Shown: piece by piece, positions 1-64,000 of the stretch | How the letters are laid out: the number at the start of each line of letters is the position of its first letter | Numbering within the stretch: the stretch's first letter is position 1 | Assembly: GCA_038060895.1 (NCBI GenBank) | Contig: JBBTCT010000024.1 | Location: forward strand, 96,001-160,000 | DNA from: Planctomycetota bacterium | Lineage (GTDB): Bacteria > Planctomycetota > MHYJ01 > WSZJ01 | Direction: 5' to 3' | Length of the DNA stretch: 64,000 bases | Program-made: the position numbers and the translations under genes | The notes under the pieces: generated by a model | The model's input: the letters and a program-made list of their open reading frames with translations, nothing else | Databases searched by the model: none | Told to the model about the DNA's origin: nothing

Positions 1-377
1 ACCCGCGCCTCGTCCAGTTCACGGTCGCTGCGCAGCACGTCCCCCCGAAAGTGGATCGCGTGCGGCTTCGCCCCGGGCGTCCGCACCAGCGCGTAAAACC
101 GCTTCGAGTCCCCGAATTTCTCCAGCTGCCCCGCCTCCCACGGCAGCGCGGCCACATGGTCGATCATCGCCTGCGGCATGCGCAGCAATTCGACCGAGGC
201 GTCGATCGCGGGGTCGTGGGGGTCGAGCCCGACGAAGTAACGCTCCACGAGGAACGCCCGCACTGCTTCCGGAATCTCAACGGTCCTCGCGGCCGGCGCG
301 GGTTTTTCGCCGTCCTCGGGAGAAGCGCACGAGGTGAGCCAAACGGCGATGCAGGTCATGGCGAGGTATCGGCGCAA
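1..377 (-). CDS. putative lipoprotein, runs off the window edge (partial)
   Basis: Manual translation from TTG 377: MRRYLAMTCIAVWLTSCASPEDGEK... with lipobox LTSC; frame open to the window edge; TAGAAT 8 nt upstream. Confidence 0.6.
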   Translation of the reverse strand, partial: MRRYLAMTCIAVWLTSCASPEDGEKPAPAARTVEIPEAVRAFLVERYFVGLDPHDPAIDASVELLRMPQAMIDHVAALPWEAGQLEKFGDSKRFYALVRTPGAKPHAIHFRGDVLRSDRELDEAR

Positions 378-430
378 GGCGAACGATTCTACGGCGCGAA
401 CCGGAGAAGGGCGGACATTTCAAGCCGCCG

Positions 431-525
431 ATTCCGTGTCCCTCCGTCCCTCCGTGATCTCCGTGTCCGGCCGTCTTTTCTGTAAGGCCTGACACTGAAT
501 TTACGGAGGGACTGAAACCCGCGGA
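431..525. repeat. nonamer-built (CTCCGTG/CACGGAG) inverted repeat element, copy 1 (right arm degenerate)
   Basis: ATTCCGTGTCCCTCCGTCCCTCCGTGATCTCCGTGT matches the left arms at 29398 and 56857. Confidence 0.7.
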
Positions 526-560
526 GAAAACGGCGTCCGCGGCAGAAATCAGAATCGCTA

Positions 561-1865
561 TCACCTTCCTGGACCCGGCGCCGCCCGCTCGATCGCAACG
601 GCCGCCGCGAGCAGCGCCTCGTCGTCCCCGAACGAGCCGATTAACTGGAGCCCGACCGGAAGCCCGCCGACCGTCCCCCACGGCACGCTCACGCACGGCA
701 ACCCCGCAAAGGACCACGGGGCGGTCGTCGAGCCCGATCCGGTGCGCCCCCCCACTAACGGTGCGGGGCCGGGCTGGCTGGGGGACAGCAGGACGTCGAT
801 CCCTGCGCGTCGGAGCGCTTCGCTGATCTCTCCGCGAAGCACGAGCCCGGCCTCGCGAGCGATGGCGACGTCGGTGTCCGCAATCCTCCGTCCGGTTTCG
901 ACGCCGAGGCGGGAAGCGCGGCGGTAGAGCGGCGCATGGCGATCGAAGAGGCGCGCGTGGCTCTGCGCGAATTCGCCGTGCAGGAGCGCCATGCAGTCCT
1001 TGTAGATCTTCTCCAGCCGCGAGTCCCACCAGGAATCGAATGCGACAACCTCGAATTGCCGTCGCAGGTCTTCGACCGCGGCCCTGAATGGCTCGAGCCA
1101 GCCCTCGGCGGGGAGATCCATCAGGTACCGGCCCTCGGGCACGCCTAGCCGGAGCTTCCGCGGCGCGACCTCACGCCAGTCCTTCACCAGCGCCGCCGCC
1201 GCGATCGCAAGCCCGGCCGCGTCGTCCGCGAGGAAGCCGACGACGTCCATCGAAGGAGCGAGCGGAAAGACGCCGTGGAGCGGCAGACGCCCGTGCGACG
1301 GCTTGAACCCGGCGACCCCGCAATACGCCGCCGGCGCGATGATCGAACGGCTCGTCTGCGTCCCGATCCCCAGCGGACACATCCCCGCCGCCACCGCCGC
1401 CGCGCTCCCCGCGCTCGACCCGCCCGGCGACCTCGTCAGGTCGCGCGGATTGCGCGTCTCCGGCGGATCGGCGTACGCGAACTCGTCCGTCGCCGTCTTT
1501 CCGAGGATCACGGCGCCCGCATGGCGCAGTTGCATGACCACGATCGCTTCTGACCCGGCAAATTCTTCCGGCGGAAGCGCCGACCCGGCGCGCGTGGGAA
1601 GTCCGTTCACATTGAAGAGGTCCTTCACGCCCACCGGCACGCCGAAAAGCGCCGGCCGCTCCCCCGCGTCAGTCCACCGTTTCTCCACCTCGCGCGCCTC
1701 CGCCATCACCCGCGCTTCCCGCCCCGGCTCCTCCAGGAACGCCCGCACTTCCCCATCTCGCTCCGCCATCCGCGCAAGACACGCCGCCGCCGCCTCACCC
1801 GGCGTGATTCCGCCCGAGCGAAGCAACCCGAGAAGCGCCGTCAGCGATCCGGTCGGAGCACTCAT
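561..1865 (-). CDS. amidase signature family protein
   Basis: GVPVGVKD, GKTATDEFA, PGGSSAGSAAAVAAG, GTQTSRSI and GLPVGLQL motifs. Confidence 0.93.
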   Translation of the reverse strand: MSAPTGSLTALLGLLRSGGITPGEAAAACLARMAERDGEVRAFLEEPGREARVMAEAREVEKRWTDAGERPALFGVPVGVKDLFNVNGLPTRAGSALPPEEFAGSEAIVVMQLRHAGAVILGKTATDEFAYADPPETRNPRDLTRSPGGSSAGSAAAVAAGMCPLGIGTQTSRSIIAPAAYCGVAGFKPSHGRLPLHGVFPLAPSMDVVGFLADDAAGLAIAAAALVKDWREVAPRKLRLGVPEGRYLMDLPAEGWLEPFRAAVEDLRRQFEVVAFDSWWDSRLEKIYKDCMALLHGEFAQSHARLFDRHAPLYRRASRLGVETGRRIADTDVAIAREAGLVLRGEISEALRRAGIDVLLSPSQPGPAPLVGGRTGSGSTTAPWSFAGLPCVSVPWGTVGGLPVGLQLIGSFGDDEALLAAAVAIERAAPGPGR

Positions 1866-1927
1866 TGCATCGAAAGCATAGCTCCGCTTCCTATAATCAG
1901 TGTGTCGCGAAACCCAAGGGGGGACCC

Positions 1928-2377
1928 ATGCGCAAATCGATCGGTGACCTGGTCAAGAGCCGCAAGACGTTGTTCGCCAAGCCCGGCGATTCGGTGCTCG
2001 CCGTGATGAAGCGCCTGAAGACCGCGAACGTCGGCGCCGCGCCAGTCGTGAAGGACGGCGTGCTGGTGGGGATCTTCACGGAGCGCGACCTGCTCAAGCG
2101 CGTCGTGGCCGCCGGCAAGAATCCGAAGACGCTGGCGATTTCGAAAGTCATGACGAAAAAACCGGTGACCGCGATCCCTCACCTGTCGGTGCTCGAGGGC
2201 CTCGAGGTGATGCGGCAGCACAAGTGCCGCCACCTGCCGCTCGTCGAAGGCGGGAAACTGCTCGGCATGGTCTCGCAGCGCGACATCATCACCGCGATCC
2301 TCGAGATGAAGAACGAGGAGATCGACGACCTCAAGCAGCTGCTGGACCTGCTGCCGATTGAGCCGGGGGTGGGGTAA
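1928..2377 (+). CDS. CBS domain pair protein
   Basis: LVGIFTERDLL and HLPLVEGGKLLGMVSQRDI; ATG 1928 after AAGGGGGG RBS. Confidence 0.92.
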   Translation: MRKSIGDLVKSRKTLFAKPGDSVLAVMKRLKTANVGAAPVVKDGVLVGIFTERDLLKRVVAAGKNPKTLAISKVMTKKPVTAIPHLSVLEGLEVMRQHKCRHLPLVEGGKLLGMVSQRDIITAILEMKNEEIDDLKQLLDLLPIEPGVG

Positions 2378-2468
2378 GGAAGCGGGCGAGCGGGCAAGCG
2401 GTCGAGTGCGCTCGAAGGCCACGGCCTGAGGCTCGGCAGGACTCCGCAAGCAGCGCTATTATGCTCCG

Positions 2469-2657
2469 ATGAGGCGGAAAGCCAGCACTCGCAGAACGTC
2501 CTCGCTTCGGCCGGGGTGGCACGAGTTCATGGACCCCTACGTGCAGGTCTGGCGATCGCTCGCGCCGTTCGAGCGCCTCCGCCGTTCGTGGCGTCTCCGA
2601 ACGCGGCTGAAGAACCCGTTGGCTATCCACGATGCGAAGACTTTTCCGAAGCTTTGA
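2469..2657 (+). CDS. small protein, probable partner of the downstream nucleotidyltransferase
   Basis: 62 aa; VWRSLAPFERLRRSWRL motif typical of small genes preceding MNT genes; overlaps next start; TATTAT 6 nt upstream. Confidence 0.55.
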   Translation: MRRKASTRRTSSLRPGWHEFMDPYVQVWRSLAPFERLRRSWRLRTRLKNPLAIHDAKTFPKL

Positions 2658-3100
2658 ACGCCTCGCTGTCGACTACCTGCTCATCAGCGGCCAGGCCTCC
2701 GTGCTTTACGGCGCCGCGACCTTTTCTGAAGATGTCGATCTCCGGGTCGCTCCGGCTTCAGCAAACATCTTCCGGCTGAAGCGCGCGAAATCAGGTGCGA
2801 CTGGGGACGGCTTCCTGTCGTCTCCATCGAAACTCTCGTCGAGATGAAAAAGACGCAGCGACCGTCGGACTACGAGACCATCACGAACCTCGCGCAGATT
2901 CGCGTGGACGAGTCGCCCGAAGTCCGTCGCGTCCTCACCTGGGCTTCCTGAAATACGTTCCGGGCGGAGGCCCGCGCGCAGACCCTCGCTCTTCTCGGAA
3001 AGACTGTCAGTGTTGCGTCGTGCTCCCGGCAAATCAGCAGGGAGATGGCCGCGCTTCAGCGCAAGGACATCACTTACTGGCGACTCAGGCGACATGCGCT
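2632..3100 (+). pseudogene. Pol-beta-like minimal nucleotidyltransferase, disrupted
   Basis: YLLISGQASVLYGAATFSEDVDL N-terminus; C-terminal LPVVSIETLVEMKKTQRPSDY lies in another frame followed by an in-frame TGA, implying internal deletion plus frameshift. Confidence 0.7.
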
Positions 3101-3223
3101 TCGCCGTCTTCACCGTGAGGGAAAACTCGAGCCCCTCGGCGCGCCCGTCACTCCTTGAAGTCCGCGCTTCCGTTTGTCGTTGACGCTCCCCTGTCACTTC
3201 CCTAGGATTCCGCTCCCGTTGTT

Positions 3224-3297
3224 GGGGGCGTAGCTCAATTGGCTAGAGCATCGGATTGTCGATCCGAAGGTTGCGGGTTCGACCCCCGTCGCCCTCG
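3224..3297 (+). tRNA. tRNA-Asp (GTC), CCA not encoded
   Basis: Cloverleaf: acceptor GGGGGCG/CGCCCTC, D arm GCTC/GAGC, anticodon arm TCGGA-TTGTCGA-TCCGA, T arm GCGGG-TTCGACC-CCCGT, discriminator G. Confidence 0.95.
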
Positions 3298-3303
3298 TCG
3301 TTC

Positions 3304-3340
3304 CAAGCCGCGATAACCTCGCGGCTTGTGTCGTTTCTGG
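3304..3340 (+). terminator. hairpin downstream of tRNA
   Basis: CAAGCCGCGA-TAACC-TCGCGGCTTG followed by TGTCGTTTCT. Confidence 0.6.
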
Positions 3341-3368
3341 TCCATGCCGTCTCCGGGCCAATAGTGCG

Positions 3369-3392
3369 TTGGCTGCCCACTAGGTAGCCCAC
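3369..3392. repeat. putative integrase arm-type sites (left)
   Basis: TTGGCTGCCCACTAGGTAGCCCAC, 22/24 identical to 9633-9656. Confidence 0.7.
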
Positions 3393-3409
3393 CGAGGGAG
3401 AAAACCGCT

Positions 3410-4561
3410 TCATCGCGCCCCCTCGGTGCCGGTCGCAGGCTTCGCGTTGACGGACAGGGAGAAGACCCGCGCCAGCCCGCCGATTGCCGCACGCTGCGAT
3501 TCGGGAGTCAGGTGCGCGTACTTCATGCTTGTCTGCGCGTTGCCGTGGCCAAGGATGCGCCCGGCGTCGAGAAGCGGGATTCCGGCTGCGACCATGAAAC
3601 TCATGGCGCTATGGCGAAGATCGTGCAGGCGCAGCACCCTGCGCTTCTCTTCGGGAATCTGCTTCGCGTGCTTCACGGCGTAGGCGAACGCCCTGCGCAC
3701 CGTGGTTGCAGTCTCTGCACGGCCTGAATGCTGCACGAAGACCGGCGCGGTGGGCAGCGGCAGGGCCTTGGCCTGCTTCTCCGCGAGGGCCACGTACAGG
3801 TCCGGGTGAAGCGGAATCGACCGGGTCCGCTTCGTTTTCGCGTTCGTCGCCTGCACGGTCAGAACGTGGTCCGCTAGGGAGACGTCACCCCACCGCAGGC
3901 GGATCAACTCGCTTCGACGGCAGCCCGTGGTCAGGGCCGCGAGGAAGAATGCCCGGAAGCGGTCGGGCGAGTAGTCGAGCAGCGAAGCGGCTTCGTGCGG
4001 TGCAAGGAACGTCTCCCGTGCGCGCCCGGCTTCGGAGAAGCGCCGGATGTTGTCGAGCGGATTCGCGTCTACGAAGCCCGCTTCCTTTGCCCACGTGAAG
4101 ACCGAAGAAGCGGCAGCCAAGTAGCGGTTTGCCGTGGAGACTGCGACGCCAGCCCGGAGTCTCTCATCAAGCCACACGCGAACCTGGGCTGTCTCGATGC
4201 GTGCAAGGTGGTGGGAAGCCCACGGCGTATTGGTCAGGATGCGAAGCAGGGACTTCAGGTTTACCAGCGTGCTGGCCCGCTTCGAACCGGCGGCGACTTC
4301 GAGGTAGAGCGTGGCGGCCTTGGCGAAGTCCATCTGCGCCCCGTTGTCGTCCTCGAAGATCGTGGCCAGCGCGTCCCGCAGCGTGACGTTGCGCGCGTGC
4401 AGGGCGTGCAGCCCGGACAGCTTTTCCAGCGCGTGCGCCTTGGTCGGCCCGGCGTATCGGCACAAGCGCCGATCCGTTCCTTTCCAGCGGAAGCGAACGA
4501 AGTAGCCCTCGCGTTCCGGGCGACGGCAGACATTTCCGAAATTGCGCTTGGCCACGATCAC
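3410..4561 (-). CDS. int: tyrosine recombinase/integrase
   Basis: TGCRRSEL, TKTKR, HDLRH, LGH and YAH catalytic motifs intact. Confidence 0.95.
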   Translation of the reverse strand: MIVAKRNFGNVCRRPEREGYFVRFRWKGTDRRLCRYAGPTKAHALEKLSGLHALHARNVTLRDALATIFEDDNGAQMDFAKAATLYLEVAAGSKRASTLVNLKSLLRILTNTPWASHHLARIETAQVRVWLDERLRAGVAVSTANRYLAAASSVFTWAKEAGFVDANPLDNIRRFSEAGRARETFLAPHEAASLLDYSPDRFRAFFLAALTTGCRRSELIRLRWGDVSLADHVLTVQATNAKTKRTRSIPLHPDLYVALAEKQAKALPLPTAPVFVQHSGRAETATTVRRAFAYAVKHAKQIPEEKRRVLRLHDLRHSAMSFMVAAGIPLLDAGRILGHGNAQTSMKYAHLTPESQRAAIGGLARVFSLSVNAKPATGTEGAR

Positions 4562-4728
4562 TCTCCCTTTCCGGCGGTCGGCCCGCCCTTGCCCTTCGCC
4601 CTCGCGTCGAGTGCGGCTTCGACGAGCAGGCGAAGCAGGTCAGAAACCTTCCGCTTGTCCCTCATCGCTTCGTCTTCGAGACGGCGGCGCAGGTCAGCGG
4701 ACAGTCGAACGGTCAAGGTGCTGCCCAT
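4558..4728 (-). CDS. ribbon-helix-helix (CopG-like) regulator
   Basis: STLTVRLSADLRRRLEDEAMRDKRKVSDLLRLLVE; GGAGGG RBS; GTGA overlap with int. Confidence 0.8.
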   Translation of the reverse strand: MGSTLTVRLSADLRRRLEDEAMRDKRKVSDLLRLLVEAALDARAKGKGGPTAGKGE

Positions 4729-4750
4729 CGGTCTAGCCCTCCGTGTTGGG

Positions 4751-4794
4751 TGTCTCATGCAAGACATTGTAAGACAAAGTCCCGCATGAGTCAA
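4751..4794 (-). promoter_or_regulatory. sigma70-type promoter of the RHH-int operon with overlapping repeats
   Basis: Minus strand TTGACT-17 bp-TACAAT (4794-4766); TGTCT/AGACA repeats at 4751, 4762 and 4772. Confidence 0.7.
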
Positions 4795-5044
4795 TCCCCT
4801 GTTCGGAATTCGCGCGAATCCCGCGCTGCCGGTCCCGGTCGGCCTCCCGGTCGGCAGCGGTGGGGATCGGCGGTCCTGCGTGAACGTCGCGCAAGCCGGG
4901 GGCGGGAGGGGGCGAAGTCACGAATAGATGCATTTCCCGCGCAGGTCCCATGGCGGTCTGTATACCTATTCGCCACCACCCTGTTCTCCGGGCGTGCCAC
5001 GCTGCTATCGTTCAAGGTCTACCCCTTCCTGAAGGAGTCGAGTC

Positions 5045-5398
5045 ATGGACAAGTGGAAAATCGACGTTCGCCTTGCCGTTATCCCCGCTGTGTTCGGAAT
5101 CGGGTGCCTTGTCGGATCGCTGTGGCCCAGGTCGGAGGCTAGGGCGGAAGGCGGGGCGGACAGCGGCAAGTACCTGCTTTTCAATGGGACGTACCTCGGC
5201 TCCGAGGAGAAGACTGTCGATCCGGAAGCAGCTTCCGTAAAACTGAAGCAGTACACATCGCTGTTTCGCTTGAACACGGAGACTGGTGAGACGATGGAGT
5301 ACTCCGATGGTCTGAGGTTCACGGACGGAAGCTACATTCCCACGCATTGGTCCGGCCCGGTCGAGGATGAATTAAGGCTGGTCAGGCCTCCGAAGTAG
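5045..5398 (+). CDS. hypothetical membrane-anchored/exported protein (island cargo)
   Basis: AAGGAG upstream; N-terminal hydrophobic segment; only plus-strand gene in the island. Confidence 0.65.
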   Translation: MDKWKIDVRLAVIPAVFGIGCLVGSLWPRSEARAEGGADSGKYLLFNGTYLGSEEKTVDPEAASVKLKQYTSLFRLNTETGETMEYSDGLRFTDGSYIPTHWSGPVEDELRLVRPPK

Positions 5399-5406
5399 TA
5401 GGCACG

Positions 5407-5634
5407 TCACACCCGTCCACCCTTCCCTCCGGGATCGGGTTTCCGGTACGCGCGGTATCCCTGCGCAAGTTTCTCGCGTCTCAACTTCTCTAGCTCAACG
5501 AGCGGAATTCGAAGCGTTCGCCCCCACCTGTGGGACGGAAGCTCCCCGGACCGAACCATCCGGTAAACGGTCACGATGGACAGGTCTAGCAATCGCGCTA
5601 CCGTTCGCAGGCTGCCGTCGATTTGACCGGACAT
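5407..5634 (-). CDS. excisionase-like helix-turn-helix (HTH_17) protein
   Basis: VARLLDLSIVTVYRMVRSGELPSHRWGRTLRIP; AAGGAG RBS. Confidence 0.85.
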   Translation of the reverse strand: MSGQIDGSLRTVARLLDLSIVTVYRMVRSGELPSHRWGRTLRIPLVELEKLRREKLAQGYRAYRKPDPGGKGGRV

Positions 5635-5645
5635 GACGAGACTCC

Positions 5646-6086
5646 TTAGGAAGAGAAAGGGACGATTCCAGCGGTGCTTCGTTCCGTTTTGCACGGGTAA
5701 CAGACATCGCAAGTCAGGAAGCCCCCGGCATCCCGGTACAGGCAGCGGCCCATCCCCCGGTCCTCCGCACGCCCGCAGTTCCAGCAGGTCGAGGTACAGG
5801 CGGCCCGCCGATCCAGCTCGCTTGTCGCCTCCGCGATCCACGCCAGCACTTCGGGGGAATCGACTACGGTCTCGGAGGGCGTTGTTGCGGCATTCACGGG
5901 CGGCGTTGCGGGGGCGTTGCGCTGCCCGTTGCGCGAGAGAACGGCAAGCGCCATAGAGCGAATGTCGAGGTCGTTGCGCTCCGGGTGCGTTGGCGGTTGC
6001 GCAAACACCCCTGCGTGTTGCGTGTTGCGTTCACTAGTACGCGCAGCGCGCAACACCTTGTCCGGCTTGGCAGGATCGGGGGTCAT
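5646..6086 (-). CDS. hypothetical protein with C-terminal Cys cluster (possible Zn finger)
   Basis: ATGA overlap with primase stop; CWNC...CDVC. Confidence 0.6.
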   Translation of the reverse strand: MTPDPAKPDKVLRAARTSERNTQHAGVFAQPPTHPERNDLDIRSMALAVLSRNGQRNAPATPPVNAATTPSETVVDSPEVLAWIAEATSELDRRAACTSTCWNCGRAEDRGMGRCLYRDAGGFLTCDVCYPCKTERSTAGIVPFSS

Positions 6087-7837
6087 AGCTTGCCGTCCTT
6101 CTTCGCCTGCCGCAGGAATCGAGAGACGTTGGACGGGTCCCTGCCCACGATCCCGGCAATCTCTCGAATGCCGCAGCCTTCCTTCTTCAGCGCAATTGCT
6201 TCGTCGTGCCACGCCGTCTCGCAGTCCTTGGTGGAGCAGCGCAGGATGCCGTCCGAACCGGTTTCAAGGCGGGCTTCGAAGGGTGCGACCGCGTCGCCCC
6301 GGACCCCGCGCGCCTTCTCGAAGTGAACCTCGAAGCGGCTACCCTCCGAGGGCGAGTAGTCAGAGGGGTGGCGCAGGGAGAGGACCAAGTTCACGACGTC
6401 TTCGCGCTTCGACGTCCCGCGCTGCTTCCCGCCCTTCCCCGCGTGATGGACCATGAACACGGTGATCCCCCTGCGGCGCAGCTTCAGGATGTAGGTCTGC
6501 ATGGCGTCCCACGATTCGCTGTCGTTCTCGGGGCCGCCGTTGGCCAGCGTGGAGAGGTTGTCGATGAAGACCACATCCACATCCTTCAGGTGAGGTTCAA
6601 GCAGCGCCTGTCCCTCGAAGGTCGCAAGGTTCGGGGTGCCGGACTCCTGAAGGTCAGGCGTGACAATCTTGAAGAAGTCCGGGTCCGGCTGCGCCTCCAT
6701 GCCCGCGAGGATGGCGGCAACCCGGTGCTGCACATCTTCCGCAGCCATTTCCCCGTCAACGAAGAGAACCCGGCGGGGCTTCCGGGCGATCCAACGAAGC
6801 ACGCGACCGCCGCAGGCGATGCCGCAGGCGAGTAGCAGCGCAAGCCAGGTCTTCGAGACTCCACGCCAGCCATACGCCAGCACCAAGTCCTTGGCGCGGA
6901 GGATGGCGTCGCCCTTCTCCGTTTCGAGGATGGCTTCGCGCGGCTGAAGTGTCTTCGCCAGAAACTCGCGCGCATTCAGCACGGTCAGGCTGCGCGCAGG
7001 TGAAGAAGTCTCAGTCGAACCTGCGGGATAGCGGCAGATGCTCTTCGCAATATCCGCGAGTTCCTGTTCACCGACCGGCTCTTCGAGACGTTCGACGGTG
7101 TTGACAACTCGCAGCGCAGCGAGGATTTCTGCCTCCGTGAATCCCCGCCTGCGGAAGGACCCTGCGATGCTGGCCAGCCAATGATTCCGCTCCCCGATCT
7201 TGATCTTCTCCGGCAGCACGGGTGCTGGCCCTGTCTTCGCCCCGTGGCCATTTCGACCGAGGACCACATCGAGGACTTTTTCGTGCGCAGCCGCGATCTT
7301 CACTTCTCCCGGCCTGCTACTGGCCTCCCATTCGTAGTTTCGCCCCGAACGATGCGCCGCAGGTGTGACGATGATGTATCCGCCGTCTCCCCGAATGTCG
7401 ATGCCCGGCAGGATGCCCACCTTCGACGGCACGGAGACCCCCTCCGGCATTCCGAGGAGGAAGTGTCGCCCGCCGCCGCCGGTCAGGGCCTGCACGGTGT
7501 CTGGCCACGGGGCCAGATTTTTCAGCGTCTCGAAGCTGTCGTCTCCACCGTGGCCGGGATCGACGTCCACGACGAAGAAGCCGGACGGCGCGCCGGTAGC
7601 GACGGCGGGATTGGCGTCCGGCCAACGATCCCACCACGCCTTGATGATGACGTCGTCCTTCGTGCCGTCGAGGAAGCCGCGAGGTACGCGGGGGTGCTTC
7701 CCCGGTGAATGACAGTCGGCATCGCCGCAGGTGCAGCGCCCTGCTTCGTCTATGGAATGGCAGGGGAAGACGGACCATCCGTAGTGCTTCGCGTACCAAC
7801 GGGCCGCTTCACCGCGTTTGCTCTGCTTCGAGTTCAT
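6083..7837 (-). CDS. bifunctional primase/polymerase (Prim-Pol) + PriCT + RepA/AAA_25 helicase + C-terminal HTH
   Basis: GWSVFPC..CTCG..C.SPGKHP, VVDVD, GIDIRGDGGYII, GERN, Walker A-like GWRGVSKT, FIDNLS, HHAGK..QRGTS. Confidence 0.9.
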   Translation of the reverse strand: MNSKQSKRGEAARWYAKHYGWSVFPCHSIDEAGRCTCGDADCHSPGKHPRVPRGFLDGTKDDVIIKAWWDRWPDANPAVATGAPSGFFVVDVDPGHGGDDSFETLKNLAPWPDTVQALTGGGGRHFLLGMPEGVSVPSKVGILPGIDIRGDGGYIIVTPAAHRSGRNYEWEASSRPGEVKIAAAHEKVLDVVLGRNGHGAKTGPAPVLPEKIKIGERNHWLASIAGSFRRRGFTEAEILAALRVVNTVERLEEPVGEQELADIAKSICRYPAGSTETSSPARSLTVLNAREFLAKTLQPREAILETEKGDAILRAKDLVLAYGWRGVSKTWLALLLACGIACGGRVLRWIARKPRRVLFVDGEMAAEDVQHRVAAILAGMEAQPDPDFFKIVTPDLQESGTPNLATFEGQALLEPHLKDVDVVFIDNLSTLANGGPENDSESWDAMQTYILKLRRRGITVFMVHHAGKGGKQRGTSKREDVVNLVLSLRHPSDYSPSEGSRFEVHFEKARGVRGDAVAPFEARLETGSDGILRCSTKDCETAWHDEAIALKKEGCGIREIAGIVGRDPSNVSRFLRQAKKDGKL

Positions 7838-8046
7838 CTCGGGGAGTCCTGAATCATGGCGAAAACGAGGGCGAGAAGATCGACGGCAGGATGCCTGCCG
7901 AGGATGACGATGGATTCGCGCAGCTGCGGGTGTCGGGCGACAGCGGCATAGACAGCCGCGCGCGGCCCTCCGGCACGGAGAGACCCGAGGGAGAGGAACC
8001 GCATGGCCCGGTCCGAACGCGCGCTTCGAGGAAGCCGGGGTATCAC
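7834..8046 (-). CDS. small hypothetical protein
   Basis: 4-bp stop/start overlaps with both neighbours. Confidence 0.5.
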   Translation of the reverse strand: MIPRLPRSARSDRAMRFLSLGSLRAGGPRAAVYAAVARHPQLRESIVILGRHPAVDLLALVFAMIQDSPR

Positions 8047-8360
8047 TTCCCACCCCCCTTCAGGAACCGGGGCTTTCGGCGGAGTTCTGCGAGTAGCGCG
8101 TCATTCGGGTGCGGCGGAAGCGGGCGCGGATCGGGTCGCGGCGGTGGCGACTGCGCCCGCGAATCGAGGGCAGCCCGCAGGTCGGCGGCCCTGCACGCAA
8201 GCCTGCGCCCCACGCGAATCAGCGGCACGCCAAGTCGGCGCAGCGCCTTGGGAGCGGATTCGGCGTCGATGTCCAGAATCACCCCTACGTCGTCCATCAA
8301 GGGGTATTCGGGCCACGATGCCCTTCTCACTTCGATGCTGTACTTGCCTTTGGTGTCCAT
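8043..8360 (-). CDS. putative winged-HTH/AlpA-like DNA-binding protein
   Basis: DDVGVILDI...LGVPLIRVGRRLACRAADL resembles excisionase/AlpA wing. Confidence 0.55.
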   Translation of the reverse strand: MDTKGKYSIEVRRASWPEYPLMDDVGVILDIDAESAPKALRRLGVPLIRVGRRLACRAADLRAALDSRAQSPPPRPDPRPLPPHPNDALLAELRRKPRFLKGGGK

Positions 8361-8421
8361 ATTCGACCAAGGGGGTACAGCCGCCCGCAGATTCGGAAGA
8401 AAATCGGAATTCCCTAAGCTC

Positions 8422-9516
8422 TTACGCGGTCCACCCTTTCGACTTGGCCAGCAGGAGGACTAGCTCCCCGTCGTCCTCGGCATGGAGAGCCTCATTGAGC
8501 GTGGGCGGTGTGACGTCCCAATCGCGGGCGACGGTCTCCTTCGAGGGGGGAGGGACTTCGGTGATTCGCCTTTCCAGCCAGTCGAGGGCTGCCAGTCTGC
8601 CTTTTGCGAGGTCTTCGGATTTCCGTTCGCGGATGTACTGGAGGATCAAGGCGGCGGTTTCCTTGGCTTCCTTCGCGTCCTTCGTTTCTTTCACGTCCTC
8701 GATAGTGTCTTTGAGTTTGGTGTCTTCGTCCTCGCCGACCTGAACCTCCAAGCTCACCGTGCGCCGGGCGTGGCGACGCCGTTTGATGCATTCTCTTTTC
8801 ACTCGGTCCGCATAGGTCGCCACTTTCATGGCCAGCTTGCCGTCCTTCAGCTTGTAGTCCTTCTCGTAGCTCGCCCTGCCGTACACGTCGCAGATGATGT
8901 CCTCGATAACCGCCTCCGTGCTGGTCGGGTCAATCTCTCTGCGGTCCCCTGTCTTCGAAGGCTTGATCCGCCTGCGGTGTAGTAGCTTCTCGATTTCGCT
9001 GCGGATACCCGGCGGCCACGGAGAAGGGTTATCGGCGTCGCGGAGGAAATGCTCTTCGACAAGGGTCTCGTTCAGGATGCGGAATAGGACCTGGGTCCAG
9101 ACCCTTCGCAGAGTCGCGTGGCGTTCGGTCTTCGGTGTTGACGACATCGCGGGCCGGACCACGCCTTCAAACCAGCGGTTCATGCAGGCGGCGGCAGCCT
9201 CACAATTGATCTCGTCCGCCCGCTGCGCAGAGACGCCCGCCAATCGGATTCCCACCGAGAAGCCCGGCACCACGCCTGATTTGTCGAAGAGGTCTTTGTG
9301 ACGCCCACGGATGTGGGCCAGAATTGACTGGTACATGAGTTCCGCCTTGGCGTCTGACAGGTTGCCCTTTTCGTCGGCGGCTTCTGCGAGGTGCCCCTGC
9401 ACGTTCCAGCAAAGCCACGAGAAGATAACGTCCATCGGTTCCAGCGGCGGCATCGGCAACGGCGGTAGAGAGACTGCCCCCGGCCTGCAAAAGAGCCTGT
9501 CTTCGGTGTCTGGCAT
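8422..9516 (-). CDS. divergent sigma70-like protein
   Basis: VATYADRVKRECIKR (region 2-like), VSLEVQVGEDEDTKLKDTIED (region 3.2-like), SKETVARDWDVTPPTL (HTH); GGAGAGG RBS. Confidence 0.55.
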   Translation of the reverse strand: MPDTEDRLFCRPGAVSLPPLPMPPLEPMDVIFSWLCWNVQGHLAEAADEKGNLSDAKAELMYQSILAHIRGRHKDLFDKSGVVPGFSVGIRLAGVSAQRADEINCEAAAACMNRWFEGVVRPAMSSTPKTERHATLRRVWTQVLFRILNETLVEEHFLRDADNPSPWPPGIRSEIEKLLHRRRIKPSKTGDRREIDPTSTEAVIEDIICDVYGRASYEKDYKLKDGKLAMKVATYADRVKRECIKRRRHARRTVSLEVQVGEDEDTKLKDTIEDVKETKDAKEAKETAALILQYIRERKSEDLAKGRLAALDWLERRITEVPPPSKETVARDWDVTPPTLNEALHAEDDGELVLLLAKSKGWTA

Positions 9517-9632
9517 TTGCGTCCTCTCCCGCGAAGGCGAGCGGAGCCGCAGAGAGGTGCGGCCCACGCCCGCCGGTTAGCGCGAGGACCGTCGCCCTCG
9601 CGCAGGTCATTCTATCCGCGCCGTCGCGGCGC

Positions 9633-9665
9633 TTGGCTGCCCACGTGGTAGCCCACGGGCTGCCC
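9633..9665. repeat. putative integrase arm-type sites (right)
   Basis: TTGGCTGCCCACGTGGTAGCCCACGGGCTGCCC, three GCCC(AC)-containing units. Confidence 0.7.
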
Positions 9666-9794
9666 GATGTCGTCCGACGTCGTCCGGCGTCTTCCGCCTT
9701 CCAGCCGATCCTGCGCTTGCCGTAACCCGTGGTGATGTCGCACGTTTACGCGATCTTCCCTCGAAGTCCGGCGAACGGATTCGCGGAAGCTGAT

Positions 9795-9820
9795 TCGGAT
9801 TGTCGATCCGAAGGTTGCGG
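9795..9820 (+). repeat. att site: displaced tRNA-Asp fragment 1
   Basis: Identical to 3251-3276. Confidence 0.92.
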
Positions 9821-9866
9821 CGTCGTCCCCAGCTGTTTGCCACGGCCTTGCACTCCCGCCGTTCCT

Positions 9867-12290
9867 TCACATCGCGTCCAGAGTCTCCCGCACCCTTCTC
9901 GCCAGTCCGTCCGCGGTAAAAGGTTTCTGCAGGAAGTGCACGTCCTGGTCCAGGACACCGTGGTGGACGATGGCGTTGCTGGTGTAGCCGGAGACGTAGA
10001 GGACGGGCAAGCCGGGACGGATCTCGGACAGGCGCTTGTGGAGGTCGCGGCCGCTCAATCCCGGCATGACGACGTCGGTGACCAGGAGGCGGATGGCATC
10101 GGTGTTCTTCATGAAGACTTCGATGGCTTCCGGGCCGCTTGCCGCCTCCAGGACGACATACCCCTTGCTACGCAGGACCGCGCAAGCCAATTTTCGGACG
10201 GCAGGCTCGTCTTCCACGACCAGGATGCCCTCGGAGCCCCGGGGGACGTCGCGCGGGGCCTCCCGGTCAGGAGTGCTGGCCGCCTCCTGGACGCTCGGAA
10301 AGTAGATCTTGAAGGTCGTGCCTATTCCGGGCTCGCTGTAGACCCAGATGTTGGCGCCGCTTTGTTTCACGATGCCGTGGACGGTTGCCAATCCGAGCCC
10401 TGTGCCTTTTCCGATGACCTTGGTGGTAAAGAAAGGTTCGAAGAGGTGTTCCTGCGTATTGCGGTCCATGCCGATTCCATTGTCGCTGACGGCCAGCATG
10501 ACGTAGGAACCGGGAGCGACGGACGTGTGCGCCCGGGAGTAGGCCTCATCGAGCTGCACGTTGGCGGTTTCGAGGGTCAGTCTGCCGCCGTTGGGCATGG
10601 CGTCACGGGCGTTCACGGCGAGATTCATGATGATCTGCTCAAGCTGCCCGGGGTCGGCCTTGACGAGGTGGAGGCCGGGTGCAAGGGAACTCCTGAGGTC
10701 GACGTCTTCGCCGATGAGGCGTTTCAGGAGTTGCTCCATCTTCTGCACGATGACGTTGATGTCGATCACCTTGAGCACGAGGATCTGGTTACGGCTGAAC
10801 GCCAGGAGCTGGCGGGTCAGGTCGGCCGCCCGGTCTCCCGCGGCCAGGATTTCCTTGAGTGATTCCCGCACGGGATTCCCCTCGCGGAACTGCTCGATCA
10901 GGGTCTCGCTGTAACCATTGATTACGGTGAGAAGGTTGTTGAAGTCGTGGGCGATTCCGCCGGCCAGGCGTCCGATCGATTCGACTTTCTGCGATTGCTC
11001 CAGCTGGCCGCGGAGGCGGTGCCGGACGAGGAATTGGCCGATCTGGCTGCCCAGGTCGGCCATCATCGCCAGCATGTCTTCATCCGGCTTTTCGATCTTC
11101 CGGCTGAAGAACATCATGACGGCGGACGCCTTGTCCTCGCTCGCGACCGGGAAGGCGAACGCCCCGTGGAGATTCAGGCGCGCCGCGAGTTTCGTGCGCG
11201 GGCAGGCCGCTTCCTTGGCGACGTCCTCGAACCACATCGCCTTGCCGCTGGCCGCCACGCTTCCGGCAATGCCGGTCCCGACAGGCCATGGGGCTCCCCG
11301 GGCCGCGTTTTCGAACTCCTCCAGGTCCACGTTTGGGAGATGCCAGCCCCGCACGAACTGCATCATCTGGTCGCGGAAACTCACCGTCCAGACCTCCCCG
11401 TGGGCCCAGTTCATGCTCTCGCACACGGCCTTCAGGATCCTCGGGGCGACCTCTTCGAAGGACTCACCTTCCGAAAGGATGGCCGTGACCGCGCTGCGCG
11501 CGACGAGGCGCACCGCGTAGCGCTCGCGCTCCTCAAGCGCCGCCTCGAGCCCCGCCCGGACCTTCTCCAGGCCCTGCCGGCGCTTTCTTTCCGAAATATC
11601 GACGATGGCGGCCAGAACGAACGTCTCTCCCTCGATCGTGATCGGATTGAGTCCGATTTCCAGCGGAACTTGCGTCCCGTCCTTCCGACGCCCGTACAGG
11701 TCGCGCCCTTCTCCCATGGACCGGGGGCGCGGATTCGCAAGGAACTGGTTGCGGATCTCGACATGGGTCTTCTGGAGGCTGGCCGGCATGAGCATCTCGA
11801 TGAATTGCCCCAGCATTTCCGCGCGGGAATACCCGAAGATCTTCTCCGCCTGCGAATTGACGAAGGTGATCTTCCCGTGCCCGTCCACCAGGACCATCGC
11901 GCTCGGCGCGGCCTCCAGGATCAGCCGCACCCGGTCGTCCGCCTGCTTCCGCTCCGTCAGGTCCCTCGCTATCGCGTATAGACGAGTGGACCCGGAAGCG
12001 GGAGGTGCGACCCTCCAGGAAAGCCATCGCCACGTCCCGTCCTTGCAGCGATAGCGGTTCTCGAACTCCAGAACCGGAGCGCCCTTCGCCTGCTTTGCCG
12101 CAACGTCAATGGTCGCCTGCCGATCGTCGGGGTGGACGAAGTCGAGCCAGGGACGTGCAAGGATCTCTTCAACCGTCCACCCGAGGACCCGCTCCCAGGA
12201 GGGACTCAGTCGCTTGAAATAGCCGTCGAGATCTGCGACCGCCAGCAGATCGATGCTGTTTTCGAAAAGAACTTCAAGCTCGCCGCTCAT
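9867..12290 (-). CDS. hybrid sensor histidine kinase PAS-PAS-GAF-HisKA-HATPase-REC
   Basis: [32 protein letters not shown]; start may lie further upstream (to 12383). Confidence 0.93.
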   Translation of the reverse strand: MSGELEVLFENSIDLLAVADLDGYFKRLSPSWERVLGWTVEEILARPWLDFVHPDDRQATIDVAAKQAKGAPVLEFENRYRCKDGTWRWLSWRVAPPASGSTRLYAIARDLTERKQADDRVRLILEAAPSAMVLVDGHGKITFVNSQAEKIFGYSRAEMLGQFIEMLMPASLQKTHVEIRNQFLANPRPRSMGEGRDLYGRRKDGTQVPLEIGLNPITIEGETFVLAAIVDISERKRRQGLEKVRAGLEAALEERERYAVRLVARSAVTAILSEGESFEEVAPRILKAVCESMNWAHGEVWTVSFRDQMMQFVRGWHLPNVDLEEFENAARGAPWPVGTGIAGSVAASGKAMWFEDVAKEAACPRTKLAARLNLHGAFAFPVASEDKASAVMMFFSRKIEKPDEDMLAMMADLGSQIGQFLVRHRLRGQLEQSQKVESIGRLAGGIAHDFNNLLTVINGYSETLIEQFREGNPVRESLKEILAAGDRAADLTRQLLAFSRNQILVLKVIDINVIVQKMEQLLKRLIGEDVDLRSSLAPGLHLVKADPGQLEQIIMNLAVNARDAMPNGGRLTLETANVQLDEAYSRAHTSVAPGSYVMLAVSDNGIGMDRNTQEHLFEPFFTTKVIGKGTGLGLATVHGIVKQSGANIWVYSEPGIGTTFKIYFPSVQEAASTPDREAPRDVPRGSEGILVVEDEPAVRKLACAVLRSKGYVVLEAASGPEAIEVFMKNTDAIRLLVTDVVMPGLSGRDLHKRLSEIRPGLPVLYVSGYTSNAIVHHGVLDQDVHFLQKPFTADGLARRVRETLDAM

Positions 12291-12612
12291 GACGCCGCGC
12301 TCCAGCAGAAGTGCCATAGCAAGTCTTGCCTGCCAGCCGACTCGGGGAAGCGCAGCCCAGGTCCCTGCAAATGCGCCATCCACGAACTCTCACCACCCGC
12401 GACCCTTATACCAGACCACCCTGACATTCCACTACGCCGGGCGAAGCCCGGGCGCGCACTCTCGCCCCTGCCCGGTCAATCGACCCGCGGGCCAAACGCG
12501 GCTCGACCGAAATCTTGTCTCTACCGCAAAACCTCGCCAACTGTGTGCGCGCACGGGTGGCCACTCCTGCCCACTGGTGACCACTCATGAACTCTCCTGC
12601 CTCATCTCGCTT

Positions 12613-12641
12613 CATCGGATTGTCGATCCGAAGGTTGCGGG
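12613..12641 (+). repeat. att site: displaced tRNA-Asp fragment 2
   Basis: CATCGGATTGTCGATCCGAAGGTTGCGGG identical to 3249-3277. Confidence 0.9.
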
Positions 12642-12828
12642 GACTCCTGATCAACGCAGCTTCGCACACCCTTTCAGAGAGGGAACTTCCACGCTTTGGA
12701 ATCCGGGTCCCTGCAAGTGGTAACCTCTCTGTGGGGAGGCGGAACTTCGGGCGGCGACGAATCCTGTCGAAGCCCCGGGTACCGGAATTGGATTGTGTTT
12801 TCGGGCTCGCGCCCGGGGGAGGGCGACC

Positions 12829-14895
12829 TTGTCTCAACATCTTGACGATCGAAGCGAAATCCAGGCTTTTGTCACCGAGACCCTCCTGGACGACGTCGGC
12901 GCCATCGTCGTTCGCGTGGACTCGACCGGCAGCCGGATCATCTACGGCAGGAGCACGGAGCGGATCACGGGATACAACCGGCGCGAGCTCGCCTCCTCGA
13001 ATTGGCTTGACCTGCTTCTGCCCGAGGCGCGCTACCCTGACCTGCGGGCCGTCATGACGAAGCTGCAGGCCTCGGAAAGCGACAGGCCGCACCTCCAGCC
13101 GATCCTGATGAAATCCGGAGAGGAACGCGCGATTCTCTGGACTAACCACCTGGGCGGCGAAGGAGATCCCTTCCTCGCCCTGACGGTCGGGATCGACGAC
13201 GCCGAGCACCAGGCCGTCGTGAGGACGCTTTCTGAACGAGGCGGCCATGCACTCTTGGCGGCCGAAATCGCCACGGCGCAGGTGAGCTCGGGCACGTCGC
13301 GACAGATGTTGACCCGGGTCACCGATTCGCTGGTGCGCCATCTTGGCGCTGCGTTTGCCCGGATCTGGACGCTCGACTCGACACGGAAGGTCCTGGAGCT
13401 GCAGGCGAGCTCCGGAATGTACACGCACATCGACGGCGGACATGCCCGGGTTCCCGTCGGGCAATTCAAGATCGGCATGGTGGCCGCGGAACGGAAGCCG
13501 CACCTCACCAACAACGTCATGATCGACCCGCGCGTCAGCAACCCCGAGTGGGCCAGGAAAGAGGGAATGGTCGCCTTCGCAGGGCACCCTTTGATCGTCG
13601 GCGACGAGGTCGTTGGAGTCATGGCGCTCTTCGCCCGCAAACCGCTCAGCGACGCCACCCTGCAGGCGCTCGGGTCCGTAGCCGACATGGTCGCCCTGGG
13701 AATTCATCGAAAGTCGCTCGAGGTCCGGGAAAAGACGCTGGAAGAGAAGCTCCGGCAATCCCAGAAGATGGACGCCCTGGGCAGGCTCGCGGGCGGGGTC
13801 GCCCACGACTTCAACAACCTGCTCACCGTGATCATGGGCTATACCGAGATGCTCCACGCTTCACTCCCCTCCGCAGACCCGCGGCAGGCCGAAATGAAGC
13901 AGATCATGCAGGCGTCTGAAAGGGCTTCCTCCCTGACCCGGCAGCTCCTGGCTTTCAGCCGGAAGCGCGTCGTGCAGGCGACCCGGGTGGACCTGAACGA
14001 GGTGCTCCGCAACCTTTCGCAGATGCTTCAGCGGCTTCTCGAAGACAACCTCAAGCTGAATGTCGTCCTGGGACCGGCCCTGGAAAAGGTCCTCGCGGAT
14101 ATCGGCGGACTGGAACAGGTCGTCGTGAATCTCGTCGTGAACGCCCGCGACGCCATGGGAGGCGCAGGCACGGTTCGAATCTCTACTTCAAACGTTGACC
14201 TGGTCCCGCGAGCCGGCAGCGGACTCGAGGACCTCGCGCCAGGCAGATACGTCGAGCTATCGGTCCAGGACGAAGGTTGCGGCATGTCTCCCGAGGTACA
14301 GGCAAGGCTCTTTGAACCCTTCTTCACGACGAAGGAGCGGGGCAAGGGCACCGGACTGGGACTTTCAACGATTCACGGAATCGTCCGGCAGTGCCGGGGC
14401 GGCATCGAGGTGATCAGCGAGGTCGGGAAGGGCTCGACTTTCCGCGTCTATCTGCCCGTCGCCCCGCGGGGCGCCGGGAGCCAGGCCCCTGCGGTCGCGT
14501 CCGGCCGCGCCGGCGGCGCAGCGCACATCCTGCTCGTCGAGGACGAGCCGGCGGTCCTGCAATTCGCGAAGGTCGCCCTTTCCGGCGACGGACACCACGT
14601 ACAAACGGCAACCTCGATCGCAGAAGCCCTCGAGGTCGCCAGGACCTCGAAGGATCCGGTCGATCTTGTCATCACGGACTGCGAACTCGGGGATCTGACG
14701 GGCAGGGAGCTCATTCATACCATTCGGAGGCTGCGTCCCTCCGTGAAGGCAATCCTCATGAGCGGCTCCCCTCGTCGCGGCGAAGAACCCGATCCCCCGG
14801 GAACCCTTGAAGACGAGGTCCTGGAGAAGCCGTTCTCGGGGGCAACTCTGCGGGCGAAGGTCCGCTCGGTGCTGAGTCGGGCCCATCGTCAGTAA
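12829..14895 (+). CDS. hybrid sensor histidine kinase PAS-GAF-HisKA-HATPase-REC
   Basis: [23 protein letters not shown]; TTG start after G-rich RBS. Confidence 0.92.
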
Positions 14896-15027
14896 ATTGG
14901 CAGGAGCGCTTCGGTCGGCTCACGGGACGACGCATCGCCGGGGCCTGCCACTCGCGCGCGATTTCCGGCGAGAATTCATCCGCGCTGCTTAGAATCTCCA
15001 CACGGCCTGAGTTCGGAGACCAGGGGC

Positions 15028-16455
15028 ATGGCACCGACGCATGTGCTCGTCGTGGACGACGAACCCACGATTCTGGCGCTGTTGAAACTCTCCCTGTCCA
15101 AAGCCGGCGCTCTCGTCGAGGTCGCCGACGGTCCCGCGGCGATCCGGCTCCTGGGCGAGCGCGCGTTCGACTTCGTCCTCTCCGACACGCAGATGCCCGG
15201 GGCTGACGGGCTCGAGGTCCTCGAAGCCGCGAAACGCCTGTGCCCGAACGCGACGCGCGTGCTGATGTCCGGCGATCCCGGCGCGCTGGCACGCGGAGAA
15301 GACCCCGATTCGCCGGCTCAGCACCTCCTGGCCAAACCGATCGACCTCGGCCGTTTACACCGGCTCCTTCAAGCCAGCACCCGCCCGGCCTTCCGCCCGG
15401 ACGAACTCCTGGAATCCATTCGCCGGCGCTACTCGAGCTCGTCGGACGCCGTCTTCGTCAAGGACACGAAGGGCCTGTACCTCTTCATGAATACGACCGG
15501 CGCCTCGCTCCTGCTGCGTCTCGTGCCGGAGATCGTGGGGCGGCTGGACTCCGAGATTTTCGACAGGGCGACGCTGATCGAAGAAGTGCGCGCGTCGGAC
15601 CAGGAGGTCCTACGCAGGCGCCGTCACTATCTTTACGTCAACGCGACGCGCAACCCGGGCACCGCGCGGACGTTTCTGAGCGCGAAGTTGCCGGTGTTCG
15701 ATGCGCGCGGCGAGATCCGCGCGATCGGTTGCCTGAGCCGGGACGTCACGGAGCTGATGGGGCCCGACCCGGGAGATCGATCGGAGCAGATCGACGCGCT
15801 TCTGCGGGACCTGCAAGAAGCGTCCTCGATCCTCGCGGCCGGCGCGAACGCGATCGCGATCGAGCGGCAGGAGGTCGAGCGCTGCCTCCAGGAGCCGCGG
15901 GAAGAGAAGGCGATGACCGGGACGCGGGGGCACGGACAGAGAATCGGGACCCCCGGCGATCCGGGGGCCCCGATGGCGCAATTACCTGCCGATCCGGATC
16001 GTCACTCCCAGGTGGCCGTGGCCGTGGCTCGTGTGCCGGTGAGTCGCCGCGTGAATGTGCCAGCCGCCGTTATGAAAAAAGTGCCCGCAGCCGGCGCGGT
16101 GGACGTGACCGGCGTGGTGAACCCAGCGCGCGCCGTCCCACGAGTGGCCGCAGTGGGCATCGTGGACGTGGCCGTGGGTGACGTGGACGCCGTGGTGGCC
16201 GTGACCAGCGATCGCGTAGACGTGGTGCGCGGGGTGAAGGTGCCAGCCGCCGCTGTGGTAATAGTGCCCGCACCCCGGGCCGTGGCGATGCCGGTTGATG
16301 ACGATCCACGCACCTCCGTCCCAGCAATGCCCGCAGCCGTCGTCGTGGACGTGCACGCCGCCGCCACCCCCACCGGTGTGGTGAACGTGACGGACGCAAC
16401 CCGTAACGGCGTAAGCGAGGATGAGCGCAATGAACAGGACTCGCATGAGCGATAA
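15028..16455 (+). CDS. response regulator REC + PAS domain; the frame beyond ~15910 is probably read-through
   Basis: VLVVDDE, VLSDTQMPG, LAKP; VFVKDTKGLY PAS; last ~180 codons are antisense to the His-rich gene. Confidence 0.7.
   Translation: MAPTHVLVVDDEPTILALLKLSLSKAGALVEVADGPAAIRLLGERAFDFVLSDTQMPGADGLEVLEAAKRLCPNATRVLMSGDPGALARGEDPDSPAQHLLAKPIDLGRLHRLLQASTRPAFRPDELLESIRRRYSSSSDAVFVKDTKGLYLFMNTTGASLLLRLVPEIVGRLDSEIFDRATLIEEVRASDQEVLRRRRHYLYVNATRNPGTARTFLSAKLPVFDARGEIRAIGCLSRDVTELMGPDPGDRSEQIDALLRDLQEASSILAAGANAIAIERQEVERCLQEPREEKAMTGTRGHGQRIGTPGDPGAPMAQLPADPDRHSQVAVAVARVPVSRRVNVPAAVMKKVPAAGAVDVTGVVNPARAVPRVAAVGIVDVAVGDVDAVVAVTSDRVDVVRGVKVPAAAVVIVPAPRAVAMPVDDDPRTSVPAMPAAVVVDVHAAATPTGVVNVTDATRNGVSEDERNEQDSHER
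15943..15974 (-). terminator. hairpin terminator of the His-rich gene
   Basis: ATCGGGACCCCCGG-CGAT-CCGGGGGCCCCGAT just past the stop at 15982. Confidence 0.6.
15982..16446 (-). CDS. His/Cys-rich repeat lipoprotein, putative metal binder
   Basis: Signal peptide with lipobox VTGC; four HxHxxxCGH units each followed by a Trp-containing motif; GGAGG RBS. Confidence 0.8.
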   Translation of the reverse strand: MRVLFIALILAYAVTGCVRHVHHTGGGGGGVHVHDDGCGHCWDGGAWIVINRHRHGPGCGHYYHSGGWHLHPAHHVYAIAGHGHHGVHVTHGHVHDAHCGHSWDGARWVHHAGHVHRAGCGHFFHNGGWHIHAATHRHTSHGHGHLGVTIRIGR

Positions 16456-16568
16456 CCTCCGTTGGAATTTGGCGCGGATTTCGGTCGACGTCAGGGAAGC
16501 GGTCATTCTACCCCGGGGACTTCGTATTACCTTTTGGGATCCGGCCGGGCCCGGCGTAACCTCCTCCC

Positions 16569-17702
16569 ATGAAGCTCGCCCTTCGACTCGCCCTTGTCAC
16601 CGGCATGCTCGGAGCACTCATCGGGTTCCTGGTCGCGCGCAAACGGTTCGCGACGACCCCTGGCTCGACGGACCCCGCTTCCGCGAACAACGCTCCGGAC
16701 GGCGGGAAGGAATCTCCAGGGGGGGACGAGCTGAAGCGCCGGACGGAAGAACTCGCGCGCTCGCAGCAGGAAGCGGCGGCGCTCCGCAGGCAACTCGAGG
16801 CGGCGCAGAAGAGCGACGGCGCGAAGTCGGCGACGCCGGAGGAAATCGCGGCGCAGGTGAAAGGACTGCGCTCGCGCAAGGCGGCGCTGCTCGAGGCAAG
16901 GGACGGCATGGGGCTGCTGCGGCTGATGCAGGAATTCGCGGCGCTGGGCGAGGCGGGGTACGCGGACGCGATGGAGATTTCAGGACTGCTGCGGGAGGAT
17001 CTGCGGGGGAAGAACAAGAAGTTCGGGATCAGCCGGTCGGACTATTTCCGCGCGGTCGGGAGCTCGATGGTGCCGCTGATGAAATGGGCGCTCGCGAATC
17101 CGGACAAGGCGCCCGCGGCGTTCCGGCTGGACGCGGCCGGATTACTGCGCTGGCAGGACCTGGAAGCCGGGCCGGCCTACCTGGAAGCGCTGAAGATCGA
17201 GACGGACGCGCGCGTCGCGGCGGAGATGGCGCGCGCGCTTCGCGGCATGCAGAAACCGGAGATGGCCGCCGACCTCGTCGCGGCAGCGCGCTTCCAGGCC
17301 GCGAATCCGGACGCGCTTCGGCGCCTGCTCGACGCCATTTCCGGGCTGCCGTCTCCAGAGGCGGACGCGGCGCTCCTGGGGCTCGGCTCCGACCCGAACC
17401 CGATCCTCCGGGAAGAAGCCTCTCTCGCGTACACGGCCCTGAACCCCCCGGCGCCCGGCGTGTTGATCACGACGCTGGTCCCCGGCTCGCAGGCGGACCT
17501 GACGGGACTGAAGCGCGGCGACGTCATCGTGTCCTACGACGGTCACGACCTGGGTTCGTTCAAGCAGCTCCGCAACGAAGTCTCGAAGAAGGACCCGGAC
17601 TCGCTGACCAGCATCGTGGTCAATCGCAACGGCCAGCTCGTCACGCTTCAGCTCAAGGGCGGAAAAATCGGCGTGAACGGCAACTACGTGAAGCCGAAAT
17701 AA
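16569..17702 (+). CDS. membrane-anchored coiled-coil/HEAT-like protein with C-terminal PDZ domain
   Basis: N-terminal TM; VPGSQADLTGLKRGDVIVSYDG. Confidence 0.82.
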   Translation: MKLALRLALVTGMLGALIGFLVARKRFATTPGSTDPASANNAPDGGKESPGGDELKRRTEELARSQQEAAALRRQLEAAQKSDGAKSATPEEIAAQVKGLRSRKAALLEARDGMGLLRLMQEFAALGEAGYADAMEISGLLREDLRGKNKKFGISRSDYFRAVGSSMVPLMKWALANPDKAPAAFRLDAAGLLRWQDLEAGPAYLEALKIETDARVAAEMARALRGMQKPEMAADLVAAARFQAANPDALRRLLDAISGLPSPEADAALLGLGSDPNPILREEASLAYTALNPPAPGVLITTLVPGSQADLTGLKRGDVIVSYDGHDLGSFKQLRNEVSKKDPDSLTSIVVNRNGQLVTLQLKGGKIGVNGNYVKPK

Positions 17703-20396
17703 CTATCCGCCCCTCGGGATCGGCATCCACTTTCCTCCCTGCACGTTGAAGTACTCCAGCACTTCGACGGGCAGGTCGCCCGAGGGTTTTCCGTTCCCGA
17801 CGCCGTTGGGCCAGTACTGCGGGATCTTTCCGGCGCCGGTGCCCTCCTTGATGAAGTCAACGGAGCGCCCCATGGCTTCGGGACGGACGCGGACGGCTTG
17901 CCCGCCGCGGCGGACGGAGCCGACGACGCCGCCGTGCCCGAAGCTGGCGCCGCTCGTGGGACCGTCGAGGCGGCCCGATCCGGCGATGCTGCGCAGGCCG
18001 GCGGTGTCGGTGACGTGCATCGGCGGCATCGGTTTGCCCTGGTAGTACTTCGCAAGCGCGGCGTCGAGGGTCTTGCCGGCCGCCGCTTCGCGCTTGAGCG
18101 CCGCCTCGGTGATGTCGCGAAGGACGACCTCGCCGCTCTCGCCCGCCGCGGCGCGTTTGGCCGCGGCCTCGGCGGCCGCGCGGGACTCGGCGCCAAGGGC
18201 GGCGGCGGCCTCTTCGGATTTCATGCCGGCCTTGAGCATGCTCTCGCTCGCGGCGGCGGCGGCAGCCGTGGATTCGCGGGCGGTGGCGGCGGCGACGGTC
18301 TCCGAAGCGACGCGCGATCCGCCGCTGGCGACGCGGGGAATGAGATTGCCTCCCGCGCGGTTGACCCAGCCGAGCAGGGGCGCGACGACGCTCGAACCCA
18401 CTTCACGGAAAACGGGAGCCAGGAGGCCGTGCGCGATCCCGTTGAGCACCGCGCTCTCGGCCAGGTCGCCGAGGAGCCCGGGCCCGAGCCCGCGCAGGTG
18501 CGACTCGAGGTCCTTGCGCTTCTCGGCGTTGTCGTCCTTGGGAGGACCGAACAGATTGTCGAGCGCGCCGGCGGCCGCGTTGTAGGCCTCGGCGAGCTTG
18601 CAGTGGTAGCCGACGATGGGGCCGACGAGCCAGGCGTAGGGCATGACCTGAAGCGGGAGCAGGTACGAGCCCCACTTGAGCTTGCCGCAGAGGTCACGGA
18701 CGCGTTCTTCGGGAGTGCCGGTGGACCAGACGCCGCCGGAGCCGTCGGAGAGGATCCAGACGGCGGAAGGGCCGGGCGAGAGACGGAGGCCGAAGCGCGC
18801 CGAGGTTCCGTCGAGGGCGGTGACGTAGAGCGCGGACTTACCGTCCACCTTGTCGCTCCCGCCGGCAGGAGGATCCGGGGAGAACGCCTTCTTCGCGGCG
18901 AAGAGGCGCGAGACCGCTTCCCAGGACGTCGTGACGTTTTCGCCCAGCGCCACGGCGTCCTCGGCGCGGGCCCAGGCGATGGACCACGCCAGCGCCGCGC
19001 GGCCGCAGGCGTCGGCGGGACCGGAAACGGCGCCGCCGGGCTCGAGGACGTCGAGTCCCCTGAAGCGGAACATTTTCTCGCCCGCGACCCGCATCGACTC
19101 GTGCTCGAGCACGATCGACGGGCGTGCGCGGTGCGCGCGGGTGCCGGCGATTCCGGCGGTCGCGAGGGTGCTGAGTTCGTGGGCAGCTTCGACGAGGGCG
19201 ATGGCGCGCAGCGAGGCGATGTTGAAGGGCATCGCGTCCTTCGGGAAGTCGCCGCCTTCGGCCGGCTTCACGATCTTCGGGTCCCGCGGAGGCGTGACCA
19301 GCGCGCGGGCGATCGGCGCGAAGACGCTTTCCGTCATCGCGATGCGATCCGGGTCGTCAAAGCGTCCGGTGGTGACGGTCAGCCGCGCGAGCAAAGCGAG
19401 GCCGAGCCCGCGGTCGAATTCCGGCAACGCGGCGGGAAAGGAGACGAGCTGCCGCTCCCACGCGCGCGCTTCGTGCGGGCCTTTCAACTCGACGACGACG
19501 CGGACCTGGTCGATGACGCCCTTGGCGGTCTTCGCTTCGAACGCGGTTCCCTTGTGGACGTCCGATCCCACAAGGAGAAATGGGACGAAGCTGGCCAGCG
19601 TGACGGGCATATGGAGGTACGTGACCGCAACGCCGTGCAGGCGGCCCGCAGGAGCCGTGAACGCGAGCGCGAGTTCCTCCGCAGCCCCGCGGTGAACCGT
19701 CGCCCGGAACGACACGCTCCACATCCGCTTCTGCAGCTCGTCCGCGGAGAGCACGACCGCCGCGGCCTTCGCCGCTTCCGGAACCACCGTGTCCGCGAAC
19801 GCCAGGTCCTTCCAGCCCGCCCCTTCCTTCACCTGCACCCAGCAGACGTCCGGCCCCGCGAACGATCCCGTGCCCGAGGCCCACGCCGCCGCGTTCTTCT
19901 TCACCTGCTCCCACAGCGGAGGCAGCACTTCCGCAATCGACTTGCGCACCGACTCGCAGATCGGTTCAGGCACCGACACCGGAACCGCCGCTCCTTTCTC
20001 CGGCCACGCCACCTTCGCGCCCTTCGCCGCGTCGGCCACCATGATCCGCGCTTCCAGTTTCATCGCCGCGAGCACGGCGGCGAGGAAGCGCGCGCGGTCG
20101 AGTGTATTGACGGAAGTGCCTTCGCGGACGTCGGCGGGCTCGACGAAAGATCCGGCGTACGGGACGAGCGCGACGAGGTTTTCCACGTGGGCGCGCGCCG
20201 CTTCGGCGTCCGGCTCCGGAAGCGCGCGTGCGGCGGCGGCGGCGCCGTCGGTGCGGTTAAACGGGCCGGTCTGCTGGAGAAGCGCGAGGGCGCGGACGAA
20301 TTCCCAGCCCTCGTCCTCCTGCGCGACGGCGGCGGAGGGGAAGAGTGCGGCGAACGACATCGCCAGCAGCACGGCGAATGAACGGAGGTTCTGCAT
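17703..20396 (-). CDS. secreted protein with transglutaminase-like N-terminus and putative ART-like C-terminal domain
   Basis: Signal peptide; NTLDRARFLAAVL; C-terminal HVTDTAGLRSIAGSGRL. Confidence 0.65.
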   Translation of the reverse strand: MQNLRSFAVLLAMSFAALFPSAAVAQEDEGWEFVRALALLQQTGPFNRTDGAAAAARALPEPDAEAARAHVENLVALVPYAGSFVEPADVREGTSVNTLDRARFLAAVLAAMKLEARIMVADAAKGAKVAWPEKGAAVPVSVPEPICESVRKSIAEVLPPLWEQVKKNAAAWASGTGSFAGPDVCWVQVKEGAGWKDLAFADTVVPEAAKAAAVVLSADELQKRMWSVSFRATVHRGAAEELALAFTAPAGRLHGVAVTYLHMPVTLASFVPFLLVGSDVHKGTAFEAKTAKGVIDQVRVVVELKGPHEARAWERQLVSFPAALPEFDRGLGLALLARLTVTTGRFDDPDRIAMTESVFAPIARALVTPPRDPKIVKPAEGGDFPKDAMPFNIASLRAIALVEAAHELSTLATAGIAGTRAHRARPSIVLEHESMRVAGEKMFRFRGLDVLEPGGAVSGPADACGRAALAWSIAWARAEDAVALGENVTTSWEAVSRLFAAKKAFSPDPPAGGSDKVDGKSALYVTALDGTSARFGLRLSPGPSAVWILSDGSGGVWSTGTPEERVRDLCGKLKWGSYLLPLQVMPYAWLVGPIVGYHCKLAEAYNAAAGALDNLFGPPKDDNAEKRKDLESHLRGLGPGLLGDLAESAVLNGIAHGLLAPVFREVGSSVVAPLLGWVNRAGGNLIPRVASGGSRVASETVAAATARESTAAAAAASESMLKAGMKSEEAAAALGAESRAAAEAAAKRAAAGESGEVVLRDITEAALKREAAAGKTLDAALAKYYQGKPMPPMHVTDTAGLRSIAGSGRLDGPTSGASFGHGGVVGSVRRGGQAVRVRPEAMGRSVDFIKEGTGAGKIPQYWPNGVGNGKPSGDLPVEVLEYFNVQGGKWMPIPRGG

Positions 20397-20473
20397 GAAG
20401 TGGCTCCCTCGAGGATTCCGGTTCGAGGGGTCAGTCTAACTTCCGTCTGCGCCCCGGCTGCGGCATGAATAGA

Positions 20474-20503
20474 AACGACCCCTGTGGTGTCACAGGGGTC
20501 GTT
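20474..20503 (-). terminator. intrinsic terminator after the prepilin gene
   Basis: AACGACCCCTGTG-GTGT-CACAGGGGTCGTT, perfect 13-bp stem. Confidence 0.75.
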
Positions 20504-20519
20504 GTGAGTCGATCCGTTC

Positions 20520-21098
20520 TTACTTCGTGCCTGCCGGTGCTGCCCAGCCGGAGGTCGTCGAGCCGAGCAGTGCATCCACGACGCCCTGCGTCGGGGATCC
20601 GATCGCGAACACATCGACGCGGCCCTGGAAGAAGAGCACGTTGATGTCGTCGCCGGTCCCGTGGTTCGGGGTGCCGGCCTGGAGGTCATCGCAGCCCATG
20701 GGCAGGTCCGGCGGAGCGCCGTCCGTGATGCCCGTGGCCGTCCAGGTGTAGGTCGCGCCGCCGATGGGGGTGTACGAGCCGGCGCCGGTGATGCCCTTGT
20801 AGTGAGTGCCCGTGCCGCTCTTGCCGACGACCGCGCAGCGGAACAGGTTGCCGTCCGTCGCCATGTCAGGCCGCCAGAGGAGACCGAACCATGAAGCGGC
20901 GCCCGGGGTCGGGTAGGCCTTGAACTTGCCTTCGTAGAGGGCGTAGTAGATGCCCATCTGCTTCAAGCTGTTCTTGCAGTCCGTCTTGCGGCTGGACTTT
21001 CTGGCGGCGGCGAGGGCGGGGAGCAGAAGAGCTGCCAGGATGCCGATGATGGCGATAACGACGAGCAGTTCGATCAGGGTGAAGCCTTTTTTACGCAT
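20520..21098 (-). CDS. prepilin N-terminal methylation domain protein (DUF1559/H-X9-DG-like)
   Basis: [48 protein letters not shown]. Confidence 0.92.
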
Positions 21099-21435
21099 GG
21101 GTGAGTTCCTTGGAAAACGGATGCCAGTGGTTGGGTTGAGAGACGCAGTCACTGCGGGTTCGGTTGTCGTGGCCGCCTCGGAAGGATCTCGAAGTCCGGT
21201 TCCCTCGGCGCCCGACGTGGGGGCGGTCCGGGAAGCAGGCTGTCGTGGTGCGTCCCCGTTCGGGGAAGGGAGTCAGGGCGTCGCTGGCCGGCGATCCGAA
21301 TGCTCGGAATGAATGAATCGGATGAGATTGGGTGGGTGGCCTCGGCGACGACGTGTACGCCCGTTCGCTCAGATCTTCCAGTCGCGGTCCTGCGTGCCTC
21401 ATTTCTCGCAAAGATTGGGTTTAAGATCTTGAAGT

Positions 21436-21463
21436 ATTTTACGGAAAAAATGGATCAAGTCAA
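21436..21463 (-). promoter_or_regulatory. putative sigma70 promoter of the prepilin gene
   Basis: TTGACT-16 bp-TAAAAT in an AT-rich patch. Confidence 0.5.
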
Positions 21464-21627
21464 GGGAATTCATCGATTTTCACACGCTTCCGCCGACGCG
21501 GACGGAAGGCTAGTGGTGAGTCAGCTTTGATTCCGGCGGTTGCGTCCGAAGGACGCAACCGGTGGAATCAAGCGTGTCGAACCGCTAGAATTCCCCCCAA
21601 CGCGCCCATCACCCAAGGGAGAGATTC

Positions 21628-21735
21628 ATGCGATTCGCCGCCATCCTCCGGAAGGCCCTCATGCTCTTCGCACTCGCCAGCCTTGCCACCATGGCCGTGG
21701 GTTGCCCGCACGGCCGTCACTTCCACCATCACTAG
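21628..21735 (+). CDS. 35-aa micro-lipoprotein, mature part CPHGRHFHHH
   Basis: Manual translation MRFAAILRKALMLFALASLATMAVGCPHGRHFHHH*; AAGGGAGAG RBS; TAGAAT at 21586-21591; below the ORF-track cutoff. Confidence 0.72.
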   Translation: MRFAAILRKALMLFALASLATMAVGCPHGRHFHHH

Positions 21736-21749
21736 GCCGGGCCGCGCGG

Positions 21750-23492
21750 CTACTTCGCCGTCACCCAGACCGGGTTGGTCATTCCCCACGGCTTGAGCCG
21801 GCCGTGAGTGACCACGTCCGCCTCGAACCTCTCCCCCTCCGCAATCACCACGAACCAGCTGTCCCGGTCCGGGGAGAGGTTGACCTTCTGTTGGGCGAGC
21901 GGCTCGAGCGTCTTCACGGTCGTTCCGCGTTCAATCAGCAGGAGCCGCTTCACCGGAGCCCATGCCGGCGTGCGCAGCCGCAGCGTGAGTTCGACGGGGC
22001 CTCTGAGCTGGGAGCCGACGACCGAAACGCCCTTCGCGTCCTCGACGTCGAGCACCGGGCCGCATGAAATGACCAGCCGGTGCGCGCGGACGGCGGCGAC
22101 GAGCTCGGCTTCCGGCGGAAAGCCGTCCTTCCCCGTGATCACGTAGTTGCGCGGCCACCCGCCGTCCTCCGCGGCGAGCTTGTGCGAATCGGAGTTGCCC
22201 GTGGCGGTAAGGCGGTAGCCGGCGTTGAGAAGCGCGTACCAGTCGCGGAGGAGGAGGCCGACCGCGCGCGGGTCGGACTTGCCGTTCAGGATCTCCATTG
22301 CGTCGAAGCCGAGCTCGAAGCCGGCCTCGGGGCTCTTGAGCGTGGCCGGGTCGAACTTCATGATCTCGAAGTACCCGATGCCGCCGTCGCGGCCGTGATT
22401 GACCTGGAGCACGCGGCGTTCGCGCGGAGCGCGGGAGTCGGCGCGGGCGAGAAGAGCGCCGACGGGCATGTCGGTGACGTCGACGGCCTCCGTGAGCGGG
22501 AAAACATTGAAGTGCCCGATTCGGGGCTTCTGCGAAGTGATCTCGTCGCCGATCGACGAGCGGATCACCTTCTCCGCCCCGAGCGCCCGGATCGCAGGGC
22601 CGAAGTCGGTCGCGCGGTTGTGGTCGGTCGAAACGATCCACTCGACGCCCTCGGCCAGGTAACCGGTCACGCGATCCGGCAGCGGAATCCGCGAATCGGG
22701 GCTCGGGTCGGAGTGGACGTGGAAGTCGGCGCTGATCATTCCCGGGGTGTCGAAGGCGCGCTTCGGCTCCAGCGTCCGCGGGTCGCACGCCCACGGGCCG
22801 ACCTCAGCGGTGGCGACCTCGAATTCCGGCCCGCGCGACGCGGTGATCGTGAATGTCCCATCAGCGGGCAGGAGCAGCTCCGCCGTCCCGTCCGCGGTGA
22901 ACGCGCCGCGCCCCGCCGCCCGCGCGAGCCAGTCGGGGCCGAGGCGTGAGGCGCCCTTGACGAGGATCTTCGCCGGGCCGCCCGTCCGCACTTCGATCCT
23001 CCGCATGGGCGCGAGCCGGATGTTGCCGATCTCGAAGTCGTCGAGGTTGGCCGAGTTCACGTCCTTCCCCGCGGCAACGGAGATGCGCGCGCCCTCTTCG
23101 AGTTTCGCTCCCGCCAGAGGCACCCAGGCCGCGTGAGTCGTGCTTCCCTCGGGCCCGGCGTAATCGTTCAGGCGGGCGACGGCCACGCCGTTGATGCGCA
23201 CTTCATCGACGTAAGCGCCCTCCTCGTATTCGCGGTTGTTCGCGTCAACGACGTGACGCACGTCCGCGACAAGTCCCCAGAACAGCCCCGCGGGAAGCGC
23301 GGGCAATTTCGGGATCTCGGCCGACCATTCGGGGCCCAGCGGTTTCTTCGGCGAGAAACTATCGGCTGCGTTGTCGCCGAGGTGGTGCTGCCCTGCGTCG
23401 AGCAGGACAGGGCCCGGGCCGGGCGCCGGCGGCTCGGCGAGCGCGATGGCAAACAAGGTTGAAGCGACGCTGACTGTTCGCGGAATCCGCAT
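21750..23492 (-). CDS. CehA/McbA-like PHP-domain metallohydrolase, exported
   Basis: ADFHVHS, STDHN, GHFNVFP, NHGR, GNSDSH, TNPVWV. Confidence 0.88.
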   Translation of the reverse strand: MRIPRTVSVASTLFAIALAEPPAPGPGPVLLDAGQHHLGDNAADSFSPKKPLGPEWSAEIPKLPALPAGLFWGLVADVRHVVDANNREYEEGAYVDEVRINGVAVARLNDYAGPEGSTTHAAWVPLAGAKLEEGARISVAAGKDVNSANLDDFEIGNIRLAPMRRIEVRTGGPAKILVKGASRLGPDWLARAAGRGAFTADGTAELLLPADGTFTITASRGPEFEVATAEVGPWACDPRTLEPKRAFDTPGMISADFHVHSDPSPDSRIPLPDRVTGYLAEGVEWIVSTDHNRATDFGPAIRALGAEKVIRSSIGDEITSQKPRIGHFNVFPLTEAVDVTDMPVGALLARADSRAPRERRVLQVNHGRDGGIGYFEIMKFDPATLKSPEAGFELGFDAMEILNGKSDPRAVGLLLRDWYALLNAGYRLTATGNSDSHKLAAEDGGWPRNYVITGKDGFPPEAELVAAVRAHRLVISCGPVLDVEDAKGVSVVGSQLRGPVELTLRLRTPAWAPVKRLLLIERGTTVKTLEPLAQQKVNLSPDRDSWFVVIAEGERFEADVVTHGRLKPWGMTNPVWVTAK

Positions 23493-23670
23493 GCACCCGG
23501 GAGTGTACGTTCGGGACGAATCGGTGCCGCTTCGAATCGACCCGGCGCCTCATCCCGGCTTTCCCGATATGGCTCTATGGATCGAATCGACGCGAGCGTA
23601 CGCTACTTGGCGCTCCGCGGCGCTTCTCGTTCCTTCTCCAGTCTCCGCCAGACTCGAAAGGCCAATCCTC

Positions 23671-26016
23671 ATGGAAACGACTCCCGCTGCCCCTTTCGAT
23701 GCCCTGCCCGGGTTTCCTGTCCGCCTGTTTACTTCCGTCATTGTCCTGAGCGTGCTTGCACTCGGGTTTTTCATCCTCGGCAACGTCTATGACCGCCGAT
23801 TCGCCAACGAGGACGTTCCGCGCCTCCGGAAGCTGACCGAGTTGAGCGGTGCCATCGTCCACCTCGACGAAGTGCTGACGATGAGCGCCCGGATGGCGTC
23901 CGCAACGGGGGACCCCGCCTGGGAAGCCCGTTACCGGGAATTCGAGCCGAAACTCGACGAGGCGATCAAAGAAGCCCGGCTGCTGGCGGTCACGCTGAAG
24001 AGCGAGGACATCCGCAGAACTGACGAGGCCAACACGCTGCTCGTCGATATGGAGCACCGCGCCTTCGAGCTGGTCCGGCTGGGCCGGCGCGAAGAGGCCG
24101 CGGGGATTCTGCAGGGAGAAAAGTACGCTGTCCAGAAAGCCATCTACGCGAACGGAATCCTGGCGCTGAAGAGGACGCTGGAGCAAGAAGCGGATCGCGC
24201 GGTGGAGAATGCCGGAAACCGCTTCTTTGCCGAGATGATCCCGATTTTCGTGGTCCTGCCGCTCCTGGTCGGCACCTGGTACATGACCGTGCGGAAGATC
24301 GGCCTCTGGCGATCCGCCATGGTGAGCCTGAACACGCGCGTTGTGGAGCGGACGGCCGAGCTTGAGAAGCTGAACCGCGAGCTCGACTCGCGCGTCGCGG
24401 ACCGGACGGAGGGCCTGCGACAGAGCGAGGAACGCTTCCGCCAGCTCGTCGCGCACTTGCACGACGTTTTCTGGATGCGGAGCGTGGATCTTTCGAACGT
24501 GATCTACGTCAGTCCGGCCTACGAGGAAATCTGGGGGCGGTCCTGCGCGTCGCTGGAGGCGGATCCGGGTTCGTGGAAGCGCGCGGTTTCCGAGGGAACG
24601 CGACATGACGCGGAGTCGCTCTTCGTGCAGGCGGCGAAGGGAGAGATGGCCGTGGCCGAATACGAGATTGAGCGGCCCGACGGCTCAAAGCGCTGGATCC
24701 ATGACCAGGCGTTTCCGATCAAGGACATCGCCGGGAGCGTTTACAGGATCGGGGGCATGGCGGAGGACATCACGGAGAAGCGGAATGCGGAGGAGATGTT
24801 GCGCCAGTCGCAGAAGATGCAGGCCATTGGCCGCCTCGCCGGGGGGATCGCGCACGACTTCAACAATCTGCTGACCGTCATCCTTGGGTACGCGGCGGCG
24901 GTGCAGGAAGGGTTCGCGGAAGGATCGGGAGGCCACGCCGACGTATCGGAGATCATCAAGGCCGGCGAGCGCGCTTCGAGCCTGACGCGGCAGCTCCTCG
25001 TCTTCAGCCGCAAACAGGTCGTCCAGCCGAGAAAGCTGGACCTGAACACGGTCATTTCTGAAATGGAGAAAATGCTGCGCCGGCTGATCGGCGAGGACAT
25101 CCAGTTCAACGCGGTCCTGCGGCAGGGGCTCTGGACGGTGCGCACGGACCCCAGCCAGATCCAGCAGGTAGTGATGAACCTGGTTCTGAACGCGCGGGAC
25201 GCGATGCCCGACGGCGGCGCGCTCACGGTCGAGACAGCCAACGTGACGCTCGAAGCGGAACTGTCAAGTCGCTACGGACTCGCCGCCGGGGAGTATGTCC
25301 TGCTCGCCGTCACCGACACCGGGTCGGGGATGACGCCCGAAACCAGGGCACGCCTGTTCGAGCCGTTCTTCACGACCAAGGCCCCCGGACAGGGCACGGG
25401 CCTCGGGCTTTCGACCGTATACGGGATCGTGAGCCAGAGCAGCGGACAGGTCACCGTTTATACGGAGGTCGGCAAGGGTTCGACCTTCAAGGTCTATTTC
25501 CCGCGCATCCTGGAAGGCCAGGACTCAAGTCCCGCCTCCACCATCGCCTCTGCCTCACGAGGCCGCGAACGGCTCCTGGTCGTGGAGGACGAGGACATGG
25601 TGCGCCAGCTCATCAAGGTCCGCCTCGCCGCCCAGGGTTACGAGATCCATGTTGCGCGCAACGGGGTCGAAGCGCTCGCCATCCATGCCGCCACGCCCAC
25701 GAGATTCGACCTGGTCATCACCGACGTCGTTATGCCGCAGCTCGGCGGAGTCGAGCTGGCCCGCCGGCTCGCGGAGACATCTCCCGGCCTGCGCGTCCTC
25801 TTCATGTCCGGCTACCCCGACGGCGCGATCGTCCAGCAGGGTGAATTGCCGGAGGAGACGCCCTTCCTGCAGAAGCCGTTCGCTACCGCGGACCTGCTGT
25901 GCAAGGTTCGGGCGACGCTGGACTCACCCGCCATGAGCCTCGCGAGTCTCCTGCAAGGGCAAGGTCCCGCGGCGGCGGTGCCAAAGCCAGCGAGACAGCA
26001 AGGGGAACTCCCATAG
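23671..26016 (+). CDS. membrane hybrid sensor kinase (TM-sensor-TM-PAS-HisKA-HATPase-REC)
   Basis: Two TM segments, [31 protein letters not shown]; start uncertain. Confidence 0.92.
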   Translation: METTPAAPFDALPGFPVRLFTSVIVLSVLALGFFILGNVYDRRFANEDVPRLRKLTELSGAIVHLDEVLTMSARMASATGDPAWEARYREFEPKLDEAIKEARLLAVTLKSEDIRRTDEANTLLVDMEHRAFELVRLGRREEAAGILQGEKYAVQKAIYANGILALKRTLEQEADRAVENAGNRFFAEMIPIFVVLPLLVGTWYMTVRKIGLWRSAMVSLNTRVVERTAELEKLNRELDSRVADRTEGLRQSEERFRQLVAHLHDVFWMRSVDLSNVIYVSPAYEEIWGRSCASLEADPGSWKRAVSEGTRHDAESLFVQAAKGEMAVAEYEIERPDGSKRWIHDQAFPIKDIAGSVYRIGGMAEDITEKRNAEEMLRQSQKMQAIGRLAGGIAHDFNNLLTVILGYAAAVQEGFAEGSGGHADVSEIIKAGERASSLTRQLLVFSRKQVVQPRKLDLNTVISEMEKMLRRLIGEDIQFNAVLRQGLWTVRTDPSQIQQVVMNLVLNARDAMPDGGALTVETANVTLEAELSSRYGLAAGEYVLLAVTDTGSGMTPETRARLFEPFFTTKAPGQGTGLGLSTVYGIVSQSSGQVTVYTEVGKGSTFKVYFPRILEGQDSSPASTIASASRGRERLLVVEDEDMVRQLIKVRLAAQGYEIHVARNGVEALAIHAATPTRFDLVITDVVMPQLGGVELARRLAETSPGLRVLFMSGYPDGAIVQQGELPEETPFLQKPFATADLLCKVRATLDSPAMSLASLLQGQGPAAAVPKPARQQGELP

Positions 26017-26092
26017 GCCGGAAGTGTACGACCCGGCCGCACATCCCCATCCCGCCCTCACCCCATCCCCTTCCGTTTCTTATCATACCCCC

Positions 26093-27847
26093 GTGCCCTC
26101 CGACTCCCTCACCCTCCGACAGGCCGTCGTTCTCGGCTATCTCACTGAGGACGAGTACCGAGCTGTCCTGGACCGCTCCGGCGACCCTTCCCAGGCCATC
26201 GCGGAGCTCGTGACCTCGGGAAGACTCTCGAAGTCGCAGCTCGACCTCGCGCGCAGCAGCTCGGACGCGGGCCAGATGACCCAGCGCGCTTCCAACAGCC
26301 CGACGCTCGTCGTGAAATCGAATTCCGGCACTCCCGCCGAGGACCCCGGGCTCATCGGCCGCACGATCGGCGGTTGCCGCATCGAAGGCGCGATCGGCGC
26401 CGGCGGCATGGGCGCCGTTTACCGCGCGCGCCACCTCGGGCTCGACAAGATCGTCGCCGTCAAGATCCTCCCGCCCCATTTCGCGCGCTCGCAGGAAATG
26501 ATCGACCGGTTCCAGCGCGAAGCGCGCGCCGTCGCGAAACTCGACCACCCGAACATCGTCGGCGTGCTCAACGTCGGCTTCGAAAGCGGCCTGCACTTCA
26601 TCGTCATGCCCGTCATCGAGGGTGCGAGCCTCACGGACCGCCTCGGCCGCGGAAAAGTCGCGCCGGATGAAACGATCCGGCTCGCGCGCGGCATCGCCGA
26701 AGGCCTCGCGCAGGCCCACCGGAACGGGATCGTCCACCGCGACGTGAAGCCGGACAACATCCTCGTCTCGGGAAGCGGCCTGGCAAAACTCATCGACTTC
26801 GGCCTCGCCCGCGAAGGCGGCGCTTCCGGCCTCACCGAAGCCGGCCAGCTTCTGGGCACGCCGCATTACATGTCGCCGGAGCAGTGCCGCGGGGAAGCGG
26901 CGGACGCGCGAAGCGACGTCTACGCGCTGGGCGCGACGATGTACCACGCGCTGACGGGGCGGCTGCCGTACGAAGCGAAGTCGCTGTACGAGCTGCTGGA
27001 CTCGATCGTGAAGACGCGGCCGAAGGCGCCTCACGAGGTCGCGCCCGAGGTCCCGAAGAACCTGTCGATGTTCGTGCTGTGGATGATGGAGGCGGACCGG
27101 GCGCACCGGCCGGGGACGATGGAGGAGGTGGCGAAGGGTCTCGCGGCTCTGGAACGCGGATCGATGGTGGCGGTGCCGGCGCTCACGCGGCCGGGTGGTT
27201 CGGCGGCGCGGCCGTTCGTGCTGACCGCCATCCTCCTCGTTCTGGTCGGCGTCGCGACCGCAATCTTTGCGAAGCTCTCCTCCAGACCGGACAAGGCGCC
27301 CCGTGATCTCTCCGCGCCGCGCGCCGCGACGCTGGCCCCCCGCAAGGCCCGGCCGCCGCTTCGCCCGCGCTCGGACAAGCACCGGCCGTTTTCCAACACC
27401 GAGAAGTCCTCCATCACGATCCTCGTCGATCCCCCGGATGCCATCGCGACGATCGACAACCAGTACGCCACGACCAGCCTCACCGGCGTCAACGGGCGAT
27501 GCGAGTTCGACAGCATCTACGTCGGGTCGGCCCTGATCCAGGTCCAGGCGCCGGGCTTCGAGCCGTATGAGGAAGACACGCACATTTTCGCGAAGAGCAA
27601 CGGCATGCGCAGCATCCCGCTCGCCCCGATCGCGGCCGACGTCCACTTCGATACTTCCCCGCCGGGAGTCCGGGTCACCCTGGACGGCAAGCCCCACGAA
27701 ACGCCGACGCCCGCCGTCCTCAAGGCCGTTCCCGTCGGCGACCACGCCTACCGCCTCTCGATGCCGGGATACGAGGACATCGAAGGGAAATTCACGGTCG
27801 ACTGGTCCGAACCGTTTTACTTCACCGCGGAGCTGCAGAAAAAGTGA
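26093..27847 (+). CDS. Ser/Thr protein kinase with TM and PEGA-like domains
   Basis: GAGGMGAVY, VAVK, HRDVKPDN, DFG, GTPHYMSPE; SPPGVRVTLDG. Confidence 0.94.
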   Translation: MPSDSLTLRQAVVLGYLTEDEYRAVLDRSGDPSQAIAELVTSGRLSKSQLDLARSSSDAGQMTQRASNSPTLVVKSNSGTPAEDPGLIGRTIGGCRIEGAIGAGGMGAVYRARHLGLDKIVAVKILPPHFARSQEMIDRFQREARAVAKLDHPNIVGVLNVGFESGLHFIVMPVIEGASLTDRLGRGKVAPDETIRLARGIAEGLAQAHRNGIVHRDVKPDNILVSGSGLAKLIDFGLAREGGASGLTEAGQLLGTPHYMSPEQCRGEAADARSDVYALGATMYHALTGRLPYEAKSLYELLDSIVKTRPKAPHEVAPEVPKNLSMFVLWMMEADRAHRPGTMEEVAKGLAALERGSMVAVPALTRPGGSAARPFVLTAILLVLVGVATAIFAKLSSRPDKAPRDLSAPRAATLAPRKARPPLRPRSDKHRPFSNTEKSSITILVDPPDAIATIDNQYATTSLTGVNGRCEFDSIYVGSALIQVQAPGFEPYEEDTHIFAKSNGMRSIPLAPIAADVHFDTSPPGVRVTLDGKPHETPTPAVLKAVPVGDHAYRLSMPGYEDIEGKFTVDWSEPFYFTAELQKK

Positions 27848-28620
27848 TCCCTGAAATCATCGCGACGGCGGCCGCGGCGGCCGCAGGCACGGCCGTCGCC
27901 ATCCACGGCATCTTCGCTTCGCGCAGCTGCTTCTGGGGCCCTCTCACCTGGCGCGGCGACGATTCGCCCCCCGCCCGCGTCGCGCTGACGTTCGACGACG
28001 GCCCGCATCCGGAAGCGACTCCGCGCGCGCTCGACCTGCTCGCGAAGGCGGGCGCGCGCGCCGCATTTTTCCTCGTCGGGATGCAGGCCGAAAAGTGGCC
28101 CGCGATCGTGAAGCGGATCGTCGACGAGGGGCACCTCATCGGAAACCACAGCTGGTCGCATTCCAAGTCGGGCGGGTACCAATTCACCGGCTACTGGGAG
28201 AGCGAGATTGTCCGGACTGCGAGCCTTCTCGAGCAGATCGCCGGCGTGCGTCCTGCGTGGTTCCGGCCGCCGTACGTCGTGAAGCAATGGCACATGCATC
28301 GCGCGGTCCGCCGGTGTGGCAACACGATGATCACCTACACGGAGCGCGCGTTCGACGGCGTCGCAACGACTCCCGAGGCGATCGTCGCGCGCCTAGTGCC
28401 GCGCGCGACCGCCGGCGCAATCCTCACGCTTCACGACGGCGTCATTCCCGGCACCCCGCGCCCCATCGAACCGACGCTGGCGGCTCTTCCGAACGTGATC
28501 GAAGGCCTGCGCGCGCGCGGACTCGCCATCGCCCCCCTGGACGAACTCATCGCCGCGGCGCCGTACGCGGCCGCGGCCCGAGCCAAAGCCGCTCCTTCGC
28601 GGATCCACTCAGGCGCTTGA
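27844..28620 (+). CDS. polysaccharide deacetylase (NodB-like)
   Basis: LTFDDGP, GNHSWSH, FRPPY, LHD. Confidence 0.93.
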   Translation: MIPEIIATAAAAAAGTAVAIHGIFASRSCFWGPLTWRGDDSPPARVALTFDDGPHPEATPRALDLLAKAGARAAFFLVGMQAEKWPAIVKRIVDEGHLIGNHSWSHSKSGGYQFTGYWESEIVRTASLLEQIAGVRPAWFRPPYVVKQWHMHRAVRRCGNTMITYTERAFDGVATTPEAIVARLVPRATAGAILTLHDGVIPGTPRPIEPTLAALPNVIEGLRARGLAIAPLDELIAAAPYAAAARAKAAPSRIHSGA

Positions 28621-28675
28621 TCGCCTGCTTCGCGAATGGCTTCCCTTCGTCGTCCAGCCCGATTGTGATGGAGGG

Positions 28676-29278
28676 TCAGCGTCTGCCTACAGGCAGGGTT
28701 GCCGCAATCATGGCAAATGCAAGGCCGACGGCGATCGGCATCCCTTCTCCCGATCGACACATGTGAAGGAACGCCTGCCCCACTCTCGGATCGAGAATCC
28801 CGATGGGATCCACGGCGTAACCTGACGCGACCCGGCTCGAGTTCAGCCCGATCAGGATCGACATCCAGATCAGCATTGCGAAACCCGGGACGGTTGTCGC
28901 CGCCGAGAGCAAAGTCCAGAATCTTCCGGAAGCACCCTTCGAGCCGGTCCTTACACCCAGGCGCGCCCCGATTCCGGGAAGGATGCCGACCCCGATCGCC
29001 CACGGTCCCATGGCCACGCTCAGGGCGATACACGCAACTCCCCCGAGGATTCCGCCCGCGATTCCACCGACCACCGCGGCCAGCACCAGCATTGTGCCTC
29101 CGAGTTCTTCAGTCCCACCGGTCTCGCGCACGGTCTCCTCGGGCGGCAAGACCGAGCAGTCCCCGCACACGAGGGCCCCTCGCGAGATCACACCGCAGTA
29201 GTGGCAGATCGGCCTCGAGCACCGGGGGCATGGCCGCCGCGTTTTCTCGTACGACTTCTCGCAACACCGGGCACTCAT
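28676..29278 (-). CDS. Zn-finger membrane protein, hypothetical
   Basis: CPRC, CHYC, CGDC followed by several TM helices; TAAGAT 7 nt upstream of ATG. Confidence 0.7.
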   Translation of the reverse strand: MSARCCEKSYEKTRRPCPRCSRPICHYCGVISRGALVCGDCSVLPPEETVRETGGTEELGGTMLVLAAVVGGIAGGILGGVACIALSVAMGPWAIGVGILPGIGARLGVRTGSKGASGRFWTLLSAATTVPGFAMLIWMSILIGLNSSRVASGYAVDPIGILDPRVGQAFLHMCRSGEGMPIAVGLAFAMIAATLPVGRR

Positions 29279-29342
29279 GCCGCAAATCTTACAGCGGATC
29301 TCCCCAGCCAATGTCGTCGGTACCAAAGGAAAAAAGGCCTGG

Positions 29343-29530
29343 CCACAGAGGGCACAGGAGACACAGAGAAAGTAACTTCGGTCGCCTTGGTCGGAGAAAT
29401 TCCGTGTCTCTCCGTTCCTCCGTGTGCTCCGTGTTCAGGCGGTTGTTTCCCTTCTCCCGAAGGCGACTCCCCGTGGTCACCGGAAAAAACGACGAACACG
29501 GAAAACACGGAGGACCGGAGGCACACAGAA
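29343..29530. repeat. nonamer-built inverted repeat element, copy 2
   Basis: AAATTCCGTGTCTCTCCGTTCCTCCGTGTGCTCCGTGTTC ... GAACACGGAAAACACGGAGGACCGGAGGCACACAGAA, plus an extra CACAGAG arm at 29343. Confidence 0.8.
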
Positions 29531-29740
29531 GGGCATGCGCGATGCACACAGAGACGGGGTGCTCGGGAGGTGTCACAGGGAACTTCGTTGAGGCCTGGAT
29601 GACCCCCACGGGGGAAGTGCGCGATCGTCCGGGCGGCCTTGCAATTCCGGCCCTGTACCCCCATCTCGCCTCCGCCTTGCGCTTCGAGCCTCAATAGCGT
29701 CCAATACAGGGCTCCCCGCACCTCCCCCACGAGCGACACC

Positions 29741-31420
29741 ATGCCCCGCTGCGTCATCGTCCAGTCCGATCGCTCCATCCTCCTCGAGGTTGATACCCCG
29801 GGGTTCGAGGAAGCGCGGGACCTCCTCGCACGTTTCGCGGAGCTCGAGAAGTCGCCCGAGCACGTCCACACCTATCGCGTCTCCCCGCTCTCCCTCTGGA
29901 ACGCCGCGTCCGCCGGCATGCCCGCCTCCGAGATCATCTCGGGCCTCGAGAAACACGCGAAGTACGACATCCCCCAGAACGTCCGCGCCGAAATCCGCGA
30001 GCAGATGGCGCGGTTCGGGAGGGTGAAGCTGGAAGCCGCGGCGAACGGGTTTGTGCTGAAGTGCGCCGAGCCGGCGCTGTCGCTTCAGCTCTGGTCGAAC
30101 AACAAGATCCGCCCGCTGCTGGCGGAGAGGCTCGACGCGCTGACGATCCGGATCGAGACGGTGCAGCGCGGGCCGGTGAAACAGGCGCTTCTCAAGCTCG
30201 GCTGGCCCGTCGAGGACCTGGCGGGGTACGTGGAAGGAGACGCGCTCAAGTTCGAGGTGCGCGCGAACCGCGTCGCGGGGCCGGGGTGGGGGCTGCGGGG
30301 GTACCAGAAGGAAGCGGCGGACGCGTTCTGGGCGGGCGGGGCGACGAAAGGCGGAAGCGGCGTGGTGGTGTTGCCGTGCGGCGCCGGCAAGACGATGGTG
30401 GGGCTGGCGGCGATGTCGAAGGTGGGGATGCGGACGCTGATCCTCTGCACGAACGTGATCGCGGCGCGGCAGTGGCGGGACGAGCTGCTGGACAAGACGA
30501 CGCTGACGAAGGATGACATCGGGGAATACACGGGTCACTCGAAGGAAATCAAGCCGGTGACGATCGCGACGTACCAGATCCTCACGTGGCGCAAAAAGAA
30601 GTCGGACCCGTTCCTGCACTTTGAGATTTTCAACAAGGCGAACTGGGGCTTGATCATCTACGACGAAGTGCATCTGCTGCCCGCTCCGGTGTTCCGAGCG
30701 ACGGCGGAAATCCAGGCGCGGCGGCGGCTCGGGCTGACGGCGACGCTGGTGCGCGAGGACGGGCACGAGGGGGATGTCTTCAGCCTCATCGGCCCGAAGA
30801 AGTACGACGTGCCGTGGCGGGTGCTGGAGAAGCAGGGCTGGATCGCGGCCGCAGTGTGCCGCGAGATCCGCGCGGACCTCGCCCCCGAGGAGCGGATGCG
30901 ATACGCCGCTTCAGGCGACCGGGAGCAATTCCGGATCGCGAGCGAGAACCCGGCGAAGGTGGACGTGGTGAAGATGCTGCTGGGGCGGCACGAGCGCGAC
31001 CAGGTGCTGATCATCGGCCAGTACCTCGAGCAGGTGCTGGGGCTGGCGGAAGGGCTGGGCGCGCCGGCGATCACGGGGAAAACGCCCGTGAGGGAGCGGG
31101 AAGAAGCGTACGGGGCGTTCCGTGAAGGGCGGCGGAACCTGCTCGTGCTGTCGAAGGTCGGAAATTTCAGCCTGGATCTTCCGGATGCGAACGTGCTGAT
31201 CCAGGTGAGCGGGACGTTCGGATCGAGGCAGGAAGAAGCGCAGCGGCTCGGGCGGGTCCTTCGTCCGAAGTCGGACGGCGGGAAGGCGCATTTTTACAGC
31301 CTGGTGACGCGGGCGACGAGCGAAGAGGACTTTGCGCAGAAGCGGCAGCTGTTTCTGACGGAGCAGGGCTACCGGTATGAGGTGATCGATGCCGGGGCGG
31401 TGACTAAGGAGAAGGACTAA
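29741..31420 (+). CDS. XPB/Ssl2/Rad25-type DNA helicase
   Basis: IVQSDRSILLE, LEKSPEHVHTY, LPCGAGKT, DEVH, LGLTAT, QRLGRVLRPK. Confidence 0.93.
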   Translation: MPRCVIVQSDRSILLEVDTPGFEEARDLLARFAELEKSPEHVHTYRVSPLSLWNAASAGMPASEIISGLEKHAKYDIPQNVRAEIREQMARFGRVKLEAAANGFVLKCAEPALSLQLWSNNKIRPLLAERLDALTIRIETVQRGPVKQALLKLGWPVEDLAGYVEGDALKFEVRANRVAGPGWGLRGYQKEAADAFWAGGATKGGSGVVVLPCGAGKTMVGLAAMSKVGMRTLILCTNVIAARQWRDELLDKTTLTKDDIGEYTGHSKEIKPVTIATYQILTWRKKKSDPFLHFEIFNKANWGLIIYDEVHLLPAPVFRATAEIQARRRLGLTATLVREDGHEGDVFSLIGPKKYDVPWRVLEKQGWIAAAVCREIRADLAPEERMRYAASGDREQFRIASENPAKVDVVKMLLGRHERDQVLIIGQYLEQVLGLAEGLGAPAITGKTPVREREEAYGAFREGRRNLLVLSKVGNFSLDLPDANVLIQVSGTFGSRQEEAQRLGRVLRPKSDGGKAHFYSLVTRATSEEDFAQKRQLFLTEQGYRYEVIDAGAVTKEKD

Positions 31421-31424
31421 TATC

Positions 31425-31528
31425 GAAATATCGAATATCTAATATCTAATTTCTAATGGCCTGCTGCGTGCGGGATCGCCTCCATCGCAGTGACCATTGG
31501 ATATTAGATATTCGATATTAGATATTTC
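31425..31528. repeat. heptamer (AATATC[G/T]) inverted repeat
   Basis: 35-bp arms 31425-31459 and 31494-31528, about 4 mismatches. Confidence 0.85.
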
Positions 31529-31568
31529 TCAATTAAGCCGTTCCCCCCAAAGCCAGGCAAACACCCCG

Positions 31569-33644
31569 ATGCGCAAAAAAACCTCCTGGTCTCACCTCCC
31601 TCACCCGGGTCCCGACCCTACCCGCACCAAGACTCTCCGTGAAATCTTCGACTCCCTCGGCGACGGCTCCCTCCTCCTCATCTCCCAGGGGCGCCTCCCT
31701 CCGCGCCCCACCCCCCGCACCCGCGTCCAGCTCGCCGACGAGCTCGCCGACATCTTCGTCCACACCGAGGTCTTCAAGCGCGCCTGGTGGGAGACGCGGC
31801 CCGAGCTGCGCGAGACCTTCTGGCGCTGCCTCGACACGCTCTACCGCGACGGCGGCTGGTCGAAGTTCAAGGACTTCCCTGAGCCTCCGACCCCGCAGGA
31901 ACTCCACGACCTCGAGTGCGCAGGCCTGCTCTTCCCGATCCCTTCCGCCGTCCGCCCGCAGTTCCTCGCGCTCCCCTACGAGTGGTTCTTCATGCCCGAC
32001 ATGCCCGGCACCGGCCCGCGCTCGCTCTGCCAGGCGCTTCGCCACTATTCCGACGCCGGCGCCCGCGTCCTCGCCGTCGATCTGGGCCTGCGCGAAACGC
32101 TGCCGCGCGCGGCCGCTCTCGCCCGCCTGCACCGCAAGCTGATCGAAGCGGCGCCCCGCCTCGCCGAGAATCTCGCGCCGCTCGGAACGCAGCTCCTCGA
32201 ATTCGTCGCGCGCCGCGGCGGCATCATCGCCGCGAAGTCGCTCTCGGACCGCGTCGCCGCCATGCGCCCCGACTGGGCCCTCAGGCTTCCCCTCACCGCC
32301 GACGACCTCCTCGGCGCTCGCTTCAATCCCAACTCCCCCGTCCAGCTCCTCTCCCGCCGCGCCCTCCTCGCCCCGTGCGGCGAGCCCGGCTGGAGCGCGT
32401 TTCCGCAGGTGGTGATCCCTGAGGAGTTGCGTGAAGCGGCGTGCGCGAAGGTGTCACAGAAGGCGAACGCGGCGCTGGCGTCGGAGCGGAAGAAGCTGGG
32501 AGTGAAGCTCGCGGCCGCGCATCCCGACGCGCGCCCCGGGCAGTTCGCGGCAGATCTGAGGAGGCTGGCGCTGGTCGCGCACATCGAAAAGCTCGACGCG
32601 CGGAAGAGTGGCAAGGTCGGCAAGGCGGCGCGCGCGCGGCTTGAGGGCCTGCTTCATCTCTCGCCGTCGGAAGTGGACGAAATCCTCGGCTTCGCGGCGC
32701 GCCGTGCGGCCGCGGGGGCCGAGCTGGAAGTGGAATCCGACCCGCTGGGCGGGCAGGCGCTGGAGCCGTTCCTCTCGTTCTCTCCCGCGGAACAGACGCG
32801 GGCGCTTGCCGAGGACTTCCTCGGCCCCGCCGGCTGGCTTCGCGATTTCCGCAAGCACCTCGTCGCGCTTTTCACCGAGACGGGCGACCTCTGGGTTTCG
32901 ACGGAGGCGCTCGCAAAGCACCTCGGGGCGGATCCCGTGGCGATCGGCGCGTGGGAATCCGCGCACGCCGGCGAGCCCGGACCCTCCGAGGAAATCTGGA
33001 TCAAGGCCCGCGTCACGGCGGACCTGCGCACGCTGCACCGCCTCGGGTTCGCGGAGCGCGCGACCGGCGCGTCGCTCGACTCGTGGCGCCTCGCAAAATC
33101 GTCATCATGGGCGCTTCACGCAAAAAAAACACCGGCCGCCGCCCTCCGCGCCGCACGCACCGCCCCCGACTCCGAAACCGGCTTCGCCGTTCTCCCCACC
33201 CTCGAAGTCCTCGCTTCCCCCGCCGGCGGCACCGCCCTTCTCACCGCCCTGGCGCGCGTCGCCCGCCTCGAGCGCGCCGACGCCGCGTTCGTGTTCCGCC
33301 TCGACAAGCGCAGCATCGCCGCGGGTCTCAACGCCGGCATGACGATCGACGACGTCCGCGAATTCCTGGAAAAACACTCGCGCAACCCGCTCCCCGACAC
33401 CGTCCGCTTCCTCCTCACCGAACTCGGCGGCGACGACATCCAGGTCGTCTGGGAAGAGAAAGACAACCTCCTGCGCTGTGCCGACCCGATGGTGCTGCTG
33501 AAGCTGCGTCGCATCAAATGGCTGAAGCCGTGGCTGCTGGAAGCGTCGCCCGAAGGCACGCTGAAATTCGTGCCGGAAGCGGCGTGCGGCGAGCTGGTGA
33601 CGCGGCTGGCGAAGGAAGGGTACGTTGTAGGAAAGAGAGGATAG
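31569..33644 (+). CDS. XPB-associated protein with Helicase_C_3-like domain
   Basis: FRLDKRSIAAGLNAGMTIDDVREFLEKHSRNPLPDTV; adjacent to XPB. Confidence 0.78.
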   Translation: MRKKTSWSHLPHPGPDPTRTKTLREIFDSLGDGSLLLISQGRLPPRPTPRTRVQLADELADIFVHTEVFKRAWWETRPELRETFWRCLDTLYRDGGWSKFKDFPEPPTPQELHDLECAGLLFPIPSAVRPQFLALPYEWFFMPDMPGTGPRSLCQALRHYSDAGARVLAVDLGLRETLPRAAALARLHRKLIEAAPRLAENLAPLGTQLLEFVARRGGIIAAKSLSDRVAAMRPDWALRLPLTADDLLGARFNPNSPVQLLSRRALLAPCGEPGWSAFPQVVIPEELREAACAKVSQKANAALASERKKLGVKLAAAHPDARPGQFAADLRRLALVAHIEKLDARKSGKVGKAARARLEGLLHLSPSEVDEILGFAARRAAAGAELEVESDPLGGQALEPFLSFSPAEQTRALAEDFLGPAGWLRDFRKHLVALFTETGDLWVSTEALAKHLGADPVAIGAWESAHAGEPGPSEEIWIKARVTADLRTLHRLGFAERATGASLDSWRLAKSSSWALHAKKTPAAALRAARTAPDSETGFAVLPTLEVLASPAGGTALLTALARVARLERADAAFVFRLDKRSIAAGLNAGMTIDDVREFLEKHSRNPLPDTVRFLLTELGGDDIQVVWEEKDNLLRCADPMVLLKLRRIKWLKPWLLEASPEGTLKFVPEAACGELVTRLAKEGYVVGKRG

Positions 33645-33675
33645 GCATTCTCGAGACTCCATGATGGGAGCCGCC

Positions 33676-34506
33676 ATGAAGAAGATCCTGGTCGCCGTTT
33701 CCCTTGTCGTCTGCCTCACCCTTTCCGTCAGGTCCGAAGATCCGCCGCAGGGGACAGAGCCCGTCCAGAAAGTGCGCGCCTGCGGCCTGCAGATCGTGGG
33801 CAAGGGCTACGGCGCCGCCGACGACAACGACTCGCTTCGACCTCTCAATGCCTTCGGCTCCGGCACGAGCGTCGCGCTTCTCGTGACGCCGGGCGCCGGC
33901 ACGCTGATCCAGATCCTCACCGAAGAGTGCAAGGTGATGAAGTTCGTCGACGACAAGGGCACGGATCTTCTCAAGGGCGACATGAGGTTTGGCGAGCCGG
34001 GATTCAGCTTCGGCGCGCAGATCAGCAAGGACGGCAAGGCCGCCATGATGGAAGTCCGCGGCCCGGGGCTGCCTTCCCCTGAAGCCACTTCCTTCACCCT
34101 CGAAGGCACGACCGCCTTCATGGTGAGCGCCACGGGGAAGACCGAGACCGTGAAGGCAGAGAACGCCGAGATGAAGAAGGACGCGAAGTTCACCGCGGGG
34201 ACGATGACGTTCACGGTCCGTGAGGCGGGCAAACCGCAGTGGGGCGAGGATCCGCTCGCGATCGACATCTCCTGCAAGACGTCGCTGGAAGCGTTGAAGT
34301 CCGTGAAGTTCCTCGACGCCAACGGGAAAGAAATCGAGTCGAACCGTAACTCGACCAGCCGGGAGTCGTTCGGCGGAGACACGACCTGGGCCATGTCGTT
34401 CACGCTCAAGCAGAACGTCGAGAAGGCAACGGTGGTGATCGAATCGTGGGCCGACGCGAAGAAGCTGTTTGTGCCGGTGATCCTGAAGGTGAAGCTCGGG
34501 TTCTGA
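33676..34506 (+). CDS. exported hypothetical protein
   Basis: Signal peptide MKKILVAVSLVVCLTLSVRS; GGGAG RBS. Confidence 0.8.
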   Translation: MKKILVAVSLVVCLTLSVRSEDPPQGTEPVQKVRACGLQIVGKGYGAADDNDSLRPLNAFGSGTSVALLVTPGAGTLIQILTEECKVMKFVDDKGTDLLKGDMRFGEPGFSFGAQISKDGKAAMMEVRGPGLPSPEATSFTLEGTTAFMVSATGKTETVKAENAEMKKDAKFTAGTMTFTVREAGKPQWGEDPLAIDISCKTSLEALKSVKFLDANGKEIESNRNSTSRESFGGDTTWAMSFTLKQNVEKATVVIESWADAKKLFVPVILKVKLGF

Positions 34507-34649
34507 ACGCGCGGGCAAGAGTCGTCCTGCGTCGGCGTCGCACGGCTCATCCGGCGCGCACGACTGGTGCCGGTGATGGTGAGGTTGCGACTTGCGCGCC
34601 GGACGAGCCGCACGACGCCTCCTTCGGACGACTCTTGCCCGCGCGTTCA
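34504..34649. repeat. long palindromic (REP/MITE-like) element between convergent genes
   Basis: TGAACGCGCGGGCAAGAGTCGTCC ... GGACGACTCTTGCCCGCGCGTTCA perfect outer arms plus inner stem. Confidence 0.85.
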
Positions 34650-34689
34650 GGGACGCCGGCGAAGGCTCGCCTCCCTGAGGCCGCAAGCT

Positions 34690-35541
34690 CTACTTCCCGT
34701 CTACCTCGCGCCGAAGGTCCGCGACGGCCCGCTCGATCGCGAAATTCTCGGCCAACGGATTCTTGTTCCGGTTGGCGGCGCCTAGGGCGGCTTCGAACGC
34801 GGCGAGGGCTTCGACTTTTTTCCCCGTGGATCGCAGGACCTGGCCCTTGAGGAAGAGGACGGCAACGTCCTCGGGCTCCTTCGCGAGGTAGGCGTCGGCG
34901 GCAGCGAGCGCCCTGGCGGTGTCCTTTTTCCAGCCGGCGGCGTTCATGACCGCGAGGCACCTGCGCTGCGCGGCGACCGGGGTGGACGCCGCGGCGGGGG
35001 CGACCACGGTCAGGGTGACCGGGCTGGAGGCCAGTCCGTCGGGGACGGCGTTCCCGAGCTTCTTCGCGTCCACCACGACGCGCAGGGTCCAGGTGCCTGC
35101 CGGGAGGACGGAAGCGCCGGCCCCGTCGAGGATCCAGGCGAGCGTCCCGCTCCGTGCGCGCGTCAGCTCGATGCTCCCCTTCGTCGTGCTGGCCGCCGAG
35201 AACAGCGACGCCTTGTCTGCGTCTCCCGGGCCCCGGCACTCGAGTGTGAAAGCCTCCGACCACGGGCCGGAAGGATTCGTGAGGGTGAGGGAGTCGCCGG
35301 CGGAGCGCTTGAGGAAGATGTCCACCTGCACGACGACCGGTCCGTCCGCCGGGGCGGTGCACTCCACGCTGCCGTTCGCGGACGCCAGGATGTCCAGCGG
35401 AGACGCCGCCGGGACCTTCGGGACTCCGGGAACCGCCGGCGGCGGAGCCGGGGGATTTCCCGGATTCTTCGTGGATTCGCCCTTGCCGCATCCCGCAGCG
35501 AGCAGAGCCAAGGAAAGGACGATCGCGAACCGGGGGCGCAT
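34690..35541 (-). CDS. lipoprotein with C-terminal TPR
   Basis: Lipobox LAAGC; TPR-like helices; TGATG coupling to the upstream gene. Confidence 0.8.
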   Translation of the reverse strand: MRPRFAIVLSLALLAAGCGKGESTKNPGNPPAPPPAVPGVPKVPAASPLDILASANGSVECTAPADGPVVVQVDIFLKRSAGDSLTLTNPSGPWSEAFTLECRGPGDADKASLFSAASTTKGSIELTRARSGTLAWILDGAGASVLPAGTWTLRVVVDAKKLGNAVPDGLASSPVTLTVVAPAAASTPVAAQRRCLAVMNAAGWKKDTARALAAADAYLAKEPEDVAVLFLKGQVLRSTGKKVEALAAFEAALGAANRNKNPLAENFAIERAVADLRREVDGK

Positions 35542-37988
35542 CAGTTCCTCTTCTCCCACTTGTCGTTGACGACGAACTTGTGGAAGCAATTCCCCCGGCT
35601 CTCGCCGGCGTTGCCGTAGCGCGACTGCGGCCGGTGCGTCGAGGCGTTGCAGCCGGTCCCTTCCGGCGACGTGCATAGCCGCTCCCCCCAGACCTCCTGT
35701 TCCATGTGGAGGTAATACTCGCCCGCACGGGCCAGCGACGGGTAGCCGCCCGCGTTGTCGTAGCGCATGAAGCACGCGACGTCGCCGCTCATCTGCCCCC
35801 CCATTTCGCCGAGCAACACCGGGATGTCCATGGACCGGAGGCTCCTGTCCTTCGTGAGGTAGTTCAGGAGGGTCATGGTGTCGCCGGACTTCTCGTTGCG
35901 GACCACGACGCGCTTCCCGTTATGAGTCGTGACGAGCTCCCCGGTTTCCAGTTTCTCGAACTTGAAGGTGACCGAGCGTTCCCGTTCGCCGTGGTGGCGG
36001 ATGCCGAGCCCGTGACCCAGCTCGTGCGCGACGGTCGAGTCCGCGTAGGCGACCAGGAATCTCTCCCCGTTGCTGTACTGCCACTCCGGTTCCTGCCCGT
36101 CGAGCATCGACGGCAGGATCGACACGTTGAGAGTGTTCTTCGGGGGCCCGGGGAAACTGGCTCCCCTGTCCGTATTGCAGATGCTCGCGATCTGCTCCAC
36201 TTTTCCGTCCTTCCCCACAGCCGTGAGGCCGCCCTCCTGCACGCTGATGCCGTGCTGGTCCACCGAGTGCGGCCGCGCGGCATGGTGGAAATTCATCACA
36301 CGGTCGGCCCGGAACTCCGCGGGGCGAAGCTCGTCGTGCACGATGAGCTTCGTCGCTTCGCGGAAGAGACTGATCCCGTTGCGGGCCTTGCCACCGATGC
36401 GGTTGCAGATGAAGAGATCCTTCTGCAGCGGGACGCAGTCCGTGTCCAGCACCCCGCCGACCCAGAAGCCCCGGTATTCCTCCCAGACGGTGAAGCCGTC
36501 GCCATGCTGGCCGTCGCCCTCCGGGTAATTGTCGTCGTCGATGTCGTCCCTCTTGCCCGCGGCCTTGGCTTCGCGCCACCACCTCGGGATGAACGACAAC
36601 CCGCGCTCGAAGTCGGGGATCGGGAGCTCGCCCGCCCCCGTGCCCTCAACCCTGCCGTGCACCACCCGGCCGTCTTCCAGCGTCGCCTCCGCGACCAGCA
36701 CCGCCGTCGCCCCCGAGTCGAAACAGTCGACCGTCACCGTTCCCTTCCCGGCGGCCGCCGGCGCGTCCGTCAGGACGGCTTTCTGGCGTTTCTCGCGAAC
36801 CTCGTACCCCGGCACAAGAGTCTCCGCGCCCGCGAAGCGCAGGTCGAAATCCGGGGTTTCTGTCGTCAGGTGTTGCGGCCAGTTCATGCAGACGCCGGGC
36901 TCCGCGCTGGTCTCCGTCAGTTCGAAGACAACGCGCGTCACCTTCGCAGGGCGCGCCGGGTCGCCGCCTTCCTCCTCAACCCGCCACTCGACCGCTATGT
37001 CGTTGCCCTTCACGAACTCCGAGCTCGAGCAAAGCGGCCGCCACTGCGCGTACCCGACCGGTTTCAGGATCAACTTCGCGACCGTGGGCGGCGTCGGCGA
37101 AATGATGATGTCGAGGCTCAGCTCCAGCGGCGTGCCGTTGCCGGTGGAGTGCCCGCCGAAATTCAGGGCGGTGGAGTTGTCCTTGCTGGAGCTGTCGGGG
37201 AAGGGCGGCAGGAATTTGACCTGCTCCAGGACGTTGATGCCGATCCGGTCGTTGGTCAGCTGGAGCTTGCGCGAGCAGAGCTGCTCTTCCAGGGATTTCG
37301 TGATCCGCGGAAGCAGCCCGATCATCTTGTGCCGGCTGATTGGGTACACCGTGTCCCGGCGCACCTGCGTCCCCGCCGTGAAGGTGTGGTACTCGGCGAC
37401 CAGGCCCAGGCTTTTGGGCTCTCCCTGCTTCCGGTCGTTGGCGTCGGCCTCGAGCTCGACGTCAAAGATCATGTCCTTCATGTCGCAACTCAGCCCGTCG
37501 ATGTTGTGGATGTCCGCCGTGCCCGTGCCGGAGAACTTCGTGAAACCCCACACTTCCGTCGCCGCGTGAATCTCGCCGTGCGTGACGGACTTGTGCGCCA
37601 CCTCGTCGTTGATCGTCCAGACGACGCTGGTCCCGTGCTCGGACGGCTCCCAGCTGGTGAAGCGGGCATCGGACTTTTCGCCCGCGCCGAGGACCGAGGC
37701 CTTGGGACGGCTGTTCGAGCCTGAGCGGACCTCGTCGTAGACCAGCGTCCCGGTGACCTCGCGGGAAATGTTCCAATTCACCGTCTCGCTGTCGTCGCGG
37801 TCAACCTGCCTCTTCTCCCCTCTTCCGTGCAGCCGAAGCGTGAACGTCACGTACCACTTCTTGCGCGAGCGGAACTGGTCCTTGTCGAACGGCTGCGGCG
37901 GGTCGCCGCCGGAAAAGGACGCGGCAATGGCCAGCAGGGCTCCCGCCACGAGCGCCAGCCTGGGGGATTTTCCGCGGGGAAGGCTCAT
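35541..37988 (-). CDS. secreted metzincin-like metalloprotease
   Basis: HELGHGLGIRH, Met-turn-like CFMRY, Asp-rich GDGFTVWEEYRGF; signal peptide. Confidence 0.75.
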   Translation of the reverse strand: MSLPRGKSPRLALVAGALLAIAASFSGGDPPQPFDKDQFRSRKKWYVTFTLRLHGRGEKRQVDRDDSETVNWNISREVTGTLVYDEVRSGSNSRPKASVLGAGEKSDARFTSWEPSEHGTSVVWTINDEVAHKSVTHGEIHAATEVWGFTKFSGTGTADIHNIDGLSCDMKDMIFDVELEADANDRKQGEPKSLGLVAEYHTFTAGTQVRRDTVYPISRHKMIGLLPRITKSLEEQLCSRKLQLTNDRIGINVLEQVKFLPPFPDSSSKDNSTALNFGGHSTGNGTPLELSLDIIISPTPPTVAKLILKPVGYAQWRPLCSSSEFVKGNDIAVEWRVEEEGGDPARPAKVTRVVFELTETSAEPGVCMNWPQHLTTETPDFDLRFAGAETLVPGYEVREKRQKAVLTDAPAAAGKGTVTVDCFDSGATAVLVAEATLEDGRVVHGRVEGTGAGELPIPDFERGLSFIPRWWREAKAAGKRDDIDDDNYPEGDGQHGDGFTVWEEYRGFWVGGVLDTDCVPLQKDLFICNRIGGKARNGISLFREATKLIVHDELRPAEFRADRVMNFHHAARPHSVDQHGISVQEGGLTAVGKDGKVEQIASICNTDRGASFPGPPKNTLNVSILPSMLDGQEPEWQYSNGERFLVAYADSTVAHELGHGLGIRHHGERERSVTFKFEKLETGELVTTHNGKRVVVRNEKSGDTMTLLNYLTKDRSLRSMDIPVLLGEMGGQMSGDVACFMRYDNAGGYPSLARAGEYYLHMEQEVWGERLCTSPEGTGCNASTHRPQSRYGNAGESRGNCFHKFVVNDKWEKRN

Positions 37989-39022
37989 GGGCAGAGTCTA
38001 GCCCATCCGCAATCGGCCGACGCGAGCTTCCGGGCCGCCGCCGTCATCGGCACGTCGTGCAGGCGGCCGGGCTCGACCCATTTCAGCTCCGGGTACCAGC
38101 CCGCGGCCGGCGCCCCCGGCGCGGACGCACGGAAGAGAGACGCCGTGATCCGGTGATGCGTGATGGTGTGGCGCGCGGTCGCCACGGCAGCGCCGATGCG
38201 CACCCTGACACCGAGTCGGACGCGCAGGACCGAGGCGAGCTCCCGCTTCGGGACGCGGTCGCCCGGAAATTCCCAGAGGCTGCCCAGCAATCCCGGCGGG
38301 CGGCGGCCGAGAAGCGCCCGGCCGTCGCGGAGCACGAGGGCGTAGGACGCCTCCTGCGCCACGGTCGCCGGGCGCGCCTTGCGGGCCGGGAGCGCTTCCA
38401 CGGTTCCCTCGGCCCGCGCCCGGCAGAGGTTCGACAGCGGGCAGACGAGGCACGAGGGGTCGCGCGGCAGGCAGACCGTCGCTCCGAGCTCCATCAGGCC
38501 TTCGTTCCACGCGCCCGGGTCTTTCGCGGGCACCAGCTCCGCAGCCCGCGTTTCCAGCGCGCGCGGCGCGTAGTCCCTGCCGTCGAGCCGCGACAGCACG
38601 CGCCGGATGTTGCCGTCCACGCAGGCCGCGCGGACGCCATGGGCGATCGAGAGGATCGCTCCCGCGGTGTAGGAACCGATGCCGGGAAGCGCCCGCAGTT
38701 CCTCGACCGTCCGCGGCACTTTCCCGCCGTGCCGTTCGACGATGAGCCGCGCCGCCCGATGCAGGTTCCGCGCCCGCGAGTAGTAGCCCAGACCGGCCCA
38801 TTCCTCGACGACGTCCTGTTCAGAAGCGGCGGCCAGCGCGCGGACGTCCGGGAACCGCTCCACGAACGCCCCGAACCGCGGCACGACCGTCTTCACCGTC
38901 GTCTGCTGGAGCATCAGTTCGCTGACCCAGGTGCGGAAGGGCGTCCGCGTGCGCCGCCAGGGGAGATCGCGGGCGACCGTCGCAAACCACTTCGCGAGAG
39001 CCGTGGCGGGAGTCCGGCTCAC
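37985..39022 (-). CDS. mutY: A/G-specific adenine glycosylase
   Basis: RDLPWR, SELMLQQT, GLGYYSRARNL, LPGIGSYTA, VDGN, CX6CX2CX5C cluster. Confidence 0.95.
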   Translation of the reverse strand: MSRTPATALAKWFATVARDLPWRRTRTPFRTWVSELMLQQTTVKTVVPRFGAFVERFPDVRALAAASEQDVVEEWAGLGYYSRARNLHRAARLIVERHGGKVPRTVEELRALPGIGSYTAGAILSIAHGVRAACVDGNIRRVLSRLDGRDYAPRALETRAAELVPAKDPGAWNEGLMELGATVCLPRDPSCLVCPLSNLCRARAEGTVEALPARKARPATVAQEASYALVLRDGRALLGRRPPGLLGSLWEFPGDRVPKRELASVLRVRLGVRVRIGAAVATARHTITHHRITASLFRASAPGAPAAGWYPELKWVEPGRLHDVPMTAAARKLASADCGWARLCP

Positions 39023-39618
39023 GACAGGCCGTTCGCGCGCTTCCAGAGCGCGGCGTACGCGCGGTTGCCGAACACGATCCGGATTTCTGCGGGCGCACCA
39101 TCAGCCGGTTCGGTCCCTCTCCGGCCCTCGACCGCCATGCAGCTCCTGACGTGGCCCGGGCGGTTGCCGAGCGCGCGGGCGAGCAGGGACCGGGCGATCC
39201 ACGCCACGACGCCGCCGGGGATCAGCAGGACGACGAGGAACTTCTCGTTGAAATCGTTGTCGAGCGTCACGACCCAGAGAAACATGGACCCGAGCGTGCC
39301 GGCGATGAACGCCAGGATCGTCGCCGCGAGCAGCAGGCCGGTCCGGCGCCGGCAAGGACCGCACCAGCCGAGCGGCACCAGGAGGTAGCGCTGCGACATG
39401 CCCACCGCGGTGTGGGCGAAATGCGTGACCAGCTTCTCGTATCTCTTCACCTGCGTGGGCTCGAGACAGCAGCAGCAGATGTCGGGCGACGCAATCGCCT
39501 CCAGCTTCGCCACGACCTCCTCATGAAATTCGGCCCCGCGCGCCGGCGTGCCGCAGGACTCGCACTTCTCGCCTGTTCGCGGGAGTTCCTTTCCGCAGCC
39601 GATGCAGAGGGGGCTCAA
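39019..39618 (-). CDS. Zn-ribbon membrane protein, hypothetical
   Basis: CIGC..CESC, CCCC, CGPC and two TM helices; TTG start inferred. Confidence 0.65.
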   Translation of the reverse strand: MSPLCIGCGKELPRTGEKCESCGTPARGAEFHEEVVAKLEAIASPDICCCCLEPTQVKRYEKLVTHFAHTAVGMSQRYLLVPLGWCGPCRRRTGLLLAATILAFIAGTLGSMFLWVVTLDNDFNEKFLVVLLIPGGVVAWIARSLLARALGNRPGHVRSCMAVEGRRGTEPADGAPAEIRIVFGNRAYAALWKRANGLS

Positions 39619-39629
39619 GGGTCGCGCGG

Positions 39630-40853
39630 CTACTGAAGCGCCCGCGTCTTCCCGCGCGCGACCACGACGATACCGCTCGGATCCACCACGTAGCCTTTCC
39701 GGTCCCACGCCGTCTTCGCGTCGATCACCTCGCCCGGCGCAATCTCGTTCCACCGGTCCACGATCACCCGCTTCAGCTTCGCCCCCGCGCCGATCGTCGT
39801 ATGGTCGCAGATGATGCACTCGTCCAGCTCCGCGCCGTCGCCGATCGTCACGTCGCGCGAGACAACGCTCCGCCGGATCTTCCCTCCGTGCACGATCGCG
39901 CCGCCCCCCACCGTCGAGTCCACGATCTCGCCCTTGATGATCCGCGCCGGCCCCGACGTCATCGGCCGGCTCTGGATCGGCCAGTCGGAATTGTTCAGGT
40001 CGAGCTTCGGCTTCGTCCCCAGCAGGTCCATGTGCGCTTCCCAGTAACTCTCCAGGTCCCCCACGTCGCGCCAGTAAGCGGGCTCTTCGCCGGCCTTCAT
40101 CCCGGGGATCTCGTTCTTCCGGAAGTCGTAGGCGTAAATCCGCTTCTCCCCGTACAGCGCCGGCAGGATCGTCTTGCCGAAGTCGTGCGCGGACTGGGCT
40201 TGCGCATCCGCTTCGAGAACTTCGCGGAGGAGTTTGGCGTCGAAGAGGTAATTTCCCATGGAGCTGAAGGCCATGCCGGGCTCGCCTGGCATGGACTTGG
40301 GCTTGCTGGGCTTCTCGTCGAATCCGACGAATCTGCCGAGCTTGTCGACGGCGATGATGCCGAAGCCGGACGCCCGGTCAACGGGAACGGGGCGGGCGCA
40401 GACGGTGACGTCGGCCTTCTTTTCGAGGTGGAACTCGATCATCTGGCGGATGTCGATGCGGTAGATGTGATCAGCGCCGAAGATGGCGACGAGGTCGGGG
40501 TTGTAATCGGCGATGAGGTTGAGGTTCTGGTACACGGCGTCGGCGGTTCCGCGGTACCAGGAATCGCCCCAGCGCATCTGCGGCGGCACGACGCTGATGA
40601 AATGGTCGCGGATGAGCGGCGCGAGGCGCCACGCCGCGTTGAGATGGTCGATGAGCGACTGCGACTTGTACTGCACGAGCAGGTGGATCCCGTAGATCCC
40701 GCTGTTGATAAAGTTCGACAGCACGAAATCCACGATGCGGAAGCGCCCGCCGAACGGGACCGAGGGCTTGGATCGTTCCTTCGTGAGCGGGTCGAGGCGT
40801 TCGCCTTTGCCGCCGGCGAGGATGATGCCGAGGACGCGGGGGGGCTTGATCAT
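39630..40853 (-). CDS. glgC: glucose-1-phosphate adenylyltransferase
   Basis: LAGGKGERL, KPSVPFGG, WYRGTADAVYQN, DHIY, SMGNYLF, YWRDVG. Confidence 0.97.
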   Translation of the reverse strand: MIKPPRVLGIILAGGKGERLDPLTKERSKPSVPFGGRFRIVDFVLSNFINSGIYGIHLLVQYKSQSLIDHLNAAWRLAPLIRDHFISVVPPQMRWGDSWYRGTADAVYQNLNLIADYNPDLVAIFGADHIYRIDIRQMIEFHLEKKADVTVCARPVPVDRASGFGIIAVDKLGRFVGFDEKPSKPKSMPGEPGMAFSSMGNYLFDAKLLREVLEADAQAQSAHDFGKTILPALYGEKRIYAYDFRKNEIPGMKAGEEPAYWRDVGDLESYWEAHMDLLGTKPKLDLNNSDWPIQSRPMTSGPARIIKGEIVDSTVGGGAIVHGGKIRRSVVSRDVTIGDGAELDECIICDHTTIGAGAKLKRVIVDRWNEIAPGEVIDAKTAWDRKGYVVDPSGIVVVARGKTRALQ

Positions 40854-40913
40854 TGAGGGAAGTGTCGCACGCGGGCGCGGAGAGGGGCAACAGTCGAGGA
40901 GCAGGGAGGGGGA

Positions 40914-42548
40914 TCAGCTGCCGTCAAAGGGCACTATGCGAGCCTCCGCACATGCTCGATGCATCTCGGCGGTCGCGCTCTCCAGTTCCAGGCGGTTGCC
41001 GACTTCCCTGAGAATCGCCGCTCCCTTGGGCCACGCTTCCCGCGCTTCCCCGTGACGCCCTAGCGCCAGGTAGAGCAGGGCCTGGCCGCAGCTGTGGATC
41101 CCTTCGAAGGTCAGGTTTCCGGTCATGCGATGAAGCTCGATGGCGTGGGCAAAGTGGCGCTCAGCGGACTCCAGGTTGCCCGTGACGTGAAGGAGAGACG
41201 CGAAATTCCCGCAGTCGATTCCCTGGCAGCGCCGGTTGCCGGTCGCGCGATGAAGGGAGAGCGCCTCCTCGTAGTTCCGTGCCGCCAGGTCGAATCGCCG
41301 CGCCCTCTGGTAAAGGCCCGCGAGGTTCCCGAGCACGATTCCCTCGGATCGAGGAGCTCCCACCTCGCGATGAATCGCACGCGCGGCGAGGAACGCGCGT
41401 TCGGCGTCTTCGTCCCTGCCCGTTTCAAACAGAAGGATCCCGAGGTTTCCCAGCGTAACTCCTTCGAAGAGGCGGTTTTCCACTTCCCTGTGTATGGAGA
41501 GCGCCTGTTTGAAACTCTGTTCGGCCAATTCAACGCGACGGGTTTCCCGGTATAGATCGGCCAGATTTCCCAGGAGGATTCCCAGGGATCGCCGGTCCCC
41601 GACTTCGCGCGCAATGGCCATCGCTTCTTCAAAATTTCGTTCCGCCTGAACGGCGTTGTCAGCTTCGTGTTGAAGCAGCGCGAGATTCCCCAACGTCTTT
41701 CCCTCGTCCGCGCGGTTCCGATTGCGCCGATGTTCGGCAAGGGCCTCTTCGCAAGTCCGCGCCGCCAGCTCGGGTCGCCCGGTCTGCTGAAACAACATCG
41801 CCAGGTTCGACCTCATCATGCCCTCGACGCGCCGGTCACCGATTTCCCGGCTCAGGCGGATCGCCTCGTTGAAGAGCCTCTCGGCCGACTCGGAGCGTCC
41901 GGTGTCCTTGTGGATGATTCCCAGATTGCCCACCAGGAGTCCTTCGGCGCGCGTGTCTCCCGTCTCGCGGAGAATTGCCAGTGCTTCTTCGCACGACCTC
42001 TCCGCCGGCTCCATGCGCCCTGTTTCCTGGTAAATCCTCGACAGCCGCTCCAGCGCCGAACTCTCCCGGCGACGGTCGCCCGCCGACCGCGCAACCGTCA
42101 GGGCTTCGTCCGCAAGCCGCTCAGCATTTTTCGCCCGGCCCGATCGGAGCGCAGCCGCGGCGGCAGACTCCAGCGAAGCGCTCCTCAAGCCCCCCTCGAC
42201 CAGCAAGGCGTGCGCTTCCCAGAGTTCCCGCGCTTCGTCGAACCGGAAGTGTCTCTGCGAGTGCGCGGCGGCCCGCCGAAGGTAAAGCCGTTGTGCACCG
42301 CGCAGATCTTCACCCGCGGATTCCAGGGCGAATCCGGCGTGCTCGGCGAGCTCGCGGGCAAAGGGATCGCTCGGGTGGTCTACGGGTTCCCGGGCATCCG
42401 CGGGCTCCGGCGCTCTTCCCCCGCACATTTTCTCAACGACGACAAACGCGATCGCGTGCAGTCGCGCCCGGTCACCGGGAAGTTGGAGCTGGTAGGCCGC
42501 GTCGCGCAGAAGCGCGTGGCGGAAGAGATATGCCGACTCGGCGTTCAA
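40914..42548 (-). CDS. TPR repeat protein (paralogue 2)
   Basis: TTG 42548 overlaps upstream stop; starts NAESAYLFRHALLRDAAYQL; LGNLA/G TPR repeats. Confidence 0.85.
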   Translation of the reverse strand: MNAESAYLFRHALLRDAAYQLQLPGDRARLHAIAFVVVEKMCGGRAPEPADAREPVDHPSDPFARELAEHAGFALESAGEDLRGAQRLYLRRAAAHSQRHFRFDEARELWEAHALLVEGGLRSASLESAAAAALRSGRAKNAERLADEALTVARSAGDRRRESSALERLSRIYQETGRMEPAERSCEEALAILRETGDTRAEGLLVGNLGIIHKDTGRSESAERLFNEAIRLSREIGDRRVEGMMRSNLAMLFQQTGRPELAARTCEEALAEHRRNRNRADEGKTLGNLALLQHEADNAVQAERNFEEAMAIAREVGDRRSLGILLGNLADLYRETRRVELAEQSFKQALSIHREVENRLFEGVTLGNLGILLFETGRDEDAERAFLAARAIHREVGAPRSEGIVLGNLAGLYQRARRFDLAARNYEEALSLHRATGNRRCQGIDCGNFASLLHVTGNLESAERHFAHAIELHRMTGNLTFEGIHSCGQALLYLALGRHGEAREAWPKGAAILREVGNRLELESATAEMHRACAEARIVPFDGS

Positions 42549-43972
42549 GGGGTCCCCCGGTCGAGCGGCGGAACGCCGGCGTTCGCGCAGGCCGCCAGCA
42601 TGGCTTCGGTTTTCTGCCCGAGCATTTCGCGATCCCCGACCTGGAGCAGGACGTCTGCTCCTTTCCTCCACACAACTCCCGCTTCCTGCGTCCTGCCCAG
42701 CGCCAGGAGGCACATCGCGAAGCCGCAGGTGTGGATTCCGATGAAGCGCCGCTGGCCGGCGTCGTGGAGGCAGGCGAGGGCGTCTGAGAAGAGTGGGAGG
42801 GCGGCGGGAGCGCGGCCGGACTCGACGAGGAGGGAGGCGAGGTTGCCGAGGTCGATGCCTTCGAAGCGGCGTTCGCCGACGTCGCGATGGATGGCGAGGG
42901 CGGCGTGGTAAGTGGACTCTGCAAGGGCCGAGCGGCCGGTGGCCTGGTAGATGCATGCGAGATTCCCGAGGGCCACTCCCTCGGTGCGGCGGTTGCCGGT
43001 GGACCGGTGGAGGGAGAGGGCCCGCTGGCAGACGGCTTCGGCCTCGGGGAATCGTCGCTGTTGGAAGAACACGCCGGAGAGATGGCCGAGAGAAGCGCCT
43101 TCGGCGCGGAGGTCGCCGGTGCGGCGGGCTAGGGCGAGCGACGTCTGGAGTGAGGCCTCGGCTTCCTCGAAACGGCCGGTCTGCCCGAGAAGGATGGCAA
43201 GGTTTCCCCAGCCGATGCTCTCGGAGGCGACATTCCCGGTCCGGGCGTGGATTTCGAGGGCTTCGCGGTACATCGCCTCGGCTTCCGGGATTCGGCCGGC
43301 CTCCATGAAGCGCGCGGCGAGGTTGGCCAGTGCCGTGCCCGCGCGGCGCTCGTCGCCGAGCTCGCGGAAGATCGCGAGGGCTTGCTGCTGGAGGGCGACG
43401 CCTTCGGTTGCGGCGCGGGCCGTTCCCTGGAGCGCAAGGCCTAGCGTGCCGATGGCGATGGCCTCCAGGCGGCGGTTGCCCGAACTCCGGAGCCGGGCGA
43501 GCGCGTCCTCCAGTAGCGGAAGGGCCTCTGCGCGCCGGCCGCCCTGCGCCGCGCGCTCGCCGGCCAGGCGGAGCGCTTCCCCGCGCTCCGCGCCGTCGAG
43601 CATCCCCGCCAGCGCGCGCCAGTGGGAAACGCAATCTTCGATGTGGAACTGCCTTCCGGCGGCCTCGGCGGAGCGCCTCAGGTAGTTCCGCCTCGCAGCG
43701 TCGAGTGTCGCGACGTCCGCGCCGGGGGCCTCCCTGGCGAGGCGGGCGTGTTCCGCCAATCCCGCCGCGTGGGCGTCGCACGGGTGCGGCGCGAGCCGCG
43801 CGGACTCCGTCGCGTCCAGCGGCACGGGCTCGGGCGGCCGCCCCCCGCACAGCGCTTCGATCACTTCGAACGCCCGGGCGTGACTCAGCGCGCGGTCGCC
43901 GGGGAGCTGCAACTGATAGGCGGCGTCCCGAAGCAGGGCGTGACGGAATATGTAGGCTGTCTCCGCATTCAT
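42545..43972 (-). CDS. TPR repeat protein (paralogue 1)
   Basis: Starts MNAETAYIFRHALLRDAAYQL; TPR repeats. Confidence 0.87.
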   Translation of the reverse strand: MNAETAYIFRHALLRDAAYQLQLPGDRALSHARAFEVIEALCGGRPPEPVPLDATESARLAPHPCDAHAAGLAEHARLAREAPGADVATLDAARRNYLRRSAEAAGRQFHIEDCVSHWRALAGMLDGAERGEALRLAGERAAQGGRRAEALPLLEDALARLRSSGNRRLEAIAIGTLGLALQGTARAATEGVALQQQALAIFRELGDERRAGTALANLAARFMEAGRIPEAEAMYREALEIHARTGNVASESIGWGNLAILLGQTGRFEEAEASLQTSLALARRTGDLRAEGASLGHLSGVFFQQRRFPEAEAVCQRALSLHRSTGNRRTEGVALGNLACIYQATGRSALAESTYHAALAIHRDVGERRFEGIDLGNLASLLVESGRAPAALPLFSDALACLHDAGQRRFIGIHTCGFAMCLLALGRTQEAGVVWRKGADVLLQVGDREMLGQKTEAMLAACANAGVPPLDRGTP

Positions 43973-43976
43973 CGGA

Positions 43977-44024
43977 AGTCGGGAGTATGGAGTATTGAGG
44001 GTTGAGTAGGGAGAAGTGGGGAGT
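43977..44024 (+). repeat. heptamer-built arm, inverted partner of 47171-47211
   Basis: GGAGTATTGAGGGTTGAGTAGGGAGAAGTGGGGAGT, 34/36 match to the reverse complement of the other arm. Confidence 0.8.
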
Positions 44025-44056
44025 GCGAAGTTGGAGAGGGGCCGGCCTATCCGCCG

Positions 44057-44662
44057 TCACTCGGGGGTCGGCGCGTTCCCCTGTTTGGGCGAGTTGCCTC
44101 GATGCCGAAGCGCCCTCCTCGGCCCACGGATGCTGCGCGCGACGAATTGCGCCCAAAGCCGGTAAAGCGGACGCGCAGCGGCGGCGCCTTCAAGGAATTC
44201 GACTGCGTGCGCGATCGCCTCGAGCGTCGCCATTCCTTCCGGCGACGGAGGAGTCCGCAACCGCGCGGTCGATGGGGCCGGCGGCGGGAGCGAAAGCCGT
44301 GGAAGCTTGTGAAGTTCCGGCAGTCGGATCAGCATCCGCCGCGCCTGCCGCCACGAGCCGTCGAGCACGATGAGCCGCTTCGGAATCGGCGCGCCCGGAT
44401 CCGGCGCCGCGCCGCCCGGGTAAAGGAGCCACGTCCCGGGCCCGGTCGAGACTTCCGTCCTGCCGCCCTCCTCTTCCCCGTGCTCAATCACCTCGCAATT
44501 CGGAAGCGCGAGCGCGGCGATGCGCGCCGAGTTCGAGCGGCGGCGCGTTTCGATCGTGTGGCGAATGATGACGAAGCGAGTGCGTGTGGCGATGCGTTCG
44601 ACCTCGGCGCAGACGCACTTGTCGGCATCGAGGAGACAGCGGTCACATCGAGGTGGAGTCAT
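44057..44662 (-). CDS. DTW-domain protein (tRNA-uridine aminocarboxypropyltransferase-like)
   Basis: CDRC..CVC, H..E..R.SNSA, LLYP, LDGSW, TLEA. Confidence 0.88.
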   Translation of the reverse strand: MTPPRCDRCLLDADKCVCAEVERIATRTRFVIIRHTIETRRRSNSARIAALALPNCEVIEHGEEEGGRTEVSTGPGTWLLYPGGAAPDPGAPIPKRLIVLDGSWRQARRMLIRLPELHKLPRLSLPPPAPSTARLRTPPSPEGMATLEAIAHAVEFLEGAAAARPLYRLWAQFVARSIRGPRRALRHRGNSPKQGNAPTPE

Positions 44663-44669
44663 CGCGAGG

Positions 44670-47105
44670 TCAATGCAACCGGCGAAGGCATGCCTCGGCC
44701 CAGGCCTTTTCCACCTCGGAGGTCGAGCGTCCGGCGAGCCGGACGAGAAGCTTCTTAGCGGCTGGCGACCCGATGGATTCGATGATCTGGAGAGCGCGAA
44801 GGCGGCGGAGCGAGCCGCAAGACTGCACGAGGGGCGCGTTCAGCGCGGCCAGGAGTTCGCGAAGGGCCGCACCGGCCTCCGGGAAGGACGTCCCTGAAGC
44901 GGACCTTAGCCGGAACTCGACCAGGACCCCCGCATCGGCGAGCGAAGTCCTGGCCCGATCGCGCTGCCCGGGATCCTCGGAGTCGAGCTGTCCGATCCAG
45001 GAGTCCGTTTCCTCGGGCGAGGTCTCCTCTTCGAGGCGGCGCGCCAACTCTTCCGCACCGGCGACGCCCGCACTGTGAAAAAATGCAAGCGCGGCGGCGG
45101 CCAGCGAACCGTTCTGGGTGCGAAGGTCGCGCCAGGCGGAATCGAAGTCCGGCTCGGCGGGCCGCTTCGCCGCTTCTCCCAGATTCCAGATGAGGATGGC
45201 TCCATCGTCGCCGGCAGAAGCGAGGCGGTCGCTCTTCGGTGAGAACGCAACGGCGCGGATGGGAACGGGCGCGGCCTGAAATTGTCGAATGGATTTGCCG
45301 GTCGCCGGATCGCAGACGGACACGAGTCCACTGGCCTCCCCCATCGCGAATTGCCGTCCGTCCGGGGACCAGGCGAGGGCCGTCGTCTCGACGGAGGCAC
45401 ACTCCAGGTCGGTTTCGCACTTCCCCGTCCCAACCGTCACCATCGCGGGGCGTCCCCACTTGACGCCGATCAGCAGGCGTTTGCCGTCCGGGGAGAAGCG
45501 TGCACAGGTTGCCCTCCCCTGAAAGGAGATCGACGTCATCTTTCCTGAGTCGAAGTCGCAGAGGTGATCGTTTCCCATGCGGTCACTCCACGCGACCAGA
45601 CGACCGTCCGGTGACCAAGCCGCGAACGACTGGGTGATCATGCCAGCGAAACCGCCCCGCCAATTATTGCCGTGCTCTTCTTTCGGCTCCTTGAATTCCT
45701 TCTGTATGTCTCCGCTCCCGATGTCCCGGATGACCAGGGTGCCGTCCGACTCGCTGGCGAGCATCTTCCCGTCCGGGGAGAGTGCCATACCACGAAGGCA
45801 ACGTTCGCCCACGACGAATTCCTTCGGCTGCTTCTCGCAATCCAGGGTCCAGATCGAGACAACTGAGTTGTCTTCGCTGAGGGCGAGACGATTGCCTGCG
45901 AGGGAGGCGATCGGCAGGTACCCGCTGAGGTAGGGGGTGCCTCCGGGCGTCGAAAGGCGCGACAACTCCTTCCCGATTGTGGCATCCCATCGGCGGATGG
46001 AGCCTTCGGCCCCGGCGCTGATGAGGGAGCGACCGTCCTCGCTCCATGAAACAAAGTACGCGCGGCCTGTGTGGCCCGGCGCGGACTCGAGTTCCATTCC
46101 CGACGCGATGTGCCAGGTTCGCAGCTTGGTGCCGTCGCCAGCCATGAGAAGCGATCCTCCTGAAACGAAGACCGGCGGATCGCAGGCGAAGCTCGCACTC
46201 AAACTAGAAACGGGGGCCGCGTTCTCCATGTCCCAGACCTGGATGGGCTCACGGCCGCCGATCCCGGCCGAGCCCGTCGCGAGCAGCTTCCCGTCGGTCG
46301 AAATCACCACCCTGTAGGTGCAATCAGGAGTCAGCGGCATTCGCGTCCAGCCGGCGGCTTCATCGAAAATCACGACTTCCCTGACCTTATTGGTACAGCT
46401 CGTCACGATGCGCGCTCCATCCGCGGCAATCGCAACGTAGGCCGGTGATTCCAGCTTGAATTCCCGAAGCTGGACGTTCTTCTGCAGGTCGAACAACCGG
46501 ACGCTGCCGTCCATGCCGCTCGAGACGAGCCGCCTTCCGTCCGCCGAAATACCGAGGGAGATCACTCCATTATCTGCCCCCCGGGGAACCGGCAATTCCG
46601 TTCCCGTATTCAACTCCAGGAGTTTCAGGGGAGATTTCGGATTTCCCCAGGCGAGCACCGAGCCGTTGGGAGACAGCGCGACAACGGCCAGGCTCTCGCC
46701 TCGCGGGACCTCTCTCAGCAGTTTTTCGGACTCGAGGTCCCAGACATAAATGGAGTTCGAGGCGTAGTCCGACTGGCATGCCAGGATTCTCCCGTCGTGG
46801 GACAACACCATCTCGCGCCAGAATCCGCCAAGTTGCGGCCCCATTTTCCGGAGCACGACGCCCGTCGACAGATCGAAGATGCGGATCATCCGGTCGTTCC
46901 CCGCAACCACGACACTTCTGCCGTCCGGCAGCGGAAGCATTTCCCCGAGCATTCCCGGATCCGAGGGGGTTGGCTGGCCGATTCGCAGAACCGCACCCTC
47001 CGGGCACGCAGCTCCGAGGAAGTTCTCAACCGTCTCCGCTTCAGCACTCCCAAGACAGAGCAGGAGCGGGACGCCGAGAACCAGCAAGAGGGCGCGGCAA
47101 TACAT
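44670..47105 (-). CDS. exported WD40 repeat protein
   Basis: Multiple SPDG/IW[D/N] repeats, GAVLRIG N-terminal motif, helical C-terminus; start uncertain (47105-47144). Confidence 0.88.
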   Translation of the reverse strand: MYCRALLLVLGVPLLLCLGSAEAETVENFLGAACPEGAVLRIGQPTPSDPGMLGEMLPLPDGRSVVVAGNDRMIRIFDLSTGVVLRKMGPQLGGFWREMVLSHDGRILACQSDYASNSIYVWDLESEKLLREVPRGESLAVVALSPNGSVLAWGNPKSPLKLLELNTGTELPVPRGADNGVISLGISADGRRLVSSGMDGSVRLFDLQKNVQLREFKLESPAYVAIAADGARIVTSCTNKVREVVIFDEAAGWTRMPLTPDCTYRVVISTDGKLLATGSAGIGGREPIQVWDMENAAPVSSLSASFACDPPVFVSGGSLLMAGDGTKLRTWHIASGMELESAPGHTGRAYFVSWSEDGRSLISAGAEGSIRRWDATIGKELSRLSTPGGTPYLSGYLPIASLAGNRLALSEDNSVVSIWTLDCEKQPKEFVVGERCLRGMALSPDGKMLASESDGTLVIRDIGSGDIQKEFKEPKEEHGNNWRGGFAGMITQSFAAWSPDGRLVAWSDRMGNDHLCDFDSGKMTSISFQGRATCARFSPDGKRLLIGVKWGRPAMVTVGTGKCETDLECASVETTALAWSPDGRQFAMGEASGLVSVCDPATGKSIRQFQAAPVPIRAVAFSPKSDRLASAGDDGAILIWNLGEAAKRPAEPDFDSAWRDLRTQNGSLAAAALAFFHSAGVAGAEELARRLEEETSPEETDSWIGQLDSEDPGQRDRARTSLADAGVLVEFRLRSASGTSFPEAGAALRELLAALNAPLVQSCGSLRRLRALQIIESIGSPAAKKLLVRLAGRSTSEVEKAWAEACLRRLH

Positions 47106-47170
47106 GAAGCCCATCATAGCTGCGGCGAGCCCCGCTTCTATCACCCGGCCCGCCGTTCTGCTTCCTATTA

Positions 47171-47211
47171 ACTCCCCACTCCTCCCTACTCAACCCTCAA
47201 CACTCCCGACT
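47171..47211 (-). repeat. heptamer-built arm, inverted partner of 43977-44024
   Basis: ACTCCCCACTCCTCCCTACTCAACCCTCAACACTCCCGACT. Confidence 0.8.
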
Positions 47212-47290
47212 CCCCCCGTTTCTAGCCACCCCCCGCGCTGTCGGCTTATACTTCGCCCCCTTCACTTCCCGCCACTTCGGAGAACCATCC

Positions 47291-48520
47291 ATGCCCGCCT
47301 ACACCGCCGATCAGCTTCACTGGAAACAGGTCGCCCACGACGTCGCCGAGAAGGTCGTGCGGCCGCTCGCGAAGAAGTACGACGAGCTGCAGCAGTATCC
47401 GTGGGAGATCAAGGAAGCGATGGCGAAGGCGGGGCTGATGAGCGTGTGGATTCCGAAGGAGTACGGGGGGGCTGGGGGCGGAGTCGGATCGTTGTGCGTG
47501 GTGATCGAGGAGTTGTCGCGGGCGTGCGGCGGCGTCGGGGTCGCTTACGCGGTGAACGCGCTGGGGAGCTTCCCGATCCTGGTCGGGGGGACGGAAGAGC
47601 AGAAGAAGAAGTGGCTGCCGCTGATTGCGAAGGGCGAGAAGCTGATCGCGTTCGGGCTGAGCGAGAAGTTCGCGGGCTCGGACGCCGGGTCGATGCGGAC
47701 TCACGGGAAGCTCGACGGCGACCATTACGTGATCAACGGCGAGAAGAAGTGGTGCACGAACGGCGGCTCGGCCGACATTTTCAGCGTTTTCTGCGTGACG
47801 GACCCGGAGTCGAAAGCGAAGCGGATCTCGGCAATTCTCGTCGAGAAGGGGACGCCGGGGTTCAAGCTGGCGAAGCAGGAAGACAAGATGGGGATCCGGT
47901 GCGTGCCCGTGAACGAGCTGGCGTTCGACAACTGCCGGGTGCCGGCGACGAACCTGCTCGGCGGCAAGCCGGGGTTCGGGTTCAAGCACGCGATGCAGAC
48001 GCTCGACTACGCGCGCCCCGGCGTGGCGGCGCAGGCGATGGGCCTGGCTCAGGGGGCGCTGGAGCTGTCGATGGTGTACGCGCAGAAGCGCAACCAGTTC
48101 GGGGTGCCGATTTCGAGCCACCAGGCGATCGGCTTCATGCTGGCGGACATGGCGACGAAGGTCGAGGCGGCCCGGCTGCTGGTGCTGGAAGCGGCGCGGC
48201 TGGTCGATGCGAAGGCGGACGGGATCACGAAGACAGCGGCGATGTGCAAGCTGTACGCGACGGACGTGGCGATGGAAGTCACGACCAACGCAGTGCAGAT
48301 CTTCGGCGGGTACGGGTACATGAAGGATTACCCGATCGAGAAGTACATGCGCGACGCGAAGATCACGCAGATTTACGAGGGCACGAACCAGATCCAGCGG
48401 ATGGTCGTGGCGAGGAACCTCGTGAAGGAAGCGACGCACCTGGATTATCTGCAGTCGTTTATCCCGACTGAGGTGCAGAAGGGCGGCATTATGCCGGTGG
48501 TGGAACCGGCGAAGGCTTAG
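47291..48520 (+). CDS. acyl-CoA dehydrogenase
   Basis: FGLSE..AGSD, NGEKKWCTNG, QIFGGYGY, IYEGTNQIQ. Confidence 0.96.
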   Translation: MPAYTADQLHWKQVAHDVAEKVVRPLAKKYDELQQYPWEIKEAMAKAGLMSVWIPKEYGGAGGGVGSLCVVIEELSRACGGVGVAYAVNALGSFPILVGGTEEQKKKWLPLIAKGEKLIAFGLSEKFAGSDAGSMRTHGKLDGDHYVINGEKKWCTNGGSADIFSVFCVTDPESKAKRISAILVEKGTPGFKLAKQEDKMGIRCVPVNELAFDNCRVPATNLLGGKPGFGFKHAMQTLDYARPGVAAQAMGLAQGALELSMVYAQKRNQFGVPISSHQAIGFMLADMATKVEAARLLVLEAARLVDAKADGITKTAAMCKLYATDVAMEVTTNAVQIFGGYGYMKDYPIEKYMRDAKITQIYEGTNQIQRMVVARNLVKEATHLDYLQSFIPTEVQKGGIMPVVEPAKA

Positions 48521-48701
48521 TTGGGAGTTTCGGGTTCCGGAAGTTGAGTTCCGGGATCCGGGTTCCGCGTTCCGAGTGGGGTTTTGAGTTCGCAGTTCTG
48601 AGTTGCGGTTCAGCGGGACTCGAAACTCTGAACCCACAACCCCACCCGGAACTCTGAACCCGGATCCCGGAACTCAACTTCCGGAACCCGAAACCCTCAA
48701 C
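48520..48701. repeat. heptamer (G[G/A]GTTCC-like) inverted repeat between convergent genes
   Basis: GTTTCGGGTTCCGGAAGTTGAGTTCCGGGATCCGGGTTC pairs with GAACCCGGATCCCGGAACTCAACTTCCGGAACCCGAAAC. Confidence 0.85.
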
Positions 48702-48732
48702 CACCGCCGTAGCGCGCCCCGATCGACCGTGC

Positions 48733-49656
48733 CTACTTCGCCGCGCGTAGCTCTTTCGCCCTCGCCTCCGCCTTCGCCGCCTCCTCGTCCTTCTTCTGCT
48801 TCTTCAGCACGGCGGCCCATTCCTCGAGCGTGTCGGCCAGATCCTGCGCTCCGTTGTCCGTCTTCTCGAGGATCGCGATCGCCTTTGCGTACTCGGCGGC
48901 GGCCTCGTCGAGCTTCCCGCCAGCCGAAAGCGCGCCGCCCAGGTCGCGCCTTGCGCCCGCCACGTCCAGCGGATTCGCCTTCGCTCCTTCCAGCCCGTCC
49001 GCCGCCCGCTGGTAATGTCCCTCCGCGTCGGCGTGTTTCGCCTGCGCCATCCTCAGTGCGCCCATGGCGGATTCAGCGTCGGCCAGATCCTGCGCGTCCT
49101 GCTCCTTGGCGCCTTTCTGGATTTCCAGCGCGCGCTTCAGCTGGACTTCAGCGTCCTTGAGCTTCTTCAGCCGGAGCAGGCACTCGCCGTAGTCGAGCGC
49201 GTAGCGCCCCGTCTCGGGGTCGTCCTTGCCCGCGGACGCTTCCACGATCTTCAGCGCCCGCTTGTAGAGCGGCTCGGCCTTGGCGTCCTTGTCCATGTCG
49301 CGGTAGACGTCGGCGACGTCGGCGACCAGCCCGGCGACGGCGGGGTCGTCGGCGCCCAGCCCTTTTTCCAGAACCTCGAGCGCGCGTTCGTACTGCGGCG
49401 CGGCCTCGGCGAGTTTTTTCTGGCCGCGAAGCGAATCCGCGAGGTCGGTGAGCGTGGTTGAAAGCCGCTCGTCCGTCGCGCTCCAGCGTTCCGCTTCCTT
49501 GAGCGCGCTTCGGAATTTCTTTTCCGCGTCTTCGAATTTCTTCGCGGCGGCCAGTTCCTTGCCTTCGGCGACGAAGGCCTTCCACTCCTTTTCGCCGGCG
49601 TAGGAGAAAAGGGGCAGGAGGGCCAGGAGTGCGGCTGCGAACGTGGAACGTGTCAT
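48733..49656 (-). CDS. exported TPR protein (kinesin-light-chain-like repeats)
   Basis: Signal peptide; AEPLYKRALKI repeats. Confidence 0.88.
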   Translation of the reverse strand: MTRSTFAAALLALLPLFSYAGEKEWKAFVAEGKELAAAKKFEDAEKKFRSALKEAERWSATDERLSTTLTDLADSLRGQKKLAEAAPQYERALEVLEKGLGADDPAVAGLVADVADVYRDMDKDAKAEPLYKRALKIVEASAGKDDPETGRYALDYGECLLRLKKLKDAEVQLKRALEIQKGAKEQDAQDLADAESAMGALRMAQAKHADAEGHYQRAADGLEGAKANPLDVAGARRDLGGALSAGGKLDEAAAEYAKAIAILEKTDNGAQDLADTLEEWAAVLKKQKKDEEAAKAEARAKELRAAK

Positions 49657-49667
49657 CGGAGGCTCTC

Positions 49668-49708
49668 AAAAAAAGCAACCCGGCCACCGTGACCGGGGAC
49701 CGGGTTGC
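49668..49708 (-). terminator. intrinsic terminator
   Basis: GCAACCCGG...CCGGGTTGC followed by T7 on the minus strand. Confidence 0.8.
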
Positions 49709-49722
49709 GTTTCAGTGGAAAA

Positions 49723-49950
49723 TTACCGTTGGCCGCGGTCGTGACGGCGGTGCTCGCGGCGATGCTCGCGGCGCGACTTGCGACGATGGTCGCGGCGGTC
49801 CTGGCGGTGGTCGCGGACGTGGTCCCGGGCGCCGTCGCGTGCGCCATCGCGGCCGCGATCGTTGCCGCCACGGGCGTTTCCGCGGTCGTCTGCGGAGGCG
49901 GAAGAGAATGCGAAGAAGAGACCGAGGAGGACGGCGGCGAGTCTGATCAT
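49723..49950 (-). CDS. small exported Arg/Asp/His-rich repeat peptide
   Basis: Signal peptide ending ASA; RDG/RDH/REH tetrapeptide repeats; AAAGGA RBS; terminator downstream. Confidence 0.7.
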   Translation of the reverse strand: MIRLAAVLLGLFFAFSSASADDRGNARGGNDRGRDGARDGARDHVRDHRQDRRDHRRKSRREHRREHRRHDRGQR

Positions 49951-50238
49951 GGCGTTTCCTTTTCTAATGGGTAGGGTTGCGGCCCCCACCGCTTCCCTTA
50001 CGCTACCAGTTTCGAGTGGCCCGGACTGCGTGTTCCGACCATAGGGACGGATTGGGGGGGAGGGCGTTACAGGGGGCTGGACAATATTTGGTGAACGCGG
50101 GTTGGCCCGGCGCGGAATCCCGTGTAAAATGAGCGGGTGGGGACAGTGGCACGCCTCGTCGATCCGGCACCTGCAGCTTAAAACTTACAAAATACATTAA
50201 ACCGCCGTGCGGCTCACCCCGGACCCGGAGCTCCTGCC

Positions 50239-52131
50239 ATGAGCATCGAAATCGGCGGCGTTGAGGTCTACTCGCTTGAAGAAGTCTCCAAGCGCCTCAA
50301 CGTCGAGCCGGACGCGCTGAAGCGGTGCATGCGCCGCGGCGAGCTTGTTGCCCGCAAGATCGGCGACCAGTGGTTCGTGACGTCGCAGAATCTCCTCGCG
50401 TTCCTGCAGACGCCCAGCACTCCAGCGAAGCGAGGGGCGCGGACGCGTGCGACCGACGAACCTCAGGTGCTGCCCGTCACGGCGCCGACGCTGGCTCTCG
50501 AGCCGACGCCCCTGATCGGCCCCGCAGTTCCTGCGGCGGAGGCGGCTCCGACCCCCGCCGTCGCCGAGGTCCCGGTCGAGGAGTCGCTTCCGACGCCCGT
50601 GCTCGAGGAGGAAATCATCTCCGCGGCGCCCCGAGCGGGGCTCAAGGACCGCGAGCCGGAGACGTCCGTGAAGATCGCGAAGCCGGAGACGGTGTTCCCG
50701 CACCAGCTGCCGCCCGGGATTCCCGACGAGCCCGTCCAGGCGGCCCCCGCGCGCCCCGTGTCGGCAGAAAAGGCGACGGAGCCGATCATGACGGCGGTCA
50801 AGGTCCAGCCTCCTTCGCACGCCGAGCCGCTTTTCGTCAGCGCGTCGGAAACGCCGGTGCCAACCCTGAGCGAGCGAAGCGAGCCGAAGTCCCCGGGCGT
50901 CCTGGAATCCGAGAAAGCCACCGACCTCAGCGTCCCGACCATCCCGCTTCCCTCCCACCTCTCTCCCCCGCCCCGCGGGGAATCTCCCACGGCCCCGACC
51001 CTGATCGTGGGCGCGCCCGCCCGGGATGAAGAGAAGCCGCCGCCGCCCAGCTCCGGCGACGCGCTGGCCGCGCTGTTCGACCTCCCGTTCCTGTCGCCCG
51101 ACGAGCCCGCGATGAGCGCCCTTCACGCCCCCACGCCCCCGGCAGGCCCTTCGTTCGGTCCCGAGGACAAGCACGCGCTCGCGATCGAAGCGACGCGGCG
51201 GCGCGCGATGGCCAGGACCGGAACTGCCGAAGACGCGCCCGCACCGGGCGGGAAGCGGACGCTTCTGGATTCCGAAGAGATGCCCTCGGTCTCTGTGGAC
51301 CTTCCGGGGGCCGCGATGCCGCCGGAGACGCGACCGGTCGTGAAGACCGTGGCGCCGCCGCGGCCGACGGCGCCCGGGGCGCGGCTGTCGGACATCCCGA
51401 ACATGTTCGGGCCGGATTCGCCGACGGTGCTTCTGACGCCGGAGCAGGTGGTGGCCGACGCGGAGCGGACGAAGCGGGTGCTCCATGAAGTCATGGAGCA
51501 GGGGCGAATCGCGCAGCGGGCGCGGGACGAAGTCGTGGCGACGGTGCGGAAGCTTCCGCTGGAAGAGCAGTCGTTCGCGCTGGCGGGGCCGATCGGCGAG
51601 CAGCTGGTGAAGCTGGACAAGCTGATTGAAGACGGCATGCGGGCGCAGAAGGAGCTGGGGCTGACGACGCCTCCTTCCGCGCCGAACGTCGTGACAGCGG
51701 TGCATCGCGCGCCGGCGGCGATTCCGAAGATGGAAGAATCGAAGTGGCTGCCGGTCGGGCAGCAGGCGGCGGCGGACCCGATGCCGCTGATTGCGCCGCA
51801 GTCGGACGCGGTGATTCCGGTGGCGCCGCCCTCAGTTTCGAAGCGGCCGGCGTCGCGCGTCGGGCCGGTGGGAGGCGAGACGTGGCAGGAAGTCGGGCTG
51901 CCTTCGGGAAGCGCGGCGGCGGGCGGACGGCAGGATACGGGAGGGATCGTGCGGCTGACGCTCTCGCTGTCGGACGAAGAGAAGCGGGTCCTGTCGGATC
52001 ACCGGATTGCCGAAGAAACGGCCGTGCAGGAGATCATGCGGCGGTACCAGCCGACGGATGAGCGGGGGTGGGTGGATGCGAAGGGGCGGTATTTCCAGCC
52101 GCTGAAGGGAAAGGGCGGTGTGCGGGCTTAG
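50239..52131 (+). CDS. HTH_17-type DNA-binding domain fused to a long Pro-rich region
   Basis: YSLEEVSKRLNV...RRGELVARKIGDQWFVT; GGAG RBS. Confidence 0.78.
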   Translation: MSIEIGGVEVYSLEEVSKRLNVEPDALKRCMRRGELVARKIGDQWFVTSQNLLAFLQTPSTPAKRGARTRATDEPQVLPVTAPTLALEPTPLIGPAVPAAEAAPTPAVAEVPVEESLPTPVLEEEIISAAPRAGLKDREPETSVKIAKPETVFPHQLPPGIPDEPVQAAPARPVSAEKATEPIMTAVKVQPPSHAEPLFVSASETPVPTLSERSEPKSPGVLESEKATDLSVPTIPLPSHLSPPPRGESPTAPTLIVGAPARDEEKPPPPSSGDALAALFDLPFLSPDEPAMSALHAPTPPAGPSFGPEDKHALAIEATRRRAMARTGTAEDAPAPGGKRTLLDSEEMPSVSVDLPGAAMPPETRPVVKTVAPPRPTAPGARLSDIPNMFGPDSPTVLLTPEQVVADAERTKRVLHEVMEQGRIAQRARDEVVATVRKLPLEEQSFALAGPIGEQLVKLDKLIEDGMRAQKELGLTTPPSAPNVVTAVHRAPAAIPKMEESKWLPVGQQAAADPMPLIAPQSDAVIPVAPPSVSKRPASRVGPVGGETWQEVGLPSGSAAAGGRQDTGGIVRLTLSLSDEEKRVLSDHRIAEETAVQEIMRRYQPTDERGWVDAKGRYFQPLKGKGGVRA

Positions 52132-52198
52132 GGAACGGGTGAAAGACAATTTAGAATTATGAATTATGGGTCCAACGATGGGCCGACGTCCCGCGGCC

Positions 52199-54331
52199 TC
52201 ATTCTCCCTCAACAATTTCCACTCCCCGATTTGCCTCGACTCCTTCCACCCTCTGCACTTTGCCGCCCGGCCACTTCACAACGACGCTCGCCGTTCCGGC
52301 TCGCTTCCCGAATCCGAAATGTTGCCTCGCCGAATCCTGGCTCGTGGTTCCTCTTCCTGCCGCGATCTCCCGCGTCTGCCTTGAGTCGCCGAGAAAGACC
52401 GACACGCGCGCGCCGATGGACGTGCGCCCCTTTTTAGGTTTGAGGGAGACAGAGAGCCAGGTCGCTGCTTCGTCGAGCCCGTTGAGATAGAGCCGGGCCT
52501 TTCCGTTCGCGCAGACGACCAGGTCCAGGTCGCCGTCGTTGTCCGCGTCCAGCCACGCCTGTCCCCAACCGTTGAACGCGACGACGCCGGCGCGCCACGT
52601 GACCGGCTCGAAATGTCCCGCGCCGTCGTTGCGCAGGAGCCAGCTCGGACGCTCGCGGTAGACGCTCGTGAAATAGAGGTCCAGGTCTCCGTCGTTGTCG
52701 AAGTCCGCCGCAGACGGATCGCTCAGCGTTTCTTCGTACGGCAGCCCGCACCACGGCGCGACGTCGCAGAACTTCCAGCCGAGCGAAGCGCCCTGGTTCA
52801 TGAGGATCTGCGTCTTGTTCGAGAAGGCGATGAACCGCGGGTGCGCGAGGTTGGCGCTGACGAGGTCGAGATCCATGTCGTTGTCGAGGTCGGCCCAGCA
52901 CGAGCCGATCGTGTGGCCGTACCACGTATTGCCTTCGGCCGGCGTCCCGACTCCCTCGACACCGAGTTCCTTCGCGACGTTCGCGAACCCGCCCTTGCCG
53001 TCGTTGCGCCAGAGATAGTTCTTCTGCAGCCGGTAGTTCGACACGAAGCAGTCGGCGTCGCCGTCGTCGTCGAAGTCGCCCCAGTTCACGCCGCGCCCCG
53101 CCCTGGGCTCCGCTTTCTCCTCGCCCTCGAGCGCGTCGGCCCACTTCCCGGCGCCCTGCGACAGGAAGAGCTTGTCTACCCCGCCGCGGCCCAGGTCTCC
53201 GCTTTCGTAAACCGCGAGATACAGGTCGGGCAGCCCGTCGCCGTTCGCGTCGGCCAGGCCCGCGCCTTCGGGCCCCGCCTCGAGATCGCCCCCCAGCCCG
53301 GTGTCGTTCGCTTCGACAAAGGCCCCCGCGCCGTCATTGAGGAAGAGCCTCACCGCCGGCTTGTTTGAGAACACCCACAGGTCCACGTCCCCGTCCCCGT
53401 CCGCGTCCGCCCACAGCGACCCCGCGCCGTTCGCCGCGGGCAGCTTTTCAACCGCAAGCCGCTCGAACACGCCCCGGTTGTTCCGGAACACCGCGCCGTT
53501 GAACGCCAGGTCATCCCACCCGTCGCCGTCGAAGTCCCCGACCGCCACCCGGTTCCCCCGCGCCTCCGCCAGCCCCGACTTCTCCGTCGCATCCTCAAAC
53601 TCCGCCACGTCCGCCGGCTCCGCTTCCCAAAACGGATTCCCCGGCCCGCGCTTCCCCGTCAACTCGTACGCGAACGCCAGGTACGAGCGCCAGGTTCCCA
53701 TCTCCGTCAGCACGGTCTCGCGGGCGACGGCTTCCTCGGGAAGCGGCAAGGCGCCGCGCGCCGCGAGCGCGGTCTCGATCAGTTCCACGGCCCGTTCGGG
53801 TTTGAGGTCGCACTCGACGTAAGCGCGCCCGACGCGAAACGTCTGCATCGCGTCGAGCTGGATCGCGGCGATGTCCTTCTCGACCGCCGCGACGTCAGCG
53901 TCGTGTTTCAGCCGCGCGTGGGCCGACAGGCAGATGCACAGCCACCCGACGCGCCAGTAAGCCTCCGGGAATTCGCGCGCCAGCCGGCCGAAGACCGCGA
54001 TCTTCTCCTCGTCCTTCGCGTACCAGTTGCAGGCGCCGAGCGTCTCGTTGATCTGCCGCGAAGAGTCGTCCTTCGGCCCCCAGGCGATCCCGCGCTTCCC
54101 CGCCACAACGAGCGCTTCGCACATCGCGTCCCACTTTTTCTGCTCCGCGCGGATCTGGAAGAGCAGAAACGGCGCCGCGGTGTCTTTCGGATCGGCGGCA
54201 GCGGCTTTCTCCAGAAGCGTCGCGGCCTCGTCGGATTTCCCCGCCTTGTGCAGATCGCGGGCTTCTTCGAGAGGGCCGGCAACGACGCTGAGGGCGCAGA
54301 GGGACAACAATGCAGCATGGAGTGGTTTCAC
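52199..54331 (-). CDS. TPR + FG-GAP + ASPIC/UnbV (CRTAC1-like) protein
   Basis: Repeated D[F/A]DxDGDxD motifs; SIGARV, HFGFG, WPGG. Confidence 0.9.
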   Translation of the reverse strand: MKPLHAALLSLCALSVVAGPLEEARDLHKAGKSDEAATLLEKAAAADPKDTAAPFLLFQIRAEQKKWDAMCEALVVAGKRGIAWGPKDDSSRQINETLGACNWYAKDEEKIAVFGRLAREFPEAYWRVGWLCICLSAHARLKHDADVAAVEKDIAAIQLDAMQTFRVGRAYVECDLKPERAVELIETALAARGALPLPEEAVARETVLTEMGTWRSYLAFAYELTGKRGPGNPFWEAEPADVAEFEDATEKSGLAEARGNRVAVGDFDGDGWDDLAFNGAVFRNNRGVFERLAVEKLPAANGAGSLWADADGDGDVDLWVFSNKPAVRLFLNDGAGAFVEANDTGLGGDLEAGPEGAGLADANGDGLPDLYLAVYESGDLGRGGVDKLFLSQGAGKWADALEGEEKAEPRAGRGVNWGDFDDDGDADCFVSNYRLQKNYLWRNDGKGGFANVAKELGVEGVGTPAEGNTWYGHTIGSCWADLDNDMDLDLVSANLAHPRFIAFSNKTQILMNQGASLGWKFCDVAPWCGLPYEETLSDPSAADFDNDGDLDLYFTSVYRERPSWLLRNDGAGHFEPVTWRAGVVAFNGWGQAWLDADNDGDLDLVVCANGKARLYLNGLDEAATWLSVSLKPKKGRTSIGARVSVFLGDSRQTREIAAGRGTTSQDSARQHFGFGKRAGTASVVVKWPGGKVQRVEGVEANRGVEIVEGE

Positions 54332-54423
54332 GGAGGTCCTCGCGAAGTGGAGGCACGGGATTGTAGCCGCCCCCGGTCAGCGGCCCTCTACCCACTACCA
54401 CCTACCAACTACTCCCTGCCGTT

Positions 54424-54984
54424 CTATTTCGGCTGCGCCTCGCCATAATCCGGCGGCTTCTGGTTCTTCGCGCGCTCTTCTTCTTCCAGCCTTCTCAGCG
54501 TTTTCTCATAGATGTCGCCGAGTCCGTTGCCGCCGAGTTTCTTGCGGGTGCGGTAGACGATCTCGTCCTGGGCTTCGGGGTCGGAGCCGTCGTAGGCCCA
54601 GTCGGCCTCGCCCGGGCTGACCGGGTTGGTGCCTGAGTTCGTCTCGGCCTCGACGACGAGGTGCATCAGCGTCTGGCCGGGGCCGACGGGCTCGAGTTCC
54701 ATCGTGACCCGGTAGCGGTGGTTCTCGTGGGAGAAGTCGCTGCCGTAGGAGTTCCAGTGCGATTCGAGGAACCACTCTTCGCGGTTCACTTCGGCGAAGG
54801 TGTAACCCATGTCGGCCATCACGTCGCGCGAGGCTTCCCAGACCTCCTTGGTGGTGCCGGCGAAGGGCCCGTATTCGGTTTTCTCGGGCTTGATGCCGAG
54901 GAAAGCGCGGATCTGGGGGACGGAAGAGCAGCCGGTGAAGGCGAGGGGAAGGGCGAGAAGAGCCAGGGCGCGGAGGTGTTTCAT
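54424..54984 (-). CDS. lipoprotein, hypothetical
   Basis: Lipobox FTGC. Confidence 0.8.
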
Positions 54985-55050
54985 GCGGGGAAGGATAGCA
55001 ATCGGGGGAGCGGGAAGGAAGCGGGAATCGGGGGCGGGAAAAACGGCCAG

Positions 55051-55153
55051 GACAATTTTGAATATCGAATATCGAATAGTGAATTATGAATGAAAGGCGG
55101 CCCGACCCGGTCATTCATAATTCATTATTCGATATTCGATATTCATAATTGTC
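55051..55153. repeat. heptamer (GAATATC/GAATTAT) inverted repeat
   Basis: 43-bp arms 55051-55093 and 55111-55153, 2 mismatches, 17-bp spacer. Confidence 0.88.
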
Positions 55154-55213
55154 TTTCCTTTCCTTCCCGCCCTCTCCTCCCGATCACCCCTCACCCTGTA
55201 GAATCCCCACCTC

Positions 55214-56794
55214 ATGCGCCTCCAGGCCTTCCACTGCCCCTCCTGCGCCGGCTCCCTCGACATCAAGCCCGGCGCCGGCCGCGTCAAGTGCTCGTACTGC
55301 GGCAACACGCTCGTCGTCGAGGACAACGCGGTTTCGAGCTCGCCGCGCGAGTGGACCCGGCACGAGGACGCCGACAAACCCGAGTATCCCGAGCCGGGCG
55401 CGACGCTCTACACGCGCGAAGCGGCGCGGTTCGAGATGTCCGTCATCGAGCAGAAAATCCCCGAGGGCTCGCCCGACCGGTTCGCGCACGTGGAGCTCGG
55501 CGAGGAGCGCTTCGCCCTCGTGTACCTGCGCAACGTGGACGACAAGGGCAAGCCGGTGTCGTCCGACCTCGACCGCCCGTTCGAGACTCTGAAAGCCTCG
55601 CTCGAGACGGACGGCGACCCCGGACTCGCCGCGAACTGCGCGCTCGAGGATCTCTGCAGCCGCGGCTACGCGCACCGGCTCGAGGTCGCCGTGCTGCTCT
55701 TCGAGCCGCGCCAGATGACGATGACCTCGTACAACGCCGGCTGCCGCGACGCGATCTGGTGGGTCTCGAACGAAGAAGGCCGCTGCTGCACCACCGGTTC
55801 CTCGCACGAGCCTCTCGAGCGCAAATTCCTCCGCGAAACCCGCGACCACTTCGAAAACGGCCGCCCCGTCCACCTCGCCGCCGGCGATCTCTTCGTCATG
55901 GTCTCCTCAGGCTTCGCAGGGCGCGGCGGAAGCGGCATGTGGCCGACCGGCCTCGGGACACTCACGGACACGCTCAACGACCACCTCGGCGAAGAGCCGC
56001 TTCGCGTCGTGACGCTCGTGAAGAACGAATTCTGGGCGAAGCGCTCGCGGCATCGCGACGGCGGCGAGCACCCGTGCGGCGACGTGAAGATCGCGGCGGT
56101 GCGGGCGATCCTGCCGCCGGAAGCGACGGCGATTCCGGGGGACGGGAAGATCGAAGTGGTGAAGTCGCGCAAGTACGAGATCGGGCTGGTGAAGGGGCCG
56201 CGGGACATCGCGAAAGTTTTTCCGCTTCATAGCGACCGGCAGGTGCTCGTCTGGATGTCGCCGCGCGAGGGGTCGCTGGAGCCGGCGGATTTCGACCGCG
56301 GGGCGAAGGCGATTCTCGAGGTGCTGGACGGGCAGACGGGGGACAACGACAACCCGCGGGCGGCGGGGCGGGACGCGTACGAGGCGATGAAGACGGGGCC
56401 GGGGCAGATCCGGATGGCGGTGATCCAGTGCCTGGACCAGTACGGGCGCGTGAAATATTTCCGTGCGGGGTGGAAGCAGCCGGTCGCGCTCGGGCCACGC
56501 GGGATCAAGTCGGACGGAATGCAGCAGTTCGACGAGGGGGGCGAAGCGACGGTGAACCAGGGCGCGCGGTTGTTTTTCCCCGGGCCGCTGGAGTACGAGG
56601 GCGAGCACCACATGGCGGAGTATTTCGCGCAGGCGTGGGAGGGAGGGAAGGCGTCGCGGTTGTATGAGGCGATGAGGGAGCACTGGAAGACGAAGAGCAC
56701 GGTGAAGGCGCTGGAGAAACTGGCGAAGGCGGCGGCGAGTGATGTGAACGTGCCGTCGCTGGTAGGGATGGCGTTGGTGACGGGGGTCGGCTAA
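55214..56794 (+). CDS. Zn-ribbon protein with degenerate SpoIIE/PP2C-like domains
   Basis: CPSC..CSYC; SYNAGC, LAAGDLFVMVSSG, second repeat YFRAGWKQP. Confidence 0.6.
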   Translation: MRLQAFHCPSCAGSLDIKPGAGRVKCSYCGNTLVVEDNAVSSSPREWTRHEDADKPEYPEPGATLYTREAARFEMSVIEQKIPEGSPDRFAHVELGEERFALVYLRNVDDKGKPVSSDLDRPFETLKASLETDGDPGLAANCALEDLCSRGYAHRLEVAVLLFEPRQMTMTSYNAGCRDAIWWVSNEEGRCCTTGSSHEPLERKFLRETRDHFENGRPVHLAAGDLFVMVSSGFAGRGGSGMWPTGLGTLTDTLNDHLGEEPLRVVTLVKNEFWAKRSRHRDGGEHPCGDVKIAAVRAILPPEATAIPGDGKIEVVKSRKYEIGLVKGPRDIAKVFPLHSDRQVLVWMSPREGSLEPADFDRGAKAILEVLDGQTGDNDNPRAAGRDAYEAMKTGPGQIRMAVIQCLDQYGRVKYFRAGWKQPVALGPRGIKSDGMQQFDEGGEATVNQGARLFFPGPLEYEGEHHMAEYFAQAWEGGKASRLYEAMREHWKTKSTVKALEKLAKAAASDVNVPSLVGMALVTGVG

Positions 56795-56856
56795 GAACCA
56801 GGACTCCCAAGCTCGCCAGCAACCCAATCCGCCCCAACGATCCACTCCGCTCCCCG

Positions 56857-56981
56857 AAATTCCGTGTCCTTCCGTTCCTCCGTGATCTCCGTGTTATGCC
56901 GTTTTTTCAAGCCGCGTTCCTGAGCCGTTTTCACAAAAAGGCAGAACACGGAAACCACGGAGGAACGGAGAGACACGGAAA
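56857..56981. repeat. nonamer-built inverted repeat element, copy 3
   Basis: AAATTCCGTGTCCTTCCGTTCCTCCGTGATCTCCGTGTT ... AACACGGAAACCACGGAGGAACGGAGAGACACGGAA. Confidence 0.85.
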
Positions 56982-57011
56982 CCTGGAAGCGGCGAGCGGG
57001 GAGAGACCGGC

Positions 57012-57758
57012 CTATTTTGTGTCGTAGTGCTTCGCCCACGCCGCGCGCGCCTTCGCGCCGTCTTCCCGCACCTGCTCCTCGCTGCACGCCGCCGCACCGC
57101 TGATTCGCACCAGCCCGCGATGCGCCATCGCCCTCACTTCGGCATCCGCATCCCCCACCATCTCCACCAGCAGCCCCGCCTGCTCCCGCCCCGCCAGATC
57201 CGCCACCACCCGGGCCGCCATCCTCCGGTGGAACACGTCCTTCTCGACGTCCGCCTTCTTCACCCACGCCGCCGCCGGTTCGACGCACCCGGCGCCGAGC
57301 TTCTTCAGTTTCGCGTCCACGGCCTCCACGACGCACCCGACCTCCGGCGTGCGCAGCAGCCGGTCGACCTCCGCCGCCACCTCCAACCGCCTCTTCTCCG
57401 CTGCCTGCGCGTCACTCGCCACGGAAGGCAGGCGACTCGCCACCGGCCGCTCTTCCCTTGCCCTGTAAAACGCGACCGCGATCAGAAACCCCGCCGCCGC
57501 CGCCAGCGGCAGTCCCCACCACGGAACTCCGGCCGATCTCTGCGCCCGCAGCCCGGCGAGCGCCCGCGCGGCCGCCGCTTCCGCCCGCTGGCCCACGGGA
57601 TCGAGGGCGGCGTTCAGGGAAGCGATTTCGGCGCGCCGTTCGGCGAGCGCGGCTTCGCAGGTCGGGCAGCCGCGCAGGTGGGCCTCGACCTCGGCGGGAG
57701 CCGGGTCTTCGCCGTCGGCGAACGCGTCGAGCCGCTCGCAGATTTCAACGCACGTCAT
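57012..57758 (-). CDS. zf-HC2 anti-sigma factor with TM and HEAT-like C-terminus
   Basis: HLRGCPTC; downstream of ECF sigma. Confidence 0.88.
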   Translation of the reverse strand: MTCVEICERLDAFADGEDPAPAEVEAHLRGCPTCEAALAERRAEIASLNAALDPVGQRAEAAAARALAGLRAQRSAGVPWWGLPLAAAAGFLIAVAFYRAREERPVASRLPSVASDAQAAEKRRLEVAAEVDRLLRTPEVGCVVEAVDAKLKKLGAGCVEPAAAWVKKADVEKDVFHRRMAARVVADLAGREQAGLLVEMVGDADAEVRAMAHRGLVRISGAAACSEEQVREDGAKARAAWAKHYDTK

Positions 57759-58251
57759 GGACCGCCCCTTTCAGCCGCTCGCGCAGCATCGCCCGGCCCT
57801 TCGTCAGCCGCGCGTTGACGGCGGCGGCGGAGAGGCCGAGGAGGCCGGCGATTTCGGAGTAGGATTTTTTGTCGAAGTGAAACAACGCGATGGTCTCGCG
57901 ATAGATCTCGGGGATTTCGAGAAGCGCCCGCCTGATGCGGTCGCCTTCGTCCACGGGCACCACCGGCTCCGGCGCGGGCACGGCGCCGGCTTCGTCGCCG
58001 AGCCCGGGGGGCCGTTTTTTCCGCGCCCTTCCCCACTCCCGGCAGACGTTTTCCGCGATGCCGCGCACCCAGGCGCCGAACTTTTCGAGTTCCCGGAGCG
58101 CCCCGAAATCGCGGCAAGCCCGCATCATTGTCTCCTGGACGAGGTCATCCGTCTCGACGACGTTCCCGGTCCTGGACCAGCAGACAGCGCCGACGGCACG
58201 GGCGTGCCGGCGGACGAGATCCTCGAGGGTGCGACGGCGGTCGGGGGTCAT
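57745..58251 (-). CDS. ECF RNA polymerase sigma factor
   Basis: DDLVQETM, FGAWVRGIAEN, SYSEIA..LG..V..RL.KGR..LR. Confidence 0.93.
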   Translation of the reverse strand: MTPDRRRTLEDLVRRHARAVGAVCWSRTGNVVETDDLVQETMMRACRDFGALRELEKFGAWVRGIAENVCREWGRARKKRPPGLGDEAGAVPAPEPVVPVDEGDRIRRALLEIPEIYRETIALFHFDKKSYSEIAGLLGLSAAAVNARLTKGRAMLRERLKGAVHDVR

Positions 58252-58354
58252 CGGACGCACTATTGTGACGCGCGAGGGGGGGAGTAATACCGGGGGGCCG
58301 AAAATAGGCGAGGTGGCCCCCCTTTGCCCGGAACCCGCAACTTCAAGAGGCTAA

Positions 58355-58438
58355 CTTCAACTCCAATCCCCTGTTCGGCGGAGTTTGTAATTGTCCGTTT
58401 GTAGTTGCCGTTTGCTTGAAGCTTGAAGTTTGAAGTTG
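58355..58438 (+). repeat. 84-bp direct repeat, copy 1 (within hairpin 58330-58445)
   Basis: 79/84 identical to 59323-59406 by manual alignment. Confidence 0.88.
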
Positions 58439-58497
58439 CGGTCCCGCGCTTCAAAGGGAGCGCCTATGATCAAAATCAAATTCATTGATAAATGGGC

Positions 58498-58525
58498 TTG
58501 ACAGAAGCCCGCCAAGGGGTATAAC
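58498..58525 (+). promoter_or_regulatory. near-consensus sigma70 promoter
   Basis: TTGACA-16 bp-TATAAC with AT-rich upstream tract. Confidence 0.6.
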
Positions 58526-58668
58526 TAAATACGAACATTTGCGACCGGCGCCTCCCGGGCACCGGGGGTTTCAATCGCGGGCACTCCTGCGACGTGCGGG
58601 AGTCTTGCGTTGCGGGAACTTCTCGCCTCCCGGGAGGATCGAGCCATGCCGCTGGTAGAATTGCATCC

Positions 58669-59268
58669 ATGCAGATTCATCCGTCGCACTTCACCGAAGA
58701 CGACATCGCGGAGCGCCAGCGCCTCGGGCTGGACCTGTTCGACGAGGAGTGGGAAGGGGTCTACCACGTGACTCCTGCCCCGTCCGTCGATCATCAGGTC
58801 GTGCTCACCGGACTCCTTCGTTTTCTGGGAGCGCTTCTGGAATCACGCGGCGGCGGGACCGTGCTGCCCGAAGTGAACGTCTTCCGGGAAGGCCCGAAGC
58901 AGCCCGACTACCGTGTGCCCGATCTCGTGTTCGTGGCCCTCGGACGCGAGGCGATCATTGCCCGCGACGGGATCCGCGGCGGCGCGCCGGACGCGATCTT
59001 CGAGATCCTTTCGCCGCGCGATGAGAGCTACCAGAAGTTCGGCTTCTACGCGGCGATCGGAGTCCCCGAAATCCTCATCGTGGGTCCCGAAGAGCGCGCC
59101 GCGGAGGTCTGGGCGCTTGCGGAGGGTCGCTACATGAAAGTTCCAGCCGGCGCCGACGGCGCAGTCGTCTCTCGGGCGCTCGAAGTGTCGTTTCGCACAC
59201 AAGCCGGCAGCCCGGCGCGTCTCGAGCTCACGGACCGTCGCAACCCGTCACGGCGCGTGACGATCTAA
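58669..59268 (+). CDS. Uma2 family (PD-(D/E)xK) endonuclease
   Basis: PAPSVDHQ, RVPDL, PDAIFEILSP, K..FYAAIGVPE. Confidence 0.9.
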   Translation: MQIHPSHFTEDDIAERQRLGLDLFDEEWEGVYHVTPAPSVDHQVVLTGLLRFLGALLESRGGGTVLPEVNVFREGPKQPDYRVPDLVFVALGREAIIARDGIRGGAPDAIFEILSPRDESYQKFGFYAAIGVPEILIVGPEERAAEVWALAEGRYMKVPAGADGAVVSRALEVSFRTQAGSPARLELTDRRNPSRRVTI

Positions 59269-59322
59269 CTGGCTCCCGGTTGATTCTGTGCCATTCATCC
59301 GCCGCAAATTTCGGCGCGCCAC

Positions 59323-59406
59323 CTTCAACTCCAATCCCCTGTTCGACGGAGTTTGTAGTTGTCTGTTTGTAGTTGCCATTTGCTTGAAGATTGAAGTTTG
59401 AAGTTG
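59323..59406 (+). repeat. 84-bp direct repeat, copy 2
   Basis: See copy 1. Confidence 0.88.
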
Positions 59407-59425
59407 AAGTTGCCGGTTCCCGCTC

Positions 59426-59758
59426 TCAGGAGAGCTCCTTCGCCAAATCAATCGCCTCGTCCACAAGCGCCAAAAACCCCCCCACCACCGTCAGCGCCTT
59501 CGAAAGCCCGCCAACCCTCCGGATCGCACTATCCACCCGATCCTTGGCCGCGCTGACTTTCCGGACGCTCTTCGCCAACCCCGCCGACTCCTCCTTGAAC
59601 AACAGCTGCCCCGCCAGCGCCACCCGGTGATTGAACTCCTGCATCTCCCGCACGATCACCCCCGCTTCCGCTGCCGAAGTGACCGTGTCGAGTCTCTTCG
59701 ACAGCTCCTGCACCCGCCCCGCCAGCACTTTCTGCAGCTCGCGCATCGAGTCGTTCAT
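59426..59758 (-). CDS. small helical hypothetical protein
   Basis: ATGA overlap with upstream lipoprotein; GGAGGTG RBS. Confidence 0.72.
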   Translation of the reverse strand: MNDSMRELQKVLAGRVQELSKRLDTVTSAAEAGVIVREMQEFNHRVALAGQLLFKEESAGLAKSVRKVSAAKDRVDSAIRRVGGLSKALTVVGGFLALVDEAIDLAKELS

Positions 59759-60582
59759 TTGTCACCTCCCGTGTCCTTGAAGATCTTCGCGGCGTGCGCG
59801 ACCTGCTTGCGCAGGAAGGCGACCATCCGCTCGGCGTCGATCGTCCGGCCCTGTGAAGCGGCCGTGTGGGCGTCGGCGAGGTCCAGCAGCGCCCGGCGCA
59901 CCGCCGCGAGCGCCGCGTCGGCCTCGTCCCGCGATTCCAGGCGGGACGCGTACGTCTGGGCGATCACGTGCTTCTCGTGTGACGCGCTTTCCGGGAATCC
60001 CTTGCGCGCTTCGTCGGCGAAGAGCGTCCACGCCGCCCAAACGGTCGTGCGCACGCCGCCGGCCTCCGGGCCGTCGCCGATCATGTCCGCCATGCGCGTC
60101 AGCACGTCGCGCACGTGGGGGTCGGCGTCGAGCATCGCTTCGCGCGCCGCGTGGCCGGCGACCGAGCGCGTCAGGAACCCGCCGAGGCCGGCGACCGCCT
60201 TCGTCAGCTCGTCCGTCCCGGGCCCCATCGCCTCGATCCGCCGCCCCAGCTTCCCGACCGATTCTTCCACCCCGTCGCCGCTTTTCGGATCCGCGAGAAT
60301 TTCGAGCGCCGAGGCGTACGCCGAGAGGGCCTCCAGCGCCCTGTTCCACTGCGCGAGCGACGCCGGGTCGAGCGCGGGCGAGACGTCGGACTCCTTGAGC
60401 ATCGTCAGGGTGCCGACGCGGCTGATCTGCGCCTTGCGGGCCGTGCGATTGACGTCGAGGAAGACCTCGCGGCTCTCCTTCTGCACGGCGGAGAGCCCTT
60501 CGCGAAAGCTAGAGAGCGACTCGCGCGAGGGCGCGGCACACCCTGCGACGAGAATGAGGAACAGGCAAAGCAAGCGTCGCAT
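59755..60582 (-). CDS. helical lipoprotein, hypothetical
   Basis: Lipobox VAGC; GGAGG RBS. Confidence 0.8.
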   Translation of the reverse strand: MRRLLCLFLILVAGCAAPSRESLSSFREGLSAVQKESREVFLDVNRTARKAQISRVGTLTMLKESDVSPALDPASLAQWNRALEALSAYASALEILADPKSGDGVEESVGKLGRRIEAMGPGTDELTKAVAGLGGFLTRSVAGHAAREAMLDADPHVRDVLTRMADMIGDGPEAGGVRTTVWAAWTLFADEARKGFPESASHEKHVIAQTYASRLESRDEADAALAAVRRALLDLADAHTAASQGRTIDAERMVAFLRKQVAHAAKIFKDTGGDK

Positions 60583-60850
60583 GAGGACCTCCAGAACGGA
60601 CAGGGGGGGGTGAAAGCAGGCAGCAACAGCCGAACAATGTCGGAACCGGGAGCGCAGGCGTCAAACCAAACAACCCCTCAAACCACCCCCGTAAATTTCC
60701 GTTTGAAGTTGTCCCCTTGCCTGGAACTTCGCTCTCTTGCAGTTGAAAGTTCCGGGCACCAGCCCGGCACCGTCCGCCCGCAACCGCAGGCCGGCCAATG
60801 ACCGTTGATTCGATTGACACTCCGCCCACCCCTCCCCTGCAATAACCCCC

Positions 60851-61792
60851 ATGTCCGCCCCCCTCGCCCCCAATTCCCGCGTCTGGATCGCCGGCCACTC
60901 CGGCCTCGTCGGCTCCGCCCTGGTCCGTCGCCTCGAAGCCGAGCCCGGGCTGGAGCTGCTCGTCCCTCCCCACAACCAGCTCGACCTGCGCAACCAGTCC
61001 GCGACGCGCACATGGATCGCCGCGAACCGCCCCGACGCCGTCTTCCTCGCCGCCGCCCGCGTGGGAGGCATCCAGGCCAACGTGGACCGGCCCGCGGACT
61101 TCCTCTACGACAACCTGATGATCACGGCGAACGTCCTGGAAGCGTGCGCCGAGAAAACCACGGCCAAGGTCCTCGTCCTGGGCAGTTCATGCATCTACCC
61201 GCGCGAAGCCCCGCAGCCCATCCCCGAGACCGCCCTCCTGACCGGCCCGCTCGAGCCCACCAACGAGGCCTACGCGATCGCGAAGATCGCCGGCCTGAAA
61301 CTCGCGCAGGCCTACCACCGCCAGCGCGGCTGCCGTTTCATTTCCGCGATGCCCTCCAACCTCTACGGCCCCGGCGACAACTTCGACCTCTCGACCTCCC
61401 ACGTCCTCCCGGCGCTGATCCGCAAGTTCGACGAAGCGAAGCAGGACGGCACCGTCACCGTGTGGGGTTCCGGCCGGCCCCGGCGCGAGTTCCTGTACGT
61501 GGACGACCTCGCCGACGCGCTGGTGTTCCTGATGAAGCGGTACGACGACCCCGATCCGATCAACGTGGGGACAGGCGAGGACGAGACGATTCTCGAGCTG
61601 GCGGAGCGCGTGCGGGACATCGTCGCGCCCCGGGCGCACGTGGCCTTCGACGCGACCAAACCGGACGGCACGCCGCGAAAGCTGGTCGACGTCAGCCGCC
61701 TTCACGCGCTCGGCTGGAAGCACCGGACCGGGTTGAATGAAGGAATCCGGGCCACCTGGGAGTGGTACAAGATGCAGGCGGGGCAGATCTAG
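60851..61792 (+). CDS. fcl: GDP-L-fucose synthase
   Basis: GHSGLVGS, AARVGGI, GSSCIYP, YAIAK, NLYGPGDNF, SHVLPA, KPDGTPRK. Confidence 0.96.
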   Translation: MSAPLAPNSRVWIAGHSGLVGSALVRRLEAEPGLELLVPPHNQLDLRNQSATRTWIAANRPDAVFLAAARVGGIQANVDRPADFLYDNLMITANVLEACAEKTTAKVLVLGSSCIYPREAPQPIPETALLTGPLEPTNEAYAIAKIAGLKLAQAYHRQRGCRFISAMPSNLYGPGDNFDLSTSHVLPALIRKFDEAKQDGTVTVWGSGRPRREFLYVDDLADALVFLMKRYDDPDPINVGTGEDETILELAERVRDIVAPRAHVAFDATKPDGTPRKLVDVSRLHALGWKHRTGLNEGIRATWEWYKMQAGQI

Positions 61793-61943
61793 CAGGTGGA
61801 GCTGCGCACGGCATCGACATGGCGCTCGCGGGATCAAGGAACTACGCGAGAGTCCCCTGTTTCACCGCCGGAACCTGCAGGATGCTCCAAGGTCCCGCGC
61901 GCTCCCATTGTCGCTGCGCGGAGCGAGCCATTACACTTCCCGG

Positions 61944-62389
61944 GTGACCACGGCGACGCACACAGAATCCCTGGAGTATGGCTCAACGTCACTTCGTCCA
62001 CCGACGAGCTGGCAGGGTTCGTCAATCTGGATAACCACCTCTTCATGCGGCGGCTCCCCTGCGCGCCCCCTGTCCGGCCGTTTCTTCCCCGGCACTACCC
62101 TCCGCTCTTCGACCGATGCAGAGATGCCAAGGCCAGGGCGAGCTTGATCCGTCAGGGCTGTCGCCGGAGACTGCGGTTCCGCGACGGAAGCGTCGAGCAC
62201 ATCCTCTGCTTCTACTTCCACGAGCACGTCTATCCCAACCAGGTGGACGCAATTCTGACAGATTTCCGCAGAGTCCTGCGCCTCGACGGGACCCTTTACG
62301 TCATCGTGCCGGCCCAGGCGTTGCTGTCGGGCGTGCCCGTCTCGGTGCAAGTCGTGGTGCTGCGCCCCCGGGAAGGAGCTTCGCTCTGA
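61944..62389 (+). pseudogene. class I SAM methyltransferase fragment
   Basis: GFVNLD, DGSVEHI, EH, FRRVLRLDGTLYVIVP then abrupt end; likely GTG start is out of frame. Confidence 0.55.
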
Positions 62390-63486
62390 AGACAGAGTTC
62401 CGGGGTCCGGGATGGCTTCCCAGCATCGATGTGCTCCGCGCCCTCGCGGCGCTCGCGGTCGTCGTCGGGCATTCGGTCCAGCAGGGCTTCGGCGAGGCGA
62501 TCGCTCCTTCCCTTTTCGGAAGACTCGCTTGGTGGCTCGGGCAGTGGGGAGTCACCCTGTTTTTTGTCCTTAGCGGCTTCTGCATTCACCTGCCCCACGC
62601 CCGGCGGCTCGTCGCCGATGCCGAAGCGGGCGTCGACTGGCGCCGGTTTCTGCGTCGCCGCGCTTTCCGGCTGCTGCCTCCGCACTACGTTTCGATGGCG
62701 GTGGCCGCCGTCGCAGGGTGTTTCATCCAAACCAATCTCATTGGCGCGCCCACGCTGCGCAACGTGGCGGCCCACGTCTTCATGTTGCATACCTTCTTCG
62801 GACCGGCGATGTACTACAGCATCAACGGCGTCTTCTGGTCGATCGCGATCGAAGTGCACTTCTATATGGCATACCCGCTGTACCTGGGCATGCGCCAACT
62901 TGTGGGCACCTTTGTTGTGCCGGCGGTCCTGCTGGCGGTCGGGCTTCTGATCTACGGCGTCTCCCGGTTCGCTTTCGAGGGCGACGCGAGATTTGTCGTG
63001 CAGCACCTGTTCCTCGTGACGTGGTGGCAGTGGGGTCTCGGTGTGCTGCTCGCCGACCTTCACGCGAGGGGCTCGTCATGGCTCTCGCCGGCGTTTCGGT
63101 TTCCGGGCGCCCTTGGGCTCTATTCGGTGATTTCGCTTGTTCTTGCGTGGACCGACGTGACGGTGCTCAGGCTCCACGTCAACGCATGGGTTCTCCCGCT
63201 GGTCTGCTTCTTCCTCCTCGGCGCGTCCATCTCGCGAGAGCGCATACGCATCCGGTTCCTGGAACACCTGGGCACGGCCTCCTACTCGCTTTACCTCATT
63301 CACCCCGTGGCGCTAGCCTCCCTCGTCGTGCTTCGCGGCCGGCTGTCCGACGCCGGCATGGCAATCCTCTGCATCGTCGCTTCGGTGATCTTCGCGCTCG
63401 CTTTCTTCCAGTTCGTCGAGCGTCATTTCATTCCGCGCCGCACCAACTCTGCGGCGCCGCAGCGGGCTACCGGGCCGGTTTCCTGA
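62386..63486 (+). CDS. acyltransferase family 3 (OafA-like)
   Basis: IDVLRALAAL.VV..H, GVTLFFVLSGF, WSIAIEVHFY, SYSLYLIH; start uncertain. Confidence 0.92.
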   Translation: MKTEFRGPGWLPSIDVLRALAALAVVVGHSVQQGFGEAIAPSLFGRLAWWLGQWGVTLFFVLSGFCIHLPHARRLVADAEAGVDWRRFLRRRAFRLLPPHYVSMAVAAVAGCFIQTNLIGAPTLRNVAAHVFMLHTFFGPAMYYSINGVFWSIAIEVHFYMAYPLYLGMRQLVGTFVVPAVLLAVGLLIYGVSRFAFEGDARFVVQHLFLVTWWQWGLGVLLADLHARGSSWLSPAFRFPGALGLYSVISLVLAWTDVTVLRLHVNAWVLPLVCFFLLGASISRERIRIRFLEHLGTASYSLYLIHPVALASLVVLRGRLSDAGMAILCIVASVIFALAFFQFVERHFIPRRTNSAAPQRATGPVS

Positions 63487-63574
63487 CCGCCACACTCGTC
63501 AGCCCCTCCGCCCCCCGCGCCACACCCCGGGCCCCATGCCGGCTCAGGATTTTCAGCACATACCGCGCCGCCAC

Positions 63575-63902
63575 TCCCCACGCCTGTAGAAGAGAAGGCC
63601 GCGTGAGGTGGAAGTCGTGGCGTCTAAGCGGAAGGCGAACTCGTCCAGGTATCAGGGCAGATGGTTGGGCTCGACCCGGCCTCCGCCCTGCCCAGCAGCC
63701 GGCGTTTCAGGAGCGAAGCTGCGCGATGAACGCGCGACAGGCGCTTCGAGTCGTCCACGATCACCCTGGAGCCCGACTCGATGGCGTCCTTCACGAAGAG
63801 ACTCCGGCCCTCGAAGGACGCGTCGGGATTGCGCTTCAGCCGGAAACGCCCGATGACGTTACGGTCGACTTGGGCGGCGGCGACGACCAAGGGCTTGTTT
63901 CC
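63575..63902 (-). pseudogene. IS1595-family transposase remnant
   Basis: LVVAAAQVD..IGRFRL..PDAS, FVKDAIESGS, RVHRAASLLKRRLLG, then after a frameshift HLP*YLDEFAFR and RGLLFYR. Confidence 0.75.
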
Positions 63903-64000
63903 CGGCTATTAGGCGGGACTGGGGAAAGCTTCACACCGACCCCCCTCAAGCGCGATGCAGCACTCACGCACCGCCTTTGCGGCAATCCGGGCATCCTGCA

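Follow-up and report, generated by a model that had tools for sequence, protein, structure and literature searches.

A tRNA gene of a Planctomycetota bacterium, uncultured and from groundwater, harbours a mobile DNA island of 6.5 kb (Table 1). The window, that is the whole 64-kb stretch of DNA analysed here, had been assigned to a probable planctomycete host in an earlier note on the sequence; this is supported by one window gene that is 83-90% identical to Planctomycetota MAGs. The 3' half of the tRNA-Asp gene is duplicated, starting at 3251. The att core, TCGGATTGTCGATCCGAAGGTTGCGG, is identical (26/26) in the attL and attR copies, which are spaced 6544 bp, and the attR site shares 33 of 36 nt with the tRNA. 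In the 5.42-Mb assembly the core occurs three times in forward and never in reverse orientation, and a control with the reversed pattern gave no match. A terminator-like hairpin after the tRNA is kept downstream of tRNA-Asp copies in congeners (blastn: G001, G003, G004), from which we infer that the P' arm of the element regenerates the 3' end of tRNA-Asp together with its terminator. The arm-type repeats at the two ends match at 22 of 24 positions (92% identity). All four exact matches of the motif GGYWGCCCAC in the window fall into these two sites (right-hand copies at 9635 and 9647); with up to one mismatch, 28 matches were observed versus 16.8 ± 4.3 expected. Location, att repeats and arm-type repeats at both ends had been read from the letters before and are borne out by ARAGORN/Rfam and the repeat search.

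Table 1 Features of the tRNA-Asp locus (positions in the window).
Feature	Position	Strand	Evidence or remark
tRNA-Asp (GTC)	3223..3299	+	ARAGORN; Rfam RF00005, 68.2 bits; integration target
attL core, 26 nt	3251..3276	+	exact direct repeat, three copies
Terminator-like hairpin	3304..3328	+	after tRNA
Arm-type repeat pair, P' arm	3369..3392	+	GGCTGCCCAC..GGTAGCCCAC
Tyrosine integrase, 383 aa	3410..4561	-	PF00589 5.3e-23; phrog_1 4.2e-63; reads towards tRNA
Ribbon-helix-helix (RHH) gene, 56 aa from MGSTL	4558..4728	-	RHH_5 5.1e-4, below cut-off; codon statistics
117-aa protein, hydrophobic N-terminus	5045..5398	+	codon statistics; sole plus-strand gene of the element
HTH_17/excisionase-family (Xis/AlpA-like) gene, 75 aa	5407..5634	-	PF12728 1.1e-9; TIGR01764; phrog_66
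Cys-rich ORF, 146 aa, CxxC pairs	5646..6086	-	codon statistics; no family found
Replicase, 584 aa	6083..7837	-	Prim-Pol 2.3e-38; PriCT_1 3.7e-11; AAA_25 2.2e-25; C-terminal HTH
Spacer, 205 bp	7838..8042		upstream of replicase gene; non-coding by codon statistics
105-aa gene	8043..8360	-	no family match
364-aa orphan protein	8422..9516	-	381 aa if started at upstream GTG 9567
P-arm repeats	9633..9696	+	arm-type pair 9633-9656; 10-nt tandem repeat, 3.3 copies, 9664-9696
attR core of the 6.5-kb element	9795..9820	+	also left boundary of older remnant
Older att-bounded remnant, 2.8 kb	9821..12614		without integrase; hybrid histidine kinase gene 9867-12383 (-)
Third att core, distal	12615..12640	+	exact copy; expected following tRNA remainder absent

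The integrase is intact, as had been stated; its translation shows the R..K..HxxR..H..Y residues in addition to the family matches in Table 1. Its start overlaps the stop of the RHH gene as GTGA. The longest ORF of the latter extends to 4794, and a promoter-like site ahead of it (4794-4766) did not score above chance. The RHH gene is a candidate for a recombination directionality or regulatory partner of int. The HTH_17 gene reaches 38.4 bits with the NCBIfam 'excisionase family' model TIGR01764 (cut-off 28.8), in agreement with the xis-like gene proposed earlier.

The predicted Prim-Pol/AAA helicase gene is indeed present and encodes a PrimPol-PriCT_1-AAA_25-HTH module, the AAA_25 part of which is a RepA/DnaB-like helicase. 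The invariant primase residues D91, D93, H125 and D147 (DxD, H and D motifs) are retained, as is Walker B. Walker A reads GVSKT, not GVGKT, and all four closest homologues have Gly at the position of the Ser; this exchange may impair the helicase. The replicase type was matched in 57 of 50,697 phage records versus 6 of 72,556 plasmid records, and the fused architecture is present in a complete temperate phage of 41 kb. In the replicase tree the window protein shares a group with a Nitrospirota protein from an island and with proteins of unknown context, outside the planctomycete phage clade. Codon statistics do not support a small ORF that had been placed ahead of the primase gene. The primase start is at 7837, and the 205-bp spacer before it is a candidate promoter or origin region.

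With four of the nine element genes lacking a family, transfer functions could be hidden among them. The Cys-rich ORF is linked to the replicase gene by an overlap of its ATG with the replicase stop (ATGA). The translational coupling claimed for most of the minus-strand run is only partial: besides this overlap there is a gap of 11 bp to the HTH_17 gene, and there are gaps of 61 and 205 bp in other places. The 105-aa gene has the position of an HTH_17 gene in a sister-type element of genome G002, and aligns weakly to that gene (31% over 84 aa, E 1.4). The 117-aa gene, which was missing from the earlier note, sits in the stretch of lowest GC (0.58); its product has one homologue (41% identity) and is regarded as cargo with no function assigned. 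A minus-strand ORF at the same place (5012-5347) was rejected as coding on the basis of codon statistics. The gene described as sigma-like (8422-9567) encodes a protein predicted to be all-helical (structure prediction pLDDT 43), for which the homologue search found no relative. The description is reduced to a 21-residue motif resembling sigma-70 region 3.2 (9/21 identities to the motif of host RpoD, E 0.078). Membership in the sigma-70 family was rejected: no family-level score was reached and neither region 2 nor region 4 is present, Sigma70_r3 gives 24.0 bits versus the Pfam cut-off of 25.3, and the NCBIfam sigma models give 15-23 bits versus cut-offs of 354 or more. As claimed, genes for packaging or transfer are absent: capsid, terminase, portal, relaxase and T4SS had no family match among the element proteins (Pfam, PHROGs, NCBIfam, PADLOC). 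Likewise, the element has no recognisable hijack gene such as TerS or a capsid-remodelling gene (Pfam, PHROGs), and no partition or plasmid-maintenance gene (Pfam).

Next to the element lies an older unit, and the third att copy makes the locus an array. This tandem arrangement was overlooked in the earlier note. About 130 bp beside the distal att copy (12472-12614) are conserved in congeners. The histidine kinase is accessory, with an orthologue of 75-80% identity in one of seven congeners and at most 46% identity in the rest. The locus is best explained as an additive island in which the 6.5-kb element is the tRNA-proximal unit and the older 2.8-kb remnant was pushed distally.

The left flank was found in all seven congeners and the DNA of the element in none of 40 relatives, which points to an insertion polymorphism; the comparison had been suggested in search of an empty tRNA-Asp site, but the congener sites carry other islands (3.6, 5.1 and 11.4 kb in the three congeners read end to end). 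Contigs from three studies have no difference in the element and the attR junction. Related islands exist elsewhere. The sister-type element of G002 is inserted in tRNA-Phe with att repeats of 44 bp and arm repeats of its own, and has three HTH_17 genes, one PrimPol-AAA_25 gene and an RHH-int pair. An integrase, the same replicase type and a tRNA were also seen together in a Nitrospirota locus (L140) and in three of the six planctomycete loci examined; three of the six are phage-like and have the fused architecture. Among seven sampled loci of the closest homologues of the helicase half, six are islands that carry an integrase gene and have a tRNA or tmRNA gene in the locus, and one of the seven has a small terminase. 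The layout of integrase, this replicase type and tRNA recurs in Planctomycetota, Nitrospirota and Proteobacteria. Homologues restricted to large prophages or ICEs had been named as an argument against a satellite; the replicase type occurs in small int-tRNA islands as well as in phages.

The island is of the int/Xis-AlpA/primase class. Its likeness to PICI 'type C', PICMI and tycheposons does not amount to formal membership in any of these groups. The PICMI-like or PICI-like layout that had been claimed holds for integrase, Xis/AlpA and primase; the formal gene sets of PICMI and of PICI types A and B are not complete. According to the PICMI description, both have about 6 kb, an HTH_17 of the AlpA/Xis type, a primase and one or two orphan genes, and both are without capsid-remodelling genes (PMC10803314). 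The RHH gene stands where PICMI have 'iolg', and the small gene and int overlap by 4 nt in both, as ATGA in PICMI and as GTGA here (PMC10803314). The PICMI model, as given there, combines an integrase (PF00589/PF00239/PF07508), AlpA (PF05930/PF12728) and a primase (PF13148/PF19263) with an adjoining fis (PF02954) (PMC10803314). Integrase (PF00589) and AlpA (PF12728) were found; the primase is of the Prim-Pol, PriCT_1 and AAA_25 type instead of DUF3987 (PF13148) or DUF5906 (PF19263), and the site is tRNA-Asp, whereas PICMI of Vibrionaceae integrate downstream of fis in another host phylum (PMC10803314). Moreover, induction, packaging and transduction of PICMI are described as experimentally shown (PMC10803314), whereas the present element is known from sequence. 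PICI of type A or B are defined in SatelliteFinder by at least four of five core components, namely int, regulator, pri-rep, capsid morphogenesis and TerS (PMC10085698). The integrase, AlpA-like regulator and primase-replicase shared with PICI in one small island amount to three of the five, as judged by Pfam and PHROGs and not by the SatelliteFinder profiles, which corresponds to the 'type C' set aside by the authors as ambiguous (PMC10085698). In their account, a set of int, AlpA and primase with nothing else could be a PICI that is defective, a mobile element of another kind, or genes brought together by chance (PMC10085698).

Tycheposons of Prochlorococcus, as described, share the tRNA-targeting tyrosine recombinase, the excisionase and the primase/helicase, the newest element beside the tRNA with older remnants split by partial tRNA copies, and a site that varies among close relatives (bioRxiv 10.1101/2020.12.28.424599). 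All parts of this layout, including partial tRNA repeats and a place next to the tRNA in a variable island, are found here. However, tycheposon integrases form a clade of their own, host and habitat differ, and the likeness is one of layout; for tycheposons, measurements have shown an enrichment in vesicles and capsids (bioRxiv 10.1101/2020.12.28.424599). VEIMEs are also small, with integrase, primase/helicase and AlpA or excisionase and without a major capsid gene, and are proposed in their description to be packaged as concatemers; they are defined by occurrence in virus particles (PMC9618062), whereas cellular assemblies are the only place where the present element was found. Satellite P4 has an integrase, an AlpA-type regulator and a fused primase-helicase in common with the element (PMC10085698). 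A P4-like satellite was rejected, Psu, Delta, Sid and epsilon being unmatched among the element proteins (PHROGs, Pfam). The alpha protein of P4 is another primase/helicase type than Prim-Pol plus AAA_25. A prophage was rejected as well, as capsid, portal, terminase and tail genes are absent among the element proteins (Pfam, PHROGs). The same applies, as far as protein families go, to an ICE or IME: relaxase, coupling protein and T4SS families are absent from the element, and VirB4 (PF03135) and Relaxase (PF03432) gave no match in its own genome, which is 86.5% complete. Cis-mobilizable elements and tandem accretion at att sites have been described for Streptococcus ICEs. The att-bounded unit 9821-12640, without integrase and in tandem with an integrase-bearing one, is reminiscent of them, but there is no conjugation module anywhere at this locus.

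The island is very probably a real, recently acquired mobile element. On balance, we read it from its sequence as a 6.5-kb integrative, self-replicating mini-element that would have been inserted into the 3' half of tRNA-Asp by a tyrosine integrase. It is probably still excisable and replicative; this earlier proposal fits the att cores, arm sites, int, RHH gene, excisionase-family gene and PrimPol-helicase motifs. That it is a domesticated or decaying remnant that lost excision and replication is quite unlikely. Such a loss would agree with the exchange in Walker A and with the clearly decayed neighbouring unit. In addition, the depth of the element piece in run X1 contigs (12.5) is not above that of its flanks (13.3 and 13.8), and no excision, circle or empty-site junction was seen among the joints listed for four runs, a search of assembled contigs, which drop rare forms and thus leave them invisible. 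However, att cores and arm repeats are preserved, the recognisable genes are all open and of full length with their catalytic motifs, the compact GTGA and ATGA overlaps are retained, and unrelated genomes share this minimal layout, an outcome that random decay would not produce. Compatible with any of these readings, the mobile unit could span all of 3277-12640 (9.4 kb), with the kinase as cargo and recombination between first and third core. The third core matches the others exactly, the kinase is accessory among congeners, and integrative elements are known to accrete in tandem and to be mobilised in cis; nevertheless, we regard this as very unlikely, since the arm-type sites of the element flank the second core and not the third, and the arm beside the third core has different repeats and is conserved by descent in congeners without the element.

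How the mini-element moves between cells is a matter of weaker preferences. By analogy with the systems above, it may, tentatively, be a satellite that depends on a helper phage. Somewhat more doubtful is an integrative and replicative element that is no satellite, similar to a tycheposon or an integrated plasmid, and either spread by vesicles or natural transformation or kept mainly through vertical descent with occasional excision. The locus is similar to tycheposon islands, which grow by addition at a tRNA and have the active unit beside it (bioRxiv 10.1101/2020.12.28.424599), and three islands with int, HTH_17 and helicase lie within one genome showing no prophage marker. Packaging gene, helper and virome copy were all unfound: Terminase_6C, HK97 capsid and portal families had no match in the 86.5%-complete genome, and an exact-peptide scan of IMG/VR gave no relative of the integrase. 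Against this, the replicase type is far more common in phage than in plasmid records, one relative island has TerS, and the element is without partition or plasmid-maintenance genes. Mobilisation by a conjugative system acting in trans is the least probable route and hardly to be expected. Elements that have int and replication genes and lack transfer genes can be mobilised, and in the G002 element the RHH gene ahead of int weakly resembles the relaxosome protein NikA (1.6e-5, below cut-off). Yet the element is without relaxase and coupling protein, VirB4 and Relaxase are unmatched in its genome, and no conjugation family was found in any related island annotated.

As judged from the gene content of the mini-element, Int would bind the arm sites (GGYWGCCCAC) as well as the 26-bp cores and, together with the RHH and HTH_17 proteins, would release a circle by recombination between attL and attR. 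The PrimPol-PriCT_1-AAA_25-HTH protein would prime and unwind this circle for copying. Since no recognisable cell-exit function is encoded, transfer would have to use outside machinery, most likely the capsids of a helper phage, as in PICMI and VEIME satellites. Literature searches found no satellite published for Planctomycetota. If all of the following held together, which we consider rather unlikely, Planctomycetota would have a phage-satellite lineage of their own, to which the element would belong as a functional member: several such islands per genome would share their replicase type with planctomycete phages, a helper phage that is virulent and leaves no prophage would package the element as concatemers, and the 364-aa protein, with its motif resembling sigma region 3.2, would time the switch by acting on RNA polymerase.

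The target of integration is a tRNA-Asp(GTC) gene, and a 26-nt stretch of its 3′ half recurs as exact repeats at 9795-9820 and 12615-12640. This att core is found in only three copies in the whole assembly (5.42 Mb, 47 contigs, 86.5% complete), and a reversed-pattern control gave none. Of the tRNA sequence, 33 of 36 nt are retained in the second copy and 27 nt in the third. Further inside, a 24-nt repeat, 92% identical between its two copies, is located 93 bp from attL and 139 bp from attR; its unit, GGYWGCCCAC, is matched exactly four times in the 64-kb window, each time within these two arm-type sites. The idea that the element lies downstream of the tRNA, with the inner repeats as its actual att sites, was rejected, because a sister-type element in the congener G002 has the same two-level structure of a tRNA-derived core and separate inner repeats.

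Features of the element and of two further islands in the same genome (positions are those of the window unless a contig is named)
Feature	Position	Strand	Remarks
tRNA-Asp(GTC)	3223-3299		target of integration
Integrase, 383 aa	3410-4561	minus	PF00589 5.3e-23, phrog_1 4.2e-63; reads towards the tRNA
Ribbon-helix-helix gene	4558-4728	minus	sub-threshold RHH_5; end overlaps integrase start as GTGA
117-aa gene	5045-5398	plus	hydrophobic N-terminus; lowest-GC stretch
HTH_17 gene, 75 aa		minus	11-bp gap after Cys-rich ORF; above the NCBIfam 'excisionase family' cut-off
Cys-rich ORF, 146 aa		minus	ATG overlaps replicase stop as ATGA
Replicase, 584 aa	6083-7837	minus	Prim-Pol 2.3e-38, PriCT_1 3.7e-11, AAA_25 2.2e-25, C-terminal HTH
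Spacer, 205 bp			between 105-aa gene and replicase
105-aa gene	8043-8360	minus
364-aa orphan gene	8422-9516	minus	first in transcription order
10-nt tandem repeat	9664-9696		after the right arm-type repeat
Island L409	G000:C18:61128-69968		order: tRNA-Thr, int, HicA, two HTH_17, DUF3987 helicase; integrase 38% identical
Island L410	G000:C31:153221-162956		order: int, DUF6941, HicB, three HTH_17, AAA_25 helicase; integrase 34% identical

ORFs were filtered by codon-position G+C, given the genome G+C of about 65%, and three minus-strand ORFs of the earlier note (5012-5347, 4791-5015 and 9607-9870) were rejected as genes by these codon statistics. The proteins of the element gave no match to capsid, terminase, portal, relaxase, T4SS or defence-system families in Pfam, PHROGs, NCBIfam and PADLOC, the last of which returned an HTH match only. 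In the replicase, D91, D93, H125, D147 and Walker B, which are invariant among relatives, are retained, and Walker A (6862-6879) reads RGVSKT, compared to RG[VI]GKT in all four closest homologues; this serine may weaken the ATPase. Look-ups in Atlas and PDB yielded nothing usable for the Cys-rich ORF and the replicase, and the plus-strand 117-aa protein has one homologue (41% identity). A 15-nt word at the replicase stop (6087-6101), AGCTTGCCGTCCTTC, is also present twice in tandem (100% and 87%) in the 364-aa gene at 8834-8863, 2.7 kb from the replicase stop. It encodes KDGKL in the reading frames of both, and the copies could be iteron-like or a matter of chance. Far from the island, a 630-aa protein (50239-52131, plus strand) has an N-terminal HTH_17 and no further family.

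For the 364-aa protein, a search of 5.8 billion clustered proteins gave no homologue; a comparison with 1.84 billion representatives returned one repetitive 3117-aa protein only, and the Atlas matches are unnamed clusters. A single-sequence AlphaFold model is all-helical and, with a pLDDT of 43, unreliable. The earlier note had described this gene as sigma-like. A 21-residue stretch resembling region 3.2 is indeed present, with 9/21 identities to the host RpoD (E = 0.078) and a best PDB E-value of 0.19, but it is the sole source of the sigma signal, its score of 24.0 bits lies under the Pfam cut-off of 25.3, and homologues are lacking. The protein is treated as an orphan with a sigma-like motif and not as a sigma factor.

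The element is part of a larger array. Its second and third att copies enclose a hybrid kinase gene (PAS-PAS-GAF-HisKA-HATPase-REC, 9867-12383) and no integrase, and the segment 9821-12640 probably goes back to an earlier integration and has since decayed. The kinase is accessory, since a close orthologue (75-80%) is present in one of the seven congeners and the rest have at most 46% identity. About 130 bp to the left of the third att copy (12472-12641) are conserved beside the distal tRNA-Asp repeat in five congeners (G001, G002, G003, G004 and G006), and the repeats in this arm differ from those of the 6.5-kb element. The distal repeat comprises the full 50-nt 3′ half of the tRNA in G001, G003, G004 and G006, is followed by a terminator hairpin in G001, G003 and G004, and stops after 27-29 nt in G002 and in the genome under study (G000). 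The last 24 nt of tRNA-Asp, absent after the third att copy, are found beside a KilA-N gene on another contig (G000:C31:4248-4271, locus L411); it seems that a rearrangement split the distal att remnant in G000, and the truncation is common to G002. Apparently, the array reflects successive integrations at one tRNA, with the newest unit next to the tRNA, where it restores the 3′ end and the terminator, and with older units displaced and decaying.

DNA of the element (3400-9790) was found in none of 40 relatives, the seven congeners included, and all seven congeners have the left flank. A truly empty tRNA-Asp site was not found among the congeners, in which contigs break at the tRNA except in G002, G006 and G003; these three carry islands of 11.4, 5.1 and 3.6 kb, respectively, that differ greatly in content (toxin-antitoxin pairs, RhuM, rve transposases, a HINT protein, a 117-aa integrase fragment). 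In these sequences, tRNA-Asp is an additive hotspot with a different content in every congener examined. In G005, a gene like that of the PDZ protein at 16569-17702 of the window is located directly upstream of tRNA-Asp (G005:C161, 4004-5027, L413) and not, as in the window, 13 kb downstream of it, which reflects either a rearrangement or an error in the assembly of that MAG.

The closest full-length relatives of the replicase are only 36-44% identical. The nearest sister-type element, that of G002 (G002:C137:7126-16096, L115), occupies tRNA-Phe, is 8.9 kb long, is bounded by 44-bp exact att repeats with 22-nt arm repeats at both ends, and encodes three HTH_17 proteins, Prim-Pol/AAA_25 and an RHH protein abutting an integrase that is 33% identical to that of the element; two reading frames share the split Prim-Pol/AAA_25 gene, and a truncated serine recombinase lies within the element. 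Five fused-replicase loci from other phyla were annotated: that of Nitrospirota has replicase, two small genes, integrase and tRNA-Arg in the order seen in the window, one adjoins tRNA-Phe and two are solitary genes. The 43 ORFs of these five loci gave no match to capsid, terminase, portal or conjugation families. On its own, the helicase half shares 40-49% identity with proteins from many Proteobacteria and Chlamydiae. Of seven annotated helicase-half loci, six are islands with int and with a tRNA or tmRNA gene in the locus, and the seventh has a serine recombinase; a small terminase occurs in one of the seven, capsid genes in none. A scan of metagenomes recovered mainly the helicase half, on short contigs and with 37-51% identity, and nothing close to the element as a whole. 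For the integrase, an exact-peptide scan gave no relatives in genome contigs or IMG/VR, and among 300 Planctomycetota genomes the best match has 41% identity.

Prim-Pol matches were found in 48 of 301 Planctomycetota genomes. Three of six planctomycete loci with the fused architecture are 5-7-kb islands with integrase and tRNA, and three are phage-like, one with a GpA-type terminase and a lambda-family portal and two with AAA_24/DUF669/DEAD-helicase replication modules. A maximum-likelihood tree was built from 21 fused replicases, with all rows kept; in it the window protein groups with that of the Nitrospirota island in a 100/100 clade whose other seven members are of unknown context. This clade is separate from that of the planctomycete phages and from those of the other planctomycete islands, two long branches making deep placement unsure. 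Two further islands of this genome carry related integrases, HTH_17 genes and a helicase of the DUF3987 or AAA_25 type. The element is of a small island type found repeatedly at tRNA genes in Planctomycetota, at least three times in this genome.

The metagenome runs that contain the stretch are groundwater and aquifer samples. The earlier suggestion of a planctomycete host is supported by a window gene whose counterparts in Planctomycetota, Planctomycetia and Brocadiia MAGs share 90, 84 and 83% identity with it, respectively. Junctions were searched in Logan assembled contigs, in which rare forms are lost. Across three studies (four runs), contigs of the element and its attR junction showed no differences, and the element is therefore stable in that population. 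Neither the circle joint (9820 to 3277) nor the empty-site joint (3250 to 9821) was among the joints listed for these contigs, which neither supports nor refutes excision; terminal overlap indicative of a circular contig was seen in 0 of 175 loci, most of which are sub-ranges, so that this carries little weight. One depth-2 contig of run X4, regarded as unreliable, joins 6107 to 9865 with two extra letters and could be a deletion variant without replicase and orphan genes or an assembly artefact. In all large runs summed contig depth rises at least 10-fold over 10840-11306 and 13642-14108, the HisKA/HATPase parts of two kinases; it is uninformative there because many paralogues or other organisms share these stretches.

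Target tRNA, att cores, arm sites, intact genes for recombination and replication and insertion polymorphism can all be read from the DNA. Based on the families involved, Int with its RHH and HTH_17 partners would excise a circle, which the Prim-Pol/helicase would replicate. Whether such a circle travels with a helper phage, as the earlier note proposed, is a different matter, and we hold the satellite lifestyle only tentatively. Replicase matches are found in 57 of 50,697 phage records versus 6 of 72,556 plasmid records, and a complete 41-kb temperate phage encodes a fused replicase (27% identity). Markers of a prophage, helper or conjugation gave no match for five families in the own genome, which is 86.5% complete and in which a virulent helper would leave no trace. 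Spread by a non-phage route, or mainly vertical persistence, is slightly more doubtful. That the element is inactive we consider unlikely: the Walker A serine would be in line with it, the otherwise retained catalytic residues and the intact integrase would speak for function. Mobilisation by conjugation is highly improbable, with neither relaxase nor T4SS in the element.

Among known elements, the likeness to PICMI comprises int, a small gene overlapping by 4 nt, alpA, orphan genes, a primase, a size of about 6 kb and the lack of capsid genes; however, the PICMI model calls for a DUF3987/DUF5906 primase and a fis site, and the element has neither. VEIMEs have a parallel layout. PICIs need capsid-morphogenesis or TerS components, neither of which is present; with three of five PICI components the element would be 'type C', which the SatelliteFinder authors set aside as ambiguous. 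The array structure matches the additive tRNA islands of tycheposons.

Small int/AlpA/primase islands at tRNA genes are already known; this new one comes from an under-studied phylum and has a replicase architecture unlike that of PICMI and several orphan genes. A full-text literature search found no phage satellites in Planctomycetota, and supplements of satellite surveys may list such hosts. Few mobile elements have been described in Planctomycetota, and this locus adds a cleanly bounded one, comprising att cores, arm sites and modules for recombination and replication. The att/Int/Xis set could serve as a tool for site-specific integration in bacteria whose genetic manipulation is difficult. 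If the element does not depend on a helper, it is an ordinary small genomic island; if it does, the satellite lifestyle would reach a new phylum and groundwater communities.

What the first reader, a model, noticed from the sequence alone, without database searches (positions are those of the whole stretch)
8422..9516. Island-encoded divergent sigma70-like protein with a novel N-terminal half
The C-terminal ~170 aa carry region 2-like (VATYADRVKRECIKR), region 3.2-like (VSLEVQVGEDEDTKLKDTIED, compare RpoD SLETPIGDDEDSHLGDFIED) and HTH (SKETVARDWDVTPPTL) segments. The ~200-aa N-terminus is unrecognised. It heads the replication genes. Inference: the element may use its own sigma factor or sigma mimic as an activation switch instead of an AlpA/repressor switch, or may interfere with host or helper transcription.
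Basis: partly seen in the sequence, partly recalled or inferred. Interest (0 to 1): 0.75.

Follow-up and report, generated by a model that had tools for sequence, protein, structure and literature searches.

The report
Orphan sigma-like gene heading a small island
A protein known only from this groundwater bacterium's small mobile island resembles, weakly but consistently, a stripped-down RNA polymerase sigma factor with an unknown extra front half; mobile elements with their own sigma switch are already known, so this is a modest curiosity.

Summary
The ORF is real. It lies on the minus strand (8422-9516, 364 aa, P0001) and is the first gene of a PrimPol-helicase operon. The operon sits in a 6.6-kb island at tRNA-Asp that has an integrase, att repeats and Xis-like genes.

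P0001 is a sequence orphan. Three protein searches returned only itself.

The region 3.2-like motif is beyond chance:
- Pfam Sigma70_r3 scores 24-26 bits against a cut-off of 25.3.
- 0 of 6000 shuffles reach its score on my own RpoD profile.
- It ranks 4th of 21,369 genome ORFs, behind three true sigmas.

Residues 160-346 align colinearly with ECF sigma cores (hhalign P 0.0036). The two best Smith-Waterman hits in the whole genome are ECF sigmas, aligned in register. However, Pfam finds no region 2 or region 4, sub-segments alone are not significant, the structure models are unusable, and the RNAP-binding prediction gave no answer.

The N-terminal ~160 aa match nothing.

Best reading (about 0.5): a very divergent ECF-type sigma with a novel N-terminal extension that switches on the island operon, as Tn916 Sig7-8 or pBS32 SigN do. 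The island also carries two Xis/AlpA-type HTH genes and an RHH gene, so the sigma would not stand 'instead of' such regulators.

Novelty: a new variant of a known kind. Interest is modest.

The parts
8422..9516 (-). P0001, the 364-aa orphan ORF and first gene of the island operon
   Evidence: ATG with Shine-Dalgarno; coding-like GC1/2/3; found only as itself
9040..9516 (-). residues 1-159: helical N-terminal part with no recognisable family
   Evidence: Pfam and PHROGs give nothing below E 0.17; hhalign against ECF P 0.073; helices only in a low-confidence model
8776..9039 (-). residues 160-247: sigma-2-like stretch (regions 2.1 to 2.4 by alignment)
   Evidence: hhalign colinear alignment; Smith-Waterman alignments to two own-genome ECF sigmas start at residues 196 and 205; not found by Pfam
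8695..8757 (-). residues 254-274 (VSLEVQVGEDEDTKLKDTIED): region 3.2-like acidic 'sigma finger' motif
   Evidence: Pfam Sigma70_r3 24.0 and 26.0 bits; NCBIfam RpoD_Cterm E 6e-5; own RpoD profile, 0 of 6000 shuffles reach it, rank 4 of 21,369 ORFs; hhalign against RpoD P 0.0051
8479..8664 (-). residues 285-346: sigma-4-like stretch with a putative HTH at residues 325-345
   Evidence: hhalign places 325-345 on the ECF sigma-4 HTH; alone not significant; no Pfam HTH or r4 hit
8043..8360 (-). orf105, a small protein with an Xis-like HTH by eye
   Evidence: PHROG excisionase at only E 0.072; no Pfam hit
6083..7837 (-). PrimPol + PriCT_1 + AAA_25 helicase + C-terminal HTH: the replication protein
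   Evidence: E 2e-38, 4e-11, 2e-25
5646..6086 (-). 146-aa Cys-rich ORF; its start overlaps the PrimPol stop (ATGA)
   Evidence: no family found
5407..5634 (-). 75-aa HTH_17 excisionase/AlpA-type protein
   Evidence: Pfam HTH_17 E 1e-9, TIGR01764 E 4e-9; AAGGAG before the ATG
5045..5398 (+). 117-aa ORF on the opposite strand, hydrophobic N-terminus, unknown function
   Evidence: no family found
4558..4728 (-). 56-aa ribbon-helix-helix-like ORF overlapping the int start (GTGA)
   Evidence: RHH_5 E 2e-4, below cut-off; promoter-like TTGACT-17-TACAAT at 4794-4766
3410..4561 (-). tyrosine integrase
   Evidence: Phage_integrase E 5e-23; phrog_1 E 4e-63
3223..3299 (+). tRNA-Asp (GTC), the insertion site
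3251..3286 (.). attL copy of the direct repeat, inside the tRNA
   Evidence: family D1
9795..9830 (.). attR copy of the direct repeat (92% identical, first 26 nt identical)
   Evidence: an X5 contig spanning 9786-10354 bridges it into the flanking kinase gene
9633..9656 (.). 24-nt repeat upstream of P0001, paired with 3369-3392 at the other island end; candidate integrase arm sites
   Evidence: family D9 (92%); the function is inferred

Best explanation
P0001 is a very divergent member, or a derivative, of the sigma-70 family with the two-domain ECF-type layout. A sigma-2-like stretch (residues ~160-250) runs straight into an acidic region 3.2-like linker (254-274). A sigma-4-like HTH follows (~285-346). 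In front of this core sits a ~160-residue helical extension of unknown fold.

Inferred mechanism. As the first gene of the operon that also holds the PrimPol-helicase and an Xis-type gene, it would bind the host core RNA polymerase and direct it to island promoters. That would give a positive, possibly self-reinforcing switch for island replication and excision. The first transcripts might come from read-through from the flanking kinase gene, which lies on the same strand. The N-terminal extension may hold the sigma inactive, as the extensions of BldN or SigC do.

What is shown: the ORF, the island, the gene order, and the statistical similarity. What is inferred: RNAP binding, promoter recognition, and the switch role.
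For: (1) Region 3.2 motif.
- Pfam Sigma70_r3 scores 24.0 bits on the whole protein and 26.0 bits (E 9.8e-6) on the C-half, against a cut-off of 25.3.
- All seven NCBIfam hits are sigma families.
- A profile built from 30 RpoD C-termini of the phylum scores 10.3 bits. 0 of 6000 shuffles reach this (maximum 9.0). P0001 ranks 4th of 21,369 genome ORFs, behind three true group 1-3 sigmas.

(2) hhalign against 36 ECF sigmas of the same genome.
- One colinear alignment covers residues 160-346 against template 12-182 of 219, score 26.1, P 0.0036.
- 0 of 176 shuffles reach 25.7 (mean 13.3, maximum 24.5).
- The reversed sequence and the N-terminal half do not match.

(3) Full Smith-Waterman against all 21,368 other ORFs.
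- The two best hits are ECF sigmas. One scores 89, with 32 of 98 columns identical. The other scores 73, with 37 of 117 identical.
- Both are aligned in register over regions 2.2 to 2.4 and the linker.
- 0 of 19 shuffles reach 89 genome-wide (range 65-85), and none has an ECF as its top hit.
- The C-half scores higher against 38 short ECFs than against 770 coding-like ORFs (median 36 against 30, Mann-Whitney p 2e-8).

(4) Language-model neighbours of residues 160-364. 18 of 30 named clusters carry Sigma70_r2, mostly phage ones, at score 0.94. This is a lead only.

(5) Context.
- Another element of the phylum (L045) has a clear ECF-like sigma (hhalign probability 96.5) whose stop overlaps the PrimPol start.
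- L058 has the order sigma-like gene, helicase, PrimPol.

(6) Precedent. Tn916 Sig7-8 and pBS32 SigN are element-borne, self-activating sigmas (Gomberg and Grossman 2026; abstract and first part of the Discussion read).
Against: - Pfam finds no Sigma70_r2, r4 or ECF domain even at E up to 10.
- A HMMER profile of the genome's 57 ECF sigmas gives P0001 only 2-3 bits, and it does not list P0001 at E up to 10 genome-wide.
- BLASTP finds no sigma.
- hhalign probability is only 9%.
- The sigma-2-like, linker and sigma-4-like pieces are each non-significant alone (P 0.055-0.09).
- There is no match to the family of the PrimPol-adjacent sigma of L045 (P 0.27).
- One shuffle reached a genome-wide Smith-Waterman score of 85, and the second real hit (73) lies within the chance range of scores.
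- Sigma-like genes near PrimPol genes were found in 4 of 24 loci. About 3 would be expected from ECF density alone.
- No shared promoter motif was found in the island's intergenic regions.
- No anti-sigma family was found.
- There is no usable structure (pLDDT 43 and 48).
- The protein has no relatives, so conservation cannot be checked.
Confidence: 0.5

Rival explanations
1. P0001 is a sigma-derived or merely HTH-bearing DNA-binding regulator that does not replace sigma on the polymerase. Examples would be an activator or repressor of the island operon, or an origin-binding partner of the PrimPol-helicase. It would keep relics of sigma sequence.
For: - Only the linker motif is individually significant; regions 2 and 4 fail the Pfam models.
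- Several unrelated orphans of 245-385 aa upstream of PrimPol genes in other loci (L007, L041, L050) have only a C-terminal sigma-4-like HTH (hhalign P 0.001-0.008). This suggests that this position is filled by assorted HTH regulators.
- The PrimPol itself ends in an HTH.
Against: - The alignment with ECF sigmas is colinear over the whole sigma-2 to sigma-4 span and is best in the region 2.2-2.4 part. That part is not a DNA-binding HTH.
- An acidic region 3.2 motif has no known role outside the polymerase (established knowledge, not tested here).
Confidence: 0.25
2. The resemblance is due to chance and composition. P0001 would then be an unrelated, fast-evolving helical island protein of unknown role.
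For: - It is an orphan with no conservation to test.
- hhalign probability is 9%.
- HMMER ECF profile scores 2-3 bits.
- BLASTP gives nothing.
- One shuffle reached a Smith-Waterman score of 85 genome-wide.
- The motif is short and acidic.
- Language-model hits at 0.94 occur for some shuffled proteins, by the tool's own figures.
Against: - 0 of 6000 shuffles reach the region 3.2 score, including 3000 that keep local composition.
- Only three true sigmas outrank P0001 among 21,369 ORFs.
- Both top Smith-Waterman hits are ECF sigmas, which make up 57 of 21,368 ORFs. Both are in register. 0 of 19 shuffles and 0 of the reversed sequence's five best hits gave an ECF as the top hit.
Confidence: 0.17
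3. P0001 is a sigma mimic or decoy. It would occupy the host (or a helper phage's) polymerase through sigma-like surfaces without directing initiation, and so interfere with transcription.
For: - The group-1-type region 3.2 motif sits in an otherwise ECF-like, badly conserved frame.
- Over-made element sigmas are toxic by competing for core polymerase (Gomberg and Grossman 2026, Discussion).
Against: - No helper phage genes or capsid-related genes lie in the island.
- The position at the head of the island's own operon fits an activator better.
- Nothing tested here bears on it directly.
Confidence: 0.06

Closest known systems
ECF (group 4) sigma-70 family factors
   Same: - Two-domain layout by alignment. 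The sigma-2-like helix abuts on the linker with no room for a sigma-3 domain, and a sigma-4-like HTH follows.
- The best genome-wide pairwise hits are ECF sigmas.
   Different: - It fails the Pfam r2, r4 and ECF models.
- Its linker carries a group-1-type acidic region 3.2 motif.
- It has a ~160-aa N-terminal extension. In ECFs such extensions are rarer and generally shorter than C-terminal ones (Casas-Pastor et al. 2021, PMC7826278; passages seen).
- No anti-sigma gene is recognised nearby.
Tn916 Sig7-8 (Gomberg and Grossman, bioRxiv 10.64898/2026.10.01.756105; abstract and first part of Discussion read)
   Same: - An element-encoded sigma.
- It lies upstream of, and on the same strand as, xis and int.
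- It is proposed to act as a positive, self-activating switch for excision.
- First expression may come by read-through from upstream.
   Different: - Sig7-8 is split into two proteins, belongs to a conjugative element of Bacillota, and is shown experimentally to bind polymerase.
- P0001 is one chain, in a 6.6-kb island without conjugation genes, and is untested.
- Sequence similarity was not compared because no Sig7 or Sig8 sequence was at hand.
SigN of plasmid pBS32, and phage sigma factors (SPO1 gp28/gp33-34, T4 gp55)
   Same: - Mobile-element sigmas that take over host polymerase.
- Phage ones are 'quite divergent' from bacterial sigmas (Schwartz et al. 2022, PMC9429907; passage seen; named).
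- The language-model neighbours of P0001's C-half are mostly phage sigma-like clusters.
   Different: - No sequence match to any phage record (tblastn found none) or PHROG family.
- The names of the phage proteins are as cited or recalled.
ECF-like sigma next to PrimPol in L045 (family A2, P0004-P0010)
   Same: - Same phylum.
- A sigma gene directly before a related PrimPol gene in an integrative element.
   Different: - 203 aa with no N-terminal extension.
- The element uses a serine recombinase.
- No detectable similarity to P0001 (hhalign P 0.27).
ECFs with regulatory N-terminal extensions (BldN pro-sigma, SigC of M. tuberculosis)
   Same: An N-terminal extension in front of an ECF core, proposed to be inhibitory (Casas-Pastor et al. 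2021; passage).
   Different: P0001's extension is longer and matches nothing. Any inhibitory role is inference.

Membership tests
Sigma-70 family, ECF type (group 4) | Recognisable sigma-2 domain (regions 2.1-2.4; Pfam PF04542 or equivalent) | tested here: inconclusive
   For: the two top genome-wide Smith-Waterman hits are ECF sigmas aligned over regions 2.2-2.4, and the hhalign colinear alignment has P 0.0036. Against: no Pfam r2 hit at E up to 10; own ECF HMMER profile gives 2-3 bits; the sub-segment alone has P 0.055.
Sigma-70 family, ECF type (group 4) | Sigma-4 domain with HTH (PF04545 / PF08281) | tested here: inconclusive
   No Pfam hit. hhalign places residues 325-345 on the sigma-4 HTH, but the piece alone has P 0.064 and 2 of 40 shuffles reach it.
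Sigma-70 family, ECF type (group 4) | Linker between sigma-2 and sigma-4 that threads the polymerase (region 3.2 equivalent) | tested here: met
   Sigma70_r3 profile positions 42-70 of 78, at 24.0 and 26.0 bits against a cut-off of 25.3. 0 of 6000 shuffles reach the score on the RpoD profile; rank 4 of 21,369 ORFs.
Sigma-70 family, ECF type (group 4) | No sigma-3 domain and no region 1.1 | tested here: met
   By alignment, the region 2.4-like helix ends about 6 residues before the 3.2-like motif. The 159-aa N-terminal part matches no sigma region.
Sigma-70 family, ECF type (group 4) | Binds core RNA polymerase (beta' clamp helices, beta flap) | not testable with these tools
   The one complex job gave no verdict. 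The single-sequence models have pLDDT 43 and 48.
Sigma-70 family, ECF type (group 4) | Cognate promoter, often before its own gene | tested here: inconclusive
   No two-block motif is credibly shared by the island's intergenic regions. The only consensus promoter is sigma-70-like and lies before RHH-int.
Sigma-70 family, groups 1-3 (RpoD-like) | Complete sigma-3 domain and full-length match to RpoD-type models | tested here: not met
   Only the last third of the r3 profile is matched. NCBIfam scores are 15-23 bits against cut-offs of 354-572. hhalign against RpoD covers only residues 232-274.
Element-borne sigma switch of the Tn916 Sig7-8 kind | Two-subunit (split) sigma | tested here: not met
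   Both the sigma-2-like and sigma-4-like parts lie in one ORF. The next gene, orf105, has no sigma hit.
Element-borne sigma switch of the Tn916 Sig7-8 kind | Sigma gene upstream of xis and int in the same direction | tested here: met
   All on the minus strand, in order: P0001, orf105, PrimPol, Cys-rich ORF, HTH_17 xis, RHH, int.
tRNA-inserted tyrosine-integrase island | Integrase next to a tRNA gene, direct repeats of the tRNA 3' part at both ends, Xis-type gene | tested here: met
Phage satellites (P4-like, PICI) | Capsid-redirecting or packaging genes besides int, regulator and primase | tested here: not met
   No such family in any island ORF by Pfam, PHROGs or PADLOC.

The most novel reading that the evidence does not exclude
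P0001 is not a promoter-specificity factor. It would be a polymerase-docking adaptor that uses a sigma-2-like surface and a group-1-type 'sigma finger' to sit on host core RNA polymerase. Its novel N-terminal domain would tether that polymerase, or its short transcripts, to the island origin and to the PrimPol-helicase. Island replication would then be started by captured transcription.
Probability: 0.06. Interest if true: 0.75.

Novelty: new variant of a known kind. Interest (0 to 1): 0.35.

Why it matters
If it is a working sigma, it would extend element-borne sigma switches, so far shown for Tn916 and pBS32 in Bacillota and for phages. The extension would be to a minimal 6.6-kb replicative island in an uncultured groundwater bacterium of PVC type.

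It would also add an ECF-like core that carries a group-1-type region 3.2 finger and a long N-terminal extension.

It shows as well how far such proteins can drift below family thresholds. All four sigma-like genes near related PrimPol genes also fall below Pfam cut-offs, so element-borne sigmas are probably under-annotated.

Against this, it is a single-species orphan with no structure, no relatives and no cultured host, so little can be built on it now.

Tried and rejected
Structure and binding
- AlphaFold2 without an alignment gave unusable models: whole protein pLDDT 43.1, residues 150-364 pLDDT 48.1.
- Foldseek of the second model against the PDB found no match at E up to 0.001 (best 0.82, helical bundles). 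This is meaningless for such a model.
- Complex prediction was run with the own beta' clamp-helix segment (alignment A1, 30 rows) and P0001 residues 150-262. It gave no answer: score 0.01 against a mark of 0.32, and the partner's fold was uncertain.

Searches for relatives
- The search for homologous proteins on the whole protein returned only P0001 itself.
- The search for homologous proteins on residues 160-364 at E up to 10 returned only P0001 itself.
- The exhaustive representative search returned P0001 plus a 3117-aa repeat protein that BLASTP shows to be spurious.
- The cluster holds only the 364-aa and 381-aa forms.
- 60 related genomes gave only weak hits in short frames, E 0.001-0.006.
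- tblastn against phages found none. Against plasmids it found three irrelevant weak hits.
- PHROGs and PADLOC found none.
- The ESM Atlas search on the whole protein returned only unnamed clusters.
- PDB sequence search: the best two of five hits are SigA chains, but at E 0.19 and 0.31.

Profile and alignment tests that gave nothing
- HMMER profile of 57 own ECF sigmas: 2-3 bits.
- BLASTP against all genome ORFs: no sigma.
- hhalign against the L045 sigma family: P 0.27.
- hhalign of the separate pieces: not significant.

Context
- 24 PrimPol loci were examined (L006-L009 and L040-L059). None encodes a relative of P0001.
- A promoter motif shared by the island's intergenic regions was not found.
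- An anti-sigma zinc-finger family in the Cys-rich ORF was not found.

Sequencing runs
- Contigs of two further studies are letter-identical over the parts of P0001 they cover. No variants were available for a test of selection.
- RNA-library contigs lie on int/RHH, PrimPol, the Cys-rich ORF and orf105, but none lies on P0001. Being contigs, they show neither expression nor silence.

Earlier notes of this scan: nothing relevant.
Full report
WHAT IS THERE

The finding's coordinates hold a real ORF, but on the minus strand: 8422..9516, ATG start, 364 aa (P0001). A GTG-extended reading reaches 9567 (381 aa). GGAGAGGA lies five bases before the ATG. GC at the three codon positions is 0.625/0.436/0.764, like the neighbouring genes.

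The gene lies in a small integrative island:
- tRNA-Asp at 3223-3299.
- A 36-nt direct repeat of the tRNA's 3' part at 3251-3286 and 9795-9830, with the first 26 nt identical.
- A tyrosine integrase at 3410..4561 (Pfam E 5e-23).

All but one of the island's genes run on the minus strand. In order they are:
- P0001.
- orf105 (8043..8360).
- A PrimPol + PriCT_1 + AAA_25 protein with a C-terminal HTH (6083..7837; E 2e-38, 4e-11, 2e-25).
- A 146-aa Cys-rich ORF whose ATG overlaps the PrimPol stop (5646..6086).
- A 75-aa HTH_17 / TIGR01764 excisionase-type protein (5407..5634).
- After an opposite-strand 117-aa ORF, a 56-aa RHH-like ORF (4558..4728) that overlaps the integrase start.

So the gene does head the replication genes and is island-borne. 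The island also has Xis/AlpA-type and RHH regulators.

AN ORPHAN

- The word-indexed search of 5.8 billion proteins returned only P0001 itself (8000 candidates scored).
- The same search on residues 160-364 at E up to 10 also returned only itself (785 candidates).
- The exhaustive HMMER search of 1.84 billion representatives returned P0001 and one 3117-aa repeat protein. BLASTP shows that match to be spurious.
- The cluster holds only the 364-aa and 381-aa forms of the same gene.
- No relative was found in 60 related genomes.
- tblastn against phage and plasmid records found none and three irrelevant hits respectively.
- None of the 24 loci that encode related PrimPol proteins holds a relative.
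- Contigs of two further studies carry parts of the gene without a single difference, so there is no variation to test for selection.

IS THE SIGMA RESEMBLANCE MORE THAN CHANCE?

The region 3.2-like motif (residues 254-274, VSLEVQVGEDEDTKLKDTIED) is.
- Pfam's only hit is Sigma70_r3. It scores 24.0 bits on the whole protein and 26.0 bits (E 9.8e-6) on the C-terminal half alone. The cut-off is 25.3. In both cases only profile positions 42-70 of 78 are matched.
- All seven NCBIfam hits are sigma models, though at 15-23 bits against cut-offs of 354-572.
- I built a profile from the C-terminal 320 residues of 30 RpoD proteins of the phylum. P0001 scores 10.3 bits on it.
- None of 3000 whole-sequence shuffles and none of 3000 shuffles within 40-residue windows reaches that score (maximum 9.0).
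- Among all 21,369 ORFs of at least 90 aa in the genome, only three outrank it, and all three are true group 1-3 sigmas.

The wider resemblance is weaker but consistent.
- hhalign of P0001 against 36 short ECF sigmas of the same genome gives one colinear alignment. Residues 160-346 align to template columns 12-182 of 219, which is the whole of sigma-2, the linker and sigma-4. Score 26.1, P 0.0036, probability 9%.
- 0 of 176 shuffles reach 25.7 (mean 13.3, sd 2.4, maximum 24.5). The reversed sequence and residues 1-165 give nothing.
- A full Smith-Waterman comparison with all 21,368 other ORFs puts two ECF sigmas on top. One scores 89 over residues 196-302, with 32 of 98 columns identical. The other scores 73 over residues 205-324, with 37 of 117 identical. 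The next ORF scores 67.
- Both alignments are in register. P0001's EDIICDVYGRA lies on the ECF region 2.2, its VATYADRVKRE on region 2.4, and its RRTVSLE on the start of the linker.
- In 19 shuffles the best genome-wide score ranged from 65 to 85. None reached 89, and none had an ECF as best hit. The reversed sequence's five best hits (62-66) include no ECF.
- ECF sigmas are 57 of the 21,368 ORFs.
- The C-terminal half scores higher against 38 short ECFs than against 770 coding-like ORFs of similar length (median 36 against 30; Mann-Whitney p 2e-8).
- The language-model search with residues 160-364 among named clusters lists 18 of 30 neighbours with Sigma70_r2, mostly phage clusters, at score 0.94 with about 130 shared features. 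By the tool's own figures that is a lead, not proof.

AGAINST

- Pfam finds no region 2, region 4 or ECF model even at E up to 10.
- A HMMER profile of the 57 ECF sigmas gives 2-3 bits and does not list P0001 genome-wide.
- BLASTP sees no sigma.
- The sigma-2-like, linker and sigma-4-like pieces are each non-significant on their own against the ECF profile (P 0.055, 0.09, 0.064). The HTH is therefore not independently confirmed.
- hhalign against RpoD covers only residues 232-274 (P 0.0051).
- hhalign against the family of the PrimPol-adjacent sigma of another element finds nothing (P 0.27).
- One shuffle reached 85 in the genome-wide Smith-Waterman test, and the second real hit (73) is within chance scores.
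- Both structure models are unusable (pLDDT 43.1 and 48.1), and their fold search is meaningless.

CONTEXT ELSEWHERE

Related PrimPol proteins occur in 30 of 301 sampled genomes of the phylum. I examined 24 loci.
- An ECF-profile hit lies near the PrimPol gene in four of them.
- In L045 a clear ECF-like sigma (hhalign probability 96.5) overlaps the PrimPol start, in an element with a large serine recombinase.
- In L058 the order is sigma-like gene, DEAD helicase, PrimPol.
- In L054 the hit lies 4.7 kb upstream on the same strand. In L053 it lies on the other strand.
- All four are below Pfam cut-offs.
- From the ECF density of this genome about three hits would be expected by chance in that much DNA. 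Only the adjacency in L045 and the order in L058 carry weight.
- Three other upstream orphans (L007, L041, L050) have only a C-terminal sigma-4-like HTH.

So a sigma or HTH protein before the PrimPol gene recurs, but it is not a rule.

MECHANISM

I take P0001 to be a very divergent ECF-type sigma, or a derivative of one, with a novel ~160-residue N-terminal extension. I infer that it directs host polymerase to island promoters and so turns on the PrimPol-helicase and Xis genes behind it.

This is the logic shown for Tn916. There the split sigma Sig7-8 activates its own promoter, is needed for excision, and is first made by read-through from upstream. pBS32 SigN works likewise (Gomberg and Grossman, bioRxiv 2026; abstract and first part of the Discussion read).

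Here the flanking kinase gene ends 350 bases upstream on the same strand, with no terminator-like site between, so read-through is possible. That is inference.

N-terminal extensions of ECFs are rarer and generally shorter than C-terminal ones. Where studied (BldN, SigC) they restrain the sigma (Casas-Pastor et al. 2021; passages).

I found no candidate cognate promoter and no anti-sigma.

VERDICT

The ORF, the island, the position and the region 3.2 motif are solid. The region 2-like part is supported. The HTH is unproven. The unknown N-terminus is about 160 residues, not 200.
Sigma kinship is more likely than not, its function is untested, and it does not stand 'instead of' Xis/AlpA-type regulators.
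- Element-borne sigma switches are known, so this is a new variant of a known kind.
- It is interesting mainly for its extreme divergence, its group-1-type finger in an ECF-like frame, and its extension.
- As a single-species orphan of an uncultured organism it ranks as modest.

Noticed in passing
window 12615-12650 and 9831-12614: A third copy of the 26-nt att core lies 2.8 kb beyond attR. The segment between holds only a hybrid PAS/GAF histidine kinase (9867..12383, minus strand) and no integrase. It may be the remnant of an older insertion at the same tRNA-Asp.
   Followed up: no
window 3369-3392 and 9633-9656: 24-nt direct repeats (92% identical) lie just inside both island ends. After excision they would flank attP, so they are candidate integrase arm sites. 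The right-hand one lies about 120 nt upstream of the P0001 start.
   Followed up: no
window 7884-7900: A perfect 7-bp hairpin with a 3-nt loop lies in the 205-nt gap between orf105 and the PrimPol start. It could be an attenuator, an operator or part of an origin.
   Followed up: no
window 6107 to 9865: One low-depth contig of run X3 joins 6107 to 9865 with two other letters between. That would remove PrimPol, orf105, P0001 and attR. It is listed only in table 5c and is unverified.
   Followed up: no
window 4293-4586, 5888-6187, 6679-6957, 7955-8319: Contigs from RNA libraries of an aquifer study (X8, X10) match island genes at 0-1 differences: int/RHH, the Cys-rich ORF, PrimPol and orf105. 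Being contigs, and possibly from DNA carried over, they do not prove transcription.
   Followed up: partly
window 5646-6086 (minus strand): A 146-aa ORF coupled to the PrimPol stop has a C-terminal cluster of seven cysteines (C-x3-C-x2-C and onward). No family matches it. It was considered as a possible zinc anti-sigma, but no zf-HC2 hit was found.
   Followed up: partly
L045:145-8369 (G117): Another integrative element of the phylum has a large serine recombinase, several orphan ORFs, then a 203-aa ECF-like sigma whose stop overlaps a PrimPol start. The sigma has six relatives (P0005-P0010) with a conserved RRDWRRCRxSL stretch after region 2.4.
   Followed up: partly
G000 genome-wide: The genome encodes about 57 ECF-type sigma ORFs, several of them 400-760 aa long, and proteins with N_methyl plus DUF1559 (window 20520..21152). 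That this pairing is typical of Planctomycetota is recalled, not tested.
   Followed up: no

Follow-up and report, generated by a model that had tools for sequence, protein, structure and literature searches.

A short open reading frame and its surroundings

The window, i.e. the whole stretch of 64,000 nucleotides analysed here, belongs to contig C24 of a Planctomycetota genome denoted G000; the other genomes of the same genus are denoted G001 to G007. On the forward strand, the window contains an open reading frame (ORF) of 35 codons that starts with the ATG at 21628, ends with the TAG stop codon at 21733-21735, and is predicted to encode the precursor of a very small lipoprotein. The ORF and the features around it are the following:

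15982..16446, reverse strand: gene of a 154-aa His/Cys-rich lipoprotein of an uncharacterised family, recognised by lipobox patterns, 5.2 kb from the small ORF
21508..21590, no strand assigned: copy of a repeat of about 78 nt that forms a hairpin and is dispersed in the genome (BLAST, alignment); the copy includes the palindrome 21537-21561 and lies outside the conserved gene unit
21586..21591, forward strand: TAGAAT, a -10-like hexamer and possible promoter element (sequence)
21615..21623, forward strand: purine-rich Shine-Dalgarno (SD) site with a GGGAGAG core, 4 nt from the ATG (sequence)
21628..21735, forward strand: coding sequence, 35 codons and TAG stop (sequence, orthologues, codon-position differences, dN/dS)
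21628..21702, forward strand: predicted SPII signal peptide, residues 1-25, with a basic n-region, an h-region, and Ala-Val-Gly before Cys26 (sequence, lipobox patterns)
21703..21732, forward strand: predicted mature peptide of 10 residues, consisting of a Cys to be lipid-modified, Pro-His, and a His-rich tail, with 5 His in total (sequence, alignment)
21736..21744, forward strand: 3' flank of 9 nt, identical in G000 and G004 despite different downstream genes (flank alignment)
21750..23492, reverse strand: convergent gene of a CehA/McbA-family metallohydrolase with a hydrophobic, signal-like N-terminus (NF038032, 132 bits, cut-off 80)

The original prediction claimed a hidden 35-codon gene at this position, encoding a lipid-anchored, His-rich peptide. 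The ORF and the peptide quoted for it match the sequence exactly, and the two start signals named, a ribosome-binding site and a TAGAAT box, are both present at the positions listed above. The gene is not hidden, as the exact peptide is already found in the protein sets of NCBI, ENA, and Logan. Three of the first nine residues of the peptide are basic, an uncharged stretch follows, and five of the nine residues behind Cys26 are histidines. The G+C content at codon positions 1, 2, and 3 (0.69, 0.46, and 0.83, respectively) fits a coding frame, as expected in a genome with 65.8% G+C. A consensus promoter scan calls no promoter on the forward strand at the ORF; in G002, a TAGACT is located at about the same distance from the start codon as the TAGAAT of G000, within the 55 nt of 5' flank that can be aligned. 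DNA of the window is detected in groundwater and aquifer runs. Exact RNA contigs from two aquifer metatranscriptome runs cover positions 21103-21258 and 22226-22400; neither spans the ORF, and both are uninformative either way.

The palindrome reported upstream of the gene (two arms of 11 nt separated by 3 nt) is located exactly where it was claimed, at 21537-21561. A role as an operator or gene-specific regulatory site does not stand, however, since the palindrome forms the core of a dispersed repeat that is absent upstream of the orthologues in G001, G002, G003, and G004. A BLAST search with the repeat in G000 gives 17 rows, corresponding to about 11 full-length copies, one of them 99% identical; other copies include C11:92056-92132 and C10:25809-25884. 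Dozens of copies occur in the relatives within the genus, and three genomes from a different family of the same class carry the repeat as well. For the fold, 17 copies from 8 genomes were chosen among the best matches: these form one long hairpin of 26 pairs, 10 of which have compensatory changes, with strongly conserved internal loops. The repeat has no match in Rfam. Its ends are inverted CTAG, and the TAG of TAGAAT is the final triplet of the repeat. The element could be a MITE- or REP-like DNA element or a multicopy structured RNA.

The exported metallohydrolase claimed to lie next to the ORF is the convergent CehA/McbA-family gene, whose model score and signal-like N-terminus are given above. 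The same arrangement is found in G002, where the CehA/McbA protein has 75% identity over 578 aa. Both genomes have a common block that consists of a response regulator, the 154-aa lipoprotein, a PDZ/HEAT-like gene, the small ORF, and the CehA gene, with differing genes in the middle; sharing one locus, G000 and G002 count as a single observation for the evidence from gene neighbourhood. In G001 and G004 the small ORF is located 3' of an HMG-CoA-lyase-like gene and in G003 3' of an FG-GAP/ASPIC gene; in all three, a gene for a 182-aa GAF protein is convergent with the small ORF. In G004, a gene for a Metallophos-family lipoprotein follows 27 nt downstream, and the small ORF appears to be inside an operon. 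The GAF-gene loci of G000, G002, G006, and G007 hold no further copy of the ORF, and a single copy exists in the genome. Downstream, a convergent gene comes next in G000, G001, G002, and G003, and four of the five genomes have no following gene on the strand of the ORF. Conservation extends from the ORF over about 28-55 nt of the 5' flank and 9 nt of the 3' flank. The gene is autonomous, i.e., its sequence is kept in three different neighbourhoods. Sensor kinases are abundant around the locus. Neither a metal transporter nor a metal regulator was seen near the ORF in the genomes examined, and no metalloenzyme adjoins it in G001 and G003.

Conservation, selection, and range of the family

A six-frame search of 12 genomes of the order detects the ORF in five of the eight genomes of the genus (G000, G001, G002, G003, and G004, with E <=4e-4) and in none of the four genomes outside the genus. 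A sixth, weaker match with the same junction motif exists in G005; no match is found in G006 (85% complete) and G007 (87% complete). A homology check for short ORFs in relatives, with lack of conservation speaking against the gene, had been part of the original prediction, and the ORF is conserved in the five genomes named. The related ORFs of these five genomes have 35-39 codons. All six related ORFs start with ATG, are preceded by an SD site of GGAG type 5-10 nt upstream, reach the stop codon 10-14 codons past the Cys, and have a G+C content at the third codon position (GC3) of 0.77-0.90.

The differences between the orthologues follow the reading frame. The pairwise comparisons of G000, G002, and G004 give 8/1/16, 10/1/16, and 11/2/16 differences at codon positions 1/2/3, with a dN/dS of 0.08-0.14 (pS 0.58-0.67, pN 0.13-0.16), synonymous sites being nearly saturated. 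The 11 residues from Gly25 to the C-terminus are identical in these three genomes and encoded by differing codons. Identity between the same genomes is 72-77% in the ORF, versus 23-50% in the flanks (ungapped comparison). Gly-Cys is invariant in nine of nine aligned sequences, as are the Cys itself, the Pro, and the first His. The n-region has 2-3 Arg or Lys within the first nine residues in eight of the nine sequences (the shorter sequence of G005 has two Lys) and is followed by 12-16 uncharged residues. In all members, position -3 is occupied by Ala, Thr, or Cys and position -1 by Gly.

To delimit the range of the family, a profile built from the six sequences was compared with 1.84 billion representative proteins. 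Seven representatives match with E <=0.001, five of which are family members with a length of 30-37 aa. Two of these five are new with respect to the genomes; behind the Cys, one has 10 residues with 7 His and the other 11 residues with 6 His. A look-up of the clusters adds a variant that differs in one residue, as well as a version of the same ORF that was called with an earlier start. Two other matches among the seven are long, unrelated repeat proteins that share the word Ala-Gly-Cys-Pro and nothing else. Within the class (56 genomes), the profile matches the six ORFs from which it was built, with scores that follow by construction, and the next best match has E = 0.006. Across 401 genomes sampled evenly from the phylum, eight matches reach E <=0.001, three of them members of the genus. 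The other five (E 1.6e-4 to 8.1e-4) are signal peptides of unrelated proteins, none of which has the tail. The family is thus found in one Planctomycetota genus only, as far as the searched genomes of order, class, and phylum and the protein representatives are concerned; the range across collections relies on called proteins, and contig collections with uncalled ORFs may hold further copies.

Searches with the peptides in Pfam and NCBIfam return no family, with matches at E 0.11-1 on the level of the signal peptide. One of these, a 12-bit match to a Shiga-toxin B model, is meaningless. In Rfam, the region 20900-22100 has two matches, both far below the gathering scores. The ESM Atlas holds the sequence without a model, and its best feature score (0.88) is below the useful range.

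We note that the pattern by itself carries little weight. Our own pattern, which combines a lipoprotein signal, an ATG-initiated ORF of 22-60 codons, and a tail of at most 20 residues, matches 12 ORFs in the 5.4-Mb genome versus 5 in a reversed-sequence control, i.e. about twofold. With an SD site in addition, 2 ORFs in the genome compare with 1 in the control, and with at least four His in the tail, 1 (the ORF studied here) compares with none. An SPII-like pattern in tiny ORFs is therefore weakly above chance, and we judge the gene to be real on account of its conservation, not of the pattern count.

From the comparison of the sequences, the gene is very probably real and kept by selection. 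The low dN/dS, the conserved start codon, SD site, Gly-Cys, and Pro-His, the differing neighbours, and the lack of any longer relative together argue against a chance ORF and likewise against the stump of a longer lipoprotein gene. The latter point concerns the possibility, raised with the original prediction, that the ORF might be the truncated 5' end of a longer gene: all five true matches among the 1.84 billion representatives are 30-37 aa long. The gene illustrates cleanly how comparative genomics alone can validate so short a gene.

Predicted processing and possible role of the His-rich tail

The genome encodes the enzymes of lipoprotein processing, namely Lgt (matches at 4 loci), LspA (2 matches), and Lnt (1 match), all over the curated cut-offs. 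A LolA-like domain is present, and LolCE-like permeases score below the family cut-off. The ORF fits our transcription of the published lipobox patterns, and its usage of residues matches that of 177 candidate lipoproteins of the genome, which were collected in a crude screen. Gly is the commonest residue at position -1 (109 of 177), Ala is found at -3 in 36, and Pro at +2 is rare (3 of 177), which makes the invariant Pro-His of the family stand out. Pro at +2 is reportedly able to retain lipoproteins of E. coli in the inner membrane. The claimed SPII-type signal, with its basic n-region, hydrophobic core, and AVGC, is of textbook form and belongs to a genuine gene under selection, and the predicted product is probably processed as a lipoprotein.

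The precursor of 35 residues would be inserted in the cytoplasmic membrane so that its N-terminus faces the cytoplasm and its tail the outside; the export route is assumed, as the precursor is too short for co-translational targeting. Lgt would add a diacylglycerol to Cys26, LspA would cleave after Gly25, and Lnt would acylate the new N-terminus. Since all three enzymes are encoded, the product is most likely triacylated and 10 residues long, and it would expose its five His on the periplasm-facing surface of the inner or the outer membrane. If the product is as the sequence implies, few natural lipoproteins would be shorter. Bacteria are known to make very small lipoproteins, for example the enterobacterial entericidins EcnA and EcnB as well as LptM. 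The family resembles these in its short precursor with an SPII-type signal and in a mature part that is short and unstructured; it differs in that this predicted mature part is shorter still (10-14 residues) and in belonging to another phylum. The similarity does not extend to the sequences: the NCBIfam models of LptM and YgdI/YgdR match with E 0.11-1, at the level of the signal peptide only. No description of such a peptide was found in the literature, the full text consulted lying largely outside subscription journals. The most fitting description is that of a new family of predicted lipoproteins, all of them very short.

The tail encoded in G000 consists of His, Pro, Arg, and Gly together with one hydrophobic residue. 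Across the family, the tails have 4-7 His in the 9-13 residues after the Cys and are devoid of Asp, Glu, Met, and a second Cys. An HHPH motif occurs in four distinct family sequences; HxxHxH, the polyhistidine-triad motif, is common to the tails of G000, G002, and G004 and absent in the other members. His-rich segments that bind metals are found in the streptococcal polyhistidine-triad lipoproteins and in the tails of nickel chaperones. HHPH is the core of the GHHPH repeats of vertebrate histidine-rich glycoprotein, which bind Zn and Cu in the protein and also as synthetic peptides of the repeat (PMC5372734). All of these resemble the tail in that clustered His, partly combined with Pro, is the sole type of ligand. 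They are, however, parts of large folded proteins; the likeness is one of composition, not of homology, and the motifs are not family-wide here.

Packed on the membrane, the tail would most likely bind divalent transition metals (Zn, Ni, Cu, Co) with modest affinity, and could then act as a tethered metal buffer or relay for exported metalloproteins. Exported metalloenzymes adjoin the ORF in two contexts, namely CehA/McbA (G000 and G002) and the Metallophos lipoprotein (G004). The linkage of the ORF to exported metallohydrolases and to larger His/Cys-rich lipoproteins is weak and inconsistent, and with nine free residues the tail may not reach past the membrane surface. For the tail, composition and the loose gene neighbourhood point tentatively to a role in metal binding, with the odds somewhat short of even. 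For the reading as a whole, i.e. a tiny processed lipoprotein whose metal-binding tail serves as a tethered buffer or relay, we estimate a probability of about 0.4. We infer the translocation, lipidation, cleavage, and location of the peptide, as well as its metal binding and physiological role.

Should the product be as predicted, it would show that the ordinary lipoprotein pathway can by itself, with no tailoring enzyme, convert a 35-codon gene into a functional lipopeptide. The peptide would then also offer a simple, testable model of metal capture at a membrane surface.

The alternative that fares best, although we regard it as rather unlikely, keeps the processed lipoprotein and dispenses with the metal. 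The peptide would be a pH-sensitive cationic patch for anionic envelope polymers or for a partner protein, or else a sorting or occupancy signal of the lipoprotein pathway. The evidence for the gene and for its signal holds equally here, and His-rich tails can also act in pH-dependent or electrostatic roles. An invariant Pro-His followed by residues that vary in length and order is what a recognition motif with a loosely constrained basic tail would look like, and G001 and G003 have no metal-related gene context. Such a tail would not need nearly as many His, however, with Arg scarce and Lys absent, and no partner gene is conserved.

An uncleaved single-pass membrane protein (N-terminus in, C-terminus out) that modulates a membrane complex in the manner of MgrB or KdpF is unlikely. 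Small single-pass regulators of this kind, including MgrB, KdpF, AcrZ, and similar proteins, resemble the family in size, in having one hydrophobic helix, and in their narrow distribution. A length of 30-39 residues, a positive N-terminus, a short polar tail, the restriction to one genus, and the abundance of sensor kinases around the locus would all suit such a regulator. These regulators lack a lipobox, whereas all nine sequences have Gly-Cys at the exact lipobox position and at the right distance from the n-region, a feature that a plain membrane anchor leaves unexplained. Lgt and LspA are present, and a conserved partner gene is missing for this alternative too.

Far less probable is a hydrophobic peptide like a type I toxin that is held in check by an antisense RNA. 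Small size, hydrophobicity, narrow range, intergenic position, and movement between loci agree with it; the gene is, however, single-copy, its SD site is strong and exposed, the copy in G004 is apparently part of an operon, and a conserved lipobox with a His-rich tail is atypical of such toxins. Very improbable as well is a cut by signal peptidase I at the same site, in which case the 10 residues would be released as an unanchored peptide that begins with Cys, a soluble metal ligand of thiol plus imidazole. The small residues at -3 and -1 in all members do fit the -3/-1 rule, but Lgt as a rule modifies the Cys that follows such a lipobox at +1, and nothing else of this kind is known.

A precursor of a lipidated, ribosomally made and modified peptide (DAG-RiPP), with the modifying enzyme encoded elsewhere, has still less in its favour. 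DAG-RiPPs are made by ribosomes and mature through the lipoprotein pathway, and some of them bind copper (PMC13056109). The family resembles them in that a ribosomal peptide with an SPII signal would yield a membrane-bound lipopeptide, and a role in metal binding has been proposed or shown for some DAG-RiPPs. In contrast to the family, DAG-RiPPs need an adjacent modifying enzyme (an MNIO with a partner) and core motifs that contain Cys. The genome does have one MNIO gene; this sole match to PF05114 is on contig C22, however, whereas the ORF is on C24, no RiPP-modifying enzyme is found among the neighbours in five genomes, and the core has neither a second Cys nor any other known modification motif. 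The ligand would be plain histidine here. If the product is as predicted, it would widen the recent DAG-RiPP idea to unmodified peptides, and if it binds metal, it would act as a lipopeptide ligand that needs no tailoring.

Equally remote is an untranslated origin of the conservation, at the level of RNA or DNA, by chance, or as a His-codon attenuation leader: the near-chance frequency of the SPII-like pattern and a tail full of His codons may be cited for it, yet the differences pile up at codon position 3 (16 of 25-29) and spare position 2 (1-2), the ORF is kept while its flanks diverge, there is no credible Rfam match, the signal peptide is conserved, and the next gene is convergent in four genomes, whereas a leader of the histidine-operon type has an attenuator and biosynthetic genes behind its run of His codons on the same strand.

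Other His-rich and very small lipoproteins

A second His-rich lipoprotein had been claimed at a distance of 5 kb, and this is the 154-aa protein listed above. It has 36 His among 138 mature residues, and its orthologue in G002 is encoded 1.9 kb from the small ORF. The family is characterised by two repeats, four invariant Cys-Gly-His motifs, and a conserved Trp; it is found in seven of the eight genomes of the genus, with several paralogues each. Neither a Pfam nor an NCBIfam model matches the protein, and with a mean pLDDT of 41 its AlphaFold model is poor. The protein probably binds metal in the periplasm. No ORFs for very small lipoproteins are found in the flanks (3 kb to either side) of the five matches to this family in G000; the scan of these flanks returned just the genes of the His-rich lipoproteins themselves, at three of the five places.

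Two further ORFs lie close to genes of the 154-aa family and are candidates, each seen in one genome. In G006, a different lipobox ORF of 33 codons with a His-rich tail of 13 residues (C77:9863-9961, reverse strand) is located about 30 nt after the orthologue of the 154-aa gene. In G004, an ORF of 71 codons (C19:16370-16585, forward strand) encodes a His/Pro/Arg-rich lipoprotein about 1 kb from a paralogue of the 154-aa family. A second family, likewise of very small lipoproteins (34-38 codons), is represented in G000 by C7:16887-17000 (L073:1516-1632). Its tail has Pro-Pro and a His/Arg-rich end, its gene lies directly 3' of a gene for a Ser/Thr protein kinase, and it is found in five of the eight genomes of the genus with E 6e-11 or better. 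The two very small families may be related, as the ORF of G005 that resembles the family studied here sits at the locus of the second family.

A repertoire of His-rich lipoproteins is thus indicated in an uncultured groundwater lineage. A much bolder version of the metal-binding reading, which we consider distinctly unlikely, would take this repertoire as a functional whole. The genus would make enzyme-independent ribosomal lipopeptides, i.e. lipid-anchored His-tags of 10-14 residues, within a wider His-rich set that comprises the 154-aa family, the second very small family, and the variants of G004 and G006. Together they would coat the periplasmic face of the membrane with imidazole ligands, capture scarce Zn, Ni, Co, and Cu from groundwater, and pass the metal to exported metallohydrolases, thus forming a membrane-tethered metallophore without a biosynthetic cluster.

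Several minor observations concern the same genome. The single MNIO gene (PF05114) is located at C22:327945-328724, so that the genome may have, at another place, a RiPP cluster similar to those for methanobactin or bufferin. An ORF for a response-regulator/PAS protein (15028-16455, forward strand) meets its first stop codon at 16455 and runs antisense through the whole gene of the 154-aa lipoprotein. Its orthologue in G002 aligns over 292 residues, with a frame that ends before the lipoprotein gene; the ORF in G000 looks like the result of a lost stop codon or of an assembly error. Upstream of the small ORF, a DUF1559 prepilin-like gene (20520-21430, reverse strand) is duplicated, together with 276 nt of its upstream DNA, at C29:60186 to about 61100; the duplicate has 80% identity in the upstream DNA and encodes a nearly identical protein. 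Transcripts from a sigma-70-like promoter at 21463-21436 (reverse strand) would start with a leader of some 330 nt, and the exact RNA contig at 21103-21258 lies in the DUF1559 region.
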